From an uncultured Methylomirabilota bacterium (GTDB lineage Bacteria > Methylomirabilota > Methylomirabilia > Methylomirabilales > 2-02-FULL-66-22): a stretch of 64,000 nt of DNA. The notes beneath the pieces are model-generated. The model was not told the DNA's origin, made no database searches, and was given only the letters and a program-made list of their open reading frames with translations. Both the position numbers and the translations under genes were made by a program. This document shows, in pieces, positions 1 to 64,000 of this stretch. The stretch is from the NCBI GenBank assembly GCA_963705305.1, contig OY970067.1, forward strand, positions 2,080,001 through 2,144,000, read 5' to 3'. How positions within the stretch are numbered: position 1 is the stretch's first letter; every line of letters starts with the position of its first letter.

Positions 1-832
<832 letters not shown>

Positions 833-900
833 CTACCGGTTGATTGGATCGCCTCCCAGACGGTCCGGTCGGCATCGCTCCCGGGCCGAAAGGTCCCTGC

Positions 901-2199
901 TCAGGCCGGCCACGGGGAGTCCCCCCGGGCCACGGCGGCCTCGAAGATCTCCAAGGCCATCGTACGCTGCGCCCCGGTTCGCAGTTCGTGGAGGAGCAGC
1001 GCGCCCGCCGGCTGATCGCCGGCGCCGAGGATCACGGCCCAGCGGATGGCGGCGGCCCGGGCATACGCCAAAGAGCCCTCCAGGTCGCGCTTGATGATGT
1101 CCCGAGCCACGCGGATGCCATGGCTCCGCAGCAGGCGGGCCAGCCGGTGGGCGACCCGCTTGTCCGGATTGAACTCGATCAGAAGGACATCCGGCCCGGG
1201 AGCCTCCGGCAGGGCCTGGGCCGCCTCCAGGGCGGCCATGACCCGCTCCAGGTCAAAACTGAACCCCGTGGCCGGACAGGGATATCCGAACTGCCCGATG
1301 AGATGATCGTAGCGACCGCCCCCGGACAGCTGGTACCCCAGCCCGCGGGCGAAGGCTCCGAAGACGATCCCCGTGCAGTATTCGAATGCGTGCGCCTCCG
1401 CCAAATCCAGGATCACGTGCTCGGCCAGCCCGTAATTTTCCAGGATGGTCACGACGTCGGCCAGGTTCGACACCGCCGCCCGCGACGCCGGCGGGAGCCG
1501 CAGCCGGGACGCCTCCGCCAGGATCCCGCGGTCGCCATACAGCCGGGGCAGGGTCAGCAGGGCCTCCCTCCAGGCGGGATCTCCAGGGACCTCCTTCAGG
1601 AGGAGCTCCAGCTCCGCAGGGTCCTTGCGACGCACGGCCGAGACGATGCGCGAGCGCAGGGGGGTCGGCGGCTGCAAGGCATCGAGCAGGCCGCGGACCA
1701 CCTCTACCTGCCCCACGTCGATCTGAAAGGCCGTCAGTCCGGCGGCCTGGCAGCCCTCGACCGTCATGGCGATCATCTCGGCGTCCGCTTCGGCATCCTC
1801 CAGCCCGATCAGCTCGACCCCGACCTGGCGGAACTCCCGCTGCCGGCCGGCGCGGGGCTCGTGGTAGCGGAACACGTTCCCGGCGTAGGCGAGACGCAGG
1901 GGCAGGGACGCGCGGCGCAGGGTGGTCGCGACCAGCCGAGCCACCTGCGGGGTCAGATCCACGCGCAGGGCCAGCAGGCGGCCGGTCTGGCGGTCGACGA
2001 ACTTGAAGATCTGATCGTCGGCCTCCTCTCCCGTGGGACGCTCGAACACCTCCAAGTACTCGAACGTGGGGGTCGTGATCTCCCGGAACCCCCAGCGCTC
2101 GAAGACGGAGAGGAGGCGCTGCTCCACCGTGCGCCTCTGCGCGGTCTCAGTGGGGGTGAAGACGCGCACCCCTTTCGGAATGGCTGTGCGAGGGATCAT
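901..2199 (-). CDS. hisZ: ATP phosphoribosyltransferase regulatory subunit (HisRS paralog)
   Basis: HisRS-like fold motifs (TPTFEY, LRVDLTPQVAR, REFRQVGVELIG, GGGRYDHL...PATGF) with HisZ-type QIDVGQV and LPRLYG; adjacent to purA. Confidence 0.88.
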   Translation of the reverse strand: MIPRTAIPKGVRVFTPTETAQRRTVEQRLLSVFERWGFREITTPTFEYLEVFERPTGEEADDQIFKFVDRQTGRLLALRVDLTPQVARLVATTLRRASLPLRLAYAGNVFRYHEPRAGRQREFRQVGVELIGLEDAEADAEMIAMTVEGCQAAGLTAFQIDVGQVEVVRGLLDALQPPTPLRSRIVSAVRRKDPAELELLLKEVPGDPAWREALLTLPRLYGDRGILAEASRLRLPPASRAAVSNLADVVTILENYGLAEHVILDLAEAHAFEYCTGIVFGAFARGLGYQLSGGGRYDHLIGQFGYPCPATGFSFDLERVMAALEAAQALPEAPGPDVLLIEFNPDKRVAHRLARLLRSHGIRVARDIIKRDLEGSLAYARAAAIRWAVILGAGDQPAGALLLHELRTGAQRTMALEIFEAAVARGDSPWPA

Positions 2200-2299
2200 C
2201 GGTCACGACTCGCAGTTTCCGGTTCGAACGTCTTCTGTTCGAGGTTCGCAATCCGGAACATCGAACCTGCAACCTCGAACAGGTCAACCGCTTTTTGCC

Positions 2300-3907
2300 T
2301 TACACCCGGACCAGCTTGGCGTAGACGACGTTGGGCATCCGCCGGATCTCGTTCAAGACCGGCCCGGGGATGGGCTCGTCCACGTTCACCACCGAGACGG
2401 CGCGGCCGCCGCGCTGCTCGCGCCCCAACGCCATCCCGGCGATGTTGACGTTGCTCTGTCCCAAGAGCGTCCCCAGCCGGCCGACCATGCCGGGCACGTC
2501 CAGGTTGGAAAAGATCAGGAGGTAGCCGTCCGGGACCGCCTCCAGGCGGAACCCGTCGATGTCCACGACCCGCGGCGCTTGCCCGTAGAGGGTGCCGGCC
2601 ACCCGGGTTTCCCCCTGGTCCGTGCGCAGGGCGACCGAGATCAGGCTGGCGAAATCCGTCAGCTCGGCGGACTTCGTCTCGACCACCCGGACGCCGCGCG
2701 CTCGGCACACCGCCATAGCATTGACCATGTTCACGTCGTCGTGGATGGGGTCCATGATCCCCTTGACCGTCCCCGCCGTCAACGGGGCGCAGTCCAGCCT
2801 GGCGATGTCCCCGCGAAAGGCCAGCTGCACCTCGGCCAGGCGCCCTTCGGCCAACTGGGACGCCAGGCGCCCCAGCTTTTCGCCCAGGGTGAGGTACGGT
2901 TGAAGCGCGCGCAGCAGCTCCAGCGGGACCGACGGGGCGTTGACCGCGTTCCGGATGATGCCCCGCTGCAGGTAATCCACGATCTGCTGGGCCACCTCCA
3001 CCGCCACCGCCTCCTGGGCCTCTTCGCTGGCCGCGCCGAGGTGCGGGGTCGAGATGAAGTTGGGAAGGGCGAACAGGGGACTGTCCGTGACGGGTTCTTC
3101 GGCAAACACGTCCAGAGCGGCCCCGGCCACCTTGCCCCTCGTAAGGGCGTCGTGCAGGTCCGCCTCGTTGACGATGCCGCCCCGGGCGCAGTTCACGATT
3201 CGGACGCCGTCCTTCATCCGGGCGATGCTCGCGGCGCAGATGAGGTTTGCGGTCTCCGGCGTCCGGGGAATGTGGAGGGTGATGAAATCCGCCTGGCGAT
3301 ACAGGTCGGGCAGCTCGGCCAGCTCCACGCCGAGGGCCTGGGCCCGCTCGGCGCTGATGAAGGGATCGAAGACCAGCAGCCGCACATTGAATCCCTTGGC
3401 CCGTTTGGCCACCTCGCTGCCGATCCGCCCCAACCCGATGATGCCCAGGGTCTTGCCCGACAGCTCGGTGCTGACGAACTTCTCCTTCTCCCACTTCCCG
3501 GCCTTCATGGAGGCGGCGGCCTGGGGGATGCGCTTGGCCAGGCTGAGGAGCATGGCCAGCGTGTGCTCGGCGGCGCTGATGGCGTTGCCACCCGGCGTGT
3601 TCATCACCACCACGCCCCGGGTCGTGGCGGCCTCGAGGTCGACGTTGTCCACGCCGACGCCGGCTCGGCCCACCGCCTTGAGCCGCGGCGCGCCCGCCAG
3701 GACGTCCGCGGTGACCCGCGTGGCGCTGCGCACGATGAGGGCGTCCGCGGCCTGGAGGCGCTCCTTGAGGGCCTCGGGCGACATGGAGTTCCGGACATCC
3801 ACCTCGATGCCCGGACTTCCCAGGAGCAGGTCCACCCCCTTCGGCGACAGGTTGTCGGTCACCAGGACCCGTGCGCGCGAGATAGGCAACTCGAACTGAC
3901 CGGTCAT
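2300..3907 (-). CDS. serA: D-3-phosphoglycerate dehydrogenase
   Basis: RAGVGVDNVD, GKTLGIIGLGRIG, NCARGG, TPHLGAAS and a C-terminal ACT domain (DVPGMVGRLG). Confidence 0.96.
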   Translation of the reverse strand: MTGQFELPISRARVLVTDNLSPKGVDLLLGSPGIEVDVRNSMSPEALKERLQAADALIVRSATRVTADVLAGAPRLKAVGRAGVGVDNVDLEAATTRGVVVMNTPGGNAISAAEHTLAMLLSLAKRIPQAAASMKAGKWEKEKFVSTELSGKTLGIIGLGRIGSEVAKRAKGFNVRLLVFDPFISAERAQALGVELAELPDLYRQADFITLHIPRTPETANLICAASIARMKDGVRIVNCARGGIVNEADLHDALTRGKVAGAALDVFAEEPVTDSPLFALPNFISTPHLGAASEEAQEAVAVEVAQQIVDYLQRGIIRNAVNAPSVPLELLRALQPYLTLGEKLGRLASQLAEGRLAEVQLAFRGDIARLDCAPLTAGTVKGIMDPIHDDVNMVNAMAVCRARGVRVVETKSAELTDFASLISVALRTDQGETRVAGTLYGQAPRVVDIDGFRLEAVPDGYLLIFSNLDVPGMVGRLGTLLGQSNVNIAGMALGREQRGGRAVSVVNVDEPIPGPVLNEIRRMPNVVYAKLVRV

Positions 3908-3938
3908 GCGTCCCCCCGTGCGACGGACCATCGCGGCC

Positions 3939-5066
3939 CTACGCCCGCAAGACCTCTTCGGCGGCCGCCACACCCCGGCCCAAGGTCAGGGGATGCCCCA
4001 GGCCGGCCAGGACCATCTCCAGCGCCCCCAGGACGGTCAGGATGTCGAAGCCGTCCACATAGCCCATGTGCGCGATCCGAAAGATCTTTCCCTTCATGCT
4101 CCCCTGCCCGCCGGCGATGGTGATTCCCCGGGCGCGCAGGCCTTTGACTATGGTCCCCCCGTCGACCGTGGCCGGGGCCTTGGCGGCGGTGCAGGCGTTC
4201 CCCGGATGCTCGGCGAACAGCTCCAGCCCCAGCGCCTGGATGCCCGCCCGGGTGGCGCGGGCCAGCCGCTCGTGCCGGGCAAAGACATTGGACAGTCCCT
4301 CCGCCAGGATGAGCCGCAGGGACTCCCGCAGCCCCACGACCAGGGACACCGCGGGCGTATAGGCGCTCTGGTTAGCCTGGATGGCCTTCCGCTCGGCCGC
4401 GAAATCGAAATAGTACCTGGGAAGCCGGGCTCGGGGAGCCAGCGCCCAGGCCTTGTCGGAGACGGCGGCGAAGGCCAGACCGGGGGGCAGCATCAGCGCT
4501 TTCTGGGATCCGGCCACGACGGTGTCCACCCCCCAGGCGTCCATGGGCAGGTCCATGACCCCCAGGCTGGTGATGGCATCCACCACCAGGATGGCCTTGG
4601 TCTGGCGGACGACGGCGGCGATGGCCTGGATGTCGTGCATCGCCCCGGTGGAGGTCTCGCTATGGGTGGCGAGGACGGCCTTGGCGTCCGGCTCGCGATG
4701 CAGGGCGGCGGCAATCGCGGCGGGGTCCACGCTCTGCCCGTAGGGCACGTCCACCGGGTGGACGCGCACCCCGTAGGCCTCGCAGATCTCGGCCCAGCGC
4801 TCCCCGAACTTCCCCCCGCGCACGACCACCACGAGGTCGCCCGGGGACAGCGTGTTCACCACCGCGCCTTCCATGGCCCCGGTCCCCGAGGCGGCGAACA
4901 TCAGGACCTCGTTCTGGCACTGGAAGAGTAGGCGCAGGTCCCGGCGCACGTCGGCGAACAGGGCCTCGTACTCCGGCGTCCGATGATGGATGATGGGCTG
5001 GGCCATGGCCTGGAGAATCTGAGGGGGGATCGGGGTGGGACCCGGCGCGAGCAGGTAGTGCTTCAT
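3939..5066 (-). CDS. Class V PLP aminotransferase (serine-pyruvate/alanine-glyoxylate family)
   Basis: LLAPGPTP, SGTGAME, HSETSTG, VVDAITSLG, GSQKALMLPPG (PLP lysine), FRIAHMG. Confidence 0.93.
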   Translation of the reverse strand: MKHYLLAPGPTPIPPQILQAMAQPIIHHRTPEYEALFADVRRDLRLLFQCQNEVLMFAASGTGAMEGAVVNTLSPGDLVVVVRGGKFGERWAEICEAYGVRVHPVDVPYGQSVDPAAIAAALHREPDAKAVLATHSETSTGAMHDIQAIAAVVRQTKAILVVDAITSLGVMDLPMDAWGVDTVVAGSQKALMLPPGLAFAAVSDKAWALAPRARLPRYYFDFAAERKAIQANQSAYTPAVSLVVGLRESLRLILAEGLSNVFARHERLARATRAGIQALGLELFAEHPGNACTAAKAPATVDGGTIVKGLRARGITIAGGQGSMKGKIFRIAHMGYVDGFDILTVLGALEMVLAGLGHPLTLGRGVAAAEEVLRA

Positions 5067-5363
5067 CAGGCGAATCCTCTTACGGGAATGGCGACGGAAA
5101 GACCCCGGATCGTGCGGCGTGGCCGGCGGCCTGGACACGGGGCGCACCGGGATGGCGCTGCTGCAAGGCAGGCGACATTCCTTGGGGACTATACTCAAGC
5201 GCCGCAAGATGTGTCAAGGCGATTCCCGGCCGGGCGCGCCCGGCCGAAGGGTGCTCGAGCCCTTGAGGAAGGCGGGTGCCTATGCTAGGGTGCACCAGCC
5301 GGCAGGGGCAGCCGGGAGATCCGGCGGGCAGCCATCCGGGGCGGTTGGCCGGAAGGGACGAGC

Positions 5364-6242
5364 GTGACCGAAAAGAAGTGGCGCGGGTATGCGATGGTTG
5401 TCGGGGCCACCATCTGCTGGGGGACCATGGCCACGGTGGCGAAACTTCTATTCCGCGACCGCGGCGTGGATCCGCTGGTCCTGGTGGTGGTCCGATCATA
5501 CCTGGCTGCCCTCATCCTGCTCTTGGGCTTGGCTGCCGTGAACATCGGACAGCTGCGGGTCGGCCGGCGGCAGCTCTGGGCGGCGGGGATCGTGGGCGTG
5601 GGCGGCCTCATGACCAACAACTTTCTCTACTTCGAGGCCATCCATCTGACCAATGTGGCGACGGCCCTGCTGCTCCAGTACCAGGCCCCCGTCCTGGTTG
5701 CGCTCTACTCGCTGCTGGTCGACCGGCAGCGGCTTTCCGGCCGGCTGGTCATGAGCCTGGGGCTGGCGGTGGGAGGATCCGTGCTGGTAGTGCGGGCCTA
5801 CGACCCGGCGGTGCTTCGCACCGACTTCCTGGGCGTCGCCGCGGGCCTGGGCACGGCGTTCGCCTTCGCCTTTTACATCCTGACCAGCCGGGCCGCCCTT
5901 CGAACGCTCCCCCCCTGGACGCTCCTCGCCTATGCCTACCTGTGGGCCAGCGCCGTCTGGATGCCGATCCTGCCTCCCTGGCGGCTCGCCAGCCTCCTCT
6001 ACGGGGCCGGGACCTGGGCGGCGTTCCTGGCCATCGCCAGCATCGGGACCGTGATTCCCTTCGGCCTCTTCATCAGCAGTCTGCGCATCCTCGCCGCCAC
6101 GCAGGCGAGCATCGTCAGCGTCCTGGAGCCCGTGGTGGCGGCCTCCGCCGCCTTCCTGCTGCTGGGAGAGACCCTGCTCCCGCTCCAGATCCTGGGCGGG
6201 GGGATGGTCCTCGCTGGCGTGATCATGGTGCAAACCACGTAG
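5364..6242 (+). CDS. EamA/DMT family transporter
   Basis: About 10 hydrophobic segments in two EamA repeats (ATICWG; LLQYQAPVLV; LEPVVAA). Confidence 0.9.
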   Translation: MTEKKWRGYAMVVGATICWGTMATVAKLLFRDRGVDPLVLVVVRSYLAALILLLGLAAVNIGQLRVGRRQLWAAGIVGVGGLMTNNFLYFEAIHLTNVATALLLQYQAPVLVALYSLLVDRQRLSGRLVMSLGLAVGGSVLVVRAYDPAVLRTDFLGVAAGLGTAFAFAFYILTSRAALRTLPPWTLLAYAYLWASAVWMPILPPWRLASLLYGAGTWAAFLAIASIGTVIPFGLFISSLRILAATQASIVSVLEPVVAASAAFLLLGETLLPLQILGGGMVLAGVIMVQTT

Positions 6243-7123
6243 GATACCCCCCCGGGCAGCTCGGCGCCGACGAGAATCAACTGACTGGGAGGCGCGGCGA
6301 TTACCGCTTGACGCTCGAGCGCTGAGTGTGCTTAATTGAAGAGCAGGCGGGATATCACGCACGAGAGACCCGCAGCCGCTGCATGCCCGCAACGCACGGG
6401 TCGAGGCGATGGACGCCCTGATTCTTTCTCTGGATGGATGGGCGGTGTTTTTGTTCGTGATGTCCGTCTTCCGGATTCCTCCTCCACGGTTCGCGATTGC
6501 CGGTAACCAGATTGACCACGCCCCTGCGAGTCGGGCGAGGCGATCGAGAGAAAGCACGACCTGCCTGCGGTGCCGGCCGGCTCATGGGGCACCGCACTGA
6601 CCGCATTCATACGTCTCCGCTCGGATCGTATCGGAAACGGGATGGGAGTTTACCGCCCAATGGCGGGACGCAGCGTCATTGGATAGACCGCGGCATTCAC
6701 TGCCTGATGTTGCGGCATGACCGCGGCGGGCGACTTCGGTCAAGCCATCTCGCCGCCGGGGTGATCCTCCATTCCCGGGTGGGCGCTGCACCGTGATCGA
6801 CGCGCCCTCTGCCTCCGGCAGAGGGTAACCGCACCCCGCCTCGGGCGGGACAGCCGCCGGATACCGGCGGATCGGGAAGGGGGGTGATAGATCGCAAGAG
6901 CCTGCCGGACCCGTGAGGCCGCGGAGCCTCCCGGTCTTTTCGGGGGCCCCTCCGGTGCAGGCGGCCCGGCATTCCCTCCACGAGGACTCCTCGGCGGCTG
7001 CCGTCTCGGGATCGATCGCGGCGGGCTCCGCAGGCCTTCCGGGGAATCCATCTGCGAGTGATGCGTGTTGTAACTGGGCGGCCGGGCTTCCTGGCCGCCA
7101 GGAGCGTACAAGGAGGCGCGGAA

Positions 7124-8422
7124 ATGAAGGACCACGGACCCACAAGCTCGCCGCGTCCGCGGCACGGCTCCCTGCGGTGGCTCGGCCTGGCCGGCGGTGC
7201 CATCGTCCTCGGGGTAGCCCTCGTCTTGCTCAGCGGCCTCGGCGGATGGGCGGCTGCCCGCGCGGCCGAGCCCATCAAGATCGGGATCCTGCTGCCCAAG
7301 TCCGGGACCTATTCCGTGCAGGGCATGTACGGGTACAACGGCGCCACGATCGCCGTGGACGACTTCGGCGGGAAGGTGCTGGGCCGGCCGATCCAGCTGC
7401 TCTGGGAGGACGAGTCGAATCCCCAGCAGTCGGTGCAGCGGATGCGCAAGTTCATTGAAGAGGACAAGGTCGTAGCGGTGCAGGGCGGGGTGAGCAGCGG
7501 CAACGTGCTGGCCATGATGCCCATCGCCCAGCAGGAGAAGGTCCTGCTGATGGCCTCGGATCCGAACGCGACGGAGATCACCGGGAAGAACTGCAACCGG
7601 TACACGTTCCGGGTGGATCTGCCGAACCATGTCACGGTGCAAACGGTGCTGCCGTCGCTCTGGCAAAACGGGAAGAACAAGCGCTGGTACTTCCTCTCGG
7701 CGTCGTACGCCTGGGGCATCGACGCGTACCAGCAGATGAAGGCCCTCCTCCAGAAGGAGCATCCCGACGCGGTGATCGTCGGGGAGGACCAGGCGCCCCT
7801 GGGCACGACGGACTTCAGCTCCTATCTGCTGAAGATGCGGGCGGAGAAGCCGCAGGTGGCGTTCCTGGGCGAGGGGGGCACGGACCTCACGGCCTTCCTG
7901 AAGCAGATGCACAACATGGGCATGACCCAGAGCGTTGTCGTGTCCTCGCCCATCGTGAACGACTCCGACTTCTGGGCGGCAGGACCGGAAGCCTCTACCG
8001 GGATCTACCCGAAGCTCTGGAACTACGACAGCCCGTATAACACCACCAGCAGCAAGGAGTTCGTCAAGCGGTACGAGGCCAAGTTCAAGGGGGCTCCCGA
8101 AGTCAACAGCTGGGGGGATTGGTTTGCCATGACGTCCATCCTGATGGCCATCCGGGAGACCCGCTCCACCGACTCGGCGAAGCTGGTCGAGTTCCTCGAG
8201 AATCACAAGTTCACCGGCTACAAGGACATGCCCATCTACTACCGCTCCTGGGACCACCAGCTCATCCAACCCACGTACGTGGCAGACGTGAGGAATCCCA
8301 TCACCACCAAGTACGACTACTTCAAGATCACTGCGCAAGAGCCCAAGGGTGGCGAGGCAGCGCTGAACGAATTCTACGGAACGCAGCAAGAGAGCGAGTG
8401 CCATATGGGGCCGCTCAACTAG
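7124..8422 (+). CDS. Branched-chain amino acid (Liv-type) ABC transporter substrate-binding protein
   Basis: AGGAGG RBS, signal peptide, IKIGILLPKSG, GGKVLGRPIQL, APLGTTDFSSYL. Confidence 0.92.
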   Translation: MKDHGPTSSPRPRHGSLRWLGLAGGAIVLGVALVLLSGLGGWAAARAAEPIKIGILLPKSGTYSVQGMYGYNGATIAVDDFGGKVLGRPIQLLWEDESNPQQSVQRMRKFIEEDKVVAVQGGVSSGNVLAMMPIAQQEKVLLMASDPNATEITGKNCNRYTFRVDLPNHVTVQTVLPSLWQNGKNKRWYFLSASYAWGIDAYQQMKALLQKEHPDAVIVGEDQAPLGTTDFSSYLLKMRAEKPQVAFLGEGGTDLTAFLKQMHNMGMTQSVVVSSPIVNDSDFWAAGPEASTGIYPKLWNYDSPYNTTSSKEFVKRYEAKFKGAPEVNSWGDWFAMTSILMAIRETRSTDSAKLVEFLENHKFTGYKDMPIYYRSWDHQLIQPTYVADVRNPITTKYDYFKITAQEPKGGEAALNEFYGTQQESECHMGPLN

Positions 8423-8528
8423 CCTCTCTTGTGTATTGAAGCTTGCGCGGCAGGCGGATGGGCGGCGCCGGGGGATGGACTTGTCCCCCGGCGCCGCTTT
8501 GGCACACAGACGGAAGGGGGGCATGGGC

Positions 8529-9401
8529 ATGCTCGACCTCGTCATCGCCCAGGTGATCAACGGCTTGGTGCTCGGGTTCCTGTACGTCCTGATCGCCGTG
8601 GGATTGTCCGTCATCTTCGGCATGATCGGCATCGTGAACTTCGCCCACGGGGTGTTTTTCGCGCTGGGTGCCTACTTCGCGCTGACGGTGCGGCCGTTTG
8701 TGGGGAATGCGGGGGTCCTTATCGTCGCGCCCCTCCTCGTAGGGGTGGTGGGCATGCTCGTCGAGGCGACCCTGTTGCGGCCCCTCTACGGCGAGGACCC
8801 GCTACTGGGACTCCTCCTCACCTTCGGCTTGGCCTTATTTGTGGAGGAGTTGATCCGGACGGTGTGGGGCACGCTGGGGTTTCCGTTCAACCCCCCTGCT
8901 TTTCTGGAGGGGTTCCTCGCCTATGGCCCGATCTTCATCACCAAATATCGACTGGCGGTCCTGATTATCACCGTGCTCATCCTTGCGGGTCTTTGGCTCT
9001 TCCTGGAGAAGACGCCATGGGGTCGCATCATCCGGGCGGGGAGCCGGGACGCCGAGATGGTCAGCATGCTCGGCATCAACCTCCGGACGGTCTTCACGGC
9101 TGCCTTCGGGTTCGGGACGGCCCTGGCCGGCGTCGCCGGGGTCCTGGCGGCCCCGCTGTGGACCGTCCAGCCATCCATGGCGGAGCTGGCCATCATGCCG
9201 GCGTTCGTGGTGGTGACGATCGGCGGCCTGGGCAGCTTCCTGGGGTCCGTCATCGCCGGACTGCTGGTCGGGGTGAGTGTCGCCCTATCCATCCAGTTCT
9301 GGCCGCAGGCATCCAGCGCCGTCATGTACGTGTTGATGGCCTTGGTCCTCCTGGTGCGGCCGCGGGGTCTACTCGGCGAGCGGTGGGAGCGATTCGAATG
9401 A
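8529..9401 (+). CDS. Liv-type ABC transporter permease (LivH-like)
   Basis: GLSVIFGMIGIVNFAHG, GGLGSFLGS, LLVRPRGLLG. Confidence 0.93.
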   Translation: MLDLVIAQVINGLVLGFLYVLIAVGLSVIFGMIGIVNFAHGVFFALGAYFALTVRPFVGNAGVLIVAPLLVGVVGMLVEATLLRPLYGEDPLLGLLLTFGLALFVEELIRTVWGTLGFPFNPPAFLEGFLAYGPIFITKYRLAVLIITVLILAGLWLFLEKTPWGRIIRAGSRDAEMVSMLGINLRTVFTAAFGFGTALAGVAGVLAAPLWTVQPSMAELAIMPAFVVVTIGGLGSFLGSVIAGLLVGVSVALSIQFWPQASSAVMYVLMALVLLVRPRGLLGERWERFE

Positions 9402-11897
9402 GCCAGCTCAGGCGCACCCTCAACCATCCGATTGTGGTCCTCGCCGTCGTCTTTGCGCTCCTCCCGTTCGTGCTCCCGAGGATCGGCTCCACGGTCAGCC
9501 TGGGCACGGGAGATCGTGCTCTACACGCTGTACGGCATCGGCTACAACCTGCTGCTGGGATATACCGGCCTGGTGTCGTTCGGCCCCTCGGCCTATTTCG
9601 GCGTGGCCGCATACGGGGCCGGGCTGGCCCAGATCCACCTCTCCTCCAACGTGTATCTCGCGGTCATCCTGGGGACGGCCGTCGCAGCCGTCACCGGGGT
9701 CCTCCTGGGCCTGCTGATCCTGCGGCGCCGGGGCCTCTACTTCTCCCTCTTGACCCTGGCGTTCACCCAGCTGTTCTACGAGATTGCGTTTCAGTGGACC
9801 AGTGTGACCGGGGGCGAGAACGGGCTGCAAGGGATCACGCGGCCCAGCCTGGACAACCGCCTGCTGTTCCACGCGTTCTGCTCGATCATCGTCCTCGGCG
9901 CGGTCTACCTGCTGTGGCGAATCGTTCACTCGCCCTTCGGCCGCGTCCTGGAGGCCATCCGGGACAACGAGCAGCGCACCCGCTGCCTGGGGTACAACAC
10001 CGGCCGATACAAGCTGGTGGCCTTCGTCCTCTCGTCCACCTTCATGGGCCTGGCCGGCAGCCTCCTCACCTTTCTGATCCAGGGGGTCTATGCCGATATC
10101 ATGAGCTGGCAGCATGCCGGCGACCCGGTGATGATGACGATTCTCGGCGGGATGCACCATTTCCTGGGGCCGATGTGGGGCAGCGCCGTCTTCGTGATCC
10201 TGCGGGACCAGTTGAGCTCGTACACCGAGCACTGGTGGCTGTTCTTCGGGGCCATTCTCATCGGCTTCATCCTGCTGTCGCCCGAAGGGTTGTCGGGCAT
10301 CTACGCGCGGCTCCGCCGGGGCTCCCGGTGGGGGCTCACCCGCACGGTCATCCCGCCGCGCCCGGCGGCGGTGGGCGTGCCCGGCAACGGCCGCACGGTG
10401 GCCGGCGGCGACGGCCCCATCCTGTCCGTCCATTCGCTGTCCAAGCGGTTCGGCAATCTGGTGGTGGCCGACGCCGTCAATCTGGAGCTTCGCCAGGGCG
10501 AGCTGCACAGCCTGATCGGACCGAACGGCGCGGGCAAGACGACGCTCTTCAACATGCTGACAGGACTCGTGCCCAGCGACGGGGGCGAGGTGCGCTTCAA
10601 GGGGCGCAGTCTCAACTCCATGACGCCGGACAAGCGAATCAACGCCGGGCTGGGCCGCTCCTTCCAGATCCTCAGCATGTTCAAGAATCTGACCGTCTTC
10701 GAAAACGTGCGGGTGGCCGTGCAGGCGCGCTCGCCGCACCGCTTCTCGCTGTGGCGGGACGCCTACGCCATCCCCGACATCATCGAGCGCACGTGGGCGA
10801 TCCTCGATTCCGTCGGTTTGGGGGACCGGGTCAAGGAGACCGCCAACGACCTCCCGCACGGGGAGCAGCGCCTGCTGGAGATCGCGATCACCCTGGCCAC
10901 CGAGCCGGAGGTCCTGCTCTTGGACGAGCCCCTGGCCGGCCTGGCCAGCGACGATCGGGAGCGGATCGCCGCCCTGATTCGGCGGCTGGCCGGCCAGCAC
11001 AGCATCCTCCTGATCGAGCACGACATCGACCGGGTCATCGCGCTCTCCGATCAGATCACGGTCCTGCACCAGGGGCAGATCATCGCGGAGGGGGAGCCCC
11101 AGGCGGTCGTCAATCACCCGCAGGTGGTCACAGCCTATCTTGGGCGGCGTGAGGAGGCCCACCCCGCGGTGACCGTCGGCGTCCGCACCGCCCGGCCGGG
11201 GGCTGCGGAGGCGATTCTCACCCTGCAAAACGTCACCTCCGGCTACGGGGGAAGCCGCGTCCTGCACAATGTGAACCTGGAAGTGGGCAAGGGCGAGCTT
11301 GTGGCCCTGCTCGGACGAAACGGCGTCGGCAAGACCACCACCCTGCGGACCATCATCGGCGCGGTCAAGCCCATGGCCGGGACCATCAAGCTCCACGGCC
11401 AGCGGATCGGGGGGCGGCCGCCCCATCGGATCAACCACGCGGGGATTTCCATCGTTCCCGAAGGGCGCCGCATCTTTCCCAATCTCACGGTCCTGGACAA
11501 CCTGCAGCTGGCCCAGCGTCCGGGGGGATGGAGCGTGGAGGAGGCCTTCGCCCTTTTCCCCGCGCTCCGCGGGATCCAAGCGTCCAAGGGGGAAAGCCTG
11601 AGCGGGGGCGAGCTGCAGATGCTGGCCATCGCCCGGGCCCTGATGGCGCCGACCGACCTCCTGCTCTTGGACGAGCCGCTGGAAGGTCTGGCGCCCGCGA
11701 TCGTGAACGAGGTCCTGACGGCCATCGGGAAGCTGCAGGGGCACGCCAGCATCCTCATCGTGGAGCAGAAGGTCGACCTCATTCTCCAGATGGCCGACCG
11801 CGCCTATGTGATGGTCAACGGCGAAATCGCCTACGCAGGCGATGCGGAGACATTGCGACACGACGAAAGCCTGAAAGTACGCCTCCTGGGCGTGTGA
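9398..11897 (+). pseudogene. LivM-LivG-LivF fused permease/double ATPase with an apparent +1 frameshift near 9508-9510 (true pseudogene or sequencing error)
   Basis: ATG overlaps the livH stop (ATGA). The frame reads MSQLRR...STVSLGT and continues as EIVLYTLYGIGYNLLLGYTG only if one G of GGG (9508-9510) is removed. Two Walker A motifs follow (GPNGAGKTT, GRNGVGKTT). Confidence 0.85.
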
Positions 11898-12068
11898 GAG
11901 GAAGGGGGCGTGGCACGGCCCCCTTCATCCGCTCCAGGGCTTCGGACCCGGGCCAACCCTCGGAGACCAATTCGGCTGGCGCCGCGACGGGTGTCGGCCC
12001 CCGGGGGGTCGTGGCGGCAACGGCCGGAATTCCCGGCGATTACCGGCGCCTCGACGCCGCCGCGTCGG

Positions 12069-12157
12069 TTGACACCGGCGGGATTCCCTGCTAGGTTTGA
12101 CTGCCTCACGCCGCCTCTGCGATACCATGGACGACGCCCCGGGGTGGGGCGTTTTTT
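12069..12157 (+). promoter_or_regulatory. Putative sigma70 promoter followed by a terminator-like hairpin upstream of ileS
   Basis: TTGACA(12069)-17 nt-TAGGTT; hairpin ACGCCCC-GGGGT-GGGGCGT followed by a T-run (12134-12157). Confidence 0.45.
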
Positions 12158-12262
12158 CTTGGCGGGATCCCTCTCCCGGGAGGCTCGGCGCGCCGGCGAG
12201 TCTTGCCGGGGTGGAGAGGGAACTGCGGGCGTGCCCGCCGCTCCCGAAGGACCGAAGCCGAC

Positions 12263-15031
12263 ATGGACTACAAGGCCACGCTGAACCTGCCCAAGACCGA
12301 TTTCCCCATGCGCGCCAACCTGCCGGAGCGCGAGCCCGAGAGGCTGCGCCGCTGGGAGACGCAGCGCCTGTACCAGCTGCTGCGAGCGGCGCGGGCCGGC
12401 CGGGAGATGTGGGTGCTGCATGACGGGCCTCCCTACGCCAACGGCCGCATCCACATGGGCCACGCCCTCAACAAGATCCTGAAGGACTTCATCATCAAGT
12501 CCCGCTCCATGCGGGGCGACGATGCCGTGTATGTGCCGGGCTGGGACTGCCACGGGCTGCCCATCGAGCACCAGGTGGACAAAGAGCTGGGAGGCAGGGC
12601 TCAAGAGATTCCCATCCCCGAGAAGCGGCGGATGTGCCGCGCCTATGCGGAAAAATACATCAACATCCAGCGGGAGGAGTTCCGGCGGCTGGGGGTGCTC
12701 GGCAACTGGGACGCCCCCTACCTCACCATGGATTTCCGGTACGAGGCCAACATCTTCCGCGAACTGGCCAAGTTCGTCCTGGCCGGCAGCGTCTACCGGG
12801 GCTTGAAGCCGGTGCACTGGTGCACCTCCTGCCTGACGGCGCTGGCCGAGGCGGAGGTGGAATACCAGGATCATACGTCCCCCTCGATCTACGTGGTGTT
12901 CCCGCTGGCCTCGGATCCGGCCGCGCTCGATCCCGGCCTGGCCGGGGCCTCCGTCGGCGTCGCCATCTGGACCACCACGCCGTGGACCCTGCCCGCCAAC
13001 CTGGCCATCGTCGTCCATCCCACGGAGGACTACGTGGTCATCCGGAGCGGCGGACGGCATCTCATCCTGGCGGAAAAGCGGCTGGAAGAGACGGCCCGGA
13101 CGTGCCGGCTGGCCAGCCCCGCCGTCGTCTGCCGCTTTCCCGGCTCCCGGCTGGAAGGCCTGGCCGCCCGCCACCCCTGGCTCGACCGTCCCTCGCCCAT
13201 CTTCACCGCCGAGTACGTGACCATGGACCAGGGAACGGGCTGCGTCCACACGGCGCCGGGCCACGGGGCCGACGACTACGAGACCGGGATGAAGCACGCG
13301 CTCCCCGTGTACAACCCGGTGGACGACCAGGGACGCTTCGTGCCGGACGTGGCCCACTTCGCCGGAATGAACGTCTGGGAGGCGAACCGGGCCATCATCG
13401 AAAAGCTGCGGGCCGACGGGACACTCCTCCACGCCGAGCCGTTCCAGCACACCTACCCCCATTGCTGGCGCTGCAAGAACCCCATCCTCTTCCGGGCCAC
13501 CACCCAGTGGTTCATCTCCATGGAGGCCAACCAGCTGCGCCAGAAGGCGCTGGACGGCATCCGGCAGGTGCGCTGGATCCCGTCCTGGGGGGAGGAGCGG
13601 ATCGCGGGGATGATCGCCAACCGGCCGGACTGGTGCATCTCCCGCCAGCGGGCCTGGGGCGTGCCCATCGCCCTGCTGGTGTGCACGGCCTGCAACGGCC
13701 TGCTGGCCGATCCGGCCGTCCTGGAGCATGTGGCGTCCCTCATGGACCGGGAGGGGGCCGATGCCTGGTTTGCGCGGGAGGCGGCGGATCTCGTCCCGCC
13801 GGGCACGACCTGTCCAACCTGCGGGGGCACCGCGTTCCGGAAGGAGAAGGACATCCTGGACGTCTGGTTCGACTCGGGGGTCAGCCAGGCGGCCGTGCTG
13901 CGGGTCCGGCCCGACCAGCACTGGCCGGCGGAGATGTACCTGGAGGGGAGCGATCAGCATCGGGGCTGGTTCCACTCGTCCCTGCTGGCCGCCGTCGGTG
14001 TCCAGGGAGGGCCGCCGTACAGGTCGGTCCTCACCCACGGCTTCGTCGTGGACGGCGAGGGCCGCAAGATGTCCAAGTCCCTGGGGAACGTCATCTCTCC
14101 CCAGGAGGTGATCGAGAAGTACGGGGCGGAGATCCTGCGCCTGTGGGTGGCGGCCGAGGACTACCGGGACGACATCCGCCTGTCCGACGAGATCCTCACC
14201 CGCCTGGCCGAGGGGTACCGGCGCATCCGAAACACCTGCCGGTACCTGCTGGGAAACCTGTACGACTTCGATCCGGGCCGGGACGCGCTGCCGGCCGCCT
14301 CGCTCTTGCCCATCGATCGCTTCATCCTGCACCGGCTGCAGCGACTGACGGAGCGGGTGCGCGCCGCCTACGAGAGCTACGAGTTCCACGTCCTGTACCA
14401 CAGCCTGCACAATTTCTGCGCCGTGGATCTCAGCGCATTCTACCTGGACGTCCTGAAGGACCGGCTCTACACCTCGCCCCCCGCGTCGCCCCTGCGGCGC
14501 TCGGCGCAGACGGCCCTGTTCGAGGTGCTGGCGGCGCTGGTGAGGCTGATGGCGCCGGTGCTCTCCTTCACCGCGGATGAGGTGTGGGGGTATCTCCCCA
14601 TGCGGGACAAGCCGGCCAGCGTCCACCTGGCCGAGTTTCCGTCGGTGCGGGCGGAGTTGATCGACGAGCCGCTGGCCCAGGAGTGGGAGCGCTTGCTGGG
14701 GGTCCGGGACGAGGTGCTGCGGGGTCTGGAGCTGGCGCGGAAGGAGAAGCGAATCGGCAGCTCCCAGGAGGCCGCCGTCGAGCTGGAGGCGCCCGAGCCG
14801 GACGAGGCGTTCCTGGCGGCCCACCGCGAGGAGCTGGAGACGATCTGCATCGTGTCGCGCCTGGCGGTGCGGCGGGGCGGCCAGCCGGCCGGATCCGGTC
14901 TCGTGGTGAAGGTGACGCGCGCGCCGGGGACGAAGTGCCAGCGCTGCTGGAATTACCGGGAGGACATCGGAAATTCTGCGTCGCACCCGGAGCTCTGCCG
15001 GCGCTGTGCGGAGGCGCTGCAGGGGTCATGA
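12263..15031 (+). CDS. ileS: Isoleucine--tRNA ligase
   Basis: [49 protein letters not shown] and a C-terminal zinc finger. Confidence 0.98.
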
Positions 15032-15513
15032 GCTTTTTTCTCACGGCCCTGGCCGTCATCCTTCTGGACCAAGCGACCAAGGAAGTCATCGTCCGGTCCC
15101 TGCAGCTGGGCCAGACCATTTCGGTGGTGCCGGGTTTCTTCGATATCAGCTTCGTCCTGAATCCGGGGGCCGCCTTCGGATTTCTGGCCGGTCTGCCCGA
15201 GGAGGTGCGCAACCCGTTCTTCATAGCCATCTCCGTGGCGGCCATCGTCCTCATCCTGGTCTACCGGCTCCGGGTCATGCCGCGGGCCGGCCTGGTCTCC
15301 ACGGCCTTGGCCCTGATCCTGGGCGGGGCGTCCGGCAACCTGATCGATCGACTGCGCTACGGGATGGTCGTAGACTTCCTGGACGTTCACCTGCACCAGT
15401 ATCACTGGCCGTCCTTCAACGCCGCCGACTCGGCCATCTCGATCGGGGTGGGCCTGATGCTGCTGGACCTGCTCCTGGAATGGTTCCGGGAGCCGCCCGC
15501 GACCCGTCCGTGA
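15028..15513 (+). CDS. lspA: Lipoprotein signal peptidase II
   Basis: [35 protein letters not shown] overlap with ileS. Confidence 0.95.
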
Positions 15514-15546
15514 GGCCGGCCTGGTCGGCCGGCCGCCTTCCCTACC

Positions 15547-16566
15547 ATGGACCTGCATGAGTTTGTCGTGGGGGCGAACGAGGCGGGCCAGCGCCTGGAC
15601 ATGTTCCTGGCGCGGGTGAGCGGGCTGTCGCGCGCCCACATCCAGCGACTGATCGCCGAGGGGCGGGTGCTGGTGGACGGGCATCCGCAGAAGCCGGGCC
15701 GCGCGGTGAATCCGGGAGGGCGCATCCGGCTGGAGATTCCGCCGGCCGTCCCGCTGGCCTTGGTCCCGGAGATCATGCCCCTGGATATCCTGCACGAGGA
15801 TTCCCACCTGCTGGTGCTGAACAAGCCCGCGGGGCTGGTGGTCCATCCGGGGGCCGGCCGGCGCACGGGCACGCTGGTGCACGGCCTGCTGGCGCACTGC
15901 CGGGAGCTGCCGGGAATCGGCGGCGTGGAGCGTCCGGGCATCGTGCATCGCCTGGATCGGGACACCTCCGGGGTCATGGTGGTGGCCAAGACGGAAGCCG
16001 CGCACCACGCGCTCAGCCTGCAGTTCAAGACCCGCGTGGTACAGAAATGGTATCTAGCCCTGGTGCACGGCGAGATGCGGGAGGGGGCGGGGCGGATCGA
16101 GGCGGCCATCGGGCGGCGCGAGACCGACCGGCAGCGCATGGGCGTCCGGGAGCGCGGCGGCCGGGAGGCCCGCACCGCCTACCGGGTGCTCCGACGGCTG
16201 CCCGGGATGACCCTGGTTGAGCTCCGTCTGGAGACGGGCCGCACCCACCAGATCCGGGTGCACCTGGCGCATATCGGCCATCCCGTGGTCGGTGATCGGG
16301 TGTACGGGGGACGGCGGGAGCGCCGCCGGACCGGCCAGGAGGGCCCGGCCGCCGAGCGGCAGATGCTGCATGCCTGGCGGCTCGGATTCCAGCATCCGCA
16401 GGACGGAGCCTGGAGAGAGTTCACCGCCCCGCTGCCTGCGGACTTCCTCCGGTTGGCCGGCGAGATCCCGCCGGGTCCCGTCGGTCACTCCCCGGAAGCG
16501 GGAGACGACGGGACCCGGCGGGAACCGGCGCAACGGAGAGGTAGCAGTCTTCCGCCGACAGGGTGA
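15547..16566 (+). CDS. rluD: RluA-family 23S rRNA pseudouridine synthase
   Basis: N-terminal S4 domain, NKPAGLVVHPG, HRLDRDTSG, TGRTHQIRVH. Confidence 0.9.
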   Translation: MDLHEFVVGANEAGQRLDMFLARVSGLSRAHIQRLIAEGRVLVDGHPQKPGRAVNPGGRIRLEIPPAVPLALVPEIMPLDILHEDSHLLVLNKPAGLVVHPGAGRRTGTLVHGLLAHCRELPGIGGVERPGIVHRLDRDTSGVMVVAKTEAAHHALSLQFKTRVVQKWYLALVHGEMREGAGRIEAAIGRRETDRQRMGVRERGGREARTAYRVLRRLPGMTLVELRLETGRTHQIRVHLAHIGHPVVGDRVYGGRRERRRTGQEGPAAERQMLHAWRLGFQHPQDGAWREFTAPLPADFLRLAGEIPPGPVGHSPEAGDDGTRREPAQRRGSSLPPTG

Positions 16567-16602
16567 GACCGCCGCCGTCGATTAGCCCCAATCCAAAAAA
16601 CT

Positions 16603-16690
16603 CTCACCGCCAAGGCGCCAAGGAAAAATTCGAATTTCGAAGTTCGAATTTCGAAATTGAAAGGTGCGACCTTGGCGTCATGGCGGTTCA
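16603..16690. repeat. Palindromic element with a TTCGAA(N) heptamer loop, copy 1
   Basis: Arms CCGCCAAGGCGCCAAGG...CCTTGGCGTCATGGCGG enclose heptamer repeats; a near-identical copy is at 42856-42935. Confidence 0.85.
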
Positions 16691-16710
16691 ACAGTTCTTT
16701 CGGATGAGGG

Positions 16711-16914
16711 TCAGGAGGTGACGACCTTCACCTGGATGGCCTTGGGCCGCCCTCGATCGTCCTGACCGAGCTCGAACTCGACGGTCTCCCCCTCACGAAG
16801 TGTCTGCCCCCCCTCAACGTCGCTGGCGTGGACGAAGGCGTCGGGCCCTTTATCCTCGCGCACGATAAATCCGAAGCGCTTCGTGACGTTGAACCACTTC
16901 ACTGTCCCCTTCAT
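16711..16914 (-). CDS. Cold-shock domain protein
   Basis: MKGTVKWFN..KRFGFI, DAFVH; GGAGGAGG RBS. Confidence 0.95.
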   Translation of the reverse strand: MKGTVKWFNVTKRFGFIVREDKGPDAFVHASDVEGGQTLREGETVEFELGQDDRGRPKAIQVKVVTS

Positions 16915-17042
16915 GGTGTCCTCCTCCCCGTGGGTTGGTCCAGCCAGGGTGACTCCGGCCGGCCGGCGGAGCCGGTCTCGCCTGTTGGGGCGCCCTCAGC
17001 CGAAATCGTGCCGGGCTGGTGGTGGTAGTGGAAACCCTCCGT

Positions 17043-18070
17043 TCAGTTGCTGACGGCAGCCAGACCGTTGTCGGCCGCGGGCTCGTTCGCCTGCCGGAGC
17101 TCCGAGAGCGAGCGCGTCTGGCGATCGAACAGAAAGACTTTCGGCTTCCCGTTGCCGCGGTCGGATTCAAAGACGATGAACCGGCCGTCGGCGCTCAGCG
17201 AGGGGAATCCGTTAAACGCGTTCGGATCGTTCAGCTCCGGCAACGGGTCGAGCTGTCGCGTCTCCCGATCGAAGAGGAAGACGTCGAACTGGCCGTGCCG
17301 GCGGTTCGACTGGAAGACGATGAACCGGCCGTCGGCGCTGATGGAGGGGTACTCGTCGCTGGCCTGATAGCTGTTGGCCTCCTCCAGCGGGTCCAGCCGC
17401 CCGAATTTGCGATCCAGAAGATAGATATGGTTCCGCCCCCCCCGGCGATCGGAGGTGAAGACCACGAACCGTCCGGGGACCGGAGGCGAGGCCGGGATCT
17501 CCAGGATGCCGACGTTGGAGGGGCCGCCGGCCCCATCCGGCGGTACCACGATGACGGGGAGGTCGCCGGGGCTGTCGAAGAGCCGGAAGGTGATCGCCGC
17601 GTCCAGCTCCTCTGCGGACCGGAAGCGGGTGGCGGCCGGTTGCCCGTTGATATGGACGACCGAGTCCGGCTGGAATCCGCGGCCCCGCACGACGAGCGTT
17701 TGCGGCGCGTCCCCCATCTTCTCTGCCCGGATCGTGAGCTCGGTGATCACGGGGGCGGGGGCGCCGGCCGCCCCGGCCGCCGCGGCGAGGACCGGCAGAC
17801 AGAGCACGGAAAGGCAGGCCAGCCACCAGGCCCGGCCGCGAGCCCTTCGAGAGCGTCCGGGAGTGCGCAGGAGAGCCCATGGCCGCCGGCCCAGCCGTGG
17901 GTTCGCTGCCGGCGTCTGCCGCCCAGGCTGCTCAAAAGGGCCCAGATGCAAGGCGGCGCGCGATGGGCGGGGCACCCGCCACAGGCGGGTCAGGGCGTAC
18001 TTCCGGTACGCCGCAACGAGCGCCCAAGCGCACCAACGCCGCAGATGGGCCTTTTTGAGCAGCCTGCTCA

Positions 18071-18074
<4 letters not shown>
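17043..18074 (-). CDS. Secreted Ig-like + TolB/PD40-repeat protein; start uncertain, ORF reads through a MITE
   Basis: Hydrophobic signal-like [19 protein letters not shown], an IPT-like segment, and repeats [16 protein letters not shown] / [16 protein letters not shown]. Confidence 0.75.
17924..18066. mobile_element. MITE-like repeat, copy A
   Basis: Terminal inverted repeats CAGGCTGCTCAAAAGGGCCCA...TGGGCCTTTTTGAGCAGCCTG; homologous to 34024, 36444, 39298 and 41215. Confidence 0.85.
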
Positions 18075-20170
<2,096 letters not shown>

Positions 20171-20180
20171 CCGTAGTCTT

Positions 20181-20729
20181 TCAGCGCGGCAGAGCCGGCG
20201 GCGCTCCCCCATCGATGTCCAGCGGAAGATACTTGCGCCAGCCCTCGTACTGGGGGGATGCCCGGGCCAGGATGCCCAGGTAAGAAAATGAGTGCGGCCT
20301 GGTGGGCTTGCGGAGGAGGTGCATTCCGGCTTCGCCGGGTCGTCGGTTTCCCTTCTTCAAGTTGCAGGCCCGGCAGGCGCTGACCACGTTCTCCCAGACG
20401 GTGCGTCCCCCCAGGGACTTGGGGATGATATGGTCGATGGTCATGCGCTCGCCGCCATTGCGACCACAGTATTGGCAGGTGTAGGCATCCCGCTTCAGGA
20501 TGTTCTTCTTGTTAAAGGAGATCGCCGGCGTGATCGGTTTCCGCACGAAGTGCTGGAGCCGGATCACCAAGGGAACCGCGAAGGCAAGGGAGGGCGAGCG
20601 CATGACCAGCGCGGTGTCTTCGACCCGTTCGGCTTTTCCGGTGAAGAGGAGAATCACCGCCCTCCGAGTTCCGCAGACCTGCAACGGCTCGAAGGTTTGG
20701 TTCAGGATGAGTACTTTGCGAGAGTCCAT
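20181..20729 (-). CDS. HNH endonuclease family protein
   Basis: [45 protein letters not shown]. Confidence 0.92.
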
Positions 20730-20812
20730 GGAGCGATGGTGGAGTTGAAGGCTCCGGCGCCCTCCATCTTACTTAATCGTTCCTACTTGTGTAGCAAATC
20801 ACCCCGGCGTTG

Positions 20813-21772
20813 TCAAGTTTCCCGATTCGCCGGACCGTTTGAGGAGAGTTGCCGAAAGAAATGGAGGAGGATGCCTTCTCTCAATCCTCCGTCGCTGACA
20901 GTGAGATCGGCGAAATTCCACGTTTCCATGACGATCTGGCAGATCAGCGCCCCCGCCACGATAACGTCCGCCCGGCCCGGCTCCAGGCCGGGCACCTGCC
21001 GCCGGGCCGACAACGGCAAGCCCGCCAGTTCCCGGGTCAGGCTGGCGACCCGACGGAGGGGGAGCCGGTGTCCATTGACCCGGGCCGGATCGTAAGGATC
21101 GAGGCGCAAATCGATCGCCGACAGGGTGGTGACGGTGCCGGCGGTGCCAACGAAGCGCGTCCCCGGATCCAGCGCGGCCGGGCCGACCCTCTCCAGCCGG
21201 GCCAGCCGCCGGGAGACGGCGTCCCGGATGGCGGCCAGTTCGGGCGGCGCGGGCGGGTCGCTCCTACAATAGGCCTCGGTGAGCTTCACAACCCCCAGGC
21301 CGGTGCTCTCGGCCTCCAGAATCGTCGCTCCGCGCGCCAGGAGGAACTCCGTGCTCCCGCCCCCGATGTCCATGAGGAGCATGTGATCCGGAGGCTCGGG
21401 GAGAGCCGCTCGGACGCCGAGGAGTGTGAGGCGGGCCTCTTCCTCGCCGGAGATGACGCGGATGTCGAGACCGGCCTCCCGTCGGGCGCCGTCCAGGAAG
21501 ACCTCCCTGTTCCGCGCCTCGCGCAGGGCGCTGGTCCCCAGCGCCGTTACGACGGTGGCCCCGTGGTCGGCGGCGAAGCGCTGGAACCGCCGCAGGACGA
21601 CCAGGCTGCGCTGCATGGCGTCGGGCCGGAGCAGCCGGGTCGGCAACAGCCCTTGTCCCAGGCGCGTGATCTCCTGGGCGGCGAAGACAGGCCGGTAGCC
21701 GCCCGCGCCGTCCGAATCGGCGATCAACAGACGCAGGGTGTTCGTCCCGACATCCACGACGGCGGCGCGCAC
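20813..21772 (-). CDS. ppx: Ppx/GppA family exopolyphosphatase
   Basis: VDVGTNT, GTSALREA, GEEEARL, DIGGGSTE, GTAGT, RADVI, GLREG. Confidence 0.92.
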   Translation of the reverse strand: MRAAVVDVGTNTLRLLIADSDGAGGYRPVFAAQEITRLGQGLLPTRLLRPDAMQRSLVVLRRFQRFAADHGATVVTALGTSALREARNREVFLDGARREAGLDIRVISGEEEARLTLLGVRAALPEPPDHMLLMDIGGGSTEFLLARGATILEAESTGLGVVKLTEAYCRSDPPAPPELAAIRDAVSRRLARLERVGPAALDPGTRFVGTAGTVTTLSAIDLRLDPYDPARVNGHRLPLRRVASLTRELAGLPLSARRQVPGLEPGRADVIVAGALICQIVMETWNFADLTVSDGGLREGILLHFFRQLSSNGPANRET

Positions 21773-21815
21773 AACACCTCCAATGCAAAACTAACAACCG
21801 ACAATGCAAAACCGG

Positions 21816-23663
21816 TCAATGAGTTGTCGACCGGTTGTCGGTTACCTCTTCCCCGCCTTCGGCCAGCTTGTTTATCAGCTCCTTGTCAGGCTTGACGATG
21901 ACCGTCTTCTCCTGGGTGATGGTCACCAGGCCGGGGGGAGACTTGCGGGGCTTACGCACGTATTTCTTCAGCGTGTAGCTCACCGCGACCTTCCCGTGAG
22001 AGCGGGCCTGGCTGTAGTAGGCCGCCAGCTGGGCCGCCTCGATCAGAGTCCGGCGAGGCACGCCGCCCGCCCGTCCCTGCATGCGGACCACCACGTGGGA
22101 GCCCGGAAACCCCTCGACGTGCAGCCACAGGTCCTCGGATCTCGCCAGGTGGACGGTCAGATGGTCGTTCCCCGCGTTGTCGCGGCCGACCAGGATGGGA
22201 AGCCCCTCCGACGAGACGAACCGCCGCGGCTCCGGCCCCTGTGTCCGGCCGCGAGGCGGCCTGACCCCGGCGGGCCGCGGGGGGGCGGCCGGAGACCGGG
22301 AGGGAGCGGCAGTCGGCCGGCCGGCCGATGACCCCAGCGCGGCCCGATCCCGCGGCGTCAGGAGGCGCGACACGGATTCCAGTTCCGACCGAATCGTCTC
22401 GAGGGCCCGCCGGTCCGGCGCCTCTTCGACTCGCCGCGCCCAGCCCTGGACCCGCCCCAGATCGGTCTCGGTTTCGGCCAGGCGGCCGGCAACGCGGGAG
22501 GCCCCGCGCCGCCCGCGGCGGGCCGCATTGAAGAGCCGCTCGGCATTGGCGGCCGGCGACAGGGCGGGGTCCAGAGGAATGGTCAGGGTCGCGTCGGGGC
22601 CGCCGGCGTAATCCGGCAACGTCACAGCCGACGCCCCCCGGGGAACCTCGGACTGCCGGGCCACCAGCGCCTCTCCCATCCGCCGGTACGTGTCGGCCCG
22701 GGCGAACTCCAGGGACTCGGCGCTCAGCTTGTCCCGCCGCGTTCGGAGGCGTTCGTCCAGGCGCCGCAGGAGCTGGTGGAGGAATCCCTGTAGGGCGGCA
22801 TGGCTCCGCAGATCCTGTTGGACGGCTGCCAGCCGCTCGACGGCGACCCCGAGGGACGGGCAGGGATCCTGTCGCTCATCCGGCAGGTGGCGCAGCCGAA
22901 GCGGGCAGGCGGCAACGGGCTGGCCGGCGGCGCCCAGGATGAGACGGGGTTCCCAGGGGCCGGATTCGACCTCCCCAAGCAGGTCGGCCAATGCCCGGGC
23001 CAGGGCGCTTGCGGTGCCGTCCGTCGCCCTGGCGACGACCTCTTCGGCCCAGAGATCGGTGAGACCGGCGAGCGCCTGACGCAGGGCCAGCGGGGGAGCG
23101 ACGCCGGCGGCGATCTGCGGCGCCAGGATCTCGGCGAGGGCGGCAGGGTCGCCGACCAGCCGGGGGTCCGGCCGAAGCGGAGCCGGCGGCGGGATGTACG
23201 GCTCGCCGGGAGCGAGGCGGCGACCCTTGGCGGCCGAGACCCGCCGTGCCGATTCCAGGATGCGGCCGGTCGAGGCATCCACGAGGAAGAGATTGGGAGC
23301 CCGCCCGAAGAGCTCGACCACGAGGCGGCAGCCGCCCCCTGCGGGAGGCACGGGCGCGAACTCCAGGCTGACGATCCGGTCCAGGCCGCGCTGGGTAAGG
23401 CCCTGGAAGCGGGCCTCGACCAGATGCTGGCGCGCCAGGGCGGCCAGGGGCGATGGCTGCGGCAGGCGGGGCGGGCGCGGGGCCCCTCGGGCCAGGCGGG
23501 GGAGGACCTCGTCCGCGTCGACCAGCAGCGCCTCGGCTCCGCGGGGGGTGAGGAGCTCGATCCAGAGGCCCGTCGGCCCGGCCGGATGGACGGCCCTCAC
23601 CGTTGTCTCGAGAAGGGCGCGTCGGGCGTCTTCGACCGTCGCCACGAGCATCAGCGCATCCAT
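21816..23663 (-). CDS. NFACT/RqcH (Rqc2, FbpA-like) protein
   Basis: DRIV and LVVELFGR..NLFL (NFACT-N); coiled coil; C-terminal VGRDNAGND..DLWLHV..PGSHVV..AAQLAAYYS (NFACT-R). Confidence 0.9.
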   Translation of the reverse strand: MDALMLVATVEDARRALLETTVRAVHPAGPTGLWIELLTPRGAEALLVDADEVLPRLARGAPRPPRLPQPSPLAALARQHLVEARFQGLTQRGLDRIVSLEFAPVPPAGGGCRLVVELFGRAPNLFLVDASTGRILESARRVSAAKGRRLAPGEPYIPPPAPLRPDPRLVGDPAALAEILAPQIAAGVAPPLALRQALAGLTDLWAEEVVARATDGTASALARALADLLGEVESGPWEPRLILGAAGQPVAACPLRLRHLPDERQDPCPSLGVAVERLAAVQQDLRSHAALQGFLHQLLRRLDERLRTRRDKLSAESLEFARADTYRRMGEALVARQSEVPRGASAVTLPDYAGGPDATLTIPLDPALSPAANAERLFNAARRGRRGASRVAGRLAETETDLGRVQGWARRVEEAPDRRALETIRSELESVSRLLTPRDRAALGSSAGRPTAAPSRSPAAPPRPAGVRPPRGRTQGPEPRRFVSSEGLPILVGRDNAGNDHLTVHLARSEDLWLHVEGFPGSHVVVRMQGRAGGVPRRTLIEAAQLAAYYSQARSHGKVAVSYTLKKYVRKPRKSPPGLVTITQEKTVIVKPDKELINKLAEGGEEVTDNRSTTH

Positions 23664-24133
23664 GCCCGCACTATACCCCACGTGGGGAATGGCCAGACAG
23701 CATAAAATGCTTCATTCCAGGGAATGGGGCGGCGAAGAAGGGAGCCTAAGTAAGCGAATCGACGAAGCCCAGCAGGGGTGGCGGGAATCGTTGCGCTGCC
23801 TCTCCTGGGCTTTTCGTTGGGGATGCGACTGCCCCCCAAATTTTTCCCAACCTCAGCAGAACTACCGCTCCCCAAATCCAAGCCGGAATCCGCTCTGCCT
23901 TGAATCCGCAGCCCCCCGTGCTTACTGATACGGGGGGCGTTTGCGGTTGACAGCCCGTCCGCGCGGCGATACTTTTTTGACCGACTGTTCGCCAGAGTTC
24001 TCTCCTGCGGTCCAGGGGGTGTTATGCGGAAGCCTTATAGCATCCCGACCACCTCGGTTCTAATCTTCACCCATCATTGCCAGGGCCTGAATAGCGTCAG
24101 TAGGCGGGGGCTTATACGGACCCGATGCAAGAT

Positions 24134-25252
24134 TGGGCTAACGACCAGATCTTGAGCGAAAACCCGTGAGGAAAATGGGTAACACTCCGGCACCGAGGGT
24201 CCCCGAAGGACCCGAAAGGAGTGTGACCCATGGAGAGGATCGGCAAGGCGGGAGGAAAGAGGAAGAGGAACCCCGCCCCGCGGAAGGGAACACGGCGGGT
24301 GGGGCGGCCGCACGCGTACGCCTACCCGTTTGAGACCCGGCGCAAGGCGGTGCGGCTCTGCCTGGAGGAAGGGTCCCCCCCCAAGCAGGTCGCCCGCGAG
24401 CTGGGCGTCGGGGCGGTGTACCGGCAGTTCCACCCGCAGGTCTCCCGCCGCACGCTGCAGGCGCTGACCGCGACGCTGCGGCGGGAGCGGGCCCAGCAGC
24501 GCCAGGCCGCCTGCCGCCACATCACCTGGCACGTACCCGGCTTGGTCTGGTCCCTGGACGACGCGGAACTGGCGCGACGGCCCCACCAGGTCCTGCGCTT
24601 GCATCAAGTACAGGATCTCGCCTCCCGCTATAAGTTCCCCCCGTGGGTGGACGAACGGATCTTGGGAGCAACCGTGGCCGTGCGCCTGGAACACCTGTTC
24701 GTGCAGTATGGCCCGCCGCTGGTGCTCAAGCGGGACAACGGGTCCAATCTCAATCAGCAGGCGGTCGAGGAGGTGCTGGCCCGGTACGGGGTCCTGCCGC
24801 TGAACTCGCCTCCCCATTACCCGCCCTACAACGGCGGGATGGAGCGCGCGGTCGGGGAACTGAAGGTGCCGCTGGCGGCGAAGCTCCGCGCCAGTGGTCC
24901 GATCCCGGCGTCCCAGGTGCAAGGCTGTGCGGAGATGTTGGCGCACGACCTGAACCATCGCCCCCGCCGCTGTCTCAAGGGGCGCATGGCCTGCCAGGTG
25001 TTCCAGGATGCGCGGCGAGCGCTGCAGGCGTATACTCGCCGCAAGCGGAGGGAGATCTTCGAGGAGATCGACGCCCTGACCCGGGCGCTCGTCCAGACCC
25101 AGGCGGTTCCCACCCCACGCCAAACCGAAACCGCCCGGCGGCTGGCGGTCGAGACCTGGTTACAGAGCAAGGGGGTGATCACCATCACCCAAAACAAGGA
25201 AGTGTTACCCGTTCTCCTCAAACAAATCGCTCATAATTAGGTTGGCCGCACA
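24134..25252 (+). mobile_element. Internally deleted DDE insertion sequence (TG...CA ends; IS481/IS3-like)
   Basis: Imperfect ~50-bp terminal inverted repeats sharing TGAGCGA...TGAGGA..A.GGGTAACACT (24134-24186 vs reverse complement of 25201-25252). Confidence 0.75.
24230..25240 (+). pseudogene. Integrase-core (rve) transposase remnant; N-terminal HTH joined abruptly to the core
   Basis: HTH YPFETRRKAVRL...KQVARELGV, then VWSLDD, QDLASRY, KRDNGS, PPYNGGMER. Confidence 0.75.
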
Positions 25253-25400
25253 CTTCCCGGAAGAGCAATTCTTCGCGCGGAACCCGCTACCGGCAGATTG
25301 GAAAGTATTGAGAAGGGCACCAAGGTCGACGGATCGCTCATCCTAAGGAGCGCAAGAATGCATCAGCGAGATGCCACCACCGATTGGAGTCGGTGACCTG

Positions 25401-26609
25401 ATGCTGACACCGCTCCTGATCTTCCTCGGCACCTACTTCGTCCTCGCGGTGGGGCGTCTGCCCGCCTCGCGTGTGGATCGCACGGGGGCTGCCATCATTG
25501 GGGCCAGCCTGATGGTGGGGTTCGGCGTGCTCTCGCTGGAGGAAGCGTTCCATGCGATCAACTACGAGACGCTCATCCTGCTCTTCGGGATGATGCTCGT
25601 GGTCGCCCATCTCCGGCTCTCGGGCTTTTTCGCGTTGGTCGCCAGTTGGGTCGTCCGGCGCATCCACCGGCCCTTCTATCTGTTGTGCGCCATTGTTGGC
25701 GTGGCGGGCACGTTCTCGGCCTTCTTCGTCAACGACACGATGTGCCTGGTGTTGACGCCGCTGGTCTGCGACATCGCCACCCGCCTGAAGCGCGATCCTG
25801 TCCCCTACCTCCTGGCGGTGGCCACGGCCGCCAACATCGGCAGCGTGGCCACCATCACGGGCAACCCCCAGAACATGTTGATTGGCACCTTCTCGCAGAT
25901 TCCCTACCGCACCTTTGCCGCGCACCTGGCCCCCATTGCCGCCGTGGGATTGGGGCTCACGATCCTGCTGATCTCCCTGGTGTATCGCACGGAGTTCGCC
26001 GGGCATGCCAGGGTGGACATCGACGAGCGGCGTATCCGCGTGCACCGCGGGCTCCTCTGGAGATCGATCCTCGGGGCCGCGTGCATGCTCGTCCTGTTCT
26101 TTGCCGACTGGTCCGTCCCCAAGGTGGCCATCGTCGTGGGGGCCCTGCTGCTGGTCACCCGCCGGGTGAAACCCGAGAAGATCTACCGCGAGATCGACTG
26201 GTCCCTGCTGGTCCTGTTCGCCGGTCTCTTCATCGTGATTGCCGGGGTCGAGAAGACCGCGCTCCTGGACGATTTGGCCGCCTTGGCTGCCCACCTGCAG
26301 CTGAACCGCATCGCCGTCTTGAGCGGCCTGGCGGCGGTGCTCTCCAACGCGGTGAGCAACGTCCCCGCGGTCCTGCTGTTCAAGCCCTTGATGGCGCACC
26401 TCACCAACCCGCCACGCAGCTGGCTGGCGCTGGCCATGTCCTCCACGTTGGCCGGGAATCTCACGCTCCTCGGCTCCATTGCCAACTTGATTGTCGTGGA
26501 ACGCGCCCGCCACACCGTTCGGATCTCCTTCACCGAGCACCTGAAGATCGGTGTGCCCCTGACGATCCTCAGCATTCTCGCGGGTGTATTGCTGTTGACG
26601 CCGTGGTAG
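25401..26609 (+). CDS. ArsB/NhaD/SLC13-type anion permease
   Basis: DRTGAAIIGA, SAFFVNDT, AANIGSVATITGNPQN, SNVPAV, LAGNLTLLGSIANLIV. Confidence 0.88.
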   Translation: MLTPLLIFLGTYFVLAVGRLPASRVDRTGAAIIGASLMVGFGVLSLEEAFHAINYETLILLFGMMLVVAHLRLSGFFALVASWVVRRIHRPFYLLCAIVGVAGTFSAFFVNDTMCLVLTPLVCDIATRLKRDPVPYLLAVATAANIGSVATITGNPQNMLIGTFSQIPYRTFAAHLAPIAAVGLGLTILLISLVYRTEFAGHARVDIDERRIRVHRGLLWRSILGAACMLVLFFADWSVPKVAIVVGALLLVTRRVKPEKIYREIDWSLLVLFAGLFIVIAGVEKTALLDDLAALAAHLQLNRIAVLSGLAAVLSNAVSNVPAVLLFKPLMAHLTNPPRSWLALAMSSTLAGNLTLLGSIANLIVVERARHTVRISFTEHLKIGVPLTILSILAGVLLLTPW

Positions 26610-26709
26610 GCGGATTCCTGCCCGCGGGGCCCTCATGCTCCAGACTTCGGGCGAACGCCACTGGCTCCTGCCAGTGCCCATATCTGAAAGCGCTACTCCG
26701 GGCAAGGCC

Positions 26710-26990
26710 AATAACATTCGCTGCGCAAGAGCCCCGCGGCAGGATTGGGGATAGACCACGCCTGGCCCGGCCCAGCGCGCCCGAAGGTGGGGCGCAGGGC
26801 CGGCGGACGATCCCGCGCGCGGTTGTGGGTGGTTCGGTCTCCCTCCCTACGGGTTGCGGGCCTCGGGTGCCGGTGTCATCGGAACCATATCTTCGCCGTC
26901 ATCGCGGCATGATGGTGTCCCGGAGGGACGTCGCAATCAGATTCCGAGCGTCTCCCGCTCATGGGCACTTCGCGCTGGTCCCTCCGTGGA
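26710..26990 (-). ncRNA. Putative bridge/seek RNA of IS110 element 1 (boundaries approximate)
   Basis: Four segments at 26886-26969 match the target and donor half-sites and are separated by hairpins. Confidence 0.75.
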
Positions 26991-28034
26991 CGACGCCGGG
27001 CGGGCCGCCGGGTCGCGGGTCCGGTTCCCGCTTGGTCAGGATCCAATAGGTGGCTTCCGCCAAGTGGCGCGCGACCGCGCCGATTGCCGTCGCGTGCCCC
27101 TTCCGCTGCTGGATGCGCGTATAGAGGCAACGGACGTGGCGGTGCGGCCGGGCGGGGCGCGTGCGGTCGGTGGGACTCGCCGCCTCGACGAAGGCCCACT
27201 TGAGGTAGCGAGTGATGTCCACCCGGAGCTGGCCGTAGTGGACGCGGCCCCCGCTGGCGTGCACGCGCGGCGTGGTGCCGGCATAGGCGGCGAGCTGCGC
27301 CGCGCGCGGGAAGCGGCGGATGTCGCCGATCTCCAGGCGGAGGACCACGGCCAGCACCCACCCGACCCCGGGGAGCGTCCGGAGGAGCTGGAGCTCCGGG
27401 GTGGGCGCAAAGACCGCGCGCCGGCGCGGCTCGAAGCCCTCGATCTGGGCCGACACAACGTCCAGCTGCTCCAGGAGGCGCTCCGTGGCGGTCCCGACTG
27501 TGCGGCGCCAGCAGGGGGAGGGCGGTGGTGAGGAGCCACTGGCGCCCGCGGCGCCCGAAGAGATCGCTCGTCCCCTCCAGGCGCAGGCCGGTCCTTGGCC
27601 AGGGTGGCGTGGATCCGATTCTTGAGCCGGGTGCGCTCCCGGGTGAGGACCATGCGGGTGCGGGGGAGATCCCGCTGATCCCGGAGGGGGCCGGGCGGGA
27701 TCCACACCGTGGGGAGCGTCCCGGCCCGCTGCAGCCGGGTCCGCCCCCGCGCGTCGAGCGTGTCGGTCTTGGTCCCCAGGCCGCGCAGGAGCTTCGCCTT
27801 GCGCGCGTGGACCAGCTGCGGGACCTGGCCGGCCGCTTCGATCTCGTCCACGATCCAGTCCCAGGTGCCGACGGTCTCGACCGCCACCGGCGAACCCCGC
27901 TCGCGGGTCGCGAGGAATTGCTGCAGGGCGCCCCGGACGTGGTCGATCCGGCCCTCGTACCGGCGCTGGCCGTCCTCCGTCTCCACCGAGACCTGGGTGT
28001 ACCGCTTGTGGGCATCGAACGCGATGTACTCCAT
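26959..28034 (-). pseudogene. IS110 transposase/recombinase with two frameshifts (~27590, ~27493)
   Basis: [24 protein letters not shown] (DEDD RuvC) in one frame; [26 protein letters not shown] in another. Confidence 0.88.
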
Positions 28035-28226
28035 GGCAGCGCGCCTCCTCTCAGCGGGGACCCCGCCCGCACCCCCTCCCGGGTCGACCGCAGCATACGC
28101 TGCAGTGCTCAGGAGGCGCAGCGCTTTCATAGCATCAGATTCGCCCTGCCCGTTGCACAAAGGTGTTGAATAGCGTCGGGGATTGGAGCACAAACTCCTT
28201 GTGCTTACTGCGCAGAGGGGGTGCAC

Positions 28227-28292
28227 AAATCGGAGACGTTGCAAGTTTCGTCAGCCTACGCGAATATGCCTCAATCGTGCCCCACCACGCAT
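28227..28292. repeat. Island repeat R1
   Basis: AAATCGGAGACGTTGCAAGTTTCGTCAGCCTACGCGAATATGCCTCAATCGTGCCCCACCACGC; homologous to R2 and R3. Confidence 0.85.
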
Positions 28293-28308
28293 CGACTCCT
28301 GTCGACCG

Positions 28309-28974
28309 CTACGCCTCGGACCGGAGAAACGCCACGAACTCATCGAGCGCCCGCTGCTCTTCGGCGGTCAGCTTCGAGAAGGACTCCGACTGGGCGGCAA
28401 AGGCGAAGGCGCGTTCGCGCACGTCAGGTGGCACCTCCCGGACGGCGCCGGCGAGGACCGCAAGCTTGCGATCGGGGATCCCGAAGAAGGTCGCGAGCCG
28501 GTGGAGCGTCAGCGGGGACGGCCGGTATCCGGGATTCCGCTCGAGCGCGGCCAACTCCTGCCGATCCACCCCCGTCTTGTCGGCTAGGCCCGCGACCGTG
28601 AGCCCGCGCGACCGGCGGAGCATCTGGATCACCCGATGAAAGGCCTCCCGCACCTCCTGGATTTCGGGATCCTTCGCGGTCATGACCACGGTCAGCCTCT
28701 GGTTCAGCGCGCGGGCGATGCGATCCAGCATCGTCAGCGACCGCCCCTCGTAGTCGGCATCCTCGAGCCGGCTAATCACGGACTGGGTCGTGCCGATGAG
28801 CTCGGCGAGCTGCTGCTGGGACAGCTCCGCGGCGGTCCGCATGTCGTGGATGAGGCGGGCTGCCTCGGCATTGACGCGTTCCTCCTGGAGGGCGGCCTTC
28901 CGTTCGGGATCGTCCTTCACGTATCGACCGTGAAGGATCTGGACAGCGTTCCGGGTCCGCTCCTTCTTGGCCAT
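28309..28974 (-). CDS. XRE/HigA-like antitoxin with two HTH domains
   Basis: LSQQQLAELIGTTQSVISRLE and a second HTH GLTVAGLADKTGVDRQELAALE; downstream of the toxin gene. Confidence 0.85.
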   Translation of the reverse strand: MAKKERTRNAVQILHGRYVKDDPERKAALQEERVNAEAARLIHDMRTAAELSQQQLAELIGTTQSVISRLEDADYEGRSLTMLDRIARALNQRLTVVMTAKDPEIQEVREAFHRVIQMLRRSRGLTVAGLADKTGVDRQELAALERNPGYRPSPLTLHRLATFFGIPDRKLAVLAGAVREVPPDVRERAFAFAAQSESFSKLTAEEQRALDEFVAFLRSEA

Positions 28975-28978
28975 GGCG

Positions 28979-29341
28979 TCACTCCTCGTAGGTGTGTTTC
29001 TGCGGGTTCTGTTCAAACCGTGCCCGATTCCGGAGAGCCCGGTCGATCTCCGCCGGCGGGACAGCGCCCTCCTTGGTGCACCCATGGCTGAGGACAGCAC
29101 GGCCACCGTGGAAGAAATAGAGCATCCGGTACTGGACGTTTCCTTGCCGGGCACGCAGCTCATAGATACCGTCGCGCAGTAGATCCGCCTCGGGTCGTCG
29201 CAGCTCATGACCGAGCTCCGCGAGGCGCTCGATCCGTACGATGCACTTGTCCTGCACTTTCGACGAAAGGTCATCCAGCCAGGCCAGCAGGGGCGCAGAC
29301 CCATCGTCCTCAGCGAAGAACACCACATCGGTTTGTGGCAT
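28979..29341 (-). CDS. RelE/HigB (Gp49-like) toxin
   Basis: GHELRRPEADLLRDGIYELRAR..VQYRMLYFF..VLSHGCTK..VPPAEIDRA. Confidence 0.88.
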   Translation of the reverse strand: MPQTDVVFFAEDDGSAPLLAWLDDLSSKVQDKCIVRIERLAELGHELRRPEADLLRDGIYELRARQGNVQYRMLYFFHGGRAVLSHGCTKEGAVPPAEIDRALRNRARFEQNPQKHTYEE

Positions 29342-29509
29342 CGGGCGTGCCCTCGGGCGTGCTTCGTACCGGACGAAGTATCGCATAATTGCTATAAACG
29401 TGTCAACGCTTTTTTGCGATATTTGTGATAGCTCACCAAACGTGTTCGGCTCGAGCAGATCAGGAATTCTGAAAAAATAGGGGACCCGGCCGTTTCTGCG
29501 CTGTCAAGG

Positions 29510-29785
29510 CACATTCCTCCTCGCGATGCCGAGTCCTGAACGCATCTCACACCTGCTGCCTGCCGTCGTTCCCCCGGGACCGCTCCCGGATGGTCTCTCA
29601 CGCCCCACCGTAGTGGTCGCATCCGGCCTGCTCGCTGCCACCCGAGCGGCCTACCCGGCCTCGTCCGGGCTGCTGAGAGCGGGAGCGGCGCGCCAGGGTC
29701 CCCCGGCGGTCCCACCGGGCCGCCACGTTGCATGAATCGCGCTGCCAGCTCCCCGGGGAAGACAGACGCTGTCCCGCCGGCCGGC
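29510..29785 (-). ncRNA. Putative bridge RNA of IS110 element 2 (boundaries approximate)
   Basis: Segments at 29725-29732, 29698-29703, 29651-29660 and 29610-29614 match the target and donor half-sites, with intervening hairpins. Confidence 0.75.
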
Positions 29786-30991
29786 TCAGCGGACCTGCCG
29801 CTGGAGCCCGCCCGTCCGGCGTGGGTCGTACGGGGTCCCGCTCCGCCACACGCCCCAGACGACCCGGAGCACTTTCGCCGCCAGTTCGACGATCGCCTTG
29901 AAGCCAGCGAAGCGGTCCCCCTGGCGCTTCGCTTTCAAGGCGGCGAGCCGGGCCCGCCCCGCGGCGGTCCGCGCCAGTCCCAGCGCCGCGTGGTACAGCG
30001 CCCAACGCAGAAGGCTGCGCCCGCACTTGGAGATTCGCGCCTGCCCCGCGAACTGCCCGGATTGCACCCGCACGATGTCCAGCCCCGCGAGCTTCCGGAG
30101 CTGGGAGAACTTCGTGAACCAGGCGATGTCCCCGATCTCGGCCAGGAGGATCGCGGCCACGGTCGGCCCGACCCCCGGGATCGTCCGGAGGAGCGCGTAG
30201 GCCGGGAGCCGCTCGGCGAGGGGCGTCAGGGCCTGCTCGACCGCGGCGGTGCGGGCCTGAACAGCATCGACCTGGGCCCCGAGGTCCGCACAGGCCGTGG
30301 CGAGCCCGACCGGCAGCCGTCCCTTCGCCACCGCTGGGCGCCCGGGGGCCGCCGGCTCCCAGGCCTGGAGCACCGCCGGCAGCTCCGCCCGCAGGCGGTT
30401 GGGCAGGGGCTCCCCCATCGGCCCGAGGGCCGGGCGGAGGGTCGTGCGCCAGCGCGCCTTGCAGGCCGCCAGCTCGCTCCGGGCCCGGCGGAGGCACTTG
30501 ACCAAGTGCCGCAACTCGACGCGGGGGCCATCGGGCCGGCTGTAGAACAGCACCTTCCCCTGTTCGAGGAGGTCGGCGCAGTTGGCGGCGTCCTTCCGGT
30601 CGCCCTTGTCCCAGGTCCCGTCCTGGGTCCGGCGGTTCCAGTAGGCCACGCTGCTGGAGAACAGGACGACGTCGGCGCCCTGCGTCTCCAGGAACACCGC
30701 GAGGGCCTGGTGGTAGGTCCCCGTGGGCTCGAGGCCACAGACCACCTCGCGGCACCCGGTGCTCCGCTGGGCCTGCTGGATCCGCGCCCAGAGCTGGGCG
30801 AAGCCCCGGGTGGTGTTCGGGATCGTGAGGGTGGGCACGACCACCCGGGTGTGGGCCTGCCGGAGGTGCACCACGTGTTCGACTTGGGCGACGTCGATCC
30901 CGACCAGGAGGCGCTGGCGGTTGATGCGTAAGGTGGCCTTCAGCTCCCGGAACCGCTTGACACGCGTGGCATTGTCTCGCATCGTAGCCAT
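29786..30991 (-). CDS. IS110 family transposase/recombinase, apparently intact (401 aa)
   Basis: VGIDVA, GLEPTGTYH, KGDRKDA (DEDD); LLRTIPGVG..EIGDI..KLAGLD..QSGQ..ISKCG; GAGGAGG RBS. Confidence 0.92.
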   Translation of the reverse strand: MATMRDNATRVKRFRELKATLRINRQRLLVGIDVAQVEHVVHLRQAHTRVVVPTLTIPNTTRGFAQLWARIQQAQRSTGCREVVCGLEPTGTYHQALAVFLETQGADVVLFSSSVAYWNRRTQDGTWDKGDRKDAANCADLLEQGKVLFYSRPDGPRVELRHLVKCLRRARSELAACKARWRTTLRPALGPMGEPLPNRLRAELPAVLQAWEPAAPGRPAVAKGRLPVGLATACADLGAQVDAVQARTAAVEQALTPLAERLPAYALLRTIPGVGPTVAAILLAEIGDIAWFTKFSQLRKLAGLDIVRVQSGQFAGQARISKCGRSLLRWALYHAALGLARTAAGRARLAALKAKRQGDRFAGFKAIVELAAKVLRVVWGVWRSGTPYDPRRTGGLQRQVR

Positions 30992-31147
30992 GGGGTTCTT
31001 CCTCCTCTGTACGGGGTGAGTGGATGGCTCTCTGCACACCCCTACCAATAGCGAGGAAGAACCCCTTTTGGAACCTGCCATTTTCACCAGAAGGGGCCCA
31101 GACTGTGGGAGTCTAGTCGCTGGTACCTGGTTCATGCGGGTAATACT

Positions 31148-31336
31148 ACGCTGCAAGTTTTGTAAGCTTACGGAATATGTCTCAATCGTGCCCCACCCCG
31201 CAGGAATAGTCAATGTAGTCATCCGCATTCCGGGTTGCACGACCAGCATGGGAAATCCGCGCTTTCCCACCAGGTCTGGAGACCGCGCACGCACACCTAG
31301 ACCCGTGCCGGGGATCTTTCTACGAGGACTGGATTC
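31148..31336. repeat. Island repeat R2, main part (left stub at 29474-29485, beyond the IS110)
   Basis: ACGCTGCAAGTTTTGTAAGCTTACGGAATATGTCTCAATCGTGCCCCACCCCGC, then ~135 bp more that aligns with R3. Confidence 0.8.
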
Positions 31337-31540
31337 TGCCCGGGCCCTCAAATCAAAGATAACGAAAACTGCAGGCCCCTATTGCTGGGTCACCGTCCAC
31401 GCGGAGGCGCCGCTTGCTGATCGCACACATCTGCTGCTCCACACGGCCGTCCAGAACGCGTTGGTCATGCGGGAGAAATCGGCTGGCGCCGGACCGATTT
31501 CGGTTGCGCAGGTTAGGGTGCGCCCCTATCCTCTCCTTTA

Positions 31541-31684
31541 AAGAGGGGAGTAGATCAACCTCCACCCAGGTGACACCGTCAGGACGATCGCCCGCTCGAA
31601 GGCGGCGATCCGGTTCACCGGCGGGACCCGATTCCCGTGATCGAGACCTCCTGTGTCGAAGCGGACGCGGGAGGTTTTTGTTTT
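31541..31684 (+). promoter_or_regulatory. yybP-ykoY (Mn2+) riboswitch with intrinsic terminator
   Basis: GGGGAGTAG...CGTCAGGAC...CCGG...GAGACC motif order; terminator ACCTCC...GGAGGT + T-run; TTGCGC-17-TATCCT upstream; precedes terC. Confidence 0.85.
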
Positions 31685-31697
31685 CAGGAGAGGACCT

Positions 31698-32726
31698 GTG
31701 GCAGGGCATTGGTTGGAGATCGGGTTTGCGGCGATCGTGCTGGGGATGCTGCTCGGCGAGATGCTCCGGTTTCATCGGAACCCGCGCGCGCTATCCCTGC
31801 GGGAAGCCGCCCTCTGGAGTCTGGGATGGTTGACCCTGGCGGCGCTCTTCGGTCTGGGCATCCATCTCCGGCACGGGGCGGAGAAGGCGCTGGAGTTCGG
31901 GGTCGGCTACCTCATCGAGTGGTCCCTGAGCCTGGACAATCTCTTCGTCTTTGTGGTGATCTTCCGCGCCTTTGCGGTGCCCGAGGGCGCCCGGCACCGG
32001 GCGCTGCTCTGGGGGATCCTGGGGGCGGTGATCTTCCGCGGTGTTTTCATCGCCGCTGGGGCGGCCCTGCTGGTGCACTTCGAGTGGATCCTCTATCTCT
32101 TCGGCGCCTTCCTGATGGTCACGGGCTGGAAGCTTTTCCGGCAACCGGGGGTGCAGGTTTCCCCCGACCGGAATCCGATCCTCCGCCTTTTCCGACGGCT
32201 CGTCCCGGTATTGCCGGAGTACCACGGCCAGCAGTTCCTCGTGCGCCGCGATGGACGCTGGCTGGCCACTCCGCTGGTCCCCGTGCTGATCGTGATCGGC
32301 ACGACCGACCTCCTCTTCGCCACCGACTCCATCCCGGCCATCTTCGGCATCACCCGGGATCCCTTCATTGTGGCTGCCTCCAACATCTTCGCGGTCCTGG
32401 GGCTTCGCGGCCTGTTCTTCCTGCTCTCCGAGATGCTGGGGCTGTTCCGCTACCTCAAGCTCGGGCTCGCCGGCATCCTCGTATTCGTGGGAGGCAAAAT
32501 GCTGCTGGCTGACGTCTACCCCGTGCCGGCGGGAGCCTCGCTGGTCATCATCGGTGGTGTTCTGGCCGTCTCGATGGCGGCGTCTCTTGTCCACCAACTC
32601 TGGCGGTCCCCGACGCAGCCAACCGGTCCCTGGTCCGATAGGATCTCGCAAGACCGGCCGGTGCAGGCAATCCACCCGCCGATGGCATCCGGGGCTGCTG
32701 GCAAGTCGCGCGCACATCGGCGCTGA
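31698..32726 (+). CDS. TerC/Alx family metal (Mn) homeostasis membrane protein
   Basis: GYLIEWSLSLDNLFVF, WGILGAVIFRG, DLLFATDSIPAIFGIT, SNIFAVLGLR. Confidence 0.93.
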   Translation: MAGHWLEIGFAAIVLGMLLGEMLRFHRNPRALSLREAALWSLGWLTLAALFGLGIHLRHGAEKALEFGVGYLIEWSLSLDNLFVFVVIFRAFAVPEGARHRALLWGILGAVIFRGVFIAAGAALLVHFEWILYLFGAFLMVTGWKLFRQPGVQVSPDRNPILRLFRRLVPVLPEYHGQQFLVRRDGRWLATPLVPVLIVIGTTDLLFATDSIPAIFGITRDPFIVAASNIFAVLGLRGLFFLLSEMLGLFRYLKLGLAGILVFVGGKMLLADVYPVPAGASLVIIGGVLAVSMAASLVHQLWRSPTQPTGPWSDRISQDRPVQAIHPPMASGAAGKSRAHRR

Positions 32727-32742
32727 ACAGGGAAGGAGTCCA

Positions 32743-32940
32743 TTGGGGAAGACACTTCGCCGCATCTTGGGAGTGACCCTGATCGCCGCCGGAATGGTCG
32801 GCCTGCTTTTGCCGGTCATCCCGGGCATCCCCCTCCTGCTCGCGGGGGTGGCCTTGCTGGGCCCCAATCACCCTTGGGTACGCCCGCTCGTGGCTCGGCT
32901 TCGCGCATGGCGCCGGGAGGCCACGACACACCAGAGGTAA
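32743..32940 (+). CDS. Small membrane protein (PGPGW/DUF454-like), TTG start
   Basis: AAGGAG RBS; two-helix hairpin GMVGLLLPVIPGIPLLLAGVALLG. Confidence 0.65.
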   Translation: MGKTLRRILGVTLIAAGMVGLLLPVIPGIPLLLAGVALLGPNHPWVRPLVARLRAWRREATTHQR

Positions 32941-32949
32941 GGGCGAGTA

Positions 32950-33202
32950 AAGATCGGGAACGCTGCAAGTTTGGCCAGCCTGCGCGAATACGTCTCGATC
33001 GTGCCCCGCCCCGCGTCGGACGAGAGACTTTACCCGCGTGGCCGGATTCTTCGGGCCGCGTCCCGCAGGGAAATCAATGTAGTTGCCCGCACCCCAGCTC
33101 GCAAGACCGGTACGGGAGCCCGCGCCTTCACACCAGGTTCGAGAGACCGTGCAGGCACGCATAGGCCCGCGCCCAGGAGGCCGTCTTCCTAGGTCTGGAT
33201 TC
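32950..33202. repeat. Island repeat R3 (longest copy)
   Basis: AGATCGGGAACGCTGCAAGTTTGGCCAGCCTGCGCGAATACGTCTCGATCGTGCCCCGCCCCGC, then TCAATGTAGT..., CACCAGGT..GAGACCG and CTGGATTC shared with R2. Confidence 0.8.
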
Positions 33203-33413
33203 CTCCTCAGTCCTCACGCTCGACCTCGCGGGGCCGCTGATCTAATGACCGACTATTTCGCGGTGGCCACAGCTTTGCGCGAGCAAGCTACGCTGCCCGT
33301 CCTCATCCTGCTCATGAGGACAAACGAGCCAAGGAGAGAGCGAGCAATAGCGGATAGAAGCGGGGGGAACATTTTGTTGACAGGTCCGGCCGGATTGACC
33401 TATATTCATTTTA

Positions 33414-33502
33414 CCGCTAGGGGAGCAGGCGCTGAGAGTCCTCGCCGCAGGGCGGGGACAACCCTCTGAACCTGACCCGGTTAATACCGGCGTAGGGAAG
33501 CG
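33414..33502 (+). promoter_or_regulatory. TPP riboswitch
   Basis: AGGGGAGC..GCTGAGA...ACCCT..GAACCTGACCCGGTTAATACCGGCGTAGGGAA; TTGACA-18-TATATT upstream; thiamine genes downstream. Confidence 0.95.
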
Positions 33503-33520
33503 AGTCAGACGGCGATTCAG

Positions 33521-33554
33521 ACGCGGCGCTCCGAGGAGCGCCGCGTTCTTTTTT
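33521..33554 (+). terminator. Intrinsic terminator of the TPP riboswitch platform
   Basis: ACGCGGCGCTC-loop-GAGCGCCGCGT followed by TCTTTTTT. Confidence 0.85.
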
Positions 33555-33582
33555 GCGCAGGCGGGGCATGGGCATGGGGCCG

Positions 33583-34026
33583 ATGAAGCGCACGTATCCT
33601 GATCGTCCGTTCGTGGCGGTGGGCGCCATCGTGGTCAATGATGGGCGCGTGCTGCTGGCCCGCCGGGGGAAAGAGCCGAGCCGCGGAGTCTGGTCCGTGC
33701 CGGGCGGGGCCGTGCACCTGGGTGAGGAGCTGAAGGCGGCGGCCCGTCGGGAGATCCGGGAAGAGCTGGGGATCGAGGTCGAGCTGACCGACGTGATCGA
33801 GGTGCTGGAGCGGGTCACGCGGGACGGCGAGGGCCGGGTGCAGTACCACTACGTGATCGTGGATTTCCTGGGGCGCTGGTCGGGGGGCGAGCCGACCCCC
33901 TCGGAGGAGGCGCTGGAAGTGGCCTGGGTCGCCCCCGAGGAGTTCCCGCAATACGAGATGACGCGGGGCACCGCCGACGTGATCCAGCGTGTTCTGGAGG
34001 CCGGGAAGCGGGCCGGCGTCCTGTAG
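33583..34026 (+). CDS. Nudix hydrolase
   Basis: Nudix box GGAVHLGEELKAAARREIREELG. Confidence 0.92.
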   Translation: MKRTYPDRPFVAVGAIVVNDGRVLLARRGKEPSRGVWSVPGGAVHLGEELKAAARREIREELGIEVELTDVIEVLERVTRDGEGRVQYHYVIVDFLGRWSGGEPTPSEEALEVAWVAPEEFPQYEMTRGTADVIQRVLEAGKRAGVL

Positions 34027-34151
34027 CAGGCTGCCGAAAAAGGCCCATCTGCGGCGTTGGTGCGCTCCCGCGACGCTGCGGCGTACCCGTAAGTACGCCT
34101 CGCGTCTCAGATCGCGCACCGCCTTGCATCTGGACCTTTTTGAGCAGCCTG
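34024..34151. mobile_element. MITE-like repeat, copy B
   Basis: TAGCAGGCTGCCGAAAAAGGCCCATCTG...GGACCTTTTTGAGCAGCCTG. Confidence 0.85.
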
Positions 34152-34197
34152 GGGGAAAGCGGGTTTATTGGCGTCCTGTAGGGGCGGGGGGACTGTC

Positions 34198-34398
34198 GTG
34201 GAGATCCGGTTGAACGGCAAGGCGCGCAACGTCCGGGACGGCGTCACCATTCGCCAGCTCCTCGACGAGCTGGGGCTGCATCCCCAGCGGGTCGCCGTCC
34301 AGGTCAACCTGGACATCATCAAGCGCGACCGGTACGAGTCGGTCGTGCTGCAGCCGGGGGATACGGTGGAGGTGCTCACGTTCATGGCGGGAGGCTGA
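34198..34398 (+). CDS. thiS: Thiamine biosynthesis sulfur carrier
   Basis: IRLNG...VAVQVN...[13 protein letters not shown] (C-terminal GG). Confidence 0.93.
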
Positions 34399-34454
34399 GC
34401 GGACTGCCGTGCGCGGCAGGTTGCAGGATTCCGCCGGAAAGCAGGAGGTGGGGG

Positions 34455-35231
34455 ATGCACGGTCGGGAGACATTGAAGTTCGCCGGGAAGGAGTTCCGCT
34501 CCCACCTGATCGTGGGAACGGGGAAGTATGCGGATTTCCACGTCATGGCGAAGGCGCTGGAGGCCTCGGGAACCGAGATCGTCACGGTGGCGGTGCGCCG
34601 GGTCAACCTGGACCGGACCCAGGAGTCGCTCCTGGACTACGTCGATACAAAGAAGTACACCTTGCTGCCCAACACAGCCGGCTGCTATTCGGCCGAGGAG
34701 GCGGTCAAGTACGCCCGGCTGGCGCGGGAAGTCGGGATGTCCGAGATGGTGAAGCTGGAGGTCATCGGGGACCAGCGGACCCTCTTCCCCGACAACGAAG
34801 AGCTGCTCAAGGCCACCCGGATCCTGGTGAAGGACGGATTTGTCGTCCTTCCCTATGTGAACGATGACCCGATCATGGCCAAGAAGCTGGAAGACGCGGG
34901 GGCGGCGGCGGTGATGCCGCTGGGGGCCCCCATCGGCTCGGGCCTGGGCCTCCGCAATCCCCACAACATCGTGATCATCCTGCAGACGGTCAAGGTGCCG
35001 GTGATCGTGGACGCCGGGGTGGGGACGGCCTCGGACGCCGCGGTGGCCATGGAGCTGGGGTGCGACGGCGTGCTGATGAACACGGCCATCGCCGGGGCCA
35101 AGGATCCCGTCCTCATGGCGGAGGCGATGCGCAAGGCCGTCGAGGCGGGCCGCCAGGCCTTCCTGGCGGGACGCATCCCCAAGAAGTCCTATGCCAGCGC
35201 CTCCACCAGCATGGAGGGGATGATCGAGTAG
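34455..35231 (+). CDS. thiG: Thiazole synthase
   Basis: [39 protein letters not shown]. Confidence 0.97.
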
Positions 35232-35235
35232 CCCC

Positions 35236-35898
35236 GTGCAAATTCGAAGTTCGAAGTTCGAAGTTCGAAATTGGGGGGTGTACCTGGTCACCGACCGCCA
35301 GCAGGCGGGGGGACGCGATCTGCGCAACGTCCTGGAGCCGGCGCTGCAGGCGGGAGTGCGCGCGGTCCAGCTGCGCGAAAAGGATCTCGACACCCGGAGC
35401 CTGTACCGTCTGGCGGAGTCGCTCTTGCCGCTCACCCGGGCGGCCGGGGCGGCCCTGATCGTCAATGACCGCCTGGACGTGGCCCTGGCGATGGACGCGG
35501 ACGGCGCGCACCTCACCAGGAAGAGCCTGCCCGTGCCCGAGGCGCGGGCGCTTCTCGGGGCGGGGAAGCTTTTGGGGGTCTCCTGCCACTCCGCGGCGGA
35601 CGTGCGCGAGGCGGCGCGGGGCGGGGCGGATTTCGCCGTCCTGGGTCCCGTCTATGCCACTCCCTCCAAGGCTCCCTATGGCCCGCCGTTGACGCCGACC
35701 ATCCTGCGGGAGGCCCGCGCGGCCGAGCCGCTGCCGATCCTCGCTATCGGCGGCATCACGGCTGGCCGGATTCCCGAGGTGATGGCGGCGGGTGCGGACG
35801 GGGTCGCGGTGATCTCGGCCGTCATGGCCGCCCCGGATCCCGGTGCGGCGGCCGCCGAGCTGCTGGCCGCGATCGGTGCCGCGCGGGGGGTCGAGTAG
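35236..35898 (+). CDS. thiE: Thiamine-phosphate synthase
   Basis: YLVTD, VQLREK, IVNDRLDVA, GVSCH, GPVYATPSK, AIGGI. Confidence 0.93.
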   Translation: MQIRSSKFEVRNWGVYLVTDRQQAGGRDLRNVLEPALQAGVRAVQLREKDLDTRSLYRLAESLLPLTRAAGAALIVNDRLDVALAMDADGAHLTRKSLPVPEARALLGAGKLLGVSCHSAADVREAARGGADFAVLGPVYATPSKAPYGPPLTPTILREARAAEPLPILAIGGITAGRIPEVMAAGADGVAVISAVMAAPDPGAAAAELLAAIGAARGVE

Positions 35899-35939
35899 CC
35901 GACTGGTCAACTCGTCAATTGGCGACTTGACACTTGAAG

Positions 35940-36446
35940 ATGCACATCATCATTGACGGCTATAATCTGATCCGCCAGTGGCCGGAGCTGGCCATGCTGG
36001 ACCGGACCGATTTGGAGGCGGGCCGGCAGGCCCTGCTCGAGGAGCTCGGGGCGTACCGTCGAGCCAAGGGCCACCAGCTCACCGTGGTATTTGACGGGCA
36101 GGAGCGGGGCGGGGCCTCGGATGCCTTGGAGCGTGTGGCTGGGATCTCGGTCCGGTTCTCGCGGATGGGCGAGACCGCCGATGCCGTGATCGCCCGCCTG
36201 GCCGCGGAGGGCGGGGAGGGGACCGTGGTCGTCAGCTCCGACCGTGAGGTCATGGACGCGGCCCGGCGGGGCGGCGCCGCCAGCATTTCGAGCCCGGAGT
36301 TCCTGGCCCGGCTGGACGCCAGCCGGGTCGCCGTCCTGAAGGGCGGCGAAGAGGAAGAGGAGCGGCCCAAGAAGAGTGGGAAGGGAGTCGCCAAGCGCCT
36401 GCCCAAGGCCGAGCGGCAGAGGGCGCGCCGGCTTCGCGACCTGTAG
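35940..36446 (+). CDS. NYN/YacP-like PIN-fold nuclease domain protein
   Basis: IIDGYNLI, VVFDG, TADAVI, VVSSDRE. Confidence 0.88.
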   Translation: MHIIIDGYNLIRQWPELAMLDRTDLEAGRQALLEELGAYRRAKGHQLTVVFDGQERGGASDALERVAGISVRFSRMGETADAVIARLAAEGGEGTVVVSSDREVMDAARRGGAASISSPEFLARLDASRVAVLKGGEEEEERPKKSGKGVAKRLPKAERQRARRLRDL

Positions 36447-36714
36447 CAGGCTGCTGAAAAAGGCCCATCTGCCGGGTACCCATCTGATGGGTGCCCAACC
36501 TTCGGCCGGGTACCCGCCCACTCGGGCACTCGTTGCGGCGTACCGGAAGTACGCCTTGACCCGCCTGCGGCGGGTGCCCCGCCCCGGGTACCCATCCCGA
36601 GGAATGGGTGACGCCGCCTTGCCGTTCGACGGGCTCACGGTCCCGAGCGAAGTCGAGGGACATCTGGACCTTTTTGAACAGCCTGGGTGAAATTGGTACT
36701 TCAGCAGCCTGCTA
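36444..36714. mobile_element. MITE-like repeat, copy C, with nested palindromic modules
   Basis: Perfect 15-bp TIR TAGCAGGCTGCTGAA...TTCAGCAGCCTGCTA; internal TTCGAC...GTCGAGGG module. Confidence 0.88.
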
Positions 36715-36836
36715 TGGACGAGTTGTCCGGCGGTTGGAGAAGCTGGTCACAGAGGCTTCACGTCATCCCAGACGGGGAAGCGAGCATGGGCGAATCGGCG
36801 GAATATTATTCGACCTGGTACGAAGAGGAGCGCGTG

Positions 36837-37886
36837 ATGGTATCCAAAGCGGCTGAGCGGGTGGTGGACCTCCGCAGCGATACGGTGACGAAGCCCACGC
36901 CGGAGATGCGGCGGGCCATGGCCGATGCCGAGGTGGGGGACGATGTCTTCGGCGAGGACCCCACGGTCGCCAGGCTCGAGGCCATGGGGGCGGAGCGCCT
37001 GGGGAAGGAGGCCGGCCTGTTCGTGGCCTCTGGGACCATGGGGAACCAGGTGTCCCTGATGGCGCACACCCAGCGGGGCGAAGAGATCATCCTGGACGAG
37101 AACTCCCATATCTTCAACTACGAGGTGGCTGCTCTGGCGGTCCTCTCGGCCGTGCAGCCCCGCACGCTTCGCGGCTGCCACGGGATCCTGGACCCCGAGG
37201 AAGTACGGCAGGCCATCCGATCGCCCAACATCCACTACCCCAAGGATTCGCTCATCTGCGTGGAGAACACCCACAACCGCGGCGGCGGGACGGTGTACCC
37301 CCTGGAGACGCTCAAAGCGATTCGCCGAATCGCCGTCGAGAACGGGCTGGCCGTTCATCTGGACGGGGCCCGGATGTTCAACGCCTGCGTGGCCACCGGT
37401 ACGCCGCCGGCGGAGATGGCCGCCCAGGCGGATTCGGTGACCTTCTGCCTGTCCAAGGGGCTGTCGGCCCCGGTGGGGTCGGTGATCACGGGGACGCGGT
37501 CCTTCATCGATCGGGCGCGGCGGGCCCGCAAGATGGTGGGCGGCGGGATGCGGCAGGCGGGGATTCTGGCGGCGGCGGGCATCGTCGCCCTGGAGACGAT
37601 GGTGGACCGGCTGCGCGAGGACCACGAGAACGCCCGGATCCTGGCGGAGGGGCTTGCCGCGCTGTCGGGAATCCAGATCGCCCTCGACCTGGTCAGGACG
37701 AACATCGTGATCTTCACCGTCAAGCGGCCGGACCTGGACGCGGCCGGCCTGGTCCTCAAGCTCGGCGAGCAGGGAATCAAAGCACTCGCCGTCAGCCAGG
37801 ACCGCATCCGCATGGTGACGCACAAGGACGTGGATCGCGCCGGGATCCTCTGGACGCTGGAGGCCCTGAAGACGATCCTTGGCTGA
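36837..37886 (+). CDS. ltaE: Low-specificity L-threonine aldolase
   Basis: [53 protein letters not shown]. Confidence 0.95.
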
Positions 37887-37922
37887 ATTTCCCCTCCCGG
37901 GAGTTTCACCGGCGGAGGTGAA

Positions 37923-38852
37923 ATGGACCTGGACCTCGGTGATATGTGGGATTTTCACACGGATGCCAGGGTGCTCGTCTCCGACGTGCGGGACCGGGAC
38001 AGGTACGAAAAGCAGCTGGATCTGCCCACCTGCCGGCGCCTCGGCGGGATCTTCAGCGCGACCGGCCGCCTGGCGGATGCCCCGCGCGATGCGCAGTGGG
38101 CGCTGCTGGAATCGGAGGTCGCGACCATCCGGTCGCTGGCCGGCATGCCGGTCGTGCGGGCGGCCGCCGACCTGGCAGGAGCCGGCCGGCAGGTCCTGCA
38201 CGCCGAGGGCGTGTATTTCGTCCAGGGGATGGCCGACCTGGGCGGCCTGGACCGGCTGTGGGCCATGGGGTTTCGCAGCCTGGCCCCGCTCTACAACGAG
38301 GACAACGCGCTCGGGGGCGGGGCCCGCGGGGATGCCGGTCGCGGCCTGACGGACCTGGGGCGGCAATTCGTCGAGCGGGCCTGGCAGATCGGCTTCCTGG
38401 TGGACATTGCCCACAGCAACCACCGCACGCAGCGCGACCTGATCGATCTGGCGTTGGCGGCGGGCCGCCCCGTCCACTACAGCCACGGCTTCCTCGACGA
38501 GCCGGTGCTGGGGCTGTTCGGCCAGCGCGGCCTCCTGCGCCCGCAGGCGGAGCGGCTGGCCCGGACGGGGGGCCTCATCGGCCTGTCGCCCCACCCGGGC
38601 TTCGTGGGGTATTTCCGGCGCTACCTGGACGAAATTGACTTCCTGGCGCGCACCGTGCCGGCGCACGTCGTCCTGGGCAGCGACTTTTCCGGAATCACTA
38701 CGCCGCCGGTGACCTTCCCGGAGTTCGCGTCGGCGTCGGCCGTCCCGGCCTTCGCCCAGCGGCTGGCGGACATCCACGGCGAGGCCTTTGCCCGCGACTT
38801 CTGCGGCCGATCATTGCGGCGGATGCTGGAGCGGACGCTGCCGCAGCCGTGA
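37923..38852 (+). CDS. Membrane dipeptidase (M19)-like amidohydrolase
   Basis: DFHTD, HAEG, GLTDLGRQFV, VDIAH, YSH, LGSDF. Confidence 0.8.
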   Translation: MDLDLGDMWDFHTDARVLVSDVRDRDRYEKQLDLPTCRRLGGIFSATGRLADAPRDAQWALLESEVATIRSLAGMPVVRAAADLAGAGRQVLHAEGVYFVQGMADLGGLDRLWAMGFRSLAPLYNEDNALGGGARGDAGRGLTDLGRQFVERAWQIGFLVDIAHSNHRTQRDLIDLALAAGRPVHYSHGFLDEPVLGLFGQRGLLRPQAERLARTGGLIGLSPHPGFVGYFRRYLDEIDFLARTVPAHVVLGSDFSGITTPPVTFPEFASASAVPAFAQRLADIHGEAFARDFCGRSLRRMLERTLPQP

Positions 38853-38965
38853 AGCCCGAGCGCCGCGCCCGCGGGAAGTGACGGGAAACACGAAAGCCCT
38901 GGAGAGTATCCAGGGCTCGTGCTGGTTCACAGATTCGCCGGCGTGCCGGCTGTCCCGCCCCCGCC

Positions 38966-39238
38966 CTAGCGCACCGCGTCCTTCAGGGTTTTCCCCGCCT
39001 TGAACTTCGGCAGCTTGGCCGCCCTGATCTTGATCGCCTCCCCCGTCTGCGGATTGCGGCCGTTCCGGGCAGCCCGGCGCCCGACAGAGAAAGTACCGAA
39101 TCCCACCAGGCTCACCCGCTTGCCCCGCTTCAAGGAATCCCGCACACCCGCGGTGAACGAGTCCAGCGCCGCCTCCGCCGCCTTCTTGGTGATCCCGGCA
39201 TCCTTGGCCATTCGAGCCACCAGCTCCGCCTTCGTCAT
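38966..39238 (-). CDS. hup: HU family DNA-binding protein
   Basis: MTKAEL...VSLVGFGTF...[13 protein letters not shown]...PKFKAGK. Confidence 0.96.
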
Positions 39239-39297
39239 GGGCGAACCTCCTCTCCGTGATCCACCGATTGACAGCCGGCAAAAACGATCAAGCCTGA

Positions 39298-39628
39298 CAG
39301 GCCGCTGAAAAAGCCCATCTGCAGAGACCCATCCTTCAGATGGGTACCCCGCCCGCTCGGGCACTCGCTGCGGCGTACCGGAAGTACGCCTTGACCCGCC
39401 TGCGGCGGGTGCCCCGCCCCGGGTACCCATCCCGAGGAATGGGTGAGGCCGCCTTGCCATTCGACAGGCTCACGGTCCCGAGCGAAGTCGAGGGACCATT
39501 CGACGGGCCCTTCGACAAGCTCAGGGCGGTGAGCAGAGCCGAACCGCTCACGGTCCCGAGCGAAGTCGAGGGACATCTGGACCTTTTTGAGCAGCCTGGG
39601 GGAAAGCGGGTTTTTCAGCACGTTGTTA
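39298..39628. mobile_element. MITE-like repeat, copy D, with several nested REP-like modules
   Basis: Same backbone as copy C, plus two CTCACGGTCCCGAGCGAAGTCGAGGGA modules and CCCTTCGACAAGCTCAGGGC. Confidence 0.85.
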
Positions 39629-39688
39629 AACCATTCCGGGGAGGCTCATATCAAAGCGGCTCCAAGAGTGTCAAGGCAAAAAGCAGAG

Positions 39689-41011
39689 TCATCCCTTCTT
39701 GCGCCATGCCTCCAGACGCTTGCGAATCTCCCGCTCCAGTCCCCGGTCGGAGGGTCGATAGTAAATGCGCCCTTGCAGCCGCTCCGGCAGATAATCCTGC
39801 TTGACGTAGGCATCCTCGTAGTCGTGGGCGTACTTGTAGCCCTCCCCATAGCCGAGGTCCGTCATCAGGGGTGTGGGAGCGTTCCGGATGTGGAGGGGCA
39901 CCGGTTCGGCGGGAGCTGAGGCCACGTCCGCCTGCGCCGCGCCGAAGGCCTCGTACACGGCGTTGCTCTTCGGCGCGGTGGCCAGGTACGTGACGCACTG
40001 GGCCAGGGCCAGCTCTCCCTCGGGGCTGCCGAGGAAATGGTAGGCCTCCTTGGCGGCCACGGCCAGGGAGAGGGCGGCCGGATCCGCGTTGCCGATATCC
40101 TCCGAAGCGAAGCGGATCAGCCGGCGGGCGATGTAGAGCGGGTCCTCGCCGGAGGCCAGCATGCGCGCCAGCCAGTAGAGGGCGGCGTCGGGGTCGCTGC
40201 CCCGCAGGCTCTTGTGCAGGGCGGAGATGAGGTTGAAGTGCTCCTCCCCCGCCTTGTCGTAAAGGAGGCTGCGGTGCTGGGCGGCCTCCTGGACGATCGC
40301 CGGCGTGACGAGGCCGGTCCGGGCCGAGGCCTCGGCCAGCCGCGCGGCGAGCTCAAGGAGATTCAGCGCCGCCCGGGCGTCCCCGTTCCCCCAGCGCACG
40401 ATGGCCAGCAGGGCGTCCTCGGAAACCTGAAGGCCGCGCCGCCCCAGCCCGCGCTCCGGGTCCGACAGGGCGCGCTCCAGTATGGCCCGGATGTCGGGCT
40501 CGCCGAGCGGGCGGAGGACCAGCACCTTGGCGCGGGAGAGGAGCGGGGCGATCACCTCGAAGGAGGGATTCTCGGTGGTGGCCCCGATGAGCGTGATGGT
40601 GCCGCGCTCGACGTGGGGCAGGAAGGCGTCCTGCTGCGCCTTGTTGAAGCGGTGGATCTCGTCGACGAACAGGACGGTGCGCTGGCCCGCCCCGCGGAGG
40701 CACCGCTCGGCCTCGGCGATGACCTCTTTGATCTCCTTGATGCCCGCGGTGACGGCCGAGAAGGGAATGAAGGCGGCCCGGACATGGGAGGCGACGAGCA
40801 TGGCGAGGGAGGTCTTGCCGGTCCCCGGCGGGCCCCAGAAGATCAGCGAGGGAACCTCGCCCTGCTCCAGAGCCACCCGCAGGATCTTCCCGGGGGCTAG
40901 CAGGTGCGGCTGTCCGACGAACTCCTCCAGCGTCCGGGGGCGCATCCGATCGGCCAGCGGCGCCCCCCGCCGGGGTGGAGGAGATTCGCGCGGGAACAGC
41001 TCCAGGCTCAT
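39689..41011 (-). CDS. rarA: Replication-associated recombination protein A
   Basis: PLADRMRP, WGPPGTGKT, DEIHRFNKAQQD, GATTENPSF, SALHKSLRGSD, SEDIGNADP. Confidence 0.96.
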   Translation of the reverse strand: MSLELFPRESPPPRRGAPLADRMRPRTLEEFVGQPHLLAPGKILRVALEQGEVPSLIFWGPPGTGKTSLAMLVASHVRAAFIPFSAVTAGIKEIKEVIAEAERCLRGAGQRTVLFVDEIHRFNKAQQDAFLPHVERGTITLIGATTENPSFEVIAPLLSRAKVLVLRPLGEPDIRAILERALSDPERGLGRRGLQVSEDALLAIVRWGNGDARAALNLLELAARLAEASARTGLVTPAIVQEAAQHRSLLYDKAGEEHFNLISALHKSLRGSDPDAALYWLARMLASGEDPLYIARRLIRFASEDIGNADPAALSLAVAAKEAYHFLGSPEGELALAQCVTYLATAPKSNAVYEAFGAAQADVASAPAEPVPLHIRNAPTPLMTDLGYGEGYKYAHDYEDAYVKQDYLPERLQGRIYYRPSDRGLEREIRKRLEAWRKKG

Positions 41012-41082
41012 CGGTTCATCCGTACGGTCGATCCCGAGCGCTCGTGTAGTGCGTCCAGCGCTTCTTTCCTCGTGCGAGGCCT

Positions 41083-41203
41083 TCATGTCGGCAAATGCCG
41101 GCATCCAGGGCGCCTGTTCCGTCATTCCGGCGGATGCCAGAATCCAGGGATCCCCCCTGCGATCCAGTTCACGCTCTGGGCCCCGGTTTTCACCGGGGTG
41201 ACG
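41083..41203. repeat. Cluster of three REP-like palindromes
   Basis: TCATGTCGGCAAATGCCGGCATCCA, GTCATTCCGGCGGATGCCAGAATCCAG and the inverted CTGGGCCCCGGTTTTCACCGGGGTGACG. Confidence 0.7.
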
Positions 41204-41214
41204 AAAGACGGTCC

Positions 41215-41287
41215 CGGTGAGCGCGTACGTCGCAGCGCCGCGGGAGCGCGGCAACGCCGCAGATGGGGCTTTTTCAGCAGCGTGCTA
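41215..41287. mobile_element. MITE-like repeat, partial copy E
   Basis: CAACGCCGCAGATGGGGCTTTTTCAGCAGCGTGCTA matches the MITE end; its CTA is the pyrE stop. Confidence 0.75.
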
Positions 41288-41893
41288 AAAGCGCACCGAG
41301 GCGATGAATGCCATGCACCGGTCGAACTGCTCGCCGGAGATGCGACCGGCGTCGCGCAGGTATGTCAGCACCGCCGAGATTCGGAGCGCGCGATGCAGCG
41401 CGTACCCTTTCTCCTGGAGGCGGTCGGCGCCGCCCTGCTCGCGATCCAGGAAGACGACGAAGTCCCGCACCGTGAGCCCCGCCTCGCGGAGCGGCTCGGC
41501 CGCCTCGAACTTGCTGGCGCCGTCGGTGATCACATCGTCGAGCATGACGACGACCTCGCCGGGCGCGAACTCTCCCTCGATGGCCCGCCGGATGCCGTGC
41601 TCCTTGATCTCCTTCCGCGCGTAGAGCATGGGGAAGTGCCCGGCCAGCGCCACGGCGGTGGCGATGGGCAGGCCGGCGTACGGGATGCCGGCGATCCGGT
41701 CGAAACGGAGGGGGCGCAGGACCTCCAGCAGGCGAAGGGCCAGCGCCTGAAGCACTGAAGGATGAGAGATGACGACGCGGAGGTCCACGTAGAAGGGGGA
41801 AAGGGCGCCGGATTTCAGCCGGAACTCTCCAAAGGTGATGGCCCGGATCCGGAACAGATCCTCCACCAGTTGTCCGTCGGCTTCAGTCAGCAT
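41285..41893 (-). CDS. pyrE: Orotate phosphoribosyltransferase (start approximate)
   Basis: [43 protein letters not shown]. Confidence 0.93.
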
Positions 41894-41934
41894 CTCGATC
41901 CTCGCTGGTACGGGGTCGACGGGGCAGACGGCGA

Positions 41935-42663
41935 TCAGGCGTGATCCCGTGCGGCGGCGCACTCCGCGGCGATCTCCCGCGCCGCTGCCGCCGGGTCGGG
42001 CGCGGCCAGGATGGGACGGCCGACGACCACGTAATCCGCCCCGGCCCGGATGGCCTCGCCCGGGGTGAGCACGCGCCGCTGGTCCTGCTGCTCCGACCGG
42101 GCCGGCCGGACGCCGGGCGTCACGATCAGGAAGTCCGGCCCGCACGTCTGCCGCAGGAGCGCAATCTCGTGCGGCGAGGCCACCACGCCGTCGAGCCCGG
42201 CGGCTCGCGCCGCCTCTGCCAGGTGCCGCACCTGCTCGGGCAGGCTCCGCATCGTTCCGAGCGCGGCCTGGAGGCCGGCCTGGTCCAGGCTGGTCAGGAC
42301 CGTCACGGCCAGGAGGAGCGGACGTGAGCCGTCCGCGCGCGGGGTGGAGGCCGCGCCGGCTGCGGCCTGCAGCATGGCCGACCCGCCGCTGGCGTGCACG
42401 TTCAGCATCCACACGCCCATCTCCGAGGCCGAACGGACGGCGCCGGCCACGGTGTTGGGGATGTCGTGGAACTTGAGGTCGAGGAAAACCCGGAGGCCGA
42501 GCTCGTGCATGGCCCGGACGGCCGTCGGACCCTGGGCGGTGAACAGCTGGCTCCCGATTTTGACGGCGGCCACGTGCGGGGCCAACAGGCGGGCCAGATC
42601 GGCCGCCGCGGCCAGCGTGGGGACGTCCAGGGCGGCGATCACTCGGTTGTCGGCAGTGGGCAT
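41935..42663 (-). CDS. pyrF: Orotidine-5'-phosphate decarboxylase
   Basis: [37 protein letters not shown]. Confidence 0.97.
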
Positions 42664-42855
42664 TCACGGCTCCTGTAGATACAGTCACGAATTCGTCGAG
42701 CGTCCGGTCGCGCGGTGCCTTCCCGATATGTTGTGCAGCCGGCCGATGACCCGACGGTCGCATTGCCCGAGCGCCCGGCTTGAAGCGAAGGCTACCACGG
42801 AGGCGGAACGGGCGTCAACGAACGGCAGGGGGTGGCGGTATCCGGTCCCGAACAT

Positions 42856-42935
42856 CTCACCGCCAAGGCGCCAAGGAAACTTCGAATTTCGAAGTTCCAA
42901 GTTGAAAGGGGCGACCTTGGCGCCTTGGCGGCTCA
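42856..42935. repeat. Palindromic element with a heptamer loop, copy 2
   Basis: CCGCCAAGGCGCCAAGG...CCTTGGCGCCTTGGCGG with a TTCGAATTTCGAAG loop. Confidence 0.85.
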
Positions 42936-43016
42936 ATAAATTCAGTTTGAACTTGACAAACCAATGATTCGATAATTAGCCTAAATTTGCAAATAACATA
43001 AAGGAGGGTCACGGCC

Positions 43017-43586
43017 GTGTCCGACGAAAGACCTCTGAGTACCGGTGAAGTGGCATGGCTCCTCCACGTGACGCCGGTCGCCGTCCTGGGCTGGATCCGA
43101 GCCGGCAAGCTCAAAGCCTACCGCGTGCCCGGCGGGCGGCACCGGATTCCCCGGGCGGAATTCCGGAAATTCCTCTCCGATAACCACATTCCCCTCACGC
43201 TGGACGGACCGCTCCCCAAGCGCGTTCTGGTCGTGGACGACGAGCCCTCGGTGCGGGAGGCCTTTGAGGCCGTTTTGCAGGGCAAGGGGTACGAGGTGAT
43301 ATTGGCGGCAGACGGGCGCGAGGCCCTCAAGATTCTCGGAGCGGGCCACTTCGATCTGATCTTCCTCGACATGCTCCTCCCCAACCTCAGCGGCGGCTCG
43401 CTCATCCGGGCCATCAAACGCCGGGATCCCGAGGCCCTGGTGGTGATCATCACCGGCTTCCCGCATCACGAAGAGACGCTGGCCGCACTGGCGCACGGAC
43501 CGGCCATGCTGCTGGCAAAGCCGGTCAAGGTCTCGAACATTGAGGCGGTCCTCAAGATCGCGTTCAGGGAGCCGCGCGCCGACTGA
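43017..43586 (+). CDS. Excisionase-like HTH + receiver domain response regulator
   Basis: LSTGEVA..WIRAGKLKAYRVPGGRHRI; receiver VLVVDDE, LIFLDMLLP, IITG, AKP; AAAGGAGG RBS. Confidence 0.9.
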   Translation: MSDERPLSTGEVAWLLHVTPVAVLGWIRAGKLKAYRVPGGRHRIPRAEFRKFLSDNHIPLTLDGPLPKRVLVVDDEPSVREAFEAVLQGKGYEVILAADGREALKILGAGHFDLIFLDMLLPNLSGGSLIRAIKRRDPEALVVIITGFPHHEETLAALAHGPAMLLAKPVKVSNIEAVLKIAFREPRAD

Positions 43587-43722
43587 GCCCCGGCGCGGAA
43601 CAGATCCGGCCGGCCGGCAGCGATCACCCGTTCCCAAGGCGGGCGGTCGCCGGAGTCGAATCTTTGACGGACCCTTCGCGGCGCGTCGCACCATACGGCT
43701 GCCTGAAGGGGGGACAGCCGAC

Positions 43723-44391
43723 ATGCCTCTGATCGGGACCCTGCGCGACGTGAGCCTTCCCAGCCTGGTGCAGCTGCAGTGCATTGAGCGCCAGCGCGCC
43801 CAGATCTCTCTGGTCTGGGGGACCTGCGAGGGCCGGCTGGTCTTTGCGGACGGGGAGTTGATCTTCGCCAGTGTCGAGAACCTGAGGGGGGAGGAGGCGG
43901 TCCACGAGCTGCTCACGTGGGAGGATGCGGAGTTCCGCGTCGACTACGAGCCGACGAGCACGGAGCGGAATGTCAATACGCCGTGGGTGGCCCTCATTCT
44001 TGACGGGGTCCGCCGTCTGGACGAAGCGCGGGCCGAGCGCGACGAGCGGCTGGAGTCCCGGCTGCGGAGCCTGCGGGGCACCCACGGCCTGCGGGGAGGC
44101 GTGCTGGTCAGCGGCGCCGGGCGCGTGCGGGCGTCGGCTGCGGAGGGGCAGGCAACGGCCGAGGCGGCTCTGGTCGCCTTCGTGGCGGGCCGGCTGGAGG
44201 GCATCGGAGCGGCGCTGGCCTGCGGGCCGCTCGCGGAGGCTCTGCTCTCCGGGCCGGCGGAGAAGCTATGGATCACGAAAAAGGACGGCTCCTATCTGGG
44301 CTGCTGGCTGGACACACGGGCCTCGCTCCCTTCCGTGACGGGGCTCCTCCAGCCGTATCTTTCGCCTGATCGGGGGGCCGAAACGGTATGA
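43723..44391 (+). CDS. DUF4388 (PATAN-like) domain protein with a C-terminal Roadblock-like domain
   Basis: LIGTLRDVSLPSLVQL...GRLVFADGELIFA...GEEAVHELLTW..AEF...LILDGVRRLDE; C-terminal GLRGGVLVSGAGRV. Confidence 0.75.
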   Translation: MPLIGTLRDVSLPSLVQLQCIERQRAQISLVWGTCEGRLVFADGELIFASVENLRGEEAVHELLTWEDAEFRVDYEPTSTERNVNTPWVALILDGVRRLDEARAERDERLESRLRSLRGTHGLRGGVLVSGAGRVRASAAEGQATAEAALVAFVAGRLEGIGAALACGPLAEALLSGPAEKLWITKKDGSYLGCWLDTRASLPSVTGLLQPYLSPDRGAETV

Positions 44392-44434
44392 ACAATTGGC
44401 GCTGGCGCTGTCCGTCATTGTCGAGGAGGCCGCG

Positions 44435-45448
44435 ATGATTTTCCCTAAAGGCGAAGTGATGTACGAGCACCTGAACACGACGTTTACCCAGATCGACGCC
44501 ATGCTCGGCGAGCTGAAGGCCACCCGGTTTACGGGCTACATCCAGCTGACGGCGCGGGATTACCTCGGCATTCTGCTCATCGGCGAGGGGGAGATCGCCG
44601 GCGCCATTGAGGAGACCGGCGGCCGGCGGACGAACGACGGCTCCTCCATCGAAGGCGTGCTGGCCAAGGCGCGCGAGCGGGACGGGCTACTGAGCGTCTT
44701 TCGGCTACCTGGGGAACTGGTCCGCCTGATGGGAAATTTCCTCCACGGCGAGCCCCTCTACAAGAATTTGACGAGCGACCTCACGAGCCTGGATCGACTC
44801 ATCGCGGGCCTGCAGGGTCGAGGCCACAGCGGTCACGTCGAGGTGCAGCTCTCGAAGAGCGGCGATAGCGGGACCGTTTTCCTGTGGGAGGGAAAGGTCC
44901 TGGAGAGCGTCTTCGACTGCCAGGGCGAGACCGCCGCCGGTGCAGGGGTGCTGGAAGAGCTCGTGCGCGCTGCGGCGGCCGAGGGGGCAGCGTTCAACGT
45001 GTACGGCTTGCCACCCGCGCCCCCTCAGGCGGCGGCGAAGGCCCCCGAGGGTGCGGGACTGCAGGAACAGCTGGGTTTGTGGCAGGAGGTGCTCAAGACC
45101 GTCGAGAGCGCGGTGGACGGCGCGACGAAGGCGGGCGCCTTCCAGGCGGCGTTCAGGCGCGCCTGCGTCGAGCTGGCGGAGACATTCCCATTCCTCGATC
45201 CGTTCGCCGCAGAGTTCGAGTATCACGAGGGGCGGGTCCGATACGACGGGCAGGCTGCCGCGGCCGTGGTCAATCAGGGGCTCTGCCGGGCGCTGGGGCG
45301 GAGCCTGCGGATGCTGGCCGGCCAGCCGGGCGGTCGCGACCTGGCGGGACGAATTACCTCGGCCGCCAATAGTCTGAAAAAGCGGTACGGCGGGCGGCTG
45401 GCGGAGATCGGGGCGGCGGACGCACTGGCCGACGCATTCGGGGCCTGA
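44435..45448 (+). CDS. Hypothetical protein with two tandem PATAN/DUF4388-like repeats
   Basis: Internal repeat: YEHLNTTFTQID..FTGYIQL..GILLIGEGEI / YKNLTSDLTSLD..HSGHVEV..GTVFLWEGKV; GAGGAGG RBS. Confidence 0.7.
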   Translation: MIFPKGEVMYEHLNTTFTQIDAMLGELKATRFTGYIQLTARDYLGILLIGEGEIAGAIEETGGRRTNDGSSIEGVLAKARERDGLLSVFRLPGELVRLMGNFLHGEPLYKNLTSDLTSLDRLIAGLQGRGHSGHVEVQLSKSGDSGTVFLWEGKVLESVFDCQGETAAGAGVLEELVRAAAAEGAAFNVYGLPPAPPQAAAKAPEGAGLQEQLGLWQEVLKTVESAVDGATKAGAFQAAFRRACVELAETFPFLDPFAAEFEYHEGRVRYDGQAAAAVVNQGLCRALGRSLRMLAGQPGGRDLAGRITSAANSLKKRYGGRLAEIGAADALADAFGA

Positions 45449-45463
45449 GGCGGCGGGGACGGA

Positions 45464-45979
45464 ATGGCGAATATCGTCACACAAGAGGCCTCCTCGGCCT
45501 GGAGCGGAGGGCGGCTGCTCCGCCTCAAAGAGCGGTGCCAGGGAGTGCTCGAACAGCTCGCACAGGTCCCCGGTGTGGACGGGGCCTGCCTCTGCGACAA
45601 TCATGGGGCCGTGGTCGGCATGCTGCTGCCTGCCGGATGGAACCGGCGACTGTTCGAACGGATCGGACTCGCCCTCTGCCAGTGCTGGGCCGCCATGCAT
45701 GCGCGGTGGCCGCTCAAGGGCTGCGAGGTCCGGTTCGAGGGCAAGGTGGTGGTGGCGCGCGATCTGGGCAACGCCCTCGCCGTGGCGGTGTGCGGCCCCG
45801 ACGCGAACCTGCCCATCCTGCGGATGGCGCTGAATGTCGCCGCCAATCCCTTCGAGACGGACGCCGAGCTCCAGCGCGACCTGGCGGGCGCGGCGCCCTT
45901 GCGAGCGAAGACGCTGAGCCGGGAGCTGGATGGTCCGGCCCGTACGCTGTTGGAGAAAGGGGGACTCAAAGCCGTCTGA
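45464..45979 (+). CDS. Roadblock/LC7 (MglB-like) domain protein
   Basis: LEQLAQVPGVDGACLCDNHGAVV...VRFEGKVVVARDL..LAVAVC..ANLPILRMALN. Confidence 0.72.
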   Translation: MANIVTQEASSAWSGGRLLRLKERCQGVLEQLAQVPGVDGACLCDNHGAVVGMLLPAGWNRRLFERIGLALCQCWAAMHARWPLKGCEVRFEGKVVVARDLGNALAVAVCGPDANLPILRMALNVAANPFETDAELQRDLAGAAPLRAKTLSRELDGPARTLLEKGGLKAV

Positions 45980-46069
45980 GGTCTCGAGACGTGGACAGGC
46001 GGGTTCGGTCCGCAGCCCCGGACGCACTCATGAAGGATACGGCGGGGCGAACGGAAGGAGGTGACGCTC

Positions 46070-46543
46070 ATGGTGGCGGCAGGCAACCTTTCCCGCGTGA
46101 TCTTCAAGCTGGCCAACAAGGAGCTGTCAGGTGAGGTCACGCTGACACCCGCGACCTGGCGCGTGCTGGTGCAGTTTGACGGCGTCCGCACCGTGGCCGA
46201 GATCGCCCGGGCCCTGGGGATGGAGGAGTCGGCGGTGGCGCAGGTGGCCGACAAGCTCTCCCGGTCCGGCATCCTTCAGGTGGCCACGGGCGGCGGCGGA
46301 CCAGCGCGCCCCACGATCAACGGGGCGTTCTTCGACCAGCTCCTGGCTGAGTTCGCCCGGGTCATCGGCCCGCTGGCCGAATTCACCCTGGAGGACGAGA
46401 TCGGCTCGATGGGCGAAAGCCGGGAGGGCTTCCCGCGGGATCGGATCCCGGAGCTGGTCGAGCGTCTCAGCCAGGCGGTTCCGGATGAGGCCCGCCGGGT
46501 GAAGTTCCAGCAGATCATGTTGGGGGCGATCCGAAAGATATAA
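46070..46543 (+). CDS. Winged-helix protein with a helical C-terminal domain
   Basis: WRVLVQFDGVRTVAEIARALGM..VADKLSRSGIL; C-terminal FARVIGPLAEFTLEDEI; AAGGAGG RBS. Confidence 0.72.
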   Translation: MVAAGNLSRVIFKLANKELSGEVTLTPATWRVLVQFDGVRTVAEIARALGMEESAVAQVADKLSRSGILQVATGGGGPARPTINGAFFDQLLAEFARVIGPLAEFTLEDEIGSMGESREGFPRDRIPELVERLSQAVPDEARRVKFQQIMLGAIRKI

Positions 46544-46603
46544 CCCCCCGGAGGTCAATGCCGGAGCACTCGCCCGGCATGCGATCATCGAAAGGAGAGC
46601 GCT

Positions 46604-47881
46604 GTGGCAACGACAACCGCATCGGCAATCGAGGCGCCTGCCGTCCAGGAACGGGGGGGTCACTGGTCGCTCGGCCAGTGGCGTCTGCGGTCCAAAATGA
46701 TTCTGATCCTCCTGCTGGTCTCCCAGATTCCGCTCATTGCGGTCGCCGCGTTCACGATCTACATGGCGCGCGGGGCCCTGCTCCATCAGGCCAGCATCAA
46801 CATGCTGGGGGTCGGGTCCGAGGTGGCGCGGGAGCTCGATCACCAGCTGCTGGGGTGGCAGGAGGACATCGTCACCGTGAGCCAGCTCCCCGAAGTGGTG
46901 GCGTACGCCATGAGCCCATCCGACGCATGGGGGCAAATCGCCCTGGCCTCCCTCAAGGCGGAGGCGTCGCGGAAGAACTACGGCTCCATCGCGGTGGTCA
47001 ATCGCGAGGGGAAGATCATCCTGTCCTCCGCCCCCGGAGACGTGGGGACGGATGTCTCGTTCCGCCCGTATGTGATCGAGGCCCTCAAGGGCAAGGCCTA
47101 CATCTCGGATCCGTCGGTCTCCGTGATCACCAACAAGCCCTCCATCTTCACCAGCGCCCCGGTGCGTGACAGCAACAATCAGGTGATCGCGGTGGTCCGC
47201 AGCCGGCTCGACCTGTACGGGCTCTGGGATCTCGTCGAGCAGGCGGCCCAGCAGTCGGTTCCCGGGACCGTGGCCATGCTGCTGGACGACCACGGGATCC
47301 GCATCGCCCACAGCGCCAGCAAGGGGAACCGGGAAGGGGTGGTGAAGACCCTGCTGTATCGTGCGGTGGCTCCGCTCGACCCGGAGACGACGAAGCAGAT
47401 CGTGGCCGAGAAGCGCTTCGGCACGGCCACCACCGAGCGGGTGAATGTCCTGCCGCTCCCCCAGGTGGCGGCCGCCATCAAGGCCCGCGCGGCGACGACC
47501 TTCGAGGCCGCGGCCGACAACAGCACCGTATCCCACCAGTCCGCGTCGGTGCCGCTGCAGGCCATGCCCTGGCACCTGGTGCTGCAGGCGCCGGATCCGT
47601 CCTTCACCAGCGCCGCCGTCCGAATGACCCAGGTCACGGCGGCCGCCGCCGGCCTCTTCGCCCTGCTGATCGTCCTGGTGGCGATCCTGATCGCCCGGGG
47701 AGTCACCCGCCCCGTCATGCAGCTGACCGAGGTGGCGGACCGCATCAGCCTGGGCGAGCTGAGCGCCAAGATCGAGATCGAGCGCAAGGACGAGATCGGC
47801 GATCTGGCCGAGGCGCTGCGGCGGATGCAGACCAGCCTGCAGGCCGCCATCGAGCGCCTGCGGACCCGGCGCACGACCTGA
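46604..47881 (+). CDS. Membrane sensor: TM-Cache-TM-HAMP, with no output domain
   Basis: Two TMs; Cache-like DVSFRPYV..ALKGKAYISDP..SAPV; HAMP VTRPVMQLTEVADRISLGEL..RKDEIGDLAEALRRM, then a stop. Confidence 0.85.
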   Translation: MATTTASAIEAPAVQERGGHWSLGQWRLRSKMILILLLVSQIPLIAVAAFTIYMARGALLHQASINMLGVGSEVARELDHQLLGWQEDIVTVSQLPEVVAYAMSPSDAWGQIALASLKAEASRKNYGSIAVVNREGKIILSSAPGDVGTDVSFRPYVIEALKGKAYISDPSVSVITNKPSIFTSAPVRDSNNQVIAVVRSRLDLYGLWDLVEQAAQQSVPGTVAMLLDDHGIRIAHSASKGNREGVVKTLLYRAVAPLDPETTKQIVAEKRFGTATTERVNVLPLPQVAAAIKARAATTFEAAADNSTVSHQSASVPLQAMPWHLVLQAPDPSFTSAAVRMTQVTAAAAGLFALLIVLVAILIARGVTRPVMQLTEVADRISLGELSAKIEIERKDEIGDLAEALRRMQTSLQAAIERLRTRRTT

Positions 47882-48078
47882 CCTCGACGGGGGTGCCCGC
47901 GGCCTGAAGGCGGGACCCCGCGCTCGACAATATGGACTGCCGACGGCAGTCGCCTGCGGCCCTCCGGATTCCTTCATCGGGGGGCCGCGGTCTTTTCGGC
48001 GGAGGCGGCCGGGGCTGCCGGCGCCTCCCTGCGCTGCCGTCGTTGACACGGCCCCTCTCCTCGGCTTACAGTTCGCGT

Positions 48079-49254
48079 ATGCGCCACCCATGGAAAGCCG
48101 CCCTGGGCCTCCTGATCGGCGTGAGCCTGGCGGGCGGGCCGGTGTGCGCCCAAGACCCCGCTCCCGCTATCCGGGCAACCATGGGGGTGGCCGGCGATCT
48201 GCTGCTCAACCTGGATGCGGACCGGGCCGAGGTCGAGTGCTCGCGCCTACTGGCCCTGCCCGAAGGAGAGGCCGCCGGCCGGTTCTGCCTGGGCGTGACG
48301 GCGCTGACCCGGGCCGGGGAAATGGACGATCCGGATCCGGACCTGGATCGCTTTCTGGATCAGGTAGCCCGGGCCATTGCCGCCGGCCAACGCCTGGAGC
48401 AGACGCGGCCCGCCGATCCCGAGGTGAAGCTGCTGCTGGGGCTAAGTCACGGAAGCCAGGCACTGGTGCAGAGCGGCCGGGGGCACTACGTCGCCGCCTG
48501 GCAGGCCCTGCGGGACGGTCTGCGCTGCTTCCAAGAGGCGCTGGCGCTGGATCCGTCCCTGACGGATGCCTACTACGGAATCGGCCTCTACGATTATGCC
48601 TTGGGACGCCTGCCCGGCCTCCTGCGGCCGGCCGTGGGCCTGGTGCTGGCGCGCGGGGATGCGACCCAGGGGTTGCAAGAGCTGGAGCGGGTGGCCGAGG
48701 GCGGAGCCTATCTCAAGATGACGGCCCGACTGGCCCTCCTGGAGCTGTACGCAGGACAGGAACACAGGTACACCGAGGCCCTACGGCTGGGTCGCGATCT
48801 CCTGGGGCGCTACCCAGGCAATCCGGATGTGTACTTCGCCACGGCCTCTGCCGCCTCGGAGCTGGGGCGGTTTCCCGAGGCCCTGGCGATCGCCCGCCGT
48901 GCGGGGGAGAACATCGCGGCCGGCGCGCCGCATTTCCCGCCGGCGCTCCGGTCCCGCTACGAGCAGCTCCTGGGGAAGATCTACATGGACCAGGGGGAGT
49001 ACGCCGCCGCCCTGCGGTTCTTCCAGCAGGCGGTTGAAACCCCCACGCCGCCGCGCTACCGCTGGGTGACCGCCTGGGCATGGACCCGGTCGGGAATGAT
49101 CTTCGACCTGGAGGGAGACCGGGCGGAGGCCGAGCGGCGATACCGCGAGGCCCTGGCGATTCCCACCGACGCCCCGGCCAAGGACGTGGCCCGGCAGTAT
49201 CTGGAGAACCCCTATCGAGGGCGGCCGGGCTCCGCCCGGCTTCCGACTCGGTAA
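48079..49254 (+). CDS. Secreted TPR-repeat protein
   Basis: Signal peptide; TPR-like ALALDPSLTDAYYGIG and LGKIYMDQGEYAAALRFFQQA. Confidence 0.8.
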   Translation: MRHPWKAALGLLIGVSLAGGPVCAQDPAPAIRATMGVAGDLLLNLDADRAEVECSRLLALPEGEAAGRFCLGVTALTRAGEMDDPDPDLDRFLDQVARAIAAGQRLEQTRPADPEVKLLLGLSHGSQALVQSGRGHYVAAWQALRDGLRCFQEALALDPSLTDAYYGIGLYDYALGRLPGLLRPAVGLVLARGDATQGLQELERVAEGGAYLKMTARLALLELYAGQEHRYTEALRLGRDLLGRYPGNPDVYFATASAASELGRFPEALAIARRAGENIAAGAPHFPPALRSRYEQLLGKIYMDQGEYAAALRFFQQAVETPTPPRYRWVTAWAWTRSGMIFDLEGDRAEAERRYREALAIPTDAPAKDVARQYLENPYRGRPGSARLPTR

Positions 49255-49284
49255 CCGCTCACGCCACGAAAGGATCGTCCACCC

Positions 49285-50871
49285 ATGCCGAAGCGAGGTA
49301 AGGAACACCGCGGGGAAGACGCCGCCGACCACCTGGTCAGGCACTCGCGCCGATCGCACCCCTGGCTCCTGCACGCCGTGATCTTCGTGTGCGGCGGCGT
49401 CCTCATGGCTCTCGAGATCGTGGGAAGCCGCGTGCTGGCTCCCTACTTCGGCAACTCGATCTTCGTCTGGGGAAGCCTCATCAGCGTCGTCCTGGCGGCC
49501 CTGTCCCTCGGCTACTGGCTGGGCGGGATGGCGGCGGATCGGTGGCCGCGCTACTCCGTCCTGGCAGGGCTGATCGGCGTCCCCGGGCTCATGATCGGGC
49601 TTCTCCCCTTTGTGTATCCCGCCCTGAACCAGGCGATCGCGACGAGCGAGCTGGGGGCGCGGCTGGGCCCGCTGCTGTCGTGCCTGGTGCTGTTCCTCCT
49701 TCCCAGTGTGTTTCTGGGGACGATCTCGCCGTTCGCCGTTCGCCTCCAGGCCAGGGCGGTGGCCTCGGTGGGGACCACGGCGGGGGGCCTGTACGCGGTC
49801 TCCACGGCCGGGAGCATCGCCGGCACGCTGCTCACGGCCTTCTACCTCATCTCGGTCCTGGGCGTCGCCAACATCGTCCACGGCCTAGGATTCGTGCTGC
49901 TGATCGTGGCCGTGGTCGTCTTCCTGGCGGAGCGACGGCGGCTGGGGGCCGGCCTGGCGATGATCACGCTCGCCATCCTCCTGGCGGCGGTCGTGTGGGC
50001 GGCCAGGACGCGCGCGGCGGAGCCGGGCCTGCTGCTGGACACGGACTCCTTCTACAACCACATCCGGGTGTCCGACGAGGGCGGGAGCCGCTACCTGGAC
50101 TTCGACAACCTCCGGCAGAGCGGCATGCTCCAGTCCAACCCCTGGGAGCTGCAGCTTCGCTACACCCGGTTCCTGGCGCTGGCGCTGACCCTGCAGCCCG
50201 ATCCCCGCCGGGTGCTGGTGATCGGCCTGGGCGGGGGATCGTTCCCCAAGCGGCTCTACCGGGATTTCCCGCAGATCACGGTGGACGTGGCGGATATCGA
50301 TCCGGCGGTCCGGCGCATCGCCACCCGGTACTTCCAGGTGCCGCAGGACGGCCGGATGCGACTCCACGTCCAGGACGGACGGCGCTTCGTCCAGGAGAGC
50401 GACGCCGCGTACGATGCGGTCTTCCTGGACGCCTACAACTCCGACACCATCCCCTTCCACCTGGTGACGCGGGAGTTCTACCAGGCCGTTCGGGCGCGGC
50501 TGGCCCCCGGCGGGGTCGTCGTCTCGAACATCATCGGCAGCCCGTACGGCCCCCGCAGCGGTTTCTTTCGGGCGATCTACCGGACGCTGGCCACGGTCTT
50601 CCCGACGGTCTACGTGGTCCCCACCTACGATACGCGAAACGGGCTGTTCCTGGGAGACATCAACATCATCCTGCTGGCCACGCAGGAGTCTGCCCGCCTG
50701 AGCCGGGGCGAGCTGATCGCGCGGGCGGGACGCGCGGAAGGCAAGCTGGTCCCGGCCTCGGATCTGGCCGAGTACGCCTCCTACCTCGTGGAAGCGCCCA
50801 TCCCGGTTGGCGACGTTCCCCTCCTTACCGACGACTTCGCCCCGGTCGAGCTCCTGCGGGAGGCGTCCTGA
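49285..50871 (+). CDS. Fused membrane domain / spermidine synthase-like SAM-dependent transferase
   Basis: LEIVGSRVLAPYFGNSIFVWGS, seven TMs, VLVIGLGGG, DGRRFV, FLDAY..IPFHL, LTDDFAP. Confidence 0.88.
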   Translation: MPKRGKEHRGEDAADHLVRHSRRSHPWLLHAVIFVCGGVLMALEIVGSRVLAPYFGNSIFVWGSLISVVLAALSLGYWLGGMAADRWPRYSVLAGLIGVPGLMIGLLPFVYPALNQAIATSELGARLGPLLSCLVLFLLPSVFLGTISPFAVRLQARAVASVGTTAGGLYAVSTAGSIAGTLLTAFYLISVLGVANIVHGLGFVLLIVAVVVFLAERRRLGAGLAMITLAILLAAVVWAARTRAAEPGLLLDTDSFYNHIRVSDEGGSRYLDFDNLRQSGMLQSNPWELQLRYTRFLALALTLQPDPRRVLVIGLGGGSFPKRLYRDFPQITVDVADIDPAVRRIATRYFQVPQDGRMRLHVQDGRRFVQESDAAYDAVFLDAYNSDTIPFHLVTREFYQAVRARLAPGGVVVSNIIGSPYGPRSGFFRAIYRTLATVFPTVYVVPTYDTRNGLFLGDINIILLATQESARLSRGELIARAGRAEGKLVPASDLAEYASYLVEAPIPVGDVPLLTDDFAPVELLREAS

Positions 50872-50954
50872 CCGGCGGCGCGCCTTCCACGCGGGCGGGG
50901 GCCGGCGGTTTTTTCGACTTGACGGCGGGGGATGTCTCTGCTAAAAGAGACCCA

Positions 50955-51632
<678 letters not shown>

Positions 51633-51706
51633 GATCGGGCCGGGGGCCCGGACGGTGCGGGATCCCCCTTCGAGGAAGAGGGGACGGCCCCGGGCGGAGG
51701 TGGACC

Positions 51707-52639
<933 letters not shown>

Positions 52640-52705
52640 GGCGGTTCGAGGGGCGGCGGGCGAGAAGTCTCGGACCTCGGACCGCGAACAGCGAGCGGAG
52701 CGAGC

Positions 52706-54007
52706 ATGCGAATCCTCATCGAAGGCGGACGGGTGGTCGATCCGGCGAACGGACGTGATGCGGCGCTAGATCTGGTGATCGAGGACGGGCGCATCGCCGA
52801 GGTGCGCGCTCCCCAGCCGGGGATCCCGGGTTGCCCGCGGCCGGAATGCGATCGGGTGCTGGACGCCCGGGGCAAGGTGGTCTGTCCGGGCTTCGTGGAC
52901 GTGCACGTTCACCTGCGCGAGCCGGGTCGCGAGGATATGGAGACCATCGCCAGCGGGACGCGCGCGGCGGCGCGCGGCGGCTTCACCTCGGTCTGCTGCA
53001 TGCCCAACACCAGCCCGGTCAACGACAACCAGTCGGTGACCGAGTTCATCCTGGACCGGGCACGCAAGGAGGCGGCGGTCAACGTCTTCCCCATCGGAGC
53101 CATTAGCAAAGGACAGCAGGGGGAGGAGCTGGCGGAGATCGCGGAGGTGGTCGGCGCCGGCTGCGTGGCCATCTCCGACGACGGCAAGCCGGTCATGAAC
53201 GCCGAGCTCATGCGTCGCGCCCTGGAATATGCCAGCATGTTCGACATCCCGGTGATCCAGCACGCCGAGGACGCGCACCTCACCGGGAAAGGGGTGATGC
53301 ACGAGGGCCGGGTGAGCACGCAGCTGGGGCTGAAAGGCATCCCGGCCGCCTCGGAGGCGGTCATCGTGGCGCGGGACATCCTGCTGGCAGAGCTCACCGG
53401 GGGCCACTACCACGTGGCCCATGTCAGCACCGCCGAGGCCATCCAGCTGATCCGGGACGCCAAGGCCAGGGGCCTCCACGTGACCTGTGAGGTCGCCCCC
53501 CACCACTTCGCCCTGACCGACGAGGCCATCTGCAGCTTCGACACCAATGCCAAGATGAGTCCCCCGCTGCGGTCGGCCCGCCACGTGGCGGCGCTCAAGG
53601 CGGCCCTGGCCGACGGGACGATCGACGCGATCGCCACGGATCATGCCCCGCACGTGATTCAGGACAAGGAGGTGGAGTTCGACTACGCGGCCAACGGGGT
53701 GGTGGGGCTGGAGACGGCCTTCGGCCTCGTCATGACGGTTCTGGTGGAGGGCGCGGTGCTGAGCCTGCCGCAGGCTGTCGCGCGGATGACCTGCGAGCCG
53801 GCCCGCGTCTTCCGTCTGGCCAAGGGGACGCTGAGCGTGGGGGCGGACGCGGACGTGACCATCGTGGATCCGGCCCGGGAGTGGACGGTGGACGTCAAGC
53901 AGTTTGCCTCCAAGGCGAGGAATTCCCCCTTCCACGGCTGGAAGCTGCGGGGGCAGGTGCTGTGCACCATCGTGGGAGGCAAGGTCGTGTGGGAGCTGCA
54001 GGGATGA
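52706..54007 (+). CDS. pyrC: Dihydroorotase
   Basis: [35 protein letters not shown]. Confidence 0.95.
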
Positions 54008-54035
54008 GGCGGCGCCGCGGGGAGCGGGCATGGGG

Positions 54036-55301
54036 ATGAAGCCGGCACTGCTGGCCCTGGCCGACGGGACCATCTTCGAGGGACGATCCTACGGGGCCGA
54101 AGGGGAGGCCGTCGGCGAGGTGGTCTTCAACACCTGCATGAGCGGGTACCAGGAGATCCTCACCGACCCGTCCTACAAGGGGCAGATCGTCACGATGACG
54201 TATCCCCTCATCGGCAACTACGGCGTCAATCCGGAAGACGTCGAGTCCCGGCGGCCGTTCGTGGAGGGCTTCGTTATCAAGGAGGGAAGCCCCCTGGCCA
54301 GCAACTGGCGGGGACGCCAGCCCCTGGAGGCCTTTCTCCGCGACCACGGGATCGTGGCCATCCAGGGGATCGATACGCGGGCCCTGACCCGTCACATCCG
54401 GGATCACGGCGCGCAGGAAGGGGTCGTCTCCACCGCCGACCCGGATCCCGGCAGCCTGGTTGCCAAGGCCAAAGGGTCGCCCGGGCTGATCGGCCGGGAT
54501 CTGGTCAAGGAAGTCTCCTGCCAGCAGCCGTTCGGCTGGAGGCAGGGGGTCTGGGAATGGCCGCGCGGCTACGCGGACGGGAGCGTCGCGCACCCCGAGC
54601 CGCGGAGCGACGCGGCGCAGCTCGGCCTGTTCGCCGCTCGCGGGGCGCAGCGCGGGACTCGCTATAAGGTGGTGGCCTACGATTGCGGCATCAAGTGGAA
54701 TATCCTGCGGCAGCTGGTCAGTGCCGGATGCGACGTGACGGTAGTGCCGGCCGGGACGACCGCGGACGAGGCCCTGGCCCTCCAGCCGGACGGCGTCTTC
54801 CTGTCCAACGGACCGGGCGATCCGGAAGGGGTCCCGTACCTCATCGAGGCGGTGCGCGGCCTCCTCGGCAGGCGGCCCATCTTCGGCATCTGCCTGGGGC
54901 ACCAGATCCTCGGGCTGGCCCTGGGGGGCCGCACCTACAAGCTGAAGTTCGGGCATCACGGCGGGAATCAGCCGGTGAAGGACCTGACCACCGGCAAGGT
55001 GGAGATCACCTCGCAGAACCACGGGTTCGCCGTGGACATGGCGTCGTTCCGGGAGGCGCCGCGCGACCTCCTGCTCGGCGGCCCGGAGGACGTCGTCCTC
55101 ACCCATGTGAATCTCAACGACCGGACCTGCGAGGGCCTCATGCACCGGCGGCTGCCCGTGTTCTCGGTGCAGTACCACCCCGAGGCCTCGCCCGGTCCCC
55201 ACGACGCCAGCTACCTCTTCCGGCGGTTCGTCGGGATGATGGAGCGGGAGCGGGGAGGAGACGTATCCTCGCCGTCGGCGGGACTCCAGAAGGGGGGATA
55301 G
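54036..55301 (+). CDS. carA: Carbamoyl-phosphate synthase small subunit
   Basis: [42 protein letters not shown]. Confidence 0.97.
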
Positions 55302-55421
55302 GATGTCGGACCGCCCCACGGAAAACAGCAGCGGATGGAGGAATTGGTCCACAAGCGGCGGGGCTGACCGCCGGACGCACCAACTGAATGTGAATTTTGC
55401 ATATTGGGGTCAGGAGAAGGT

Positions 55422-55625
55422 ATGAAGACGAAACGGAAGGAGCCAGAGATTGTTCTGCGGAATGGAAAGCCTGCAGCGGTGATCCTCGATATCGAGAAAT
55501 ACCGAGAAATGCTGGAGAGACTTGAGGACGTGGAGGACCTGAAAGCTCTGGCCGCAATGCGCAAGGGGCAGCTTCACTTCGTGCGGCTTGAAGATTTCTT
55601 GAAGGAGTATTCGCCGCGTGCATGA
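55422..55625 (+). CDS. Phd/YefM-like antitoxin
   Basis: IVLRNGKPAAVILDIEKYREMLERLEDVED; AGGAG RBS; overlaps the toxin start. Confidence 0.85.
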   Translation: MKTKRKEPEIVLRNGKPAAVILDIEKYREMLERLEDVEDLKALAAMRKGQLHFVRLEDFLKEYSPRA

Positions 55626-55872
55626 TGTCCTGCTCGAACGGGCGGCCCAGCGAGATCTGAAAGGCCTCCCCGCGGCAGAATTCGCGCGGGTGGTAGCCAG
55701 AATCCGGGGACTGGTGGGTAACCCGCGGCCGCCAGGCTCGCGCAAGCTCAGGGGCTCGCAAAGCGATTGGCGTCTCAGGATTGGCGACTATCGAGTCATT
55801 TATGAGATCGACGATGGGGCTAAAGTTGTTCGCGTGATGCGAGTGAGGCATCGATCAGAAGCGTACCGCTAG
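55618..55872 (+). CDS. RelE family toxin
   Basis: AAQRDLKGL...NPRPPGSRKLRG...WRLRIGDYRVIYEID...VRHRSEAYR. Confidence 0.92.
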   Translation: MHDVLLERAAQRDLKGLPAAEFARVVARIRGLVGNPRPPGSRKLRGSQSDWRLRIGDYRVIYEIDDGAKVVRVMRVRHRSEAYR

Positions 55873-56281
55873 GCCAGTTCGGTAAATTGACGTCGCGCGT
55901 GCGATTTTAGGTCTTCACGAAGCCGAATCTCTGGTTGTTCTAGGTTAAGCATTGGCATGAGCCAGGCGGTGAGTGTGCGTAGGTCGTTCGTTGGTCGGAT
56001 GAATGTCGAACCCATTCCGTCGCCCTCCCGGTCTGCCTTAGGCAACTTGTTCGCGAACGTGAGGAGTGAGTTGCGCGGGGGAACCCCGATGCCGCTGGAA
56101 GTCTTGGCCTCCAACTGTATGCAGAGCATTTTCGTGGCGCGGCACCATAGAATCGAGGGTGAACACTGGATTATCCTGAGATACAGAAGGGTGCTGGCTT
56201 GCCGAGTCGCCCGAGTCCTTGCGATTCCGGTGTATTATCCCATCGATCTATTCAGCCTTGCCGATGGCAGCGGAGCCCGCA

Positions 56282-59533
<3,252 letters not shown>

Positions 59534-59542
59534 GGATCGTGC

Positions 59543-60439
59543 GTGCGCGCAACCATCGCGTTCAACCGGCGGCTGTCGGCCGCCTACCTGCACCTGGGGG
59601 TCAGCGCGCCGGGATTCCCGAAGGAATTCCGGGCGGGGCAGTTCGTCATGGTGCGTCCCCCGTGGGTCGGCGATCCTTTCCTGCCCCGGCCATTCTCCAT
59701 CTATCGCCTCTCGGCGGGGCGGGCCGCCGAAACCCATCTCGGGGAGGCGATTCCCATCGTCGAGGTTCTGTACAAGGTGGTGGGGAAGGGGACGCAGTAT
59801 CTGGCCCGGCTGGAGCCGGGACAGGCGGTGGAGCTTCTGGGCCCGCTGGGCAACGGCTTTGCGCCGCCGGCTCGCGGGGAGTCGGCCGTCCTGGTGGCGG
59901 GGGGCATCGGGGTGCCGCCCATCGCCGCGGTGGCGAGGGAAATTCGAAATTCGAAATTCGAAATTCGAAGTGTCCATGTGTTTCTGGGTGGGAAGACGGC
60001 CGAGGACATTCTCTGCCTCAAAGACTTTGAGGAGGCGGGCACATCCGGCGTGCACGTTACCACCGAGGACGGCAGTCTGGGGACCCGCGGCCTCATCACC
60101 GACCTCCTGGCTCCATTCCTGGCGTCCTGGTTGGGGACCGGCGCGGCGGCGCTCGGGCCGCCCGGCAGCCGGGAAGGGGCGGACCGGCGGAATACCGGGT
60201 CGCCGGATTCTCCTCCGGCGATCCGGCTGTACACCTGCGGCCCCCCCGGGATGCTGGCGGCCGTGGCCTGCCTGGCGGAGGCTTGCCGGGTGCCCTGCCA
60301 GGTCTCCGTCGAGGCGAACATGGCCTGCGGCTTCGGGGCATGCATGGGCTGCGCCGTCGAGCGCCGGGGCGAAGAGCGAAGTTACCGGCTGGTCTGCAAG
60401 GACGGCCCGGTGTTCGATTCGCGGGAGCTGGTATGGTGA
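59543..60439 (+). CDS. pyrK: Dihydroorotate dehydrogenase electron transfer subunit
   Basis: GQFVMV, RPFSI, GPLGNGF, GGIGVPP, TCGP, MACGFGACMGC..CKDGPVF. Confidence 0.93.
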   Translation: MRATIAFNRRLSAAYLHLGVSAPGFPKEFRAGQFVMVRPPWVGDPFLPRPFSIYRLSAGRAAETHLGEAIPIVEVLYKVVGKGTQYLARLEPGQAVELLGPLGNGFAPPARGESAVLVAGGIGVPPIAAVAREIRNSKFEIRSVHVFLGGKTAEDILCLKDFEEAGTSGVHVTTEDGSLGTRGLITDLLAPFLASWLGTGAAALGPPGSREGADRRNTGSPDSPPAIRLYTCGPPGMLAAVACLAEACRVPCQVSVEANMACGFGACMGCAVERRGEERSYRLVCKDGPVFDSRELVW

Positions 60440-60476
60440 ACCGATGTTCCGCCGCATCGCTTCTCCCGGAGTTGCC

Positions 60477-61460
60477 ATGAGCGGCGTCCCGTCCGGCGCG
60501 GGCCAGTCCTCGCCCGCCGTGGATCTGTCCGTGGATCTGGCCGGGATTCGGATGCAGAATCCCGTCATGAGCGCCTCCGGGACCTTCGGGTACGCCCAGG
60601 AGTTCGAAGCCTACCTGGACCTCAATCGCCTCGGCGCCATCGTGGTGAAGACGATCACGCGGCTGCCGCGGGCCGGCAATGCTGCCCCGCGGATCGTGGA
60701 GACGCCGGCGGGCATGCTGAACGCCATCGGCCTGCAGAACGTCGGCATCGATGCGTTCCTGCGGGAGAAGCTGCCGTACCTGCGGCGGCTCCGGCCTCCC
60801 CTCATCGTCAACGTGGCCGGGGAGTCGATCGAGGATTTCCGGGAGCTGGCCAAGCGGATCGGCGATCACGAGGGGGTGGCGGGCATCGAGCTGAACGTGT
60901 CCTGCCCGAACGTGGCGGGGGGACTGGACTTCTCCACGGATCCCCGGCTGACCCATCAGGTGGTCTCGGCCGCACGGGAGGCCACCCGCCTCCCCATCAT
61001 TCCCAAGCTTTCGCCGAACGTCACGGATATCGCCGCCATCGCCCGAGCGGCGGCGGAAGCGGGCGCCGACGGCCTGTCCCTGATCAATACGTTGGTGGGC
61101 ATGGCCATCGACGTGCGGACCCGGCGGCCCAAGATCGCCAACGTGACGGGGGGGCTCTCGGGACCGGCCATTCGCCCGGTGGCGGTCCGCATGGTCTGGC
61201 AGGTGGCCCGGGCGGTCCGCCTGCCCATCATCGGAATCGGGGGAATCGCGACGGCGGAAGACGCCTTGGAATTCCTCCTGGCTGGGGCGACGGCCGTGGC
61301 CGTGGGCACCGCCAGCTTCATCGATCCGGCGGCGAGCGTGAAGATTATCGAGGGGCTGGAGCAGTACTGTGCGGCGAACGGCATCGCGGCCATTCGGCAG
61401 CTCGTTGGCGGCCTCCAGGTTCCTCCGCGGAGCGACGGATGCGTAAACAGAAGACAATAG
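60477..61460 (+). CDS. pyrD: Dihydroorotate dehydrogenase (family 1B) catalytic subunit
   Basis: NPVMSASGTFG, MLNAIGLQN, ELNVSCPN, KLSPNV, INT, GGLSGPAI. Confidence 0.95.
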   Translation: MSGVPSGAGQSSPAVDLSVDLAGIRMQNPVMSASGTFGYAQEFEAYLDLNRLGAIVVKTITRLPRAGNAAPRIVETPAGMLNAIGLQNVGIDAFLREKLPYLRRLRPPLIVNVAGESIEDFRELAKRIGDHEGVAGIELNVSCPNVAGGLDFSTDPRLTHQVVSAAREATRLPIIPKLSPNVTDIAAIARAAAEAGADGLSLINTLVGMAIDVRTRRPKIANVTGGLSGPAIRPVAVRMVWQVARAVRLPIIGIGGIATAEDALEFLLAGATAVAVGTASFIDPAASVKIIEGLEQYCAANGIAAIRQLVGGLQVPPRSDGCVNRRQ

Positions 61461-61954
61461 CCCAAGAGAGGAGAGCCGCGCGATCGCTCCAGGGCTGGCT
61501 GTGGGGGTGGATGGCGCTCTCGGCGGCCGGCCTGCTCGTCGCCGGCTACCTGAGCTTCGAGCGGCTGACCGGGGGCAACCTGGTGTGCAGCCGCTGGGCG
61601 CAGTGCGATACGGTGAACAGCAGTCCCTACGCGCGATTTTTTGGCGTTCCGGTTGCTTTCATCGGCTTTGCCGGATACCTCTTGTTATTGGGGCTGGCCC
61701 TGGCGGCCCTGGCGGCGGACGGCGGGAGGCCGCGCCGGCTGCTCCTCCTCGGCTTTCTCCTCTCATTGGGCGGAGTCGGGTTCTCCGCCTACCTCACGTA
61801 CCTCGAAATATACGTCATCAAGGCCGTCTGCTCGTGGTGCGTGGCCTCGGCAACTATCATCACCCTGCTGGCTGTCTTGGGGGCTTTGGCCCTCTGGCGA
61901 ACAGCCACGCCCTCTCCGCGAGCCTCAGCGAATTCCAGGCCACATCGGCGGTAG
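61439..61954 (+). CDS. Vitamin K epoxide reductase family (VKOR) protein
   Basis: C..C-DTVNSSPYA..GVPVA..G; YLTYLEIYVIKAVCSWC (CxxC). Confidence 0.9.
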   Translation: MRKQKTIAQERRAARSLQGWLWGWMALSAAGLLVAGYLSFERLTGGNLVCSRWAQCDTVNSSPYARFFGVPVAFIGFAGYLLLLGLALAALAADGGRPRRLLLLGFLLSLGGVGFSAYLTYLEIYVIKAVCSWCVASATIITLLAVLGALALWRTATPSPRASANSRPHRR

Positions 61955-62742
61955 TCTCACCCTCCCAGCAAGCGTATCCGAGCTCGTACGGCGGGAACCC
62001 GGCCGGCAAGGTCTGCGGCTTACATCCGCATTAGCGAAGCCGTATGACTATAATGCAAGGAGTTGAGTCAACAGGGGTGGGGGGATGGAAGAAAGCGAAA
62101 GCAAGGCAGCATTCGAGTGCTTCCCGGCTCTCCGTGCAGGAGTCGAATTCGTCGCAGAGTGAAACAATGCCTGATCTGCACCAGCTAAGGCGAGGTTCGG
62201 ATCCCCAGCCGGACTCGATAGCCTCTGGAAGGTTGAGATTCAGGGGGGTGTGTGGCCTGAAGAATGATTCTGACCTGTTTTGATGCCCCTCGGTAAGTCG
62301 ATGAATTACCAGGGGCTTTGTCTCTTGTCTCGGCTGGCATGGGTTGGTCTTGGGTGGGCTGCTGGCCTTCGCGGGCAGACCCTTCGCCTGCCTCTAACGG
62401 CGTGTGGGACCCCCGCTGGCGGCAGGAGCCGATTTGGACTACCATTCGGGCGGACCAATCGGTGGGGGCAAGCTGGTGACGCAGCTAACTCGGGCATGGG
62501 GTGGTGGGCTTTGGTTCCGCGGTCAGAGAAAAGCAGGGGACACGGGGGGCAGGCGGGGTGCTTCGCAGCGGATTTCCGGCTTGGGACGGGGAGGGCTGCA
62601 AGGGAGAGCAGCGGGTGAACGTGGCGTTGGGAAGACGGTAGACAAGCCTGCCCGCGTCGTTGATTGCGACAACCTTACGGCTGCACTTGACAGGATGAGG
62701 CTGTTGCTTCAATAAATGACAGTCCATTTGAGGGAGGGGACC

Positions 62743-63669
62743 GTGACAGACGATCCGCACAGCCTGACACGACGGGAGCTTCTGCTAGGGGCGGCCGCCG
62801 GCCTAGCTCTCAGCCTGCCCGGCGTTCCACGATCCGCCGGAGCGGCAGCGGGGCCCGACCTGGCCGTAATCACCGGCGAGCCGGGGGCGGCTGCCCGCAA
62901 GGCCGTCGAGGCCCTGGGGGGGATGTCGCGCTTTGTTCAAAAGGGCAATCGCGTCGTTCTCAAGCCCAACATGTCCTTCGCCAGCGGGCCGGATCGCGCC
63001 TCGAACACGCATCCCGCCCTCGTCCAAGCCGTTGCCCAGATGTGCCTGGAAGCGGGGGCCGAGCAGGTCATGGTGGTGGACAACCCGCTCCAATCCCCCG
63101 AGCTCTGCCTGCGGCGCGCGGGCGTGGCGGACGCCTGCAGGAGCCTGAAGAACGTCTACGTCCAGATGTTCACCGACCACAAGTTCTACCGGGAAGTGAA
63201 GGTCCCGCAGGGCAAGGTCCTCGACCGGGTGGAAGTTCTCAAGGAGGTGCTCGACAGCCAGGTGCTGATCTGTCTCCCGCAGGCCAAATCCCACTCCGAT
63301 ACCGGGGTCAGCATGGGTGTGAAGGGCCTGATGGGACTGATCTGGGACCGCCGGAGCTTCCACAGCAAATACGACATCAACCAGGCCCTGGCCGATCTGA
63401 CCACGGCGATTCGCCCCAGGCTCACCGTGCTGGACGCCACGCGTGCCCTGACCACTGGTGGTCCGGGCGGGCCCGGCGAGGTCGTGAAACCGAACCTCGT
63501 CATCGCCGGCACCGACCCGATCGCGGTGGACTCCTTCGGCGTGTCCGTAGCCCCCTGGTACGGCCAGCACTTCAAGGGCCGCCAGGTGGAGCACCTGCTG
63601 GCGGCCAGCCAGCGGGGAGCCGGAAAGATCGACGTGGAGCAGCTCAACATCTTGAAAGGCGCTGCATGA
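62743..63669 (+). CDS. DUF362 family protein with a Tat-like signal
   Basis: TRRELL signal; ALGGMSRFV..VVLKPN..NTHP, KSH, KGLMG, DPIAVD. Confidence 0.85.
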   Translation: MTDDPHSLTRRELLLGAAAGLALSLPGVPRSAGAAAGPDLAVITGEPGAAARKAVEALGGMSRFVQKGNRVVLKPNMSFASGPDRASNTHPALVQAVAQMCLEAGAEQVMVVDNPLQSPELCLRRAGVADACRSLKNVYVQMFTDHKFYREVKVPQGKVLDRVEVLKEVLDSQVLICLPQAKSHSDTGVSMGVKGLMGLIWDRRSFHSKYDINQALADLTTAIRPRLTVLDATRALTTGGPGGPGEVVKPNLVIAGTDPIAVDSFGVSVAPWYGQHFKGRQVEHLLAASQRGAGKIDVEQLNILKGAA

Positions 63670-64000
63670 GGAGTGCCGTTCAGGGCCTCTCGCTGGCCCT
63701 GTTCACGGTCCTGTTCGCGCTGGCCAACTACCGGCTTCCGGATTGGCTGCCGGCCGACATCTATTTGCGGCTGGACCCCCTGCTTGGCCTGAGTGCGATC
63801 CTGGCGGGCCGTGCGTGGGTCGGCCGGGCCCTCTGGGGGCTGGGACTGCTCCTGGCCACGATCCTCGTCGGCCGATTTTTCTGCGCCTACGTCTGCCCCC
63901 TCGGCGCGCTCCTCGATTTCCTGGACCTCGTCCTCTTCCGCCGGGTAAAACGGCGCGCGCTCGATTCCGATCCCGCACTCCGCCCGGTCAAGTACGTGGT
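63666..64000 (+). CDS. Membrane-bound 4Fe-4S polyferredoxin (NapH/MauN-like), partial
   Basis: RLDPLL...GRFFCAYVCPLGALLD; ATGA overlap with the DUF362 gene. Confidence 0.85.
   Translation, partial: MRSAVQGLSLALFTVLFALANYRLPDWLPADIYLRLDPLLGLSAILAGRAWVGRALWGLGLLLATILVGRFFCAYVCPLGALLDFLDLVLFRRVKRRALDSDPALRPVKYV

Follow-up and report, generated by a model that had tools for sequence, protein, structure and literature searches.

A probable RNA-guided IS1111-group element with a frameshifted transposase gene in the genome of an uncultured Methylomirabilota bacterium

Introduction

Can an insertion sequence whose transposase gene is broken, and whose ends and RNA guides look intact, still be assigned to a known mobile system, and what does its state say about how its copies spread? 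This question is raised by a 1.46-kb element in a 64,000-nucleotide stretch of DNA from an uncultured Methylomirabilota bacterium (GenBank GCA_963705305.1, contig OY970067.1), here called the window, to which all positions refer. A preliminary description of the window had proposed an IS1111-type element with four RNA guides that read the opposite DNA strand, in an order mirroring that of a second element nearby, and with two frameshifts due to recent decay or sequencing error. Two published systems frame the problem. According to Siddiquee et al. (2024; PMC11187229), the top-strand binder comes first in all IS1111 seekRNAs that the authors tested and the order is reversed in the IS110-type ISEc21. 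For IS621, Durrant et al. (2024; PMC11208160) describe a left guide that pairs with the bottom strand and a right guide that pairs with the top. We conclude that the window element is very probably an IS1111-group member of the RNA-guided IS110 family, structurally complete and lacking a transposase that can be read in one frame. It is a further example of an already known kind, and the architectural novelty claimed for it is already in print.

Results

Element boundaries, copies and target sites

Direct reading places the core (plus strand CA; transposase strand TG) at 26679–26680 and 28136–28137. The whole insertion sequence, counted with one core dinucleotide at each end, spans 26679–28137 and carries its transposase gene on the minus strand; the window copy is flanked by CCAGTGCC (26671–26678) and GATTCGCC (28138–28145). 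Subterminal inverted repeats, perfect over 10 bp, lie 4 and 6 nt inward of the cores. The right-end repeat reads TGAAAGCGCT on the plus strand (26685–26694), and the repeat at the left end in transposase orientation (28120–28129) reads AGCGCTTTCA on the plus and TGAAAGCGCT on the minus strand; both are also seen in relatives, whose version of the same repeat measures 8–16 bp. A BLAST search with the element against the whole genome returned three copies with 99.9–100% identity, copy 2 matching at 99.86% over 1460 nt and copy 3 at 99.93% over element positions 90–1459. When the copies were aligned together with their flanks, similarity ended exactly at both cores, and the flanks were unrelated outside a target of ~10–25 bp. 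Copies 1 and 3 have the form CCAGTGCC/CA...CA/GATTCGCCCTGCCCG and copy 2 the form CGAGTGTAC/CA...CA/GATTCTGC, giving the common pattern AGTG(C/T)(C/A)C, CA, GATTC, with CA/TG at both ends of every copy and no target duplication beyond the common core at any of the three. Every coordinate that the preliminary description gave for the element, its CA cores and its 10-bp repeats holds on re-reading; the copies diverge at precisely these boundaries. Site-specific insertion that leaves no target duplication and an identical core dinucleotide at either junction is characteristic of the IS110 family. Two further traits are those of the IS1111 group, namely subterminal inverted repeats in the 7–17 bp range and a longer non-coding region downstream of the transposase gene, here 280 nt (26958–26679) against 101 nt upstream (28135–28035).

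The genomic target, GGCGAATC-TG-GGCACTGG, is part of a non-coding module that is repeated in the genome and lies behind a tRNA-3′-like fragment (10 hits). None of 54 ARAGORN calls put a tRNA gene beside these fragments at the native target sites, and the module has no match in Rfam. A look for empty sites, as had been suggested, was successful in part: no exact AGTGCCCAGATTC is left in the genome, and four sites with one mismatch are present. This target spot serves a 201-bp inverted-repeat element with 9-bp duplications as well, and the window copy directly abuts one such repeat end. Searching 40 related genomes, 20 of them from the same genus, with the element DNA revealed no further element, only matches of 29–83 nt to the conserved transposase domain. 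The closest relatives are short contigs from metagenome collections; among these, locus L102 shares identical guides and flanks with the window copy, and L101 adjoins the same repeat end.

A transposase gene in three reading-frame pieces

The transposase gene is divided into three pieces on the minus strand. Piece A (27591–28034, start ATG at 28034) encodes the DEDD RuvC-like domain (DEDD_Tnp_IS110, PF01548, E 5.4e-11), piece B (27491–27589) matches residues 147–180 of a homologue at 88%, and piece C (26959–27489, stop TGA at 26961–26959) encodes the Transposase_20 domain (PF02371, E 8.4e-20), the two Pfam domains sitting in different reading frames. The model for the 'IS110 family RNA-guided transposase' (NF033542, cut-off 140 bits) matches both domain-bearing pieces below its cut-off, with 77.3 and 107.1 bits, and gives 221.4 bits for the intact homologue P0003. 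A homologue search retained 2592 of 3443 candidates at E <= 1e-10. The best are 89–90% identical over the first 147 residues, piece A reaching this value against intact homologues of 356–363 aa; overall, the intact ones measure 350–363 aa, and most relatives encode the transposase in one open frame. Plasmid-borne IS110-family proteins are more remote, reaching at best 33–39% identity to an intact homologue; the nearest of them that carry an annotation include IS1328 and ISGsu4-family transposases (~35% identity).

Three +1 insertions (27590, 27490 and ~27020) interrupt the frame, and all three genome copies have these frameshifts in common. At the first (27590–27593, minus strand), the Tyr codon TAC of homologues reads GACC, as seen in alignments to L102 and others. 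The second (27490–27493) shows the same change of TAC to GACC, and the third (27018–27022) converts GTACC to GGACCC in the variable C-terminal tail. The translation at the breaks is ...LAK-D-(extra C)... and ...APHSR-D-(extra C)-ATERLLEQ.... The preliminary description had located two frameshifts at ~27590 and ~27493, in agreement with the positions 27590 and 27490 found here, and the break at ~27018–27022 adds a third. Its call for a search for intact copies yielded none: tblastn found no intact paralogue of this transposase lineage in the genome, where it otherwise hit only the unrelated family of element 2 (~35% identity over the C-terminal domain), and all three copies carry the breaks. 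As to the idea that the element could be mobilised in trans, ends and guides are intact, and tblastn detected no helper transposase in this genome.

A conserved RNA gene overlaps the 3′ end of the coding sequence

The bridge/seek RNA gene maps to 26849–26999 on the minus strand (core ~26995–26868), as judged by a covariance model (R1, 142.8 bits), by its fold and by pair counts. The RNA is ~130 nt long, and the final ~35 nt of the coding sequence lie within its 5′ part. The first ~93 nt past the stop codon are 73–86% identical to the equivalent segment of 36 loci from many phyla. In an alignment of 48 sequences, the invariant anchors AGCGCG, TGA, TGATTGCGA, TCATG, GACGGCG and AAGAnATG are separated by short hypervariable blocks. 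The window RNA folds into an outer helix and two arms, each composed of a stem, an internal loop and a hairpin, with a minimum free energy of -55.6 kcal/mol (z = -2.29; 5 of 200 shuffles fold equally well). Across the alignment, standard pairs occupy 88.1% of the structure cells as compared to 35–47% when partners are slid by 1–3 columns, compensatory change is found at 20 of 39 pairs, and none of 500 shuffles reached any of five measures. Support is strongest in the first-arm helix, where GUCCCUCCG pairs with the upstream CGGAGGGAC and nine of nine pairs show compensatory change, and weakest in the base helix of the second arm (70% paired). A guide-bearing RNA downstream of the gene is what the preliminary description had proposed, and both the two-loop fold and the alignment agree with it; the proposed local hairpin GTCCC/GGGAC is wrong, its strand GUCCCUCCG being engaged in the long-range helix.

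A covariance model built on the alignment finds the RNA in 72 of 80 related genome-collection loci, in each case downstream of the gene, on the same strand as the transposase and ~1030 nt past the start codon; judging by locus lengths, five of the eight loci without a match stop short of the expected position. Within its own genome, the model matches exactly the three element copies (142.8, 142.8 and 134.8 bits) and no orphan RNA gene. Rfam contains no family matching the RNA, neither at gathering threshold nor at E values up to 1. Homologues read the 3′ coding stretch in differing frames (...VHGGTSAKCP* here, ...ASSTEGPARSAHERATLGI* in P0003) and keep its nucleotides conserved; on this comparison of sequences, the constraint on the coding 3′ end appears to act on the RNA and not on the protein. 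RNA-seq runs yielded only three contigs, from X15, which cover the 5′ part of the gene (27594–28169) with 90–95% likeness; all derive from relatives and none extends over the RNA region.

Target guides track the DNA they are predicted to recognize

All four guide segments coincide with hypervariable blocks within the two internal loops, at the places given in the preliminary description and on the minus strand. In loop 1, the 5′ strand AGUGCCCA (DNA AGTGCCCA, 26962–26969) complements core plus right flank as read on the top strand, and the 3′ strand GAAUCUG (26938–26944) has the sequence of left flank plus core on that strand; these target guides covary with right and left flanks, respectively. 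In loop 2, the 5′ strand CAUCAU (26909–26914; previously read as CATCA, 26914–26910) is complementary to A+TG+ATG across the circle junction, an assignment based on position and sequence, and the 3′ strand AGAUAUG (26886–26892) is identical to right-end AGATA plus core and tracks right-end variants.

We quantified the correspondence in relatives. A scan with RNA-anchor and end patterns covered 178 sequences, of which 81 have the RNA plus at least one recognisable end. In 58 distinct cognate pairs, the loop-1 5′ strand agrees with the reverse-complemented right flank at 4.26 of the 7 positions outside the core, as compared to 2.00 in 3280 non-cognate pairs; for the loop-1 3′ strand and the left flank, the figures are 4.03 of 5 positions for 38 cognate pairs and 1.36 for 1372 non-cognate pairs. 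When each distinct guide was represented once (46 and 29 classes), the observed totals were reached by 0 of 10,000 permutations on either side. Agreement is not uniform: 13 of the 58 right-flank pairs match at two or fewer of 7 positions, some being one base out of register (e.g. GGGGCCACC guides), some perhaps having ends miscalled by the patterns. The core itself is followed too. In L039, CG replaces TG alike in the loop-1 anchor, the loop-2 3′ strand and both ends, and L031 has the same core change, only its right end being recognised. Further, variation at the right end (GATA, GAGA and GATT) and in the core (TG/CG) recurs in the loop-2 3′ strand. For the loop-2 5′ strand, the invariant ATG of the left end leaves no possible covariation signal; its A/C variant goes with the GATA/GAGA variant of the right end, not with the left end.

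One might still regard the guide-like matches as coincidental and the hairpins as mere terminators or transposase-binding sites. The donor matches are indeed short (5 and 7 nt), and when the 320-nt region was shuffled 20,000 times with its dinucleotides preserved, both donor guides occurred in order 23 times, with the target 8-mer and 7-mer turning up singly 70 and 249 times. The two target guides never occurred in order, nor did all four, in any of the 20,000 shuffles, a control that had been named in advance as capable of overturning the assignment. Together with guide–flank covariation over 46 and 29 distinct guide classes and a structure conserved through compensatory changes, this already refutes the chance explanation for practical purposes.

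As to strands, with 'top' denoting the transposase strand, GAAUCUG pairs with the bottom strand at the left half-site and AGUGCCCA with the top strand at the right half-site, as in IS621. The proposal that the guides read the opposite DNA strand fails on this point. The 'mirror' guide order is real as a 5′/3′ swap and is not new, having been published for IS1111 versus IS110 seekRNAs; because all IS1111 seekRNAs tested in that work share the order with the top-strand binder first, the mirror is a known family trait.

A predicted junction promoter and a model for transposition

The right end contains a predicted -35 box, TTGCCC (26700–26705, minus strand), at 17-nt spacing from a -10 box, TATGAT, that arises only in the circle, from 26682–26681, the core and 28135–28134. 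The window -35 matches TTGACA at 4 of 6 positions. In 43 of the relatives' 64 distinct right ends, there is a match of at least 5/6 to TTGACA (TTGACN) located 16–18 nt from the junction-made -10, and this conservation bears out the proposed circle-junction promoter. By analogy to ISEc11 and IS621, the element would excise as a circle joined at its TG core, where the junction promoter (TTGCCC, 17 nt, TATGAT) would drive the transposase gene and the downstream RNA. Of the two internal loops of this ~130-nt RNA, that of the first arm would then serve for the target and that of the second arm likewise for the circle junction, and the DEDD recombinase would swap strands at TG, inserting the element without target duplication.

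The frameshifts are accompanied by relaxed constraint

The nearest intact relative, L102, is 89.65% identical over 1401 nt. Between the window copy and L102, pN/pS amounts to 0.36 in the DEDD domain and 0.46 overall, as compared to 0.09–0.13 in that domain for pairs in which it is unbroken. The N-terminal domain of the transposase is under relaxed constraint in this genome. Conserved blocks are altered as well, WYW having become WDW and the LMLGMVNKTDK block being changed. Among private substitutions, A:T to C:G changes account for 14 of 48 in the window copy and 10 of 19 in L105, and number 1, 0 and 1 in L102, L101 and L103. From the three +1 insertions and the relaxed N-terminal constraint, we infer that the copies are non-autonomous relics of a recent burst. 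Their remobilisation could occur only if a cognate transposase were supplied or the breaks were bypassed.

Most single-base insertions arise at GTAC

In the coding region of seven close relatives (the window copy, L101 to L105 and L153), we counted seven single-base insertion events, six of which change an ancestral GTAC to GGACC or GGTCC. The six are distributed over five different sites and several lineages: the WYW codon in L153; site 1 in the window copy and, separately, in L104; site 2 in the window copy, L101 and L105; a GTAC not encoding Tyr in L103; and the tail in the window copy, L105 and L153. The remaining insertion lies elsewhere, as do the five single-base deletions. Substitution-only forms (GGAC, GTCC and GGCC) also occur at the same sites, and three GTAC sites of the window copy are unaltered. 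More distant relatives provided no further GTAC-derived frameshift at 16 junctions in 13 loci. A frameshift at site 1 of L028 was rejected as the same event, as it results from a deleted A. Genome-wide, a k-mer test for loss of GTAC or gain of GGWCC gave no signal (observed/expected 0.93 and 0.88). The shared breaks may be recurrent rather than inherited. This GTAC-specific +1 pattern is the sole unexpected feature of the element.

Discussion

The frameshifts might be assembly or sequencing errors in an otherwise intact, autonomous element, as the genome was assembled from a metagenome into a single contig and has 6.5% contamination. Public run X1, in which 60% of sampled words are present at >= 99% identity, provides a direct comparison; we take it as short-read data because its loose ends carry Nextera adapter sequence, and it may be the sample from which the genome was assembled, making it independent in technology and not in origin. 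Its contigs span 27154–27518 and 26960–27065 with no gap and no difference and confirm the second and third insertions; the first, at 27590, lies outside every X1 contig, and the read check proposed beforehand is answered for 27490 only. Relatives differ at these places: the X2 relative lacks base 27491 and has A for C at 27493, which restores TAC, and in the relatives from X2 and X4 a single base is missing at 27017/27019 and A stands for C at 27021, with the same effect. Moreover, metagenome contigs share the +1 at site 2 (L101, L105) and in the tail (L105, L153), and substitutions of conserved residues (WYW to WDW, the LMLGMVNKTDK block) are not a product of indel errors. For the second and third frameshifts an error in sequencing is unlikely, and of the two causes initially offered it is decay that fits; an intact element hidden by errors seems quite improbable. 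If the breaks are real, the GAC-C sites could instead serve programmed +1 recoding that keeps transposase output low in a still autonomous element. Sites 1 and 2 have the identical hexamer GGACCG and the third break has GGACCC, all three copies retain the breaks, downstream frames remain open and recognisable, and L101, with the same site 2, keeps a low pN/pS of 0.18. Most relatives, however, manage with a single open frame of 350–363 aa, and two or three shifts in succession would be very inefficient. Nor could a tRNA-Asp on GAC re-pair at ACC in a +1 slippage. The same GTAC to GGWCC change is moreover found at a non-Tyr site and in plainly decaying copies, including L153 with 5 further deletions. 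We consider recoding highly improbable and retain the view of the gene as decayed.

A decayed gene in near-identical copies, all of them broken, calls for more than simple decay: either the broken element moved, or gene conversion spread the breaks. In copy 3, a segment of ~70–90 nt near the right end is replaced relative to copies 1 and 2 and resembles relatives L102 and L105, from which it follows that recombination between variants has happened. This is what would be expected if the three copies stemmed from gene conversion or duplication among pre-existing copies. The flanks, however, are unrelated past the ~10–25-bp target, and all three breaks would have needed transfer into every copy; we regard such an origin as rather improbable. 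As to the breaks themselves, the change from GTAC to GGACC or GGTCC might be the scar of a sequence-specific process, for example cutting at GTAC and subsequent error-prone end repair of transferring or excised DNA. We put this forward as a doubtful, speculative idea. If it were true, a host or restriction-linked route would repeatedly disable an RNA-guided transposon at defined sites, and the pattern would reveal how elements of this type become inactivated in nature.

Three published systems come closest to the element. It resembles the IS1111 seekRNA elements ISEc11, ISPa11, ISKpn4 and ISPst6 (PMC11187229) in its subterminal inverted repeats and long downstream non-coding region, in guide order (top-binder 5′ of bottom-binder, overlapping at the insertion point), in a circle-junction promoter and in targeting repeated non-coding sequence. 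It differs from IS1111 elements in a distant protein (33–39% for the best plasmid-borne matches to an intact homologue), in the length of its intact relatives, 350–363 aa against the 330–350 aa quoted for IS1111 transposases, and in an RNA that starts inside the 3′ coding end. With IS621 (PMC11208160), it shares a two-loop RNA with target loop followed by donor loop, a DEDD recombinase and an identical assignment of half-sites to strands. In contrast to IS621, the RNA lies in the right end and not in the left, each loop has the top-strand binder 5′ and the bottom-strand binder 3′ rather than the reverse, and the element has long inverted repeats and a TG core; the core of IS621 is CT. ISPpu9 of Pseudomonas putida (PMC12288879) is likewise reported as an IS110-family element that sits in repeated extragenic sequences, and the gene of its small RNA Ssr9 follows that of the transposase. 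Orphan copies of the Ssr9 gene exist in addition, whereas the covariance model finds the RNA here only within the three element copies.

The analysis adds a well-documented and widely spread clade to the RNA-guided IS1111 elements, with members in Rokubacteria, Acidobacteriota, Spirochaetota, Planctomycetota and others, in which a coding 3′ end seems to be maintained as RNA. The natural guide/target pairs (46 and 29 distinct guide classes) could be a ready-made specificity table for engineering, and three insertions beside a repeated non-coding module of the host genome find their explanation.

A second element lies close by. Element 2 (29476–31163) encodes an intact IS110-family transposase of ~400 aa and is different from the IS1111-type element described here. 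It is present in three identical copies plus one at 82%, has non-coding regions of ~165 nt (5′) and ~310 nt (3′), and is unmatched by the RNA covariance model. It is plausible that two guide architectures sit 1.3 kb apart. Within the left end of element 2, TAGGGG and TGCAG match its own ends in a strand logic that does not fit IS621.

Native target of the IS1111-type element

The native target of the IS1111-type element is a repeated non-coding module of the host genome. This module consists of a stretch of about 100 nt with a tRNA-3′-like end (TCGAGYCC...GGCTCCCC), followed by GGGCGAATCTGGGCACTGGGAGGAGAGG and GCTGGYGTGAAGG, and occurs on the host contig at G000:C1:941983, 361883, 961331 and 1861905, as well as at six more positions. 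No tRNA was called for the module in the host genome, and it matched no family in Rfam. The genome also contains a 201-bp MITE-like element (for example, at G000:C1:73772-73972), several copies of which occupy the same module; it carries terminal inverted repeats, with CAACACCTTTGTGTARCGGSTAG at the outer ends, and is flanked by 9-bp target duplications. Allowing one mismatch, its terminal motif has 50 matches in the genome, mostly in inward-facing pairs, and a related MITE-like end adjoins the IS1111-type element in the window (28146-28230).

Right end, donor loop and 3′ end of the transposase gene

Compared with the window copy (copy 1), copy 3 of the IS1111-type element (G000:C1:961366-962802) has a different segment of ~70-90 nt just inside the right end (window 26679-26770), which resembles the one in relatives L102 and L105. 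In both copy 1 and copy 2, this segment has the same derived form, longer by 22 nt. In the alignment of the bridge/seek RNA (A1, columns 97-101 and 126-131), one position in the donor loop's 5′ strand is either A or C (CAUCA vs CCUCA), and this variant accompanies the right-end variant GATA vs GAGA; the donor-loop variant does not follow the left end, its expected pairing partner. The co-occurring variants could reflect an RNA-RNA pair (AUC/GAU vs CUC/GAG) or a handshake-type contact. At window 26962-27000, the last ~12 transposase codons lie in differing frames among homologues, and the nucleotides are conserved; the constraint on this segment is an RNA helix and not the protein.

Recurrent changes at GTAC sites

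Drawing on the window copy and the related loci L101, L103, L104, L105 and L153, we found that GTAC sites in this clade repeatedly changed to GGAC/GTCC and then, with a +1 insertion, to GGACC/GGTCC. When seven close relatives were compared, six of seven single-base insertions were GTAC-site changes. The window copy retains three of eight ancestral GTAC sites untouched; sites altered in the clade lie at window 27590-27593, 27490-27493, 27018-27022, ~27176-27179 and, in a WDW codon, 27859-27862. Among private substitutions, A:T to C:G transversions predominate in the window copy (14 of 48; 26679-28137 compared with L102, L101, L103 and L105) and in L105 (10 of 19), with counts of one in L102, none in L101 and one in L103.

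Neighbouring features

The window also harbours an intact second IS110-family element (29476-31163), which encodes a transposase of ~400 aa, has non-coding regions at both ends and occurs in the genome as three copies that are identical and a fourth at 82%. The interval separating the two insertion sequences encodes, on the minus strand (28309-29328), a protein of 339 aa that contains two Xre-type helix-turn-helix domains. A TPP riboswitch is located on the plus strand at 33409-33515, with a score of 68.5 bits, where the gathering score is 54.3.

Follow-up and report, generated by a model that had tools for sequence, protein, structure and literature searches.

IS621 of Escherichia coli, a member of the IS110 group, encodes a DEDD recombinase with a catalytic Ser (PMC11208160, PMC11208158) and, as described in PMC11208160, a bridge RNA with two stem, loop and hairpin modules, the target module preceding the donor module, in which the left guides are in top-strand sense, the right guides are complementary and a hairpin carries a bulged A. 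The same account gives IS621 a two-base core, insertion without target duplication, a circle-junction promoter and a REP-type target. Each of these traits has a counterpart in the element described here, which lies on the minus strand of the window (the whole stretch of 64,000 nucleotides that was analysed) and whose recombinase has the same fold; the junction promoter is a prediction in this case. In the parts of PMC11208160 that describe it, IS621 has its RNA upstream, in the left end, a CT core and a recombinase of 326 aa with no N-terminal extension, whereas the present element has its RNA downstream, a GT core, a recombinase of 401 aa with a longer middle region and an outer stem around both RNA modules. 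Its target guides also seem shorter than those of IS621, with about 5-6 + 2 and 2 + 3-4 bases.

Other described elements share part of this organisation. ISEc21, of IS110 type, places a segment pairing with the bottom strand 5' of the one pairing with the top strand, has no sub-terminal inverted repeats and forms a circle with a junction promoter, as would the present element; in contrast, its seekRNA is upstream of the gene and its target lies inside IS3-family transposase genes (all from the ISEc21 passages of PMC11187229). The IS1111-group elements ISEc11, ISPa11 and ISKpn4 also have their RNA in the right end, beyond the recombinase gene (PMC11187229, PMC11208160), although in the sections of PMC11187229 on this group their recombinases are 330-350 aa long, their ends bear sub-terminal inverted repeats of 7-17 bp and their target segments come in the opposite order. 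ISPpu9 of Pseudomonas putida (IS110 group) resembles the present element in its REP insertion and in a folded 5' leader, which in ISPpu9 inhibits translation of the recombinase; it differs in having its own promoter rather than a junction promoter and, in the passages of PMC12288879 devoted to it, a downstream RNA, Ssr9, that is separate, dispensable and not a guide. A literature search found no paper joining IS110 with Methylomirabil-, or bridge RNA with both IS110 and RAYT.

The present element combines features of both groups. It has the guide RNA downstream of the recombinase gene, an IS1111-group trait, and lacks the sub-terminal inverted repeats of 7-17 bp, the top-then-bottom guide order and the 330-350 aa recombinase of that group. 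Conversely, the IS110-group traits of no or very short sub-terminal repeats and bottom-then-top guide order (29725-29732, then 29698-29703) are present, together with a long recombinase, and the long RNA-carrying left end is replaced by an RNA in a 300-nt right end. Exact inverted matches between the two terminal 50-nt segments were at most 4-5 nt long in 14 elements, a length reached by at least 232 of 300 shuffles, whereas the same test on a neighbouring insertion sequence detected a repeat of 10 nt, reached by 0/300; the absence of IS1111-type sub-terminal repeats, proposed in the first-pass annotation, is thus borne out. The same annotation singled out the 3' location of the RNA. The region does lie 3' of the gene, but IS110-type elements with downstream non-coding regions are already recorded as exceptions (in the part of PMC11187229 that treats them), and the present element is a known kind of exception, not the first. 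Because it mixes group-defining features, it bears on the published proposal that the RNA has moved between element ends in evolution.

Delimitation of the element and its recombinase

The whole IS110 element occupies 29484..31149 on the minus strand, with a GT core at both ends (1664 bp if one GT is counted). The same genome contains two further copies, which differ from this one at 0 and 2 of 1666 bases. The three copies share the adjoining 5-7 bases of left flank and 7 bases of right flank, outside of which their surroundings are unlike. Since the flanks diverge just outside it, the element ends where the first-pass annotation had placed it, every coordinate and string of which proved exact when the sequence was read again; the copies, examined for different ends, all join at the same GT. 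On the minus strand the left junction reads AAACTTGCAGC-GT-AGTATTAC, with the core dinucleotide at 31148..31149 (read from 31149 to 31148), and the right junction reads AAACGGCCGG-GT-CCCCTATT, with the core at 29484..29485 (read from 29485 to 29484). Flank and element differ next to the core, with C (flank) against G (element) just before it and C (flank) against A (element) just after it, so that the common core is exactly GT. This dinucleotide is found at both ends in four copies of this genome and in relatives, two of which have GG on the left. With a probability that we put at about 85%, 29484-31149 is an intact IS110-family insertion sequence, consisting of a recombinase gene and a downstream bridge RNA with guides that match the target and the element ends.

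The recombinase gene (29786..30991, minus strand; 401 aa plus stop) has an intact reading frame and all five catalytic residues, D33, E88, D131, D134 and S311, as identified through profiles, alignment and fold; the Ser position is S or T in 12 of 13 aligned relatives. Its product matches PF01548 at residues 30-186 and PF02371 at residues 266-342, and scores 210 bits against NCBIfam NF033542 ('IS110 family RNA-guided transposase'; cut-off 140). The predicted structure has a mean pLDDT of 77. The top ten listed PDB matches of the model are chains of IS621 (8wt9, 8wt6) and ISCro4 (9t56), with E values of 6e-16 to 2e-14 over about 365 columns, the best being synaptic complexes of IS621 and ISCro4 (E 6e-16). 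Pfam, NCBIfam and the fold agree in assigning this 401-aa product to the RNA-guided recombinases of the IS110 family, with the DEDD/Ser type of active site. The N-terminal extension that had been noted ahead of the RuvC-like domain is real and coding: it comprises codons 1-29 (30905..30991, minus strand), the family models begin at residue 30, third codon positions within it are 2.5 times more variable than the other positions, and a helix is predicted at residues 2-20.

Fold of the proposed downstream RNA

Downstream of the recombinase gene, the sequences of 19 distinct relatives fold into two modules, each of a stem, an internal loop and a hairpin. The proposed bridge RNA domain (29565..29763, minus strand) encloses both modules within an outer stem formed by 29756-29763 with 29565-29573. 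The target-binding module (29681..29753, minus strand) has a stem of 29739-29753 with 29681-29693 and a hairpin at 29706-29723, whose bulged A is present in 19 of 19 sequences, while the donor-binding module (29596..29678, minus strand) has a stem of 29668-29678 with 29596-29604 and a hairpin at 29625-29651. Over the 45 pairs of this consensus fold 94.9% of cells are paired, compared with 40-54% when the partners are slid, and 22 of the 45 pairs change on both sides, compared with 6-10 in the slid controls; the observed values were reached by 0/500 shuffles. The two-loop fold is thus supported by compensatory changes among the relatives. The single-sequence fold of the region is no better than shuffles (z -0.51), so the evidence for the structure is comparative. 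Rfam 15, searched over 26000-34000 at E <= 1, gave no family for the RNA; its only matches were a TPP riboswitch at another place and a miRNA hit attributable to chance. Among sequencing runs that were screened, no RNA run was listed as containing the element, and one run contained a small share of its sequence words.

The four guide segments, for which location in two internal loops had been suggested as a check, all fall on unpaired loop strands of the consensus fold, in the order found in IS621. Taken singly, the segments occur in 13%, 35%, 4% (the 8-mer) and 8% of shuffles of the 300-nt region, whereas all four in the stated order occur in 0 of 20,000.

Target guides and their covariation with the flanks

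The left target guide TGCAACGT (29725..29732, minus strand, read from 29732 to 29725) sits in the 5' strand (29724-29738) of the first internal loop and, as first described, agrees at 7 of 8 positions with the left target plus core, the site having GCAGC where the guide has GCAAC. The right target guide GGGGAC (29698..29703, minus strand, read from 29703 to 29698) lies on the 3' strand of the same loop (29694-29705) and matches the core plus right target, again in agreement with the first description; the CC immediately after it is complementary to the two final donor bases. Both assignments draw on sequence match, fold and covariation.

Among relatives, guide and flank carry the same base in 15, 14, 14, 13 and 11 of 15 elements at positions -1 to -5, agreement further out on the left falling to 7, 3, 4 and 3 of 15, and on the right they agree at positions +1 to +4 in 19, 19, 19 and 14 of 19. 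Cognate pairs exceed permuted ones on both sides (left, p <= 0.0005; right, p 0.0008-0.005), values that are uncorrected for relatedness. Between close relatives on a tree that excludes the guide columns, guide and flank differ jointly. Thus, L015 (guide/flank CCTAC/CCTAC) contrasts with L018 (GCAAC/ACAAC), L013 (GCAAC/GCAAC) with L027 (TTAC/CTAC), and L016 (GCAAC) with L009 and L029 (CTAC), while L006 has GCTTC/GCTTC on the left and a right guide of GCCC/GCCC. L003 fits poorly, with mismatches at -3 and -4, and three further loci add one agreement and two disagreements. Supported branches offer only 3 phylogenetically independent contrasts, in which the flank follows the guide in 2-3 cases and opposes it in none, a number too small for formal testing. 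The comparison therefore supports, qualitatively and short of statistical security, target guides that change together with the flanks.

A different account of these matches would have the site found mainly by protein or DNA-structure recognition of a REP-like repeat, with the downstream RNA acting as a structured 3' UTR in stability, processing or regulation and the flank matches arising partly as a by-product of one repeat family. The conservation of flanks outside the guides, with TATT or CATT at +5 to +8 and AAAC on the left in some elements, agrees with such an account, and because of it either the guides are not the sole shaper of the site or the repeats simply share common descent. The account also draws on the three right-target positions that are invariant bar one element, on the small number of independent contrasts and on the mismatch at -2 that all three local copies tolerate. 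Against these points, sister elements differ jointly in guide and flank at -2, -3, -5 and +1, the segments occupy loop strands in the IS621 succession of stem, guide, hairpin with bulged A and guide, and RNA guidance has been shown experimentally for the family of this protein in the systems treated in the relevant parts of PMC11208160 and PMC11187229. We consider it improbable that the site is found mainly by such protein or DNA-structure recognition.

A REP-like repeat as target

The left half of an occupied copy of the 55-nt repeat R1, ending in the left target AAACTTGCAGC, adjoins the element at 31150..31202 (minus strand). Two empty copies, placed by repeat comparison, lie at 28228..28291 (minus strand), which contains AAACTTGCAAC-GT-CTCCGATT, and at 32952..33014 (minus strand), which contains AAACTTGCAGC-GT-TCCCGATC; the former holds, at 28236-28243 on the plus strand, the perfect match to the left guide, ACGTTGCA, that had been pointed out in it. 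Uninterrupted look-alike sites, in which one GT joins GCA(A/G)C to the right half, are found at 28228-28248 and 32952-32972, with about 20 more elsewhere in the genome. An insertion sequence nearby was considered as an occupant of the 'empty' R1 copy and rejected, its shared block beginning about 85-95 nt from that GT.

The first-pass annotation took the target for a local repeat. R1 does carry the site, but the site itself is a genome-wide REP-like motif of which R1 is one carrier: the guide-predicted sequence GCAACGTCCCC occurs 72 times in the genome against 7.8 expected and flanks IS200-like tyrosine-transposase genes. Two inverted pairs of GCAACGTCCCC were inspected; the members of each are separated by about 1.05 kb, with a PF01797-matching gene between them. 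The target is thus a REP-like repeat tied to RAYT-type (IS200-like Y1) transposase genes and present in many copies and in inverted pairs, and the abundance of target sites follows from their position at the outer end of these repeats. All three near-identical copies of the element sit at GCAGC-GT, one mismatch from the guide GCAAC, and none of the 72 perfect sites is occupied by it. ISPa11 likewise inserts in REP sequences. IS4321 and IS5075, of the IS1111 group, reportedly have a fixed insertion point in the 38-bp terminal repeat of Tn21-family transposons, so that they and the present element both target terminal repeats flanking the transposase gene of another mobile element; here the target is the outer end of repeats around IS200-like (RAYT-like) genes. 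This adds one more IS110 element living on the repeats of another mobile-element system.

Proposed donor guides

The left donor guide GGCCGGGT (29653..29660, minus strand) lies on the 5' strand of the second internal loop (29652-29667) and the right donor guide ACTAC (29610..29614, minus strand) on its 3' strand (29605-29624), both placed by sequence match and fold. ACTAC, read from 29614 to 29610, is the reverse complement of the core plus right donor, as had been recognised, and the G directly after it is the complement of the invariant C that ends the left target. A match of 10/10 to the donor junction had been proposed for GGCCGGGTAG at 29660-29651; that string is present, but only the 8 of 10 bases of GGCCGGGT are conserved in relatives, the last two (AG) being particular to this copy and the final G forming the first base of the hairpin stem. 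The left donor guide is identical in 13 of 19 RNAs and has one or two mismatches to the invariant left donor in the other 6, while ACTAC is retained in 18 of 19. RNAalifold also draws three never-varying CGG/CCG pairs inside the donor loop, covering half of the left donor guide.

In this element the donor guides match at 8/8 positions on the left and 5/5 on the right, and the ends are invariant in all relatives, leaving no variation to compare. Of the guide and flank covariation that had been proposed as a check, the part concerning the two target guides is seen, whereas the donor guides and ends do not vary; because they are conserved in this way, the argument for the donor half is one of complementarity, by which the donor guides would pair with the joined ends of the element.

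Copies of the element and their state

The near-identical copies point to recent movement of the element, its activity being a reading of the sequence. On a rival reading it is a fossil, whose copies spread by another path such as duplication or mobilisation in trans and whose recombinase or RNA is dead. A fourth copy in the same genome, 82% identical, is indeed degenerate, having lost the Ser motif through a local frameshift; several relatives are broken as well. However, the three copies with 0-2 differences in 1666 bases have unrelated flanks and are each joined precisely at GT in the same motif, the frame is intact, the catalytic residues are present and the ORF is under strong purifying selection among relatives, which makes a dead element very unlikely. 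A screen of 20 other genomes of the genus with the right flank yielded no orthologous empty site: the best match, in one genome at 74% identity, stops about 60 nt short of the insertion point, beyond which the sequences are unalignable.

Left end, leader and putative junction promoter

The left end (30992..31147, minus strand) is 156 nt long, a length conserved among relatives. It opens with AGTAT, the five bases of the right donor, which together with the T of the core create the -10 element TAGTAT; fold and alignment indicate that the remainder is a structured leader, throughout which the recombinase frame is open. In the predicted leader helix (z -3.6) the 3' strand at 30992..31004 (minus strand), which holds the Shine-Dalgarno sequence GGAGG of the recombinase gene, pairs with the anti-Shine-Dalgarno 5' strand at 31053..31065 (minus strand), and 84.6% of positions are paired, compared with 53-71% when slid. 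The left end is probably accounted for by this translation-control hairpin over the Shine-Dalgarno sequence. A guide RNA located in the left end, as in most IS110-group elements, with another role for the downstream structure, would suit the structured, length-conserved 156 nt, but is extremely unlikely, since over 16 elements the longest exact match to the left target plus core averages 4.9 nt in the left end against 6.8 nt downstream and that to the reverse-complemented core plus right target 5.1 nt against 6.4 nt (the downstream region being about twice as long), the Shine-Dalgarno hairpin accounts for the left-end structure and, by eye, no aligned left-end column tracks the flanks.

The right end supplies the -35 half of the putative junction promoter, TTGACA (29502..29507, minus strand), kept in 16 of 16 relatives, and alignment of relatives reveals a conserved AGGAGG (29516..29521, minus strand) 8 nt before the TTG of the -35. 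Across the joined ends TTGACA-17-TAGTAT can be assembled in 16/16, and a scan of the linear element for a sigma-70-like promoter found none, consistent with the proposal that the promoter is absent from the linear form. Among 18 loci, representing 16 distinct elements, the TTG of the -35 hexamer is in frame with the recombinase in 16 and 14, respectively; a translation start there, across the junction, was set aside as the TTG would lie upstream of the start of a junction-promoter transcript. A more tentative idea, which we regard as doubtful, is that the left end is both leader and coding sequence: after circularisation the RNA would start at an ATG or GTG in the recombinase frame, some 7 nt beyond TAGTAT (left-end positions 13-15; the ATG of this element is at 31135-31133), giving a leaderless message translated through the whole left end and a recombinase 52 residues longer. 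If so, a circle-specific isoform, or at least circle-specific melting of the start-codon hairpin, would activate the enzyme only after excision. A literature search found no paper on leaderless IS110 transposase messages.

Proposed mechanism and significance

In the proposed mechanism, a bridge (seek) RNA of roughly 200 nt with the architecture of IS621 would begin about 20 nt past the recombinase stop codon. In its first module, the left target guide UGCAACGU, in top-strand sense, would pair with the bottom strand of the left target plus core and the right target guide GGGGAC with the top strand of the core plus right target. The left and right donor guides of the second module, GGCCGGGU and ACUAC, would serve the joined element ends. 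By analogy with IS621 and ISEc21, the element may excise as a circle, whose ends, joined at the common GT, would form the promoter TTGACA-17-TAGTAT; this promoter would then transcribe the recombinase gene and, on the same transcript, the downstream RNA, which would be processed from it. The RNA-protein complex would pair the circle junction with a (G/A)CAAC-GT-CCC(C/G) site, and strands would be exchanged at GT without target duplication.

Bridge recombinases are under development as programmable tools for DNA insertion, inversion and deletion, and their natural diversity is the raw material. Coming from a lineage far removed from the enterobacterial models, this orthologue is compact and well delimited and has a GT core and a short target, and its roughly twenty natural relatives show guides exchanged between closely related backbones.

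Relatives and distribution

Supplementary Table 1 of PMC11208160, in the portion that holds row 688, includes a close relative of this recombinase under no ISfinder name. In a plasmid collection the only matches have at most 32% identity and are annotated 'IS110 family', two of them 'ISRel25 family'. Outside the genus the element is rare, occurring in 1 of 40 genomes from other families of the order, and the closest relatives come from metagenome-assembled genomes with Methylomirabilis or Methylomirabilota in their titles.

Element ends, copies and target sites

The IS110-family element in the window (29484–31149, - strand) is, judging from its sequence, a well-preserved member of the family with a downstream bridge RNA apparently aimed at a REP-like motif, and it is probably active. 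The first-pass annotation had read it as an IS110-family recombinase with a 3' bridge RNA, a reading supported by protein models, RNA covariation and the agreement of target guides with flanks; its strings and coordinates were all exact on re-reading the sequence. Read on the - strand, the left joint is AAACTTGCAGC-GT-AGTATTAC and the right joint AAACGGCCGG-GT-CCCCTATT. A BLAST search of the complete genome, a single contig of 5.65 Mb, turned up two further copies, one identical over 1666 bases and the other with two base differences, both within the gene. The flanks of the copies (left, AAACTTGCAGC, AATGTCGCAGC and AAAGTCGCAAC; right, CCCCTATT or CCCCTATC) diverge past the last few bases, thus placing the element ends where they had been proposed. 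GT is the sole sequence common to element and target at the joint. Sites resembling an empty target, uninterrupted and with a single GT, also exist at window positions 28228–28248 and 32952–32972 and in about 20 places elsewhere.

A fourth copy (L028), 82% identical, is located at C1:2414142-2415798 of the same contig and occupies a target of the same type, AAAGTCGCAAC-GT-CCCCTATT. Although it contains no stop codon, its Ser-motif region is out of frame, leaving the copy degenerate. An isolated right-end fragment of the element family (..TTGACACCGCAGAAACGGCCGGGT-CCCC..) is found at C1:4098690-4098800 (- strand; L035), about 400 nt past another IS110-family gene that lies on the opposite strand.

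Recombinase

The recombinase gene (30991–29786, - strand) encodes 401 residues comprising the two Pfam domains of IS110 transposases, and its product scores 210 bits against a cut-off of 140 with the NCBI model 'IS110 family RNA-guided transposase'. Residues D33, E88, D131, D134 and S311 are retained, and 12 of the 13 relatives in the alignment, all but the degenerate 82% copy, have Ser or Thr at the Ser position. With 13 relatives as input, AlphaFold gives a model of mean pLDDT 77 whose best structural matches are the IS621 and ISCro4 synaptic-complex chains (E 6e-16 to 2e-14). The family models start at residue 30, while the first 29 residues are conserved among relatives, are predicted to form a helix in the AlphaFold model and display coding periodicity, with third positions 2.5 times more variable; the N-terminal extension that had been noted is real.

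Proposed bridge RNA fold

Relatives of the protein were found in 11 of the 61 genomes searched, namely this one, 9/20 other genomes of the genus and 1/40 from other families of the order. The 19 distinct downstream regions align well, and their consensus fold consists of two modules within an outer stem, each ordered as stem, loop strand, hairpin, loop strand and stem. It is paired in 94.9% of cells, against 40–54% in controls with the partners shifted one to three columns; both sides change in 22 of 45 pairs, against 6–10 in these controls, and none of 500 shuffles reaches the observed values. Single-sequence folding of the downstream region gives no signal (z -0.51). In the consensus the four proposed guide segments lie within two internal loops. 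The first loop carries the left target guide TGCAACGT on its 5' strand and the right target guide GGGGAC on its 3' strand; similarly, the second loop carries the left donor guide GGCCGGGT on its 5' strand and the right donor guide ACTAC on its 3' strand. None of 20,000 shuffled versions of the 300-nt region contains the four segments in the right order. The first hairpin has a bulged A in 19/19 RNAs, reminiscent of the flipped-out adenines reported in IS621. Immediately after the right target guide this copy has CC, complementary to the final two bases of the donor, and immediately after the right donor guide a G that complements the invariant C at the end of the left target; these bases would fit the published 'handshake' positions.

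Target and donor guides

Guides and flanks were compared in 15 distinct elements on the left, where the flank could be read, and in 19 on the right. Counting outwards from the core, the left guide equals the flank at -1 to -5 in 15, 14, 14, 13 and 11 of 15, agreement falling to chance level farther out (7, 3, 4 and 3 of 15). The right guide equals the flank at +1 to +4 in 19, 19, 19 and 14 of 19 and at +5 in 9, the +4 agreement being unreliable, with one agreement and two disagreements at three extra loci. Cognate guide/flank pairs agree better than permuted pairs in a test that ignores relatedness. On a tree computed with the guide columns left out, the guide state at -3 changes five times, and in the three contrasts on supported branches, too few for a formal test, the flank follows the guide in two to three and never does the opposite. 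Sister loci are nevertheless informative: L015 (guide CCTAC, flank CCTAC) contrasts with L018 (GCAAC, ACAAC), L013 (guide GCAAC, flank GCAAC) with L027 (TTAC, CTAC), and L016 (nine-base match) with L009 and L029 (CTAC). In L006 alone, RNA and flanks both read GCTTC on the left side and GCCC on the right. Against the guide reading stand the unreliable +4 position, the poor fit of L003 and the GCAGC at which the three copies of this genome all lie, one mismatch away from their own guide.

All 8 bases of the proposed left donor guide match the right end, and the proposed right donor guide matches the core plus the left end's first three bases. Every relative has the same element ends, and there is therefore no donor-side covariation. 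The left donor guide also has one or two mismatches in 6/19 RNAs, and RNAalifold draws three invariant pairs inside the donor loop. The donor half of the model therefore rests on complementarity and position in the fold. Once the ends are joined, TTGACA would stand 17 nt from TAGTAT in 16/16 elements, forming the putative junction promoter, and the linear element contains no promoter-like site.

A REP-like target

The local repeat named as the target, R1 (55 nt; three copies within the window, none elsewhere in the genome), proved to be one carrier of a wider motif, its end being part of a genome-wide sequence: GCAACGTCCCC occurs 72 times in this genome against 7.8 expected and TGCAACGTCCCC 25 times against 1.3. 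The motif forms the terminus of several distinct repeat families, ending in (G/A)CAACGTCCCC. Two inverted motif pairs examined, about 1.05 kb apart (C1:502028-503106 and C1:6954-8013; L031, L033), both enclose an IS200-like Y1 transposase-family gene, the proteins having 334–357 aa and an IS200-like Y1 transposase domain. Inverted repeats flanking a transposase gene are the known arrangement of REP sequences and RAYT transposases, and a REP/RAYT-like system in many variants is present in this genome. IS110-family elements are known from the literature to insert into REP sequences.

At 5/123 CAACGTCCCC sites of this genome and in the flanks of L007, L025 and L027, a 'GT + right target' unit (such as GTCCCCTATTAC) recurs as one or two direct repeats just past the repeat end, which may be a recombination footprint at the GT core or may stem from the REP system itself. 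In another genome of the genus, the final bases of the right end are missing (L008) and the end adjoins an inverted target-motif copy, beyond which a RAYT-like gene begins (inspected by eye), as if through an inversion or an aberrant recombination event at the target.

Relationship to the IS110 and IS1111 groups

The element is an instructive mixture of IS110 and IS1111 features. Of the published criteria, it shares one with the IS1111 group (downstream RNA), whereas guide order, absence of repeats and a long recombinase place it with the IS110 group. Published passages on IS621 and the README of a designer tool describe the order observed here, in which stem, left guide, stem-loop and right guide follow one another, the target module precedes the donor module and left guides are in top-strand sense. 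The best exact inverted sub-terminal match is 4–5 nt in 14 elements, no better than shuffles, whereas the same test gives 10 nt in a neighbouring IS, in agreement with the reported lack of sub-terminal inverted repeats. The downstream-RNA arrangement is already recorded in the literature, though apparently not dissected there, since some IS110-type elements with a downstream non-coding region are mentioned by Siddiquee et al. (PMC11187229) and a close relative of the recombinase, without an ISfinder name, stands in the tree table of Durrant et al. (PMC11208160).

Left end

The left end (30992–31147, - strand) is exactly 156 nt long in 14 relatives, which was unexpected. It contains a helix in which an anti-Shine-Dalgarno stretch pairs with the GGAGG before the start codon (84.6% of cells paired against 53–71% when slid; single-sequence z -3.6). 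The recombinase frame is open throughout, and lacks a stop in 16/19 distinct elements, the exceptions being the broken elements L018 and L011, and L008; left ends diverge by 23–47%, an open frame by chance has a probability of 0.08–0.32 per sequence, and codon periodicity is weak. An in-frame ATG or GTG is located at positions 13–15 in 12/19 and at 16–18 in 2 more, about where a junction-promoter transcript would begin. The open frame, fixed length and in-frame start are the basis for an unlikely reading, in which a leaderless junction-promoter message would be translated through the left end, giving a circle-specific longer recombinase or circle-specific melting of the hairpin. Near the right end, nearly all relatives keep an unchanged AGGAGG (window 29516–29521, - strand) 8 nt ahead of the -35 hexamer's TTG, and at 16/18 loci examined this TTG shares the recombinase frame across the circle junction.

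Neighbourhood and related loci

The genome holds three 99.9%-identical copies of a second, unrelated IS110-family element (window 26678–28152, - strand), which is IS1111-like by virtue of its 10-nt sub-terminal inverted repeat TGAAAGCGCT. Its recombinase is split over two frames in the window copy (DEDD part 27600–28094, Tnp part 26962–27561), and the split-frame block has 99.9% identity to the remaining two copies, reflecting either a shared frameshift or programmed frameshifting. The neighbours of the bridge-RNA element are a toxin-antitoxin-like Gp49-like/double-HTH gene pair and a TerC-family membrane protein gene, the flanking genes being at 28312–29386 (- strand) and 31653–32723 (+ strand); the TerC gene is bracketed by two same-orientation R1 copies. 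Three relatives at 87–90% protein identity (L040, L043, L044) come from short contigs in MAGs that bear the titles Anaeromyxobacteraceae, Anaerolineae and Phycisphaerae, through either mis-binning or recent transfer, and all other close relatives are in Methylomirabilota-titled MAGs. A TPP riboswitch is located at window 33409–33515 (+ strand), with 68.5 bits against a gathering score of 54.3.
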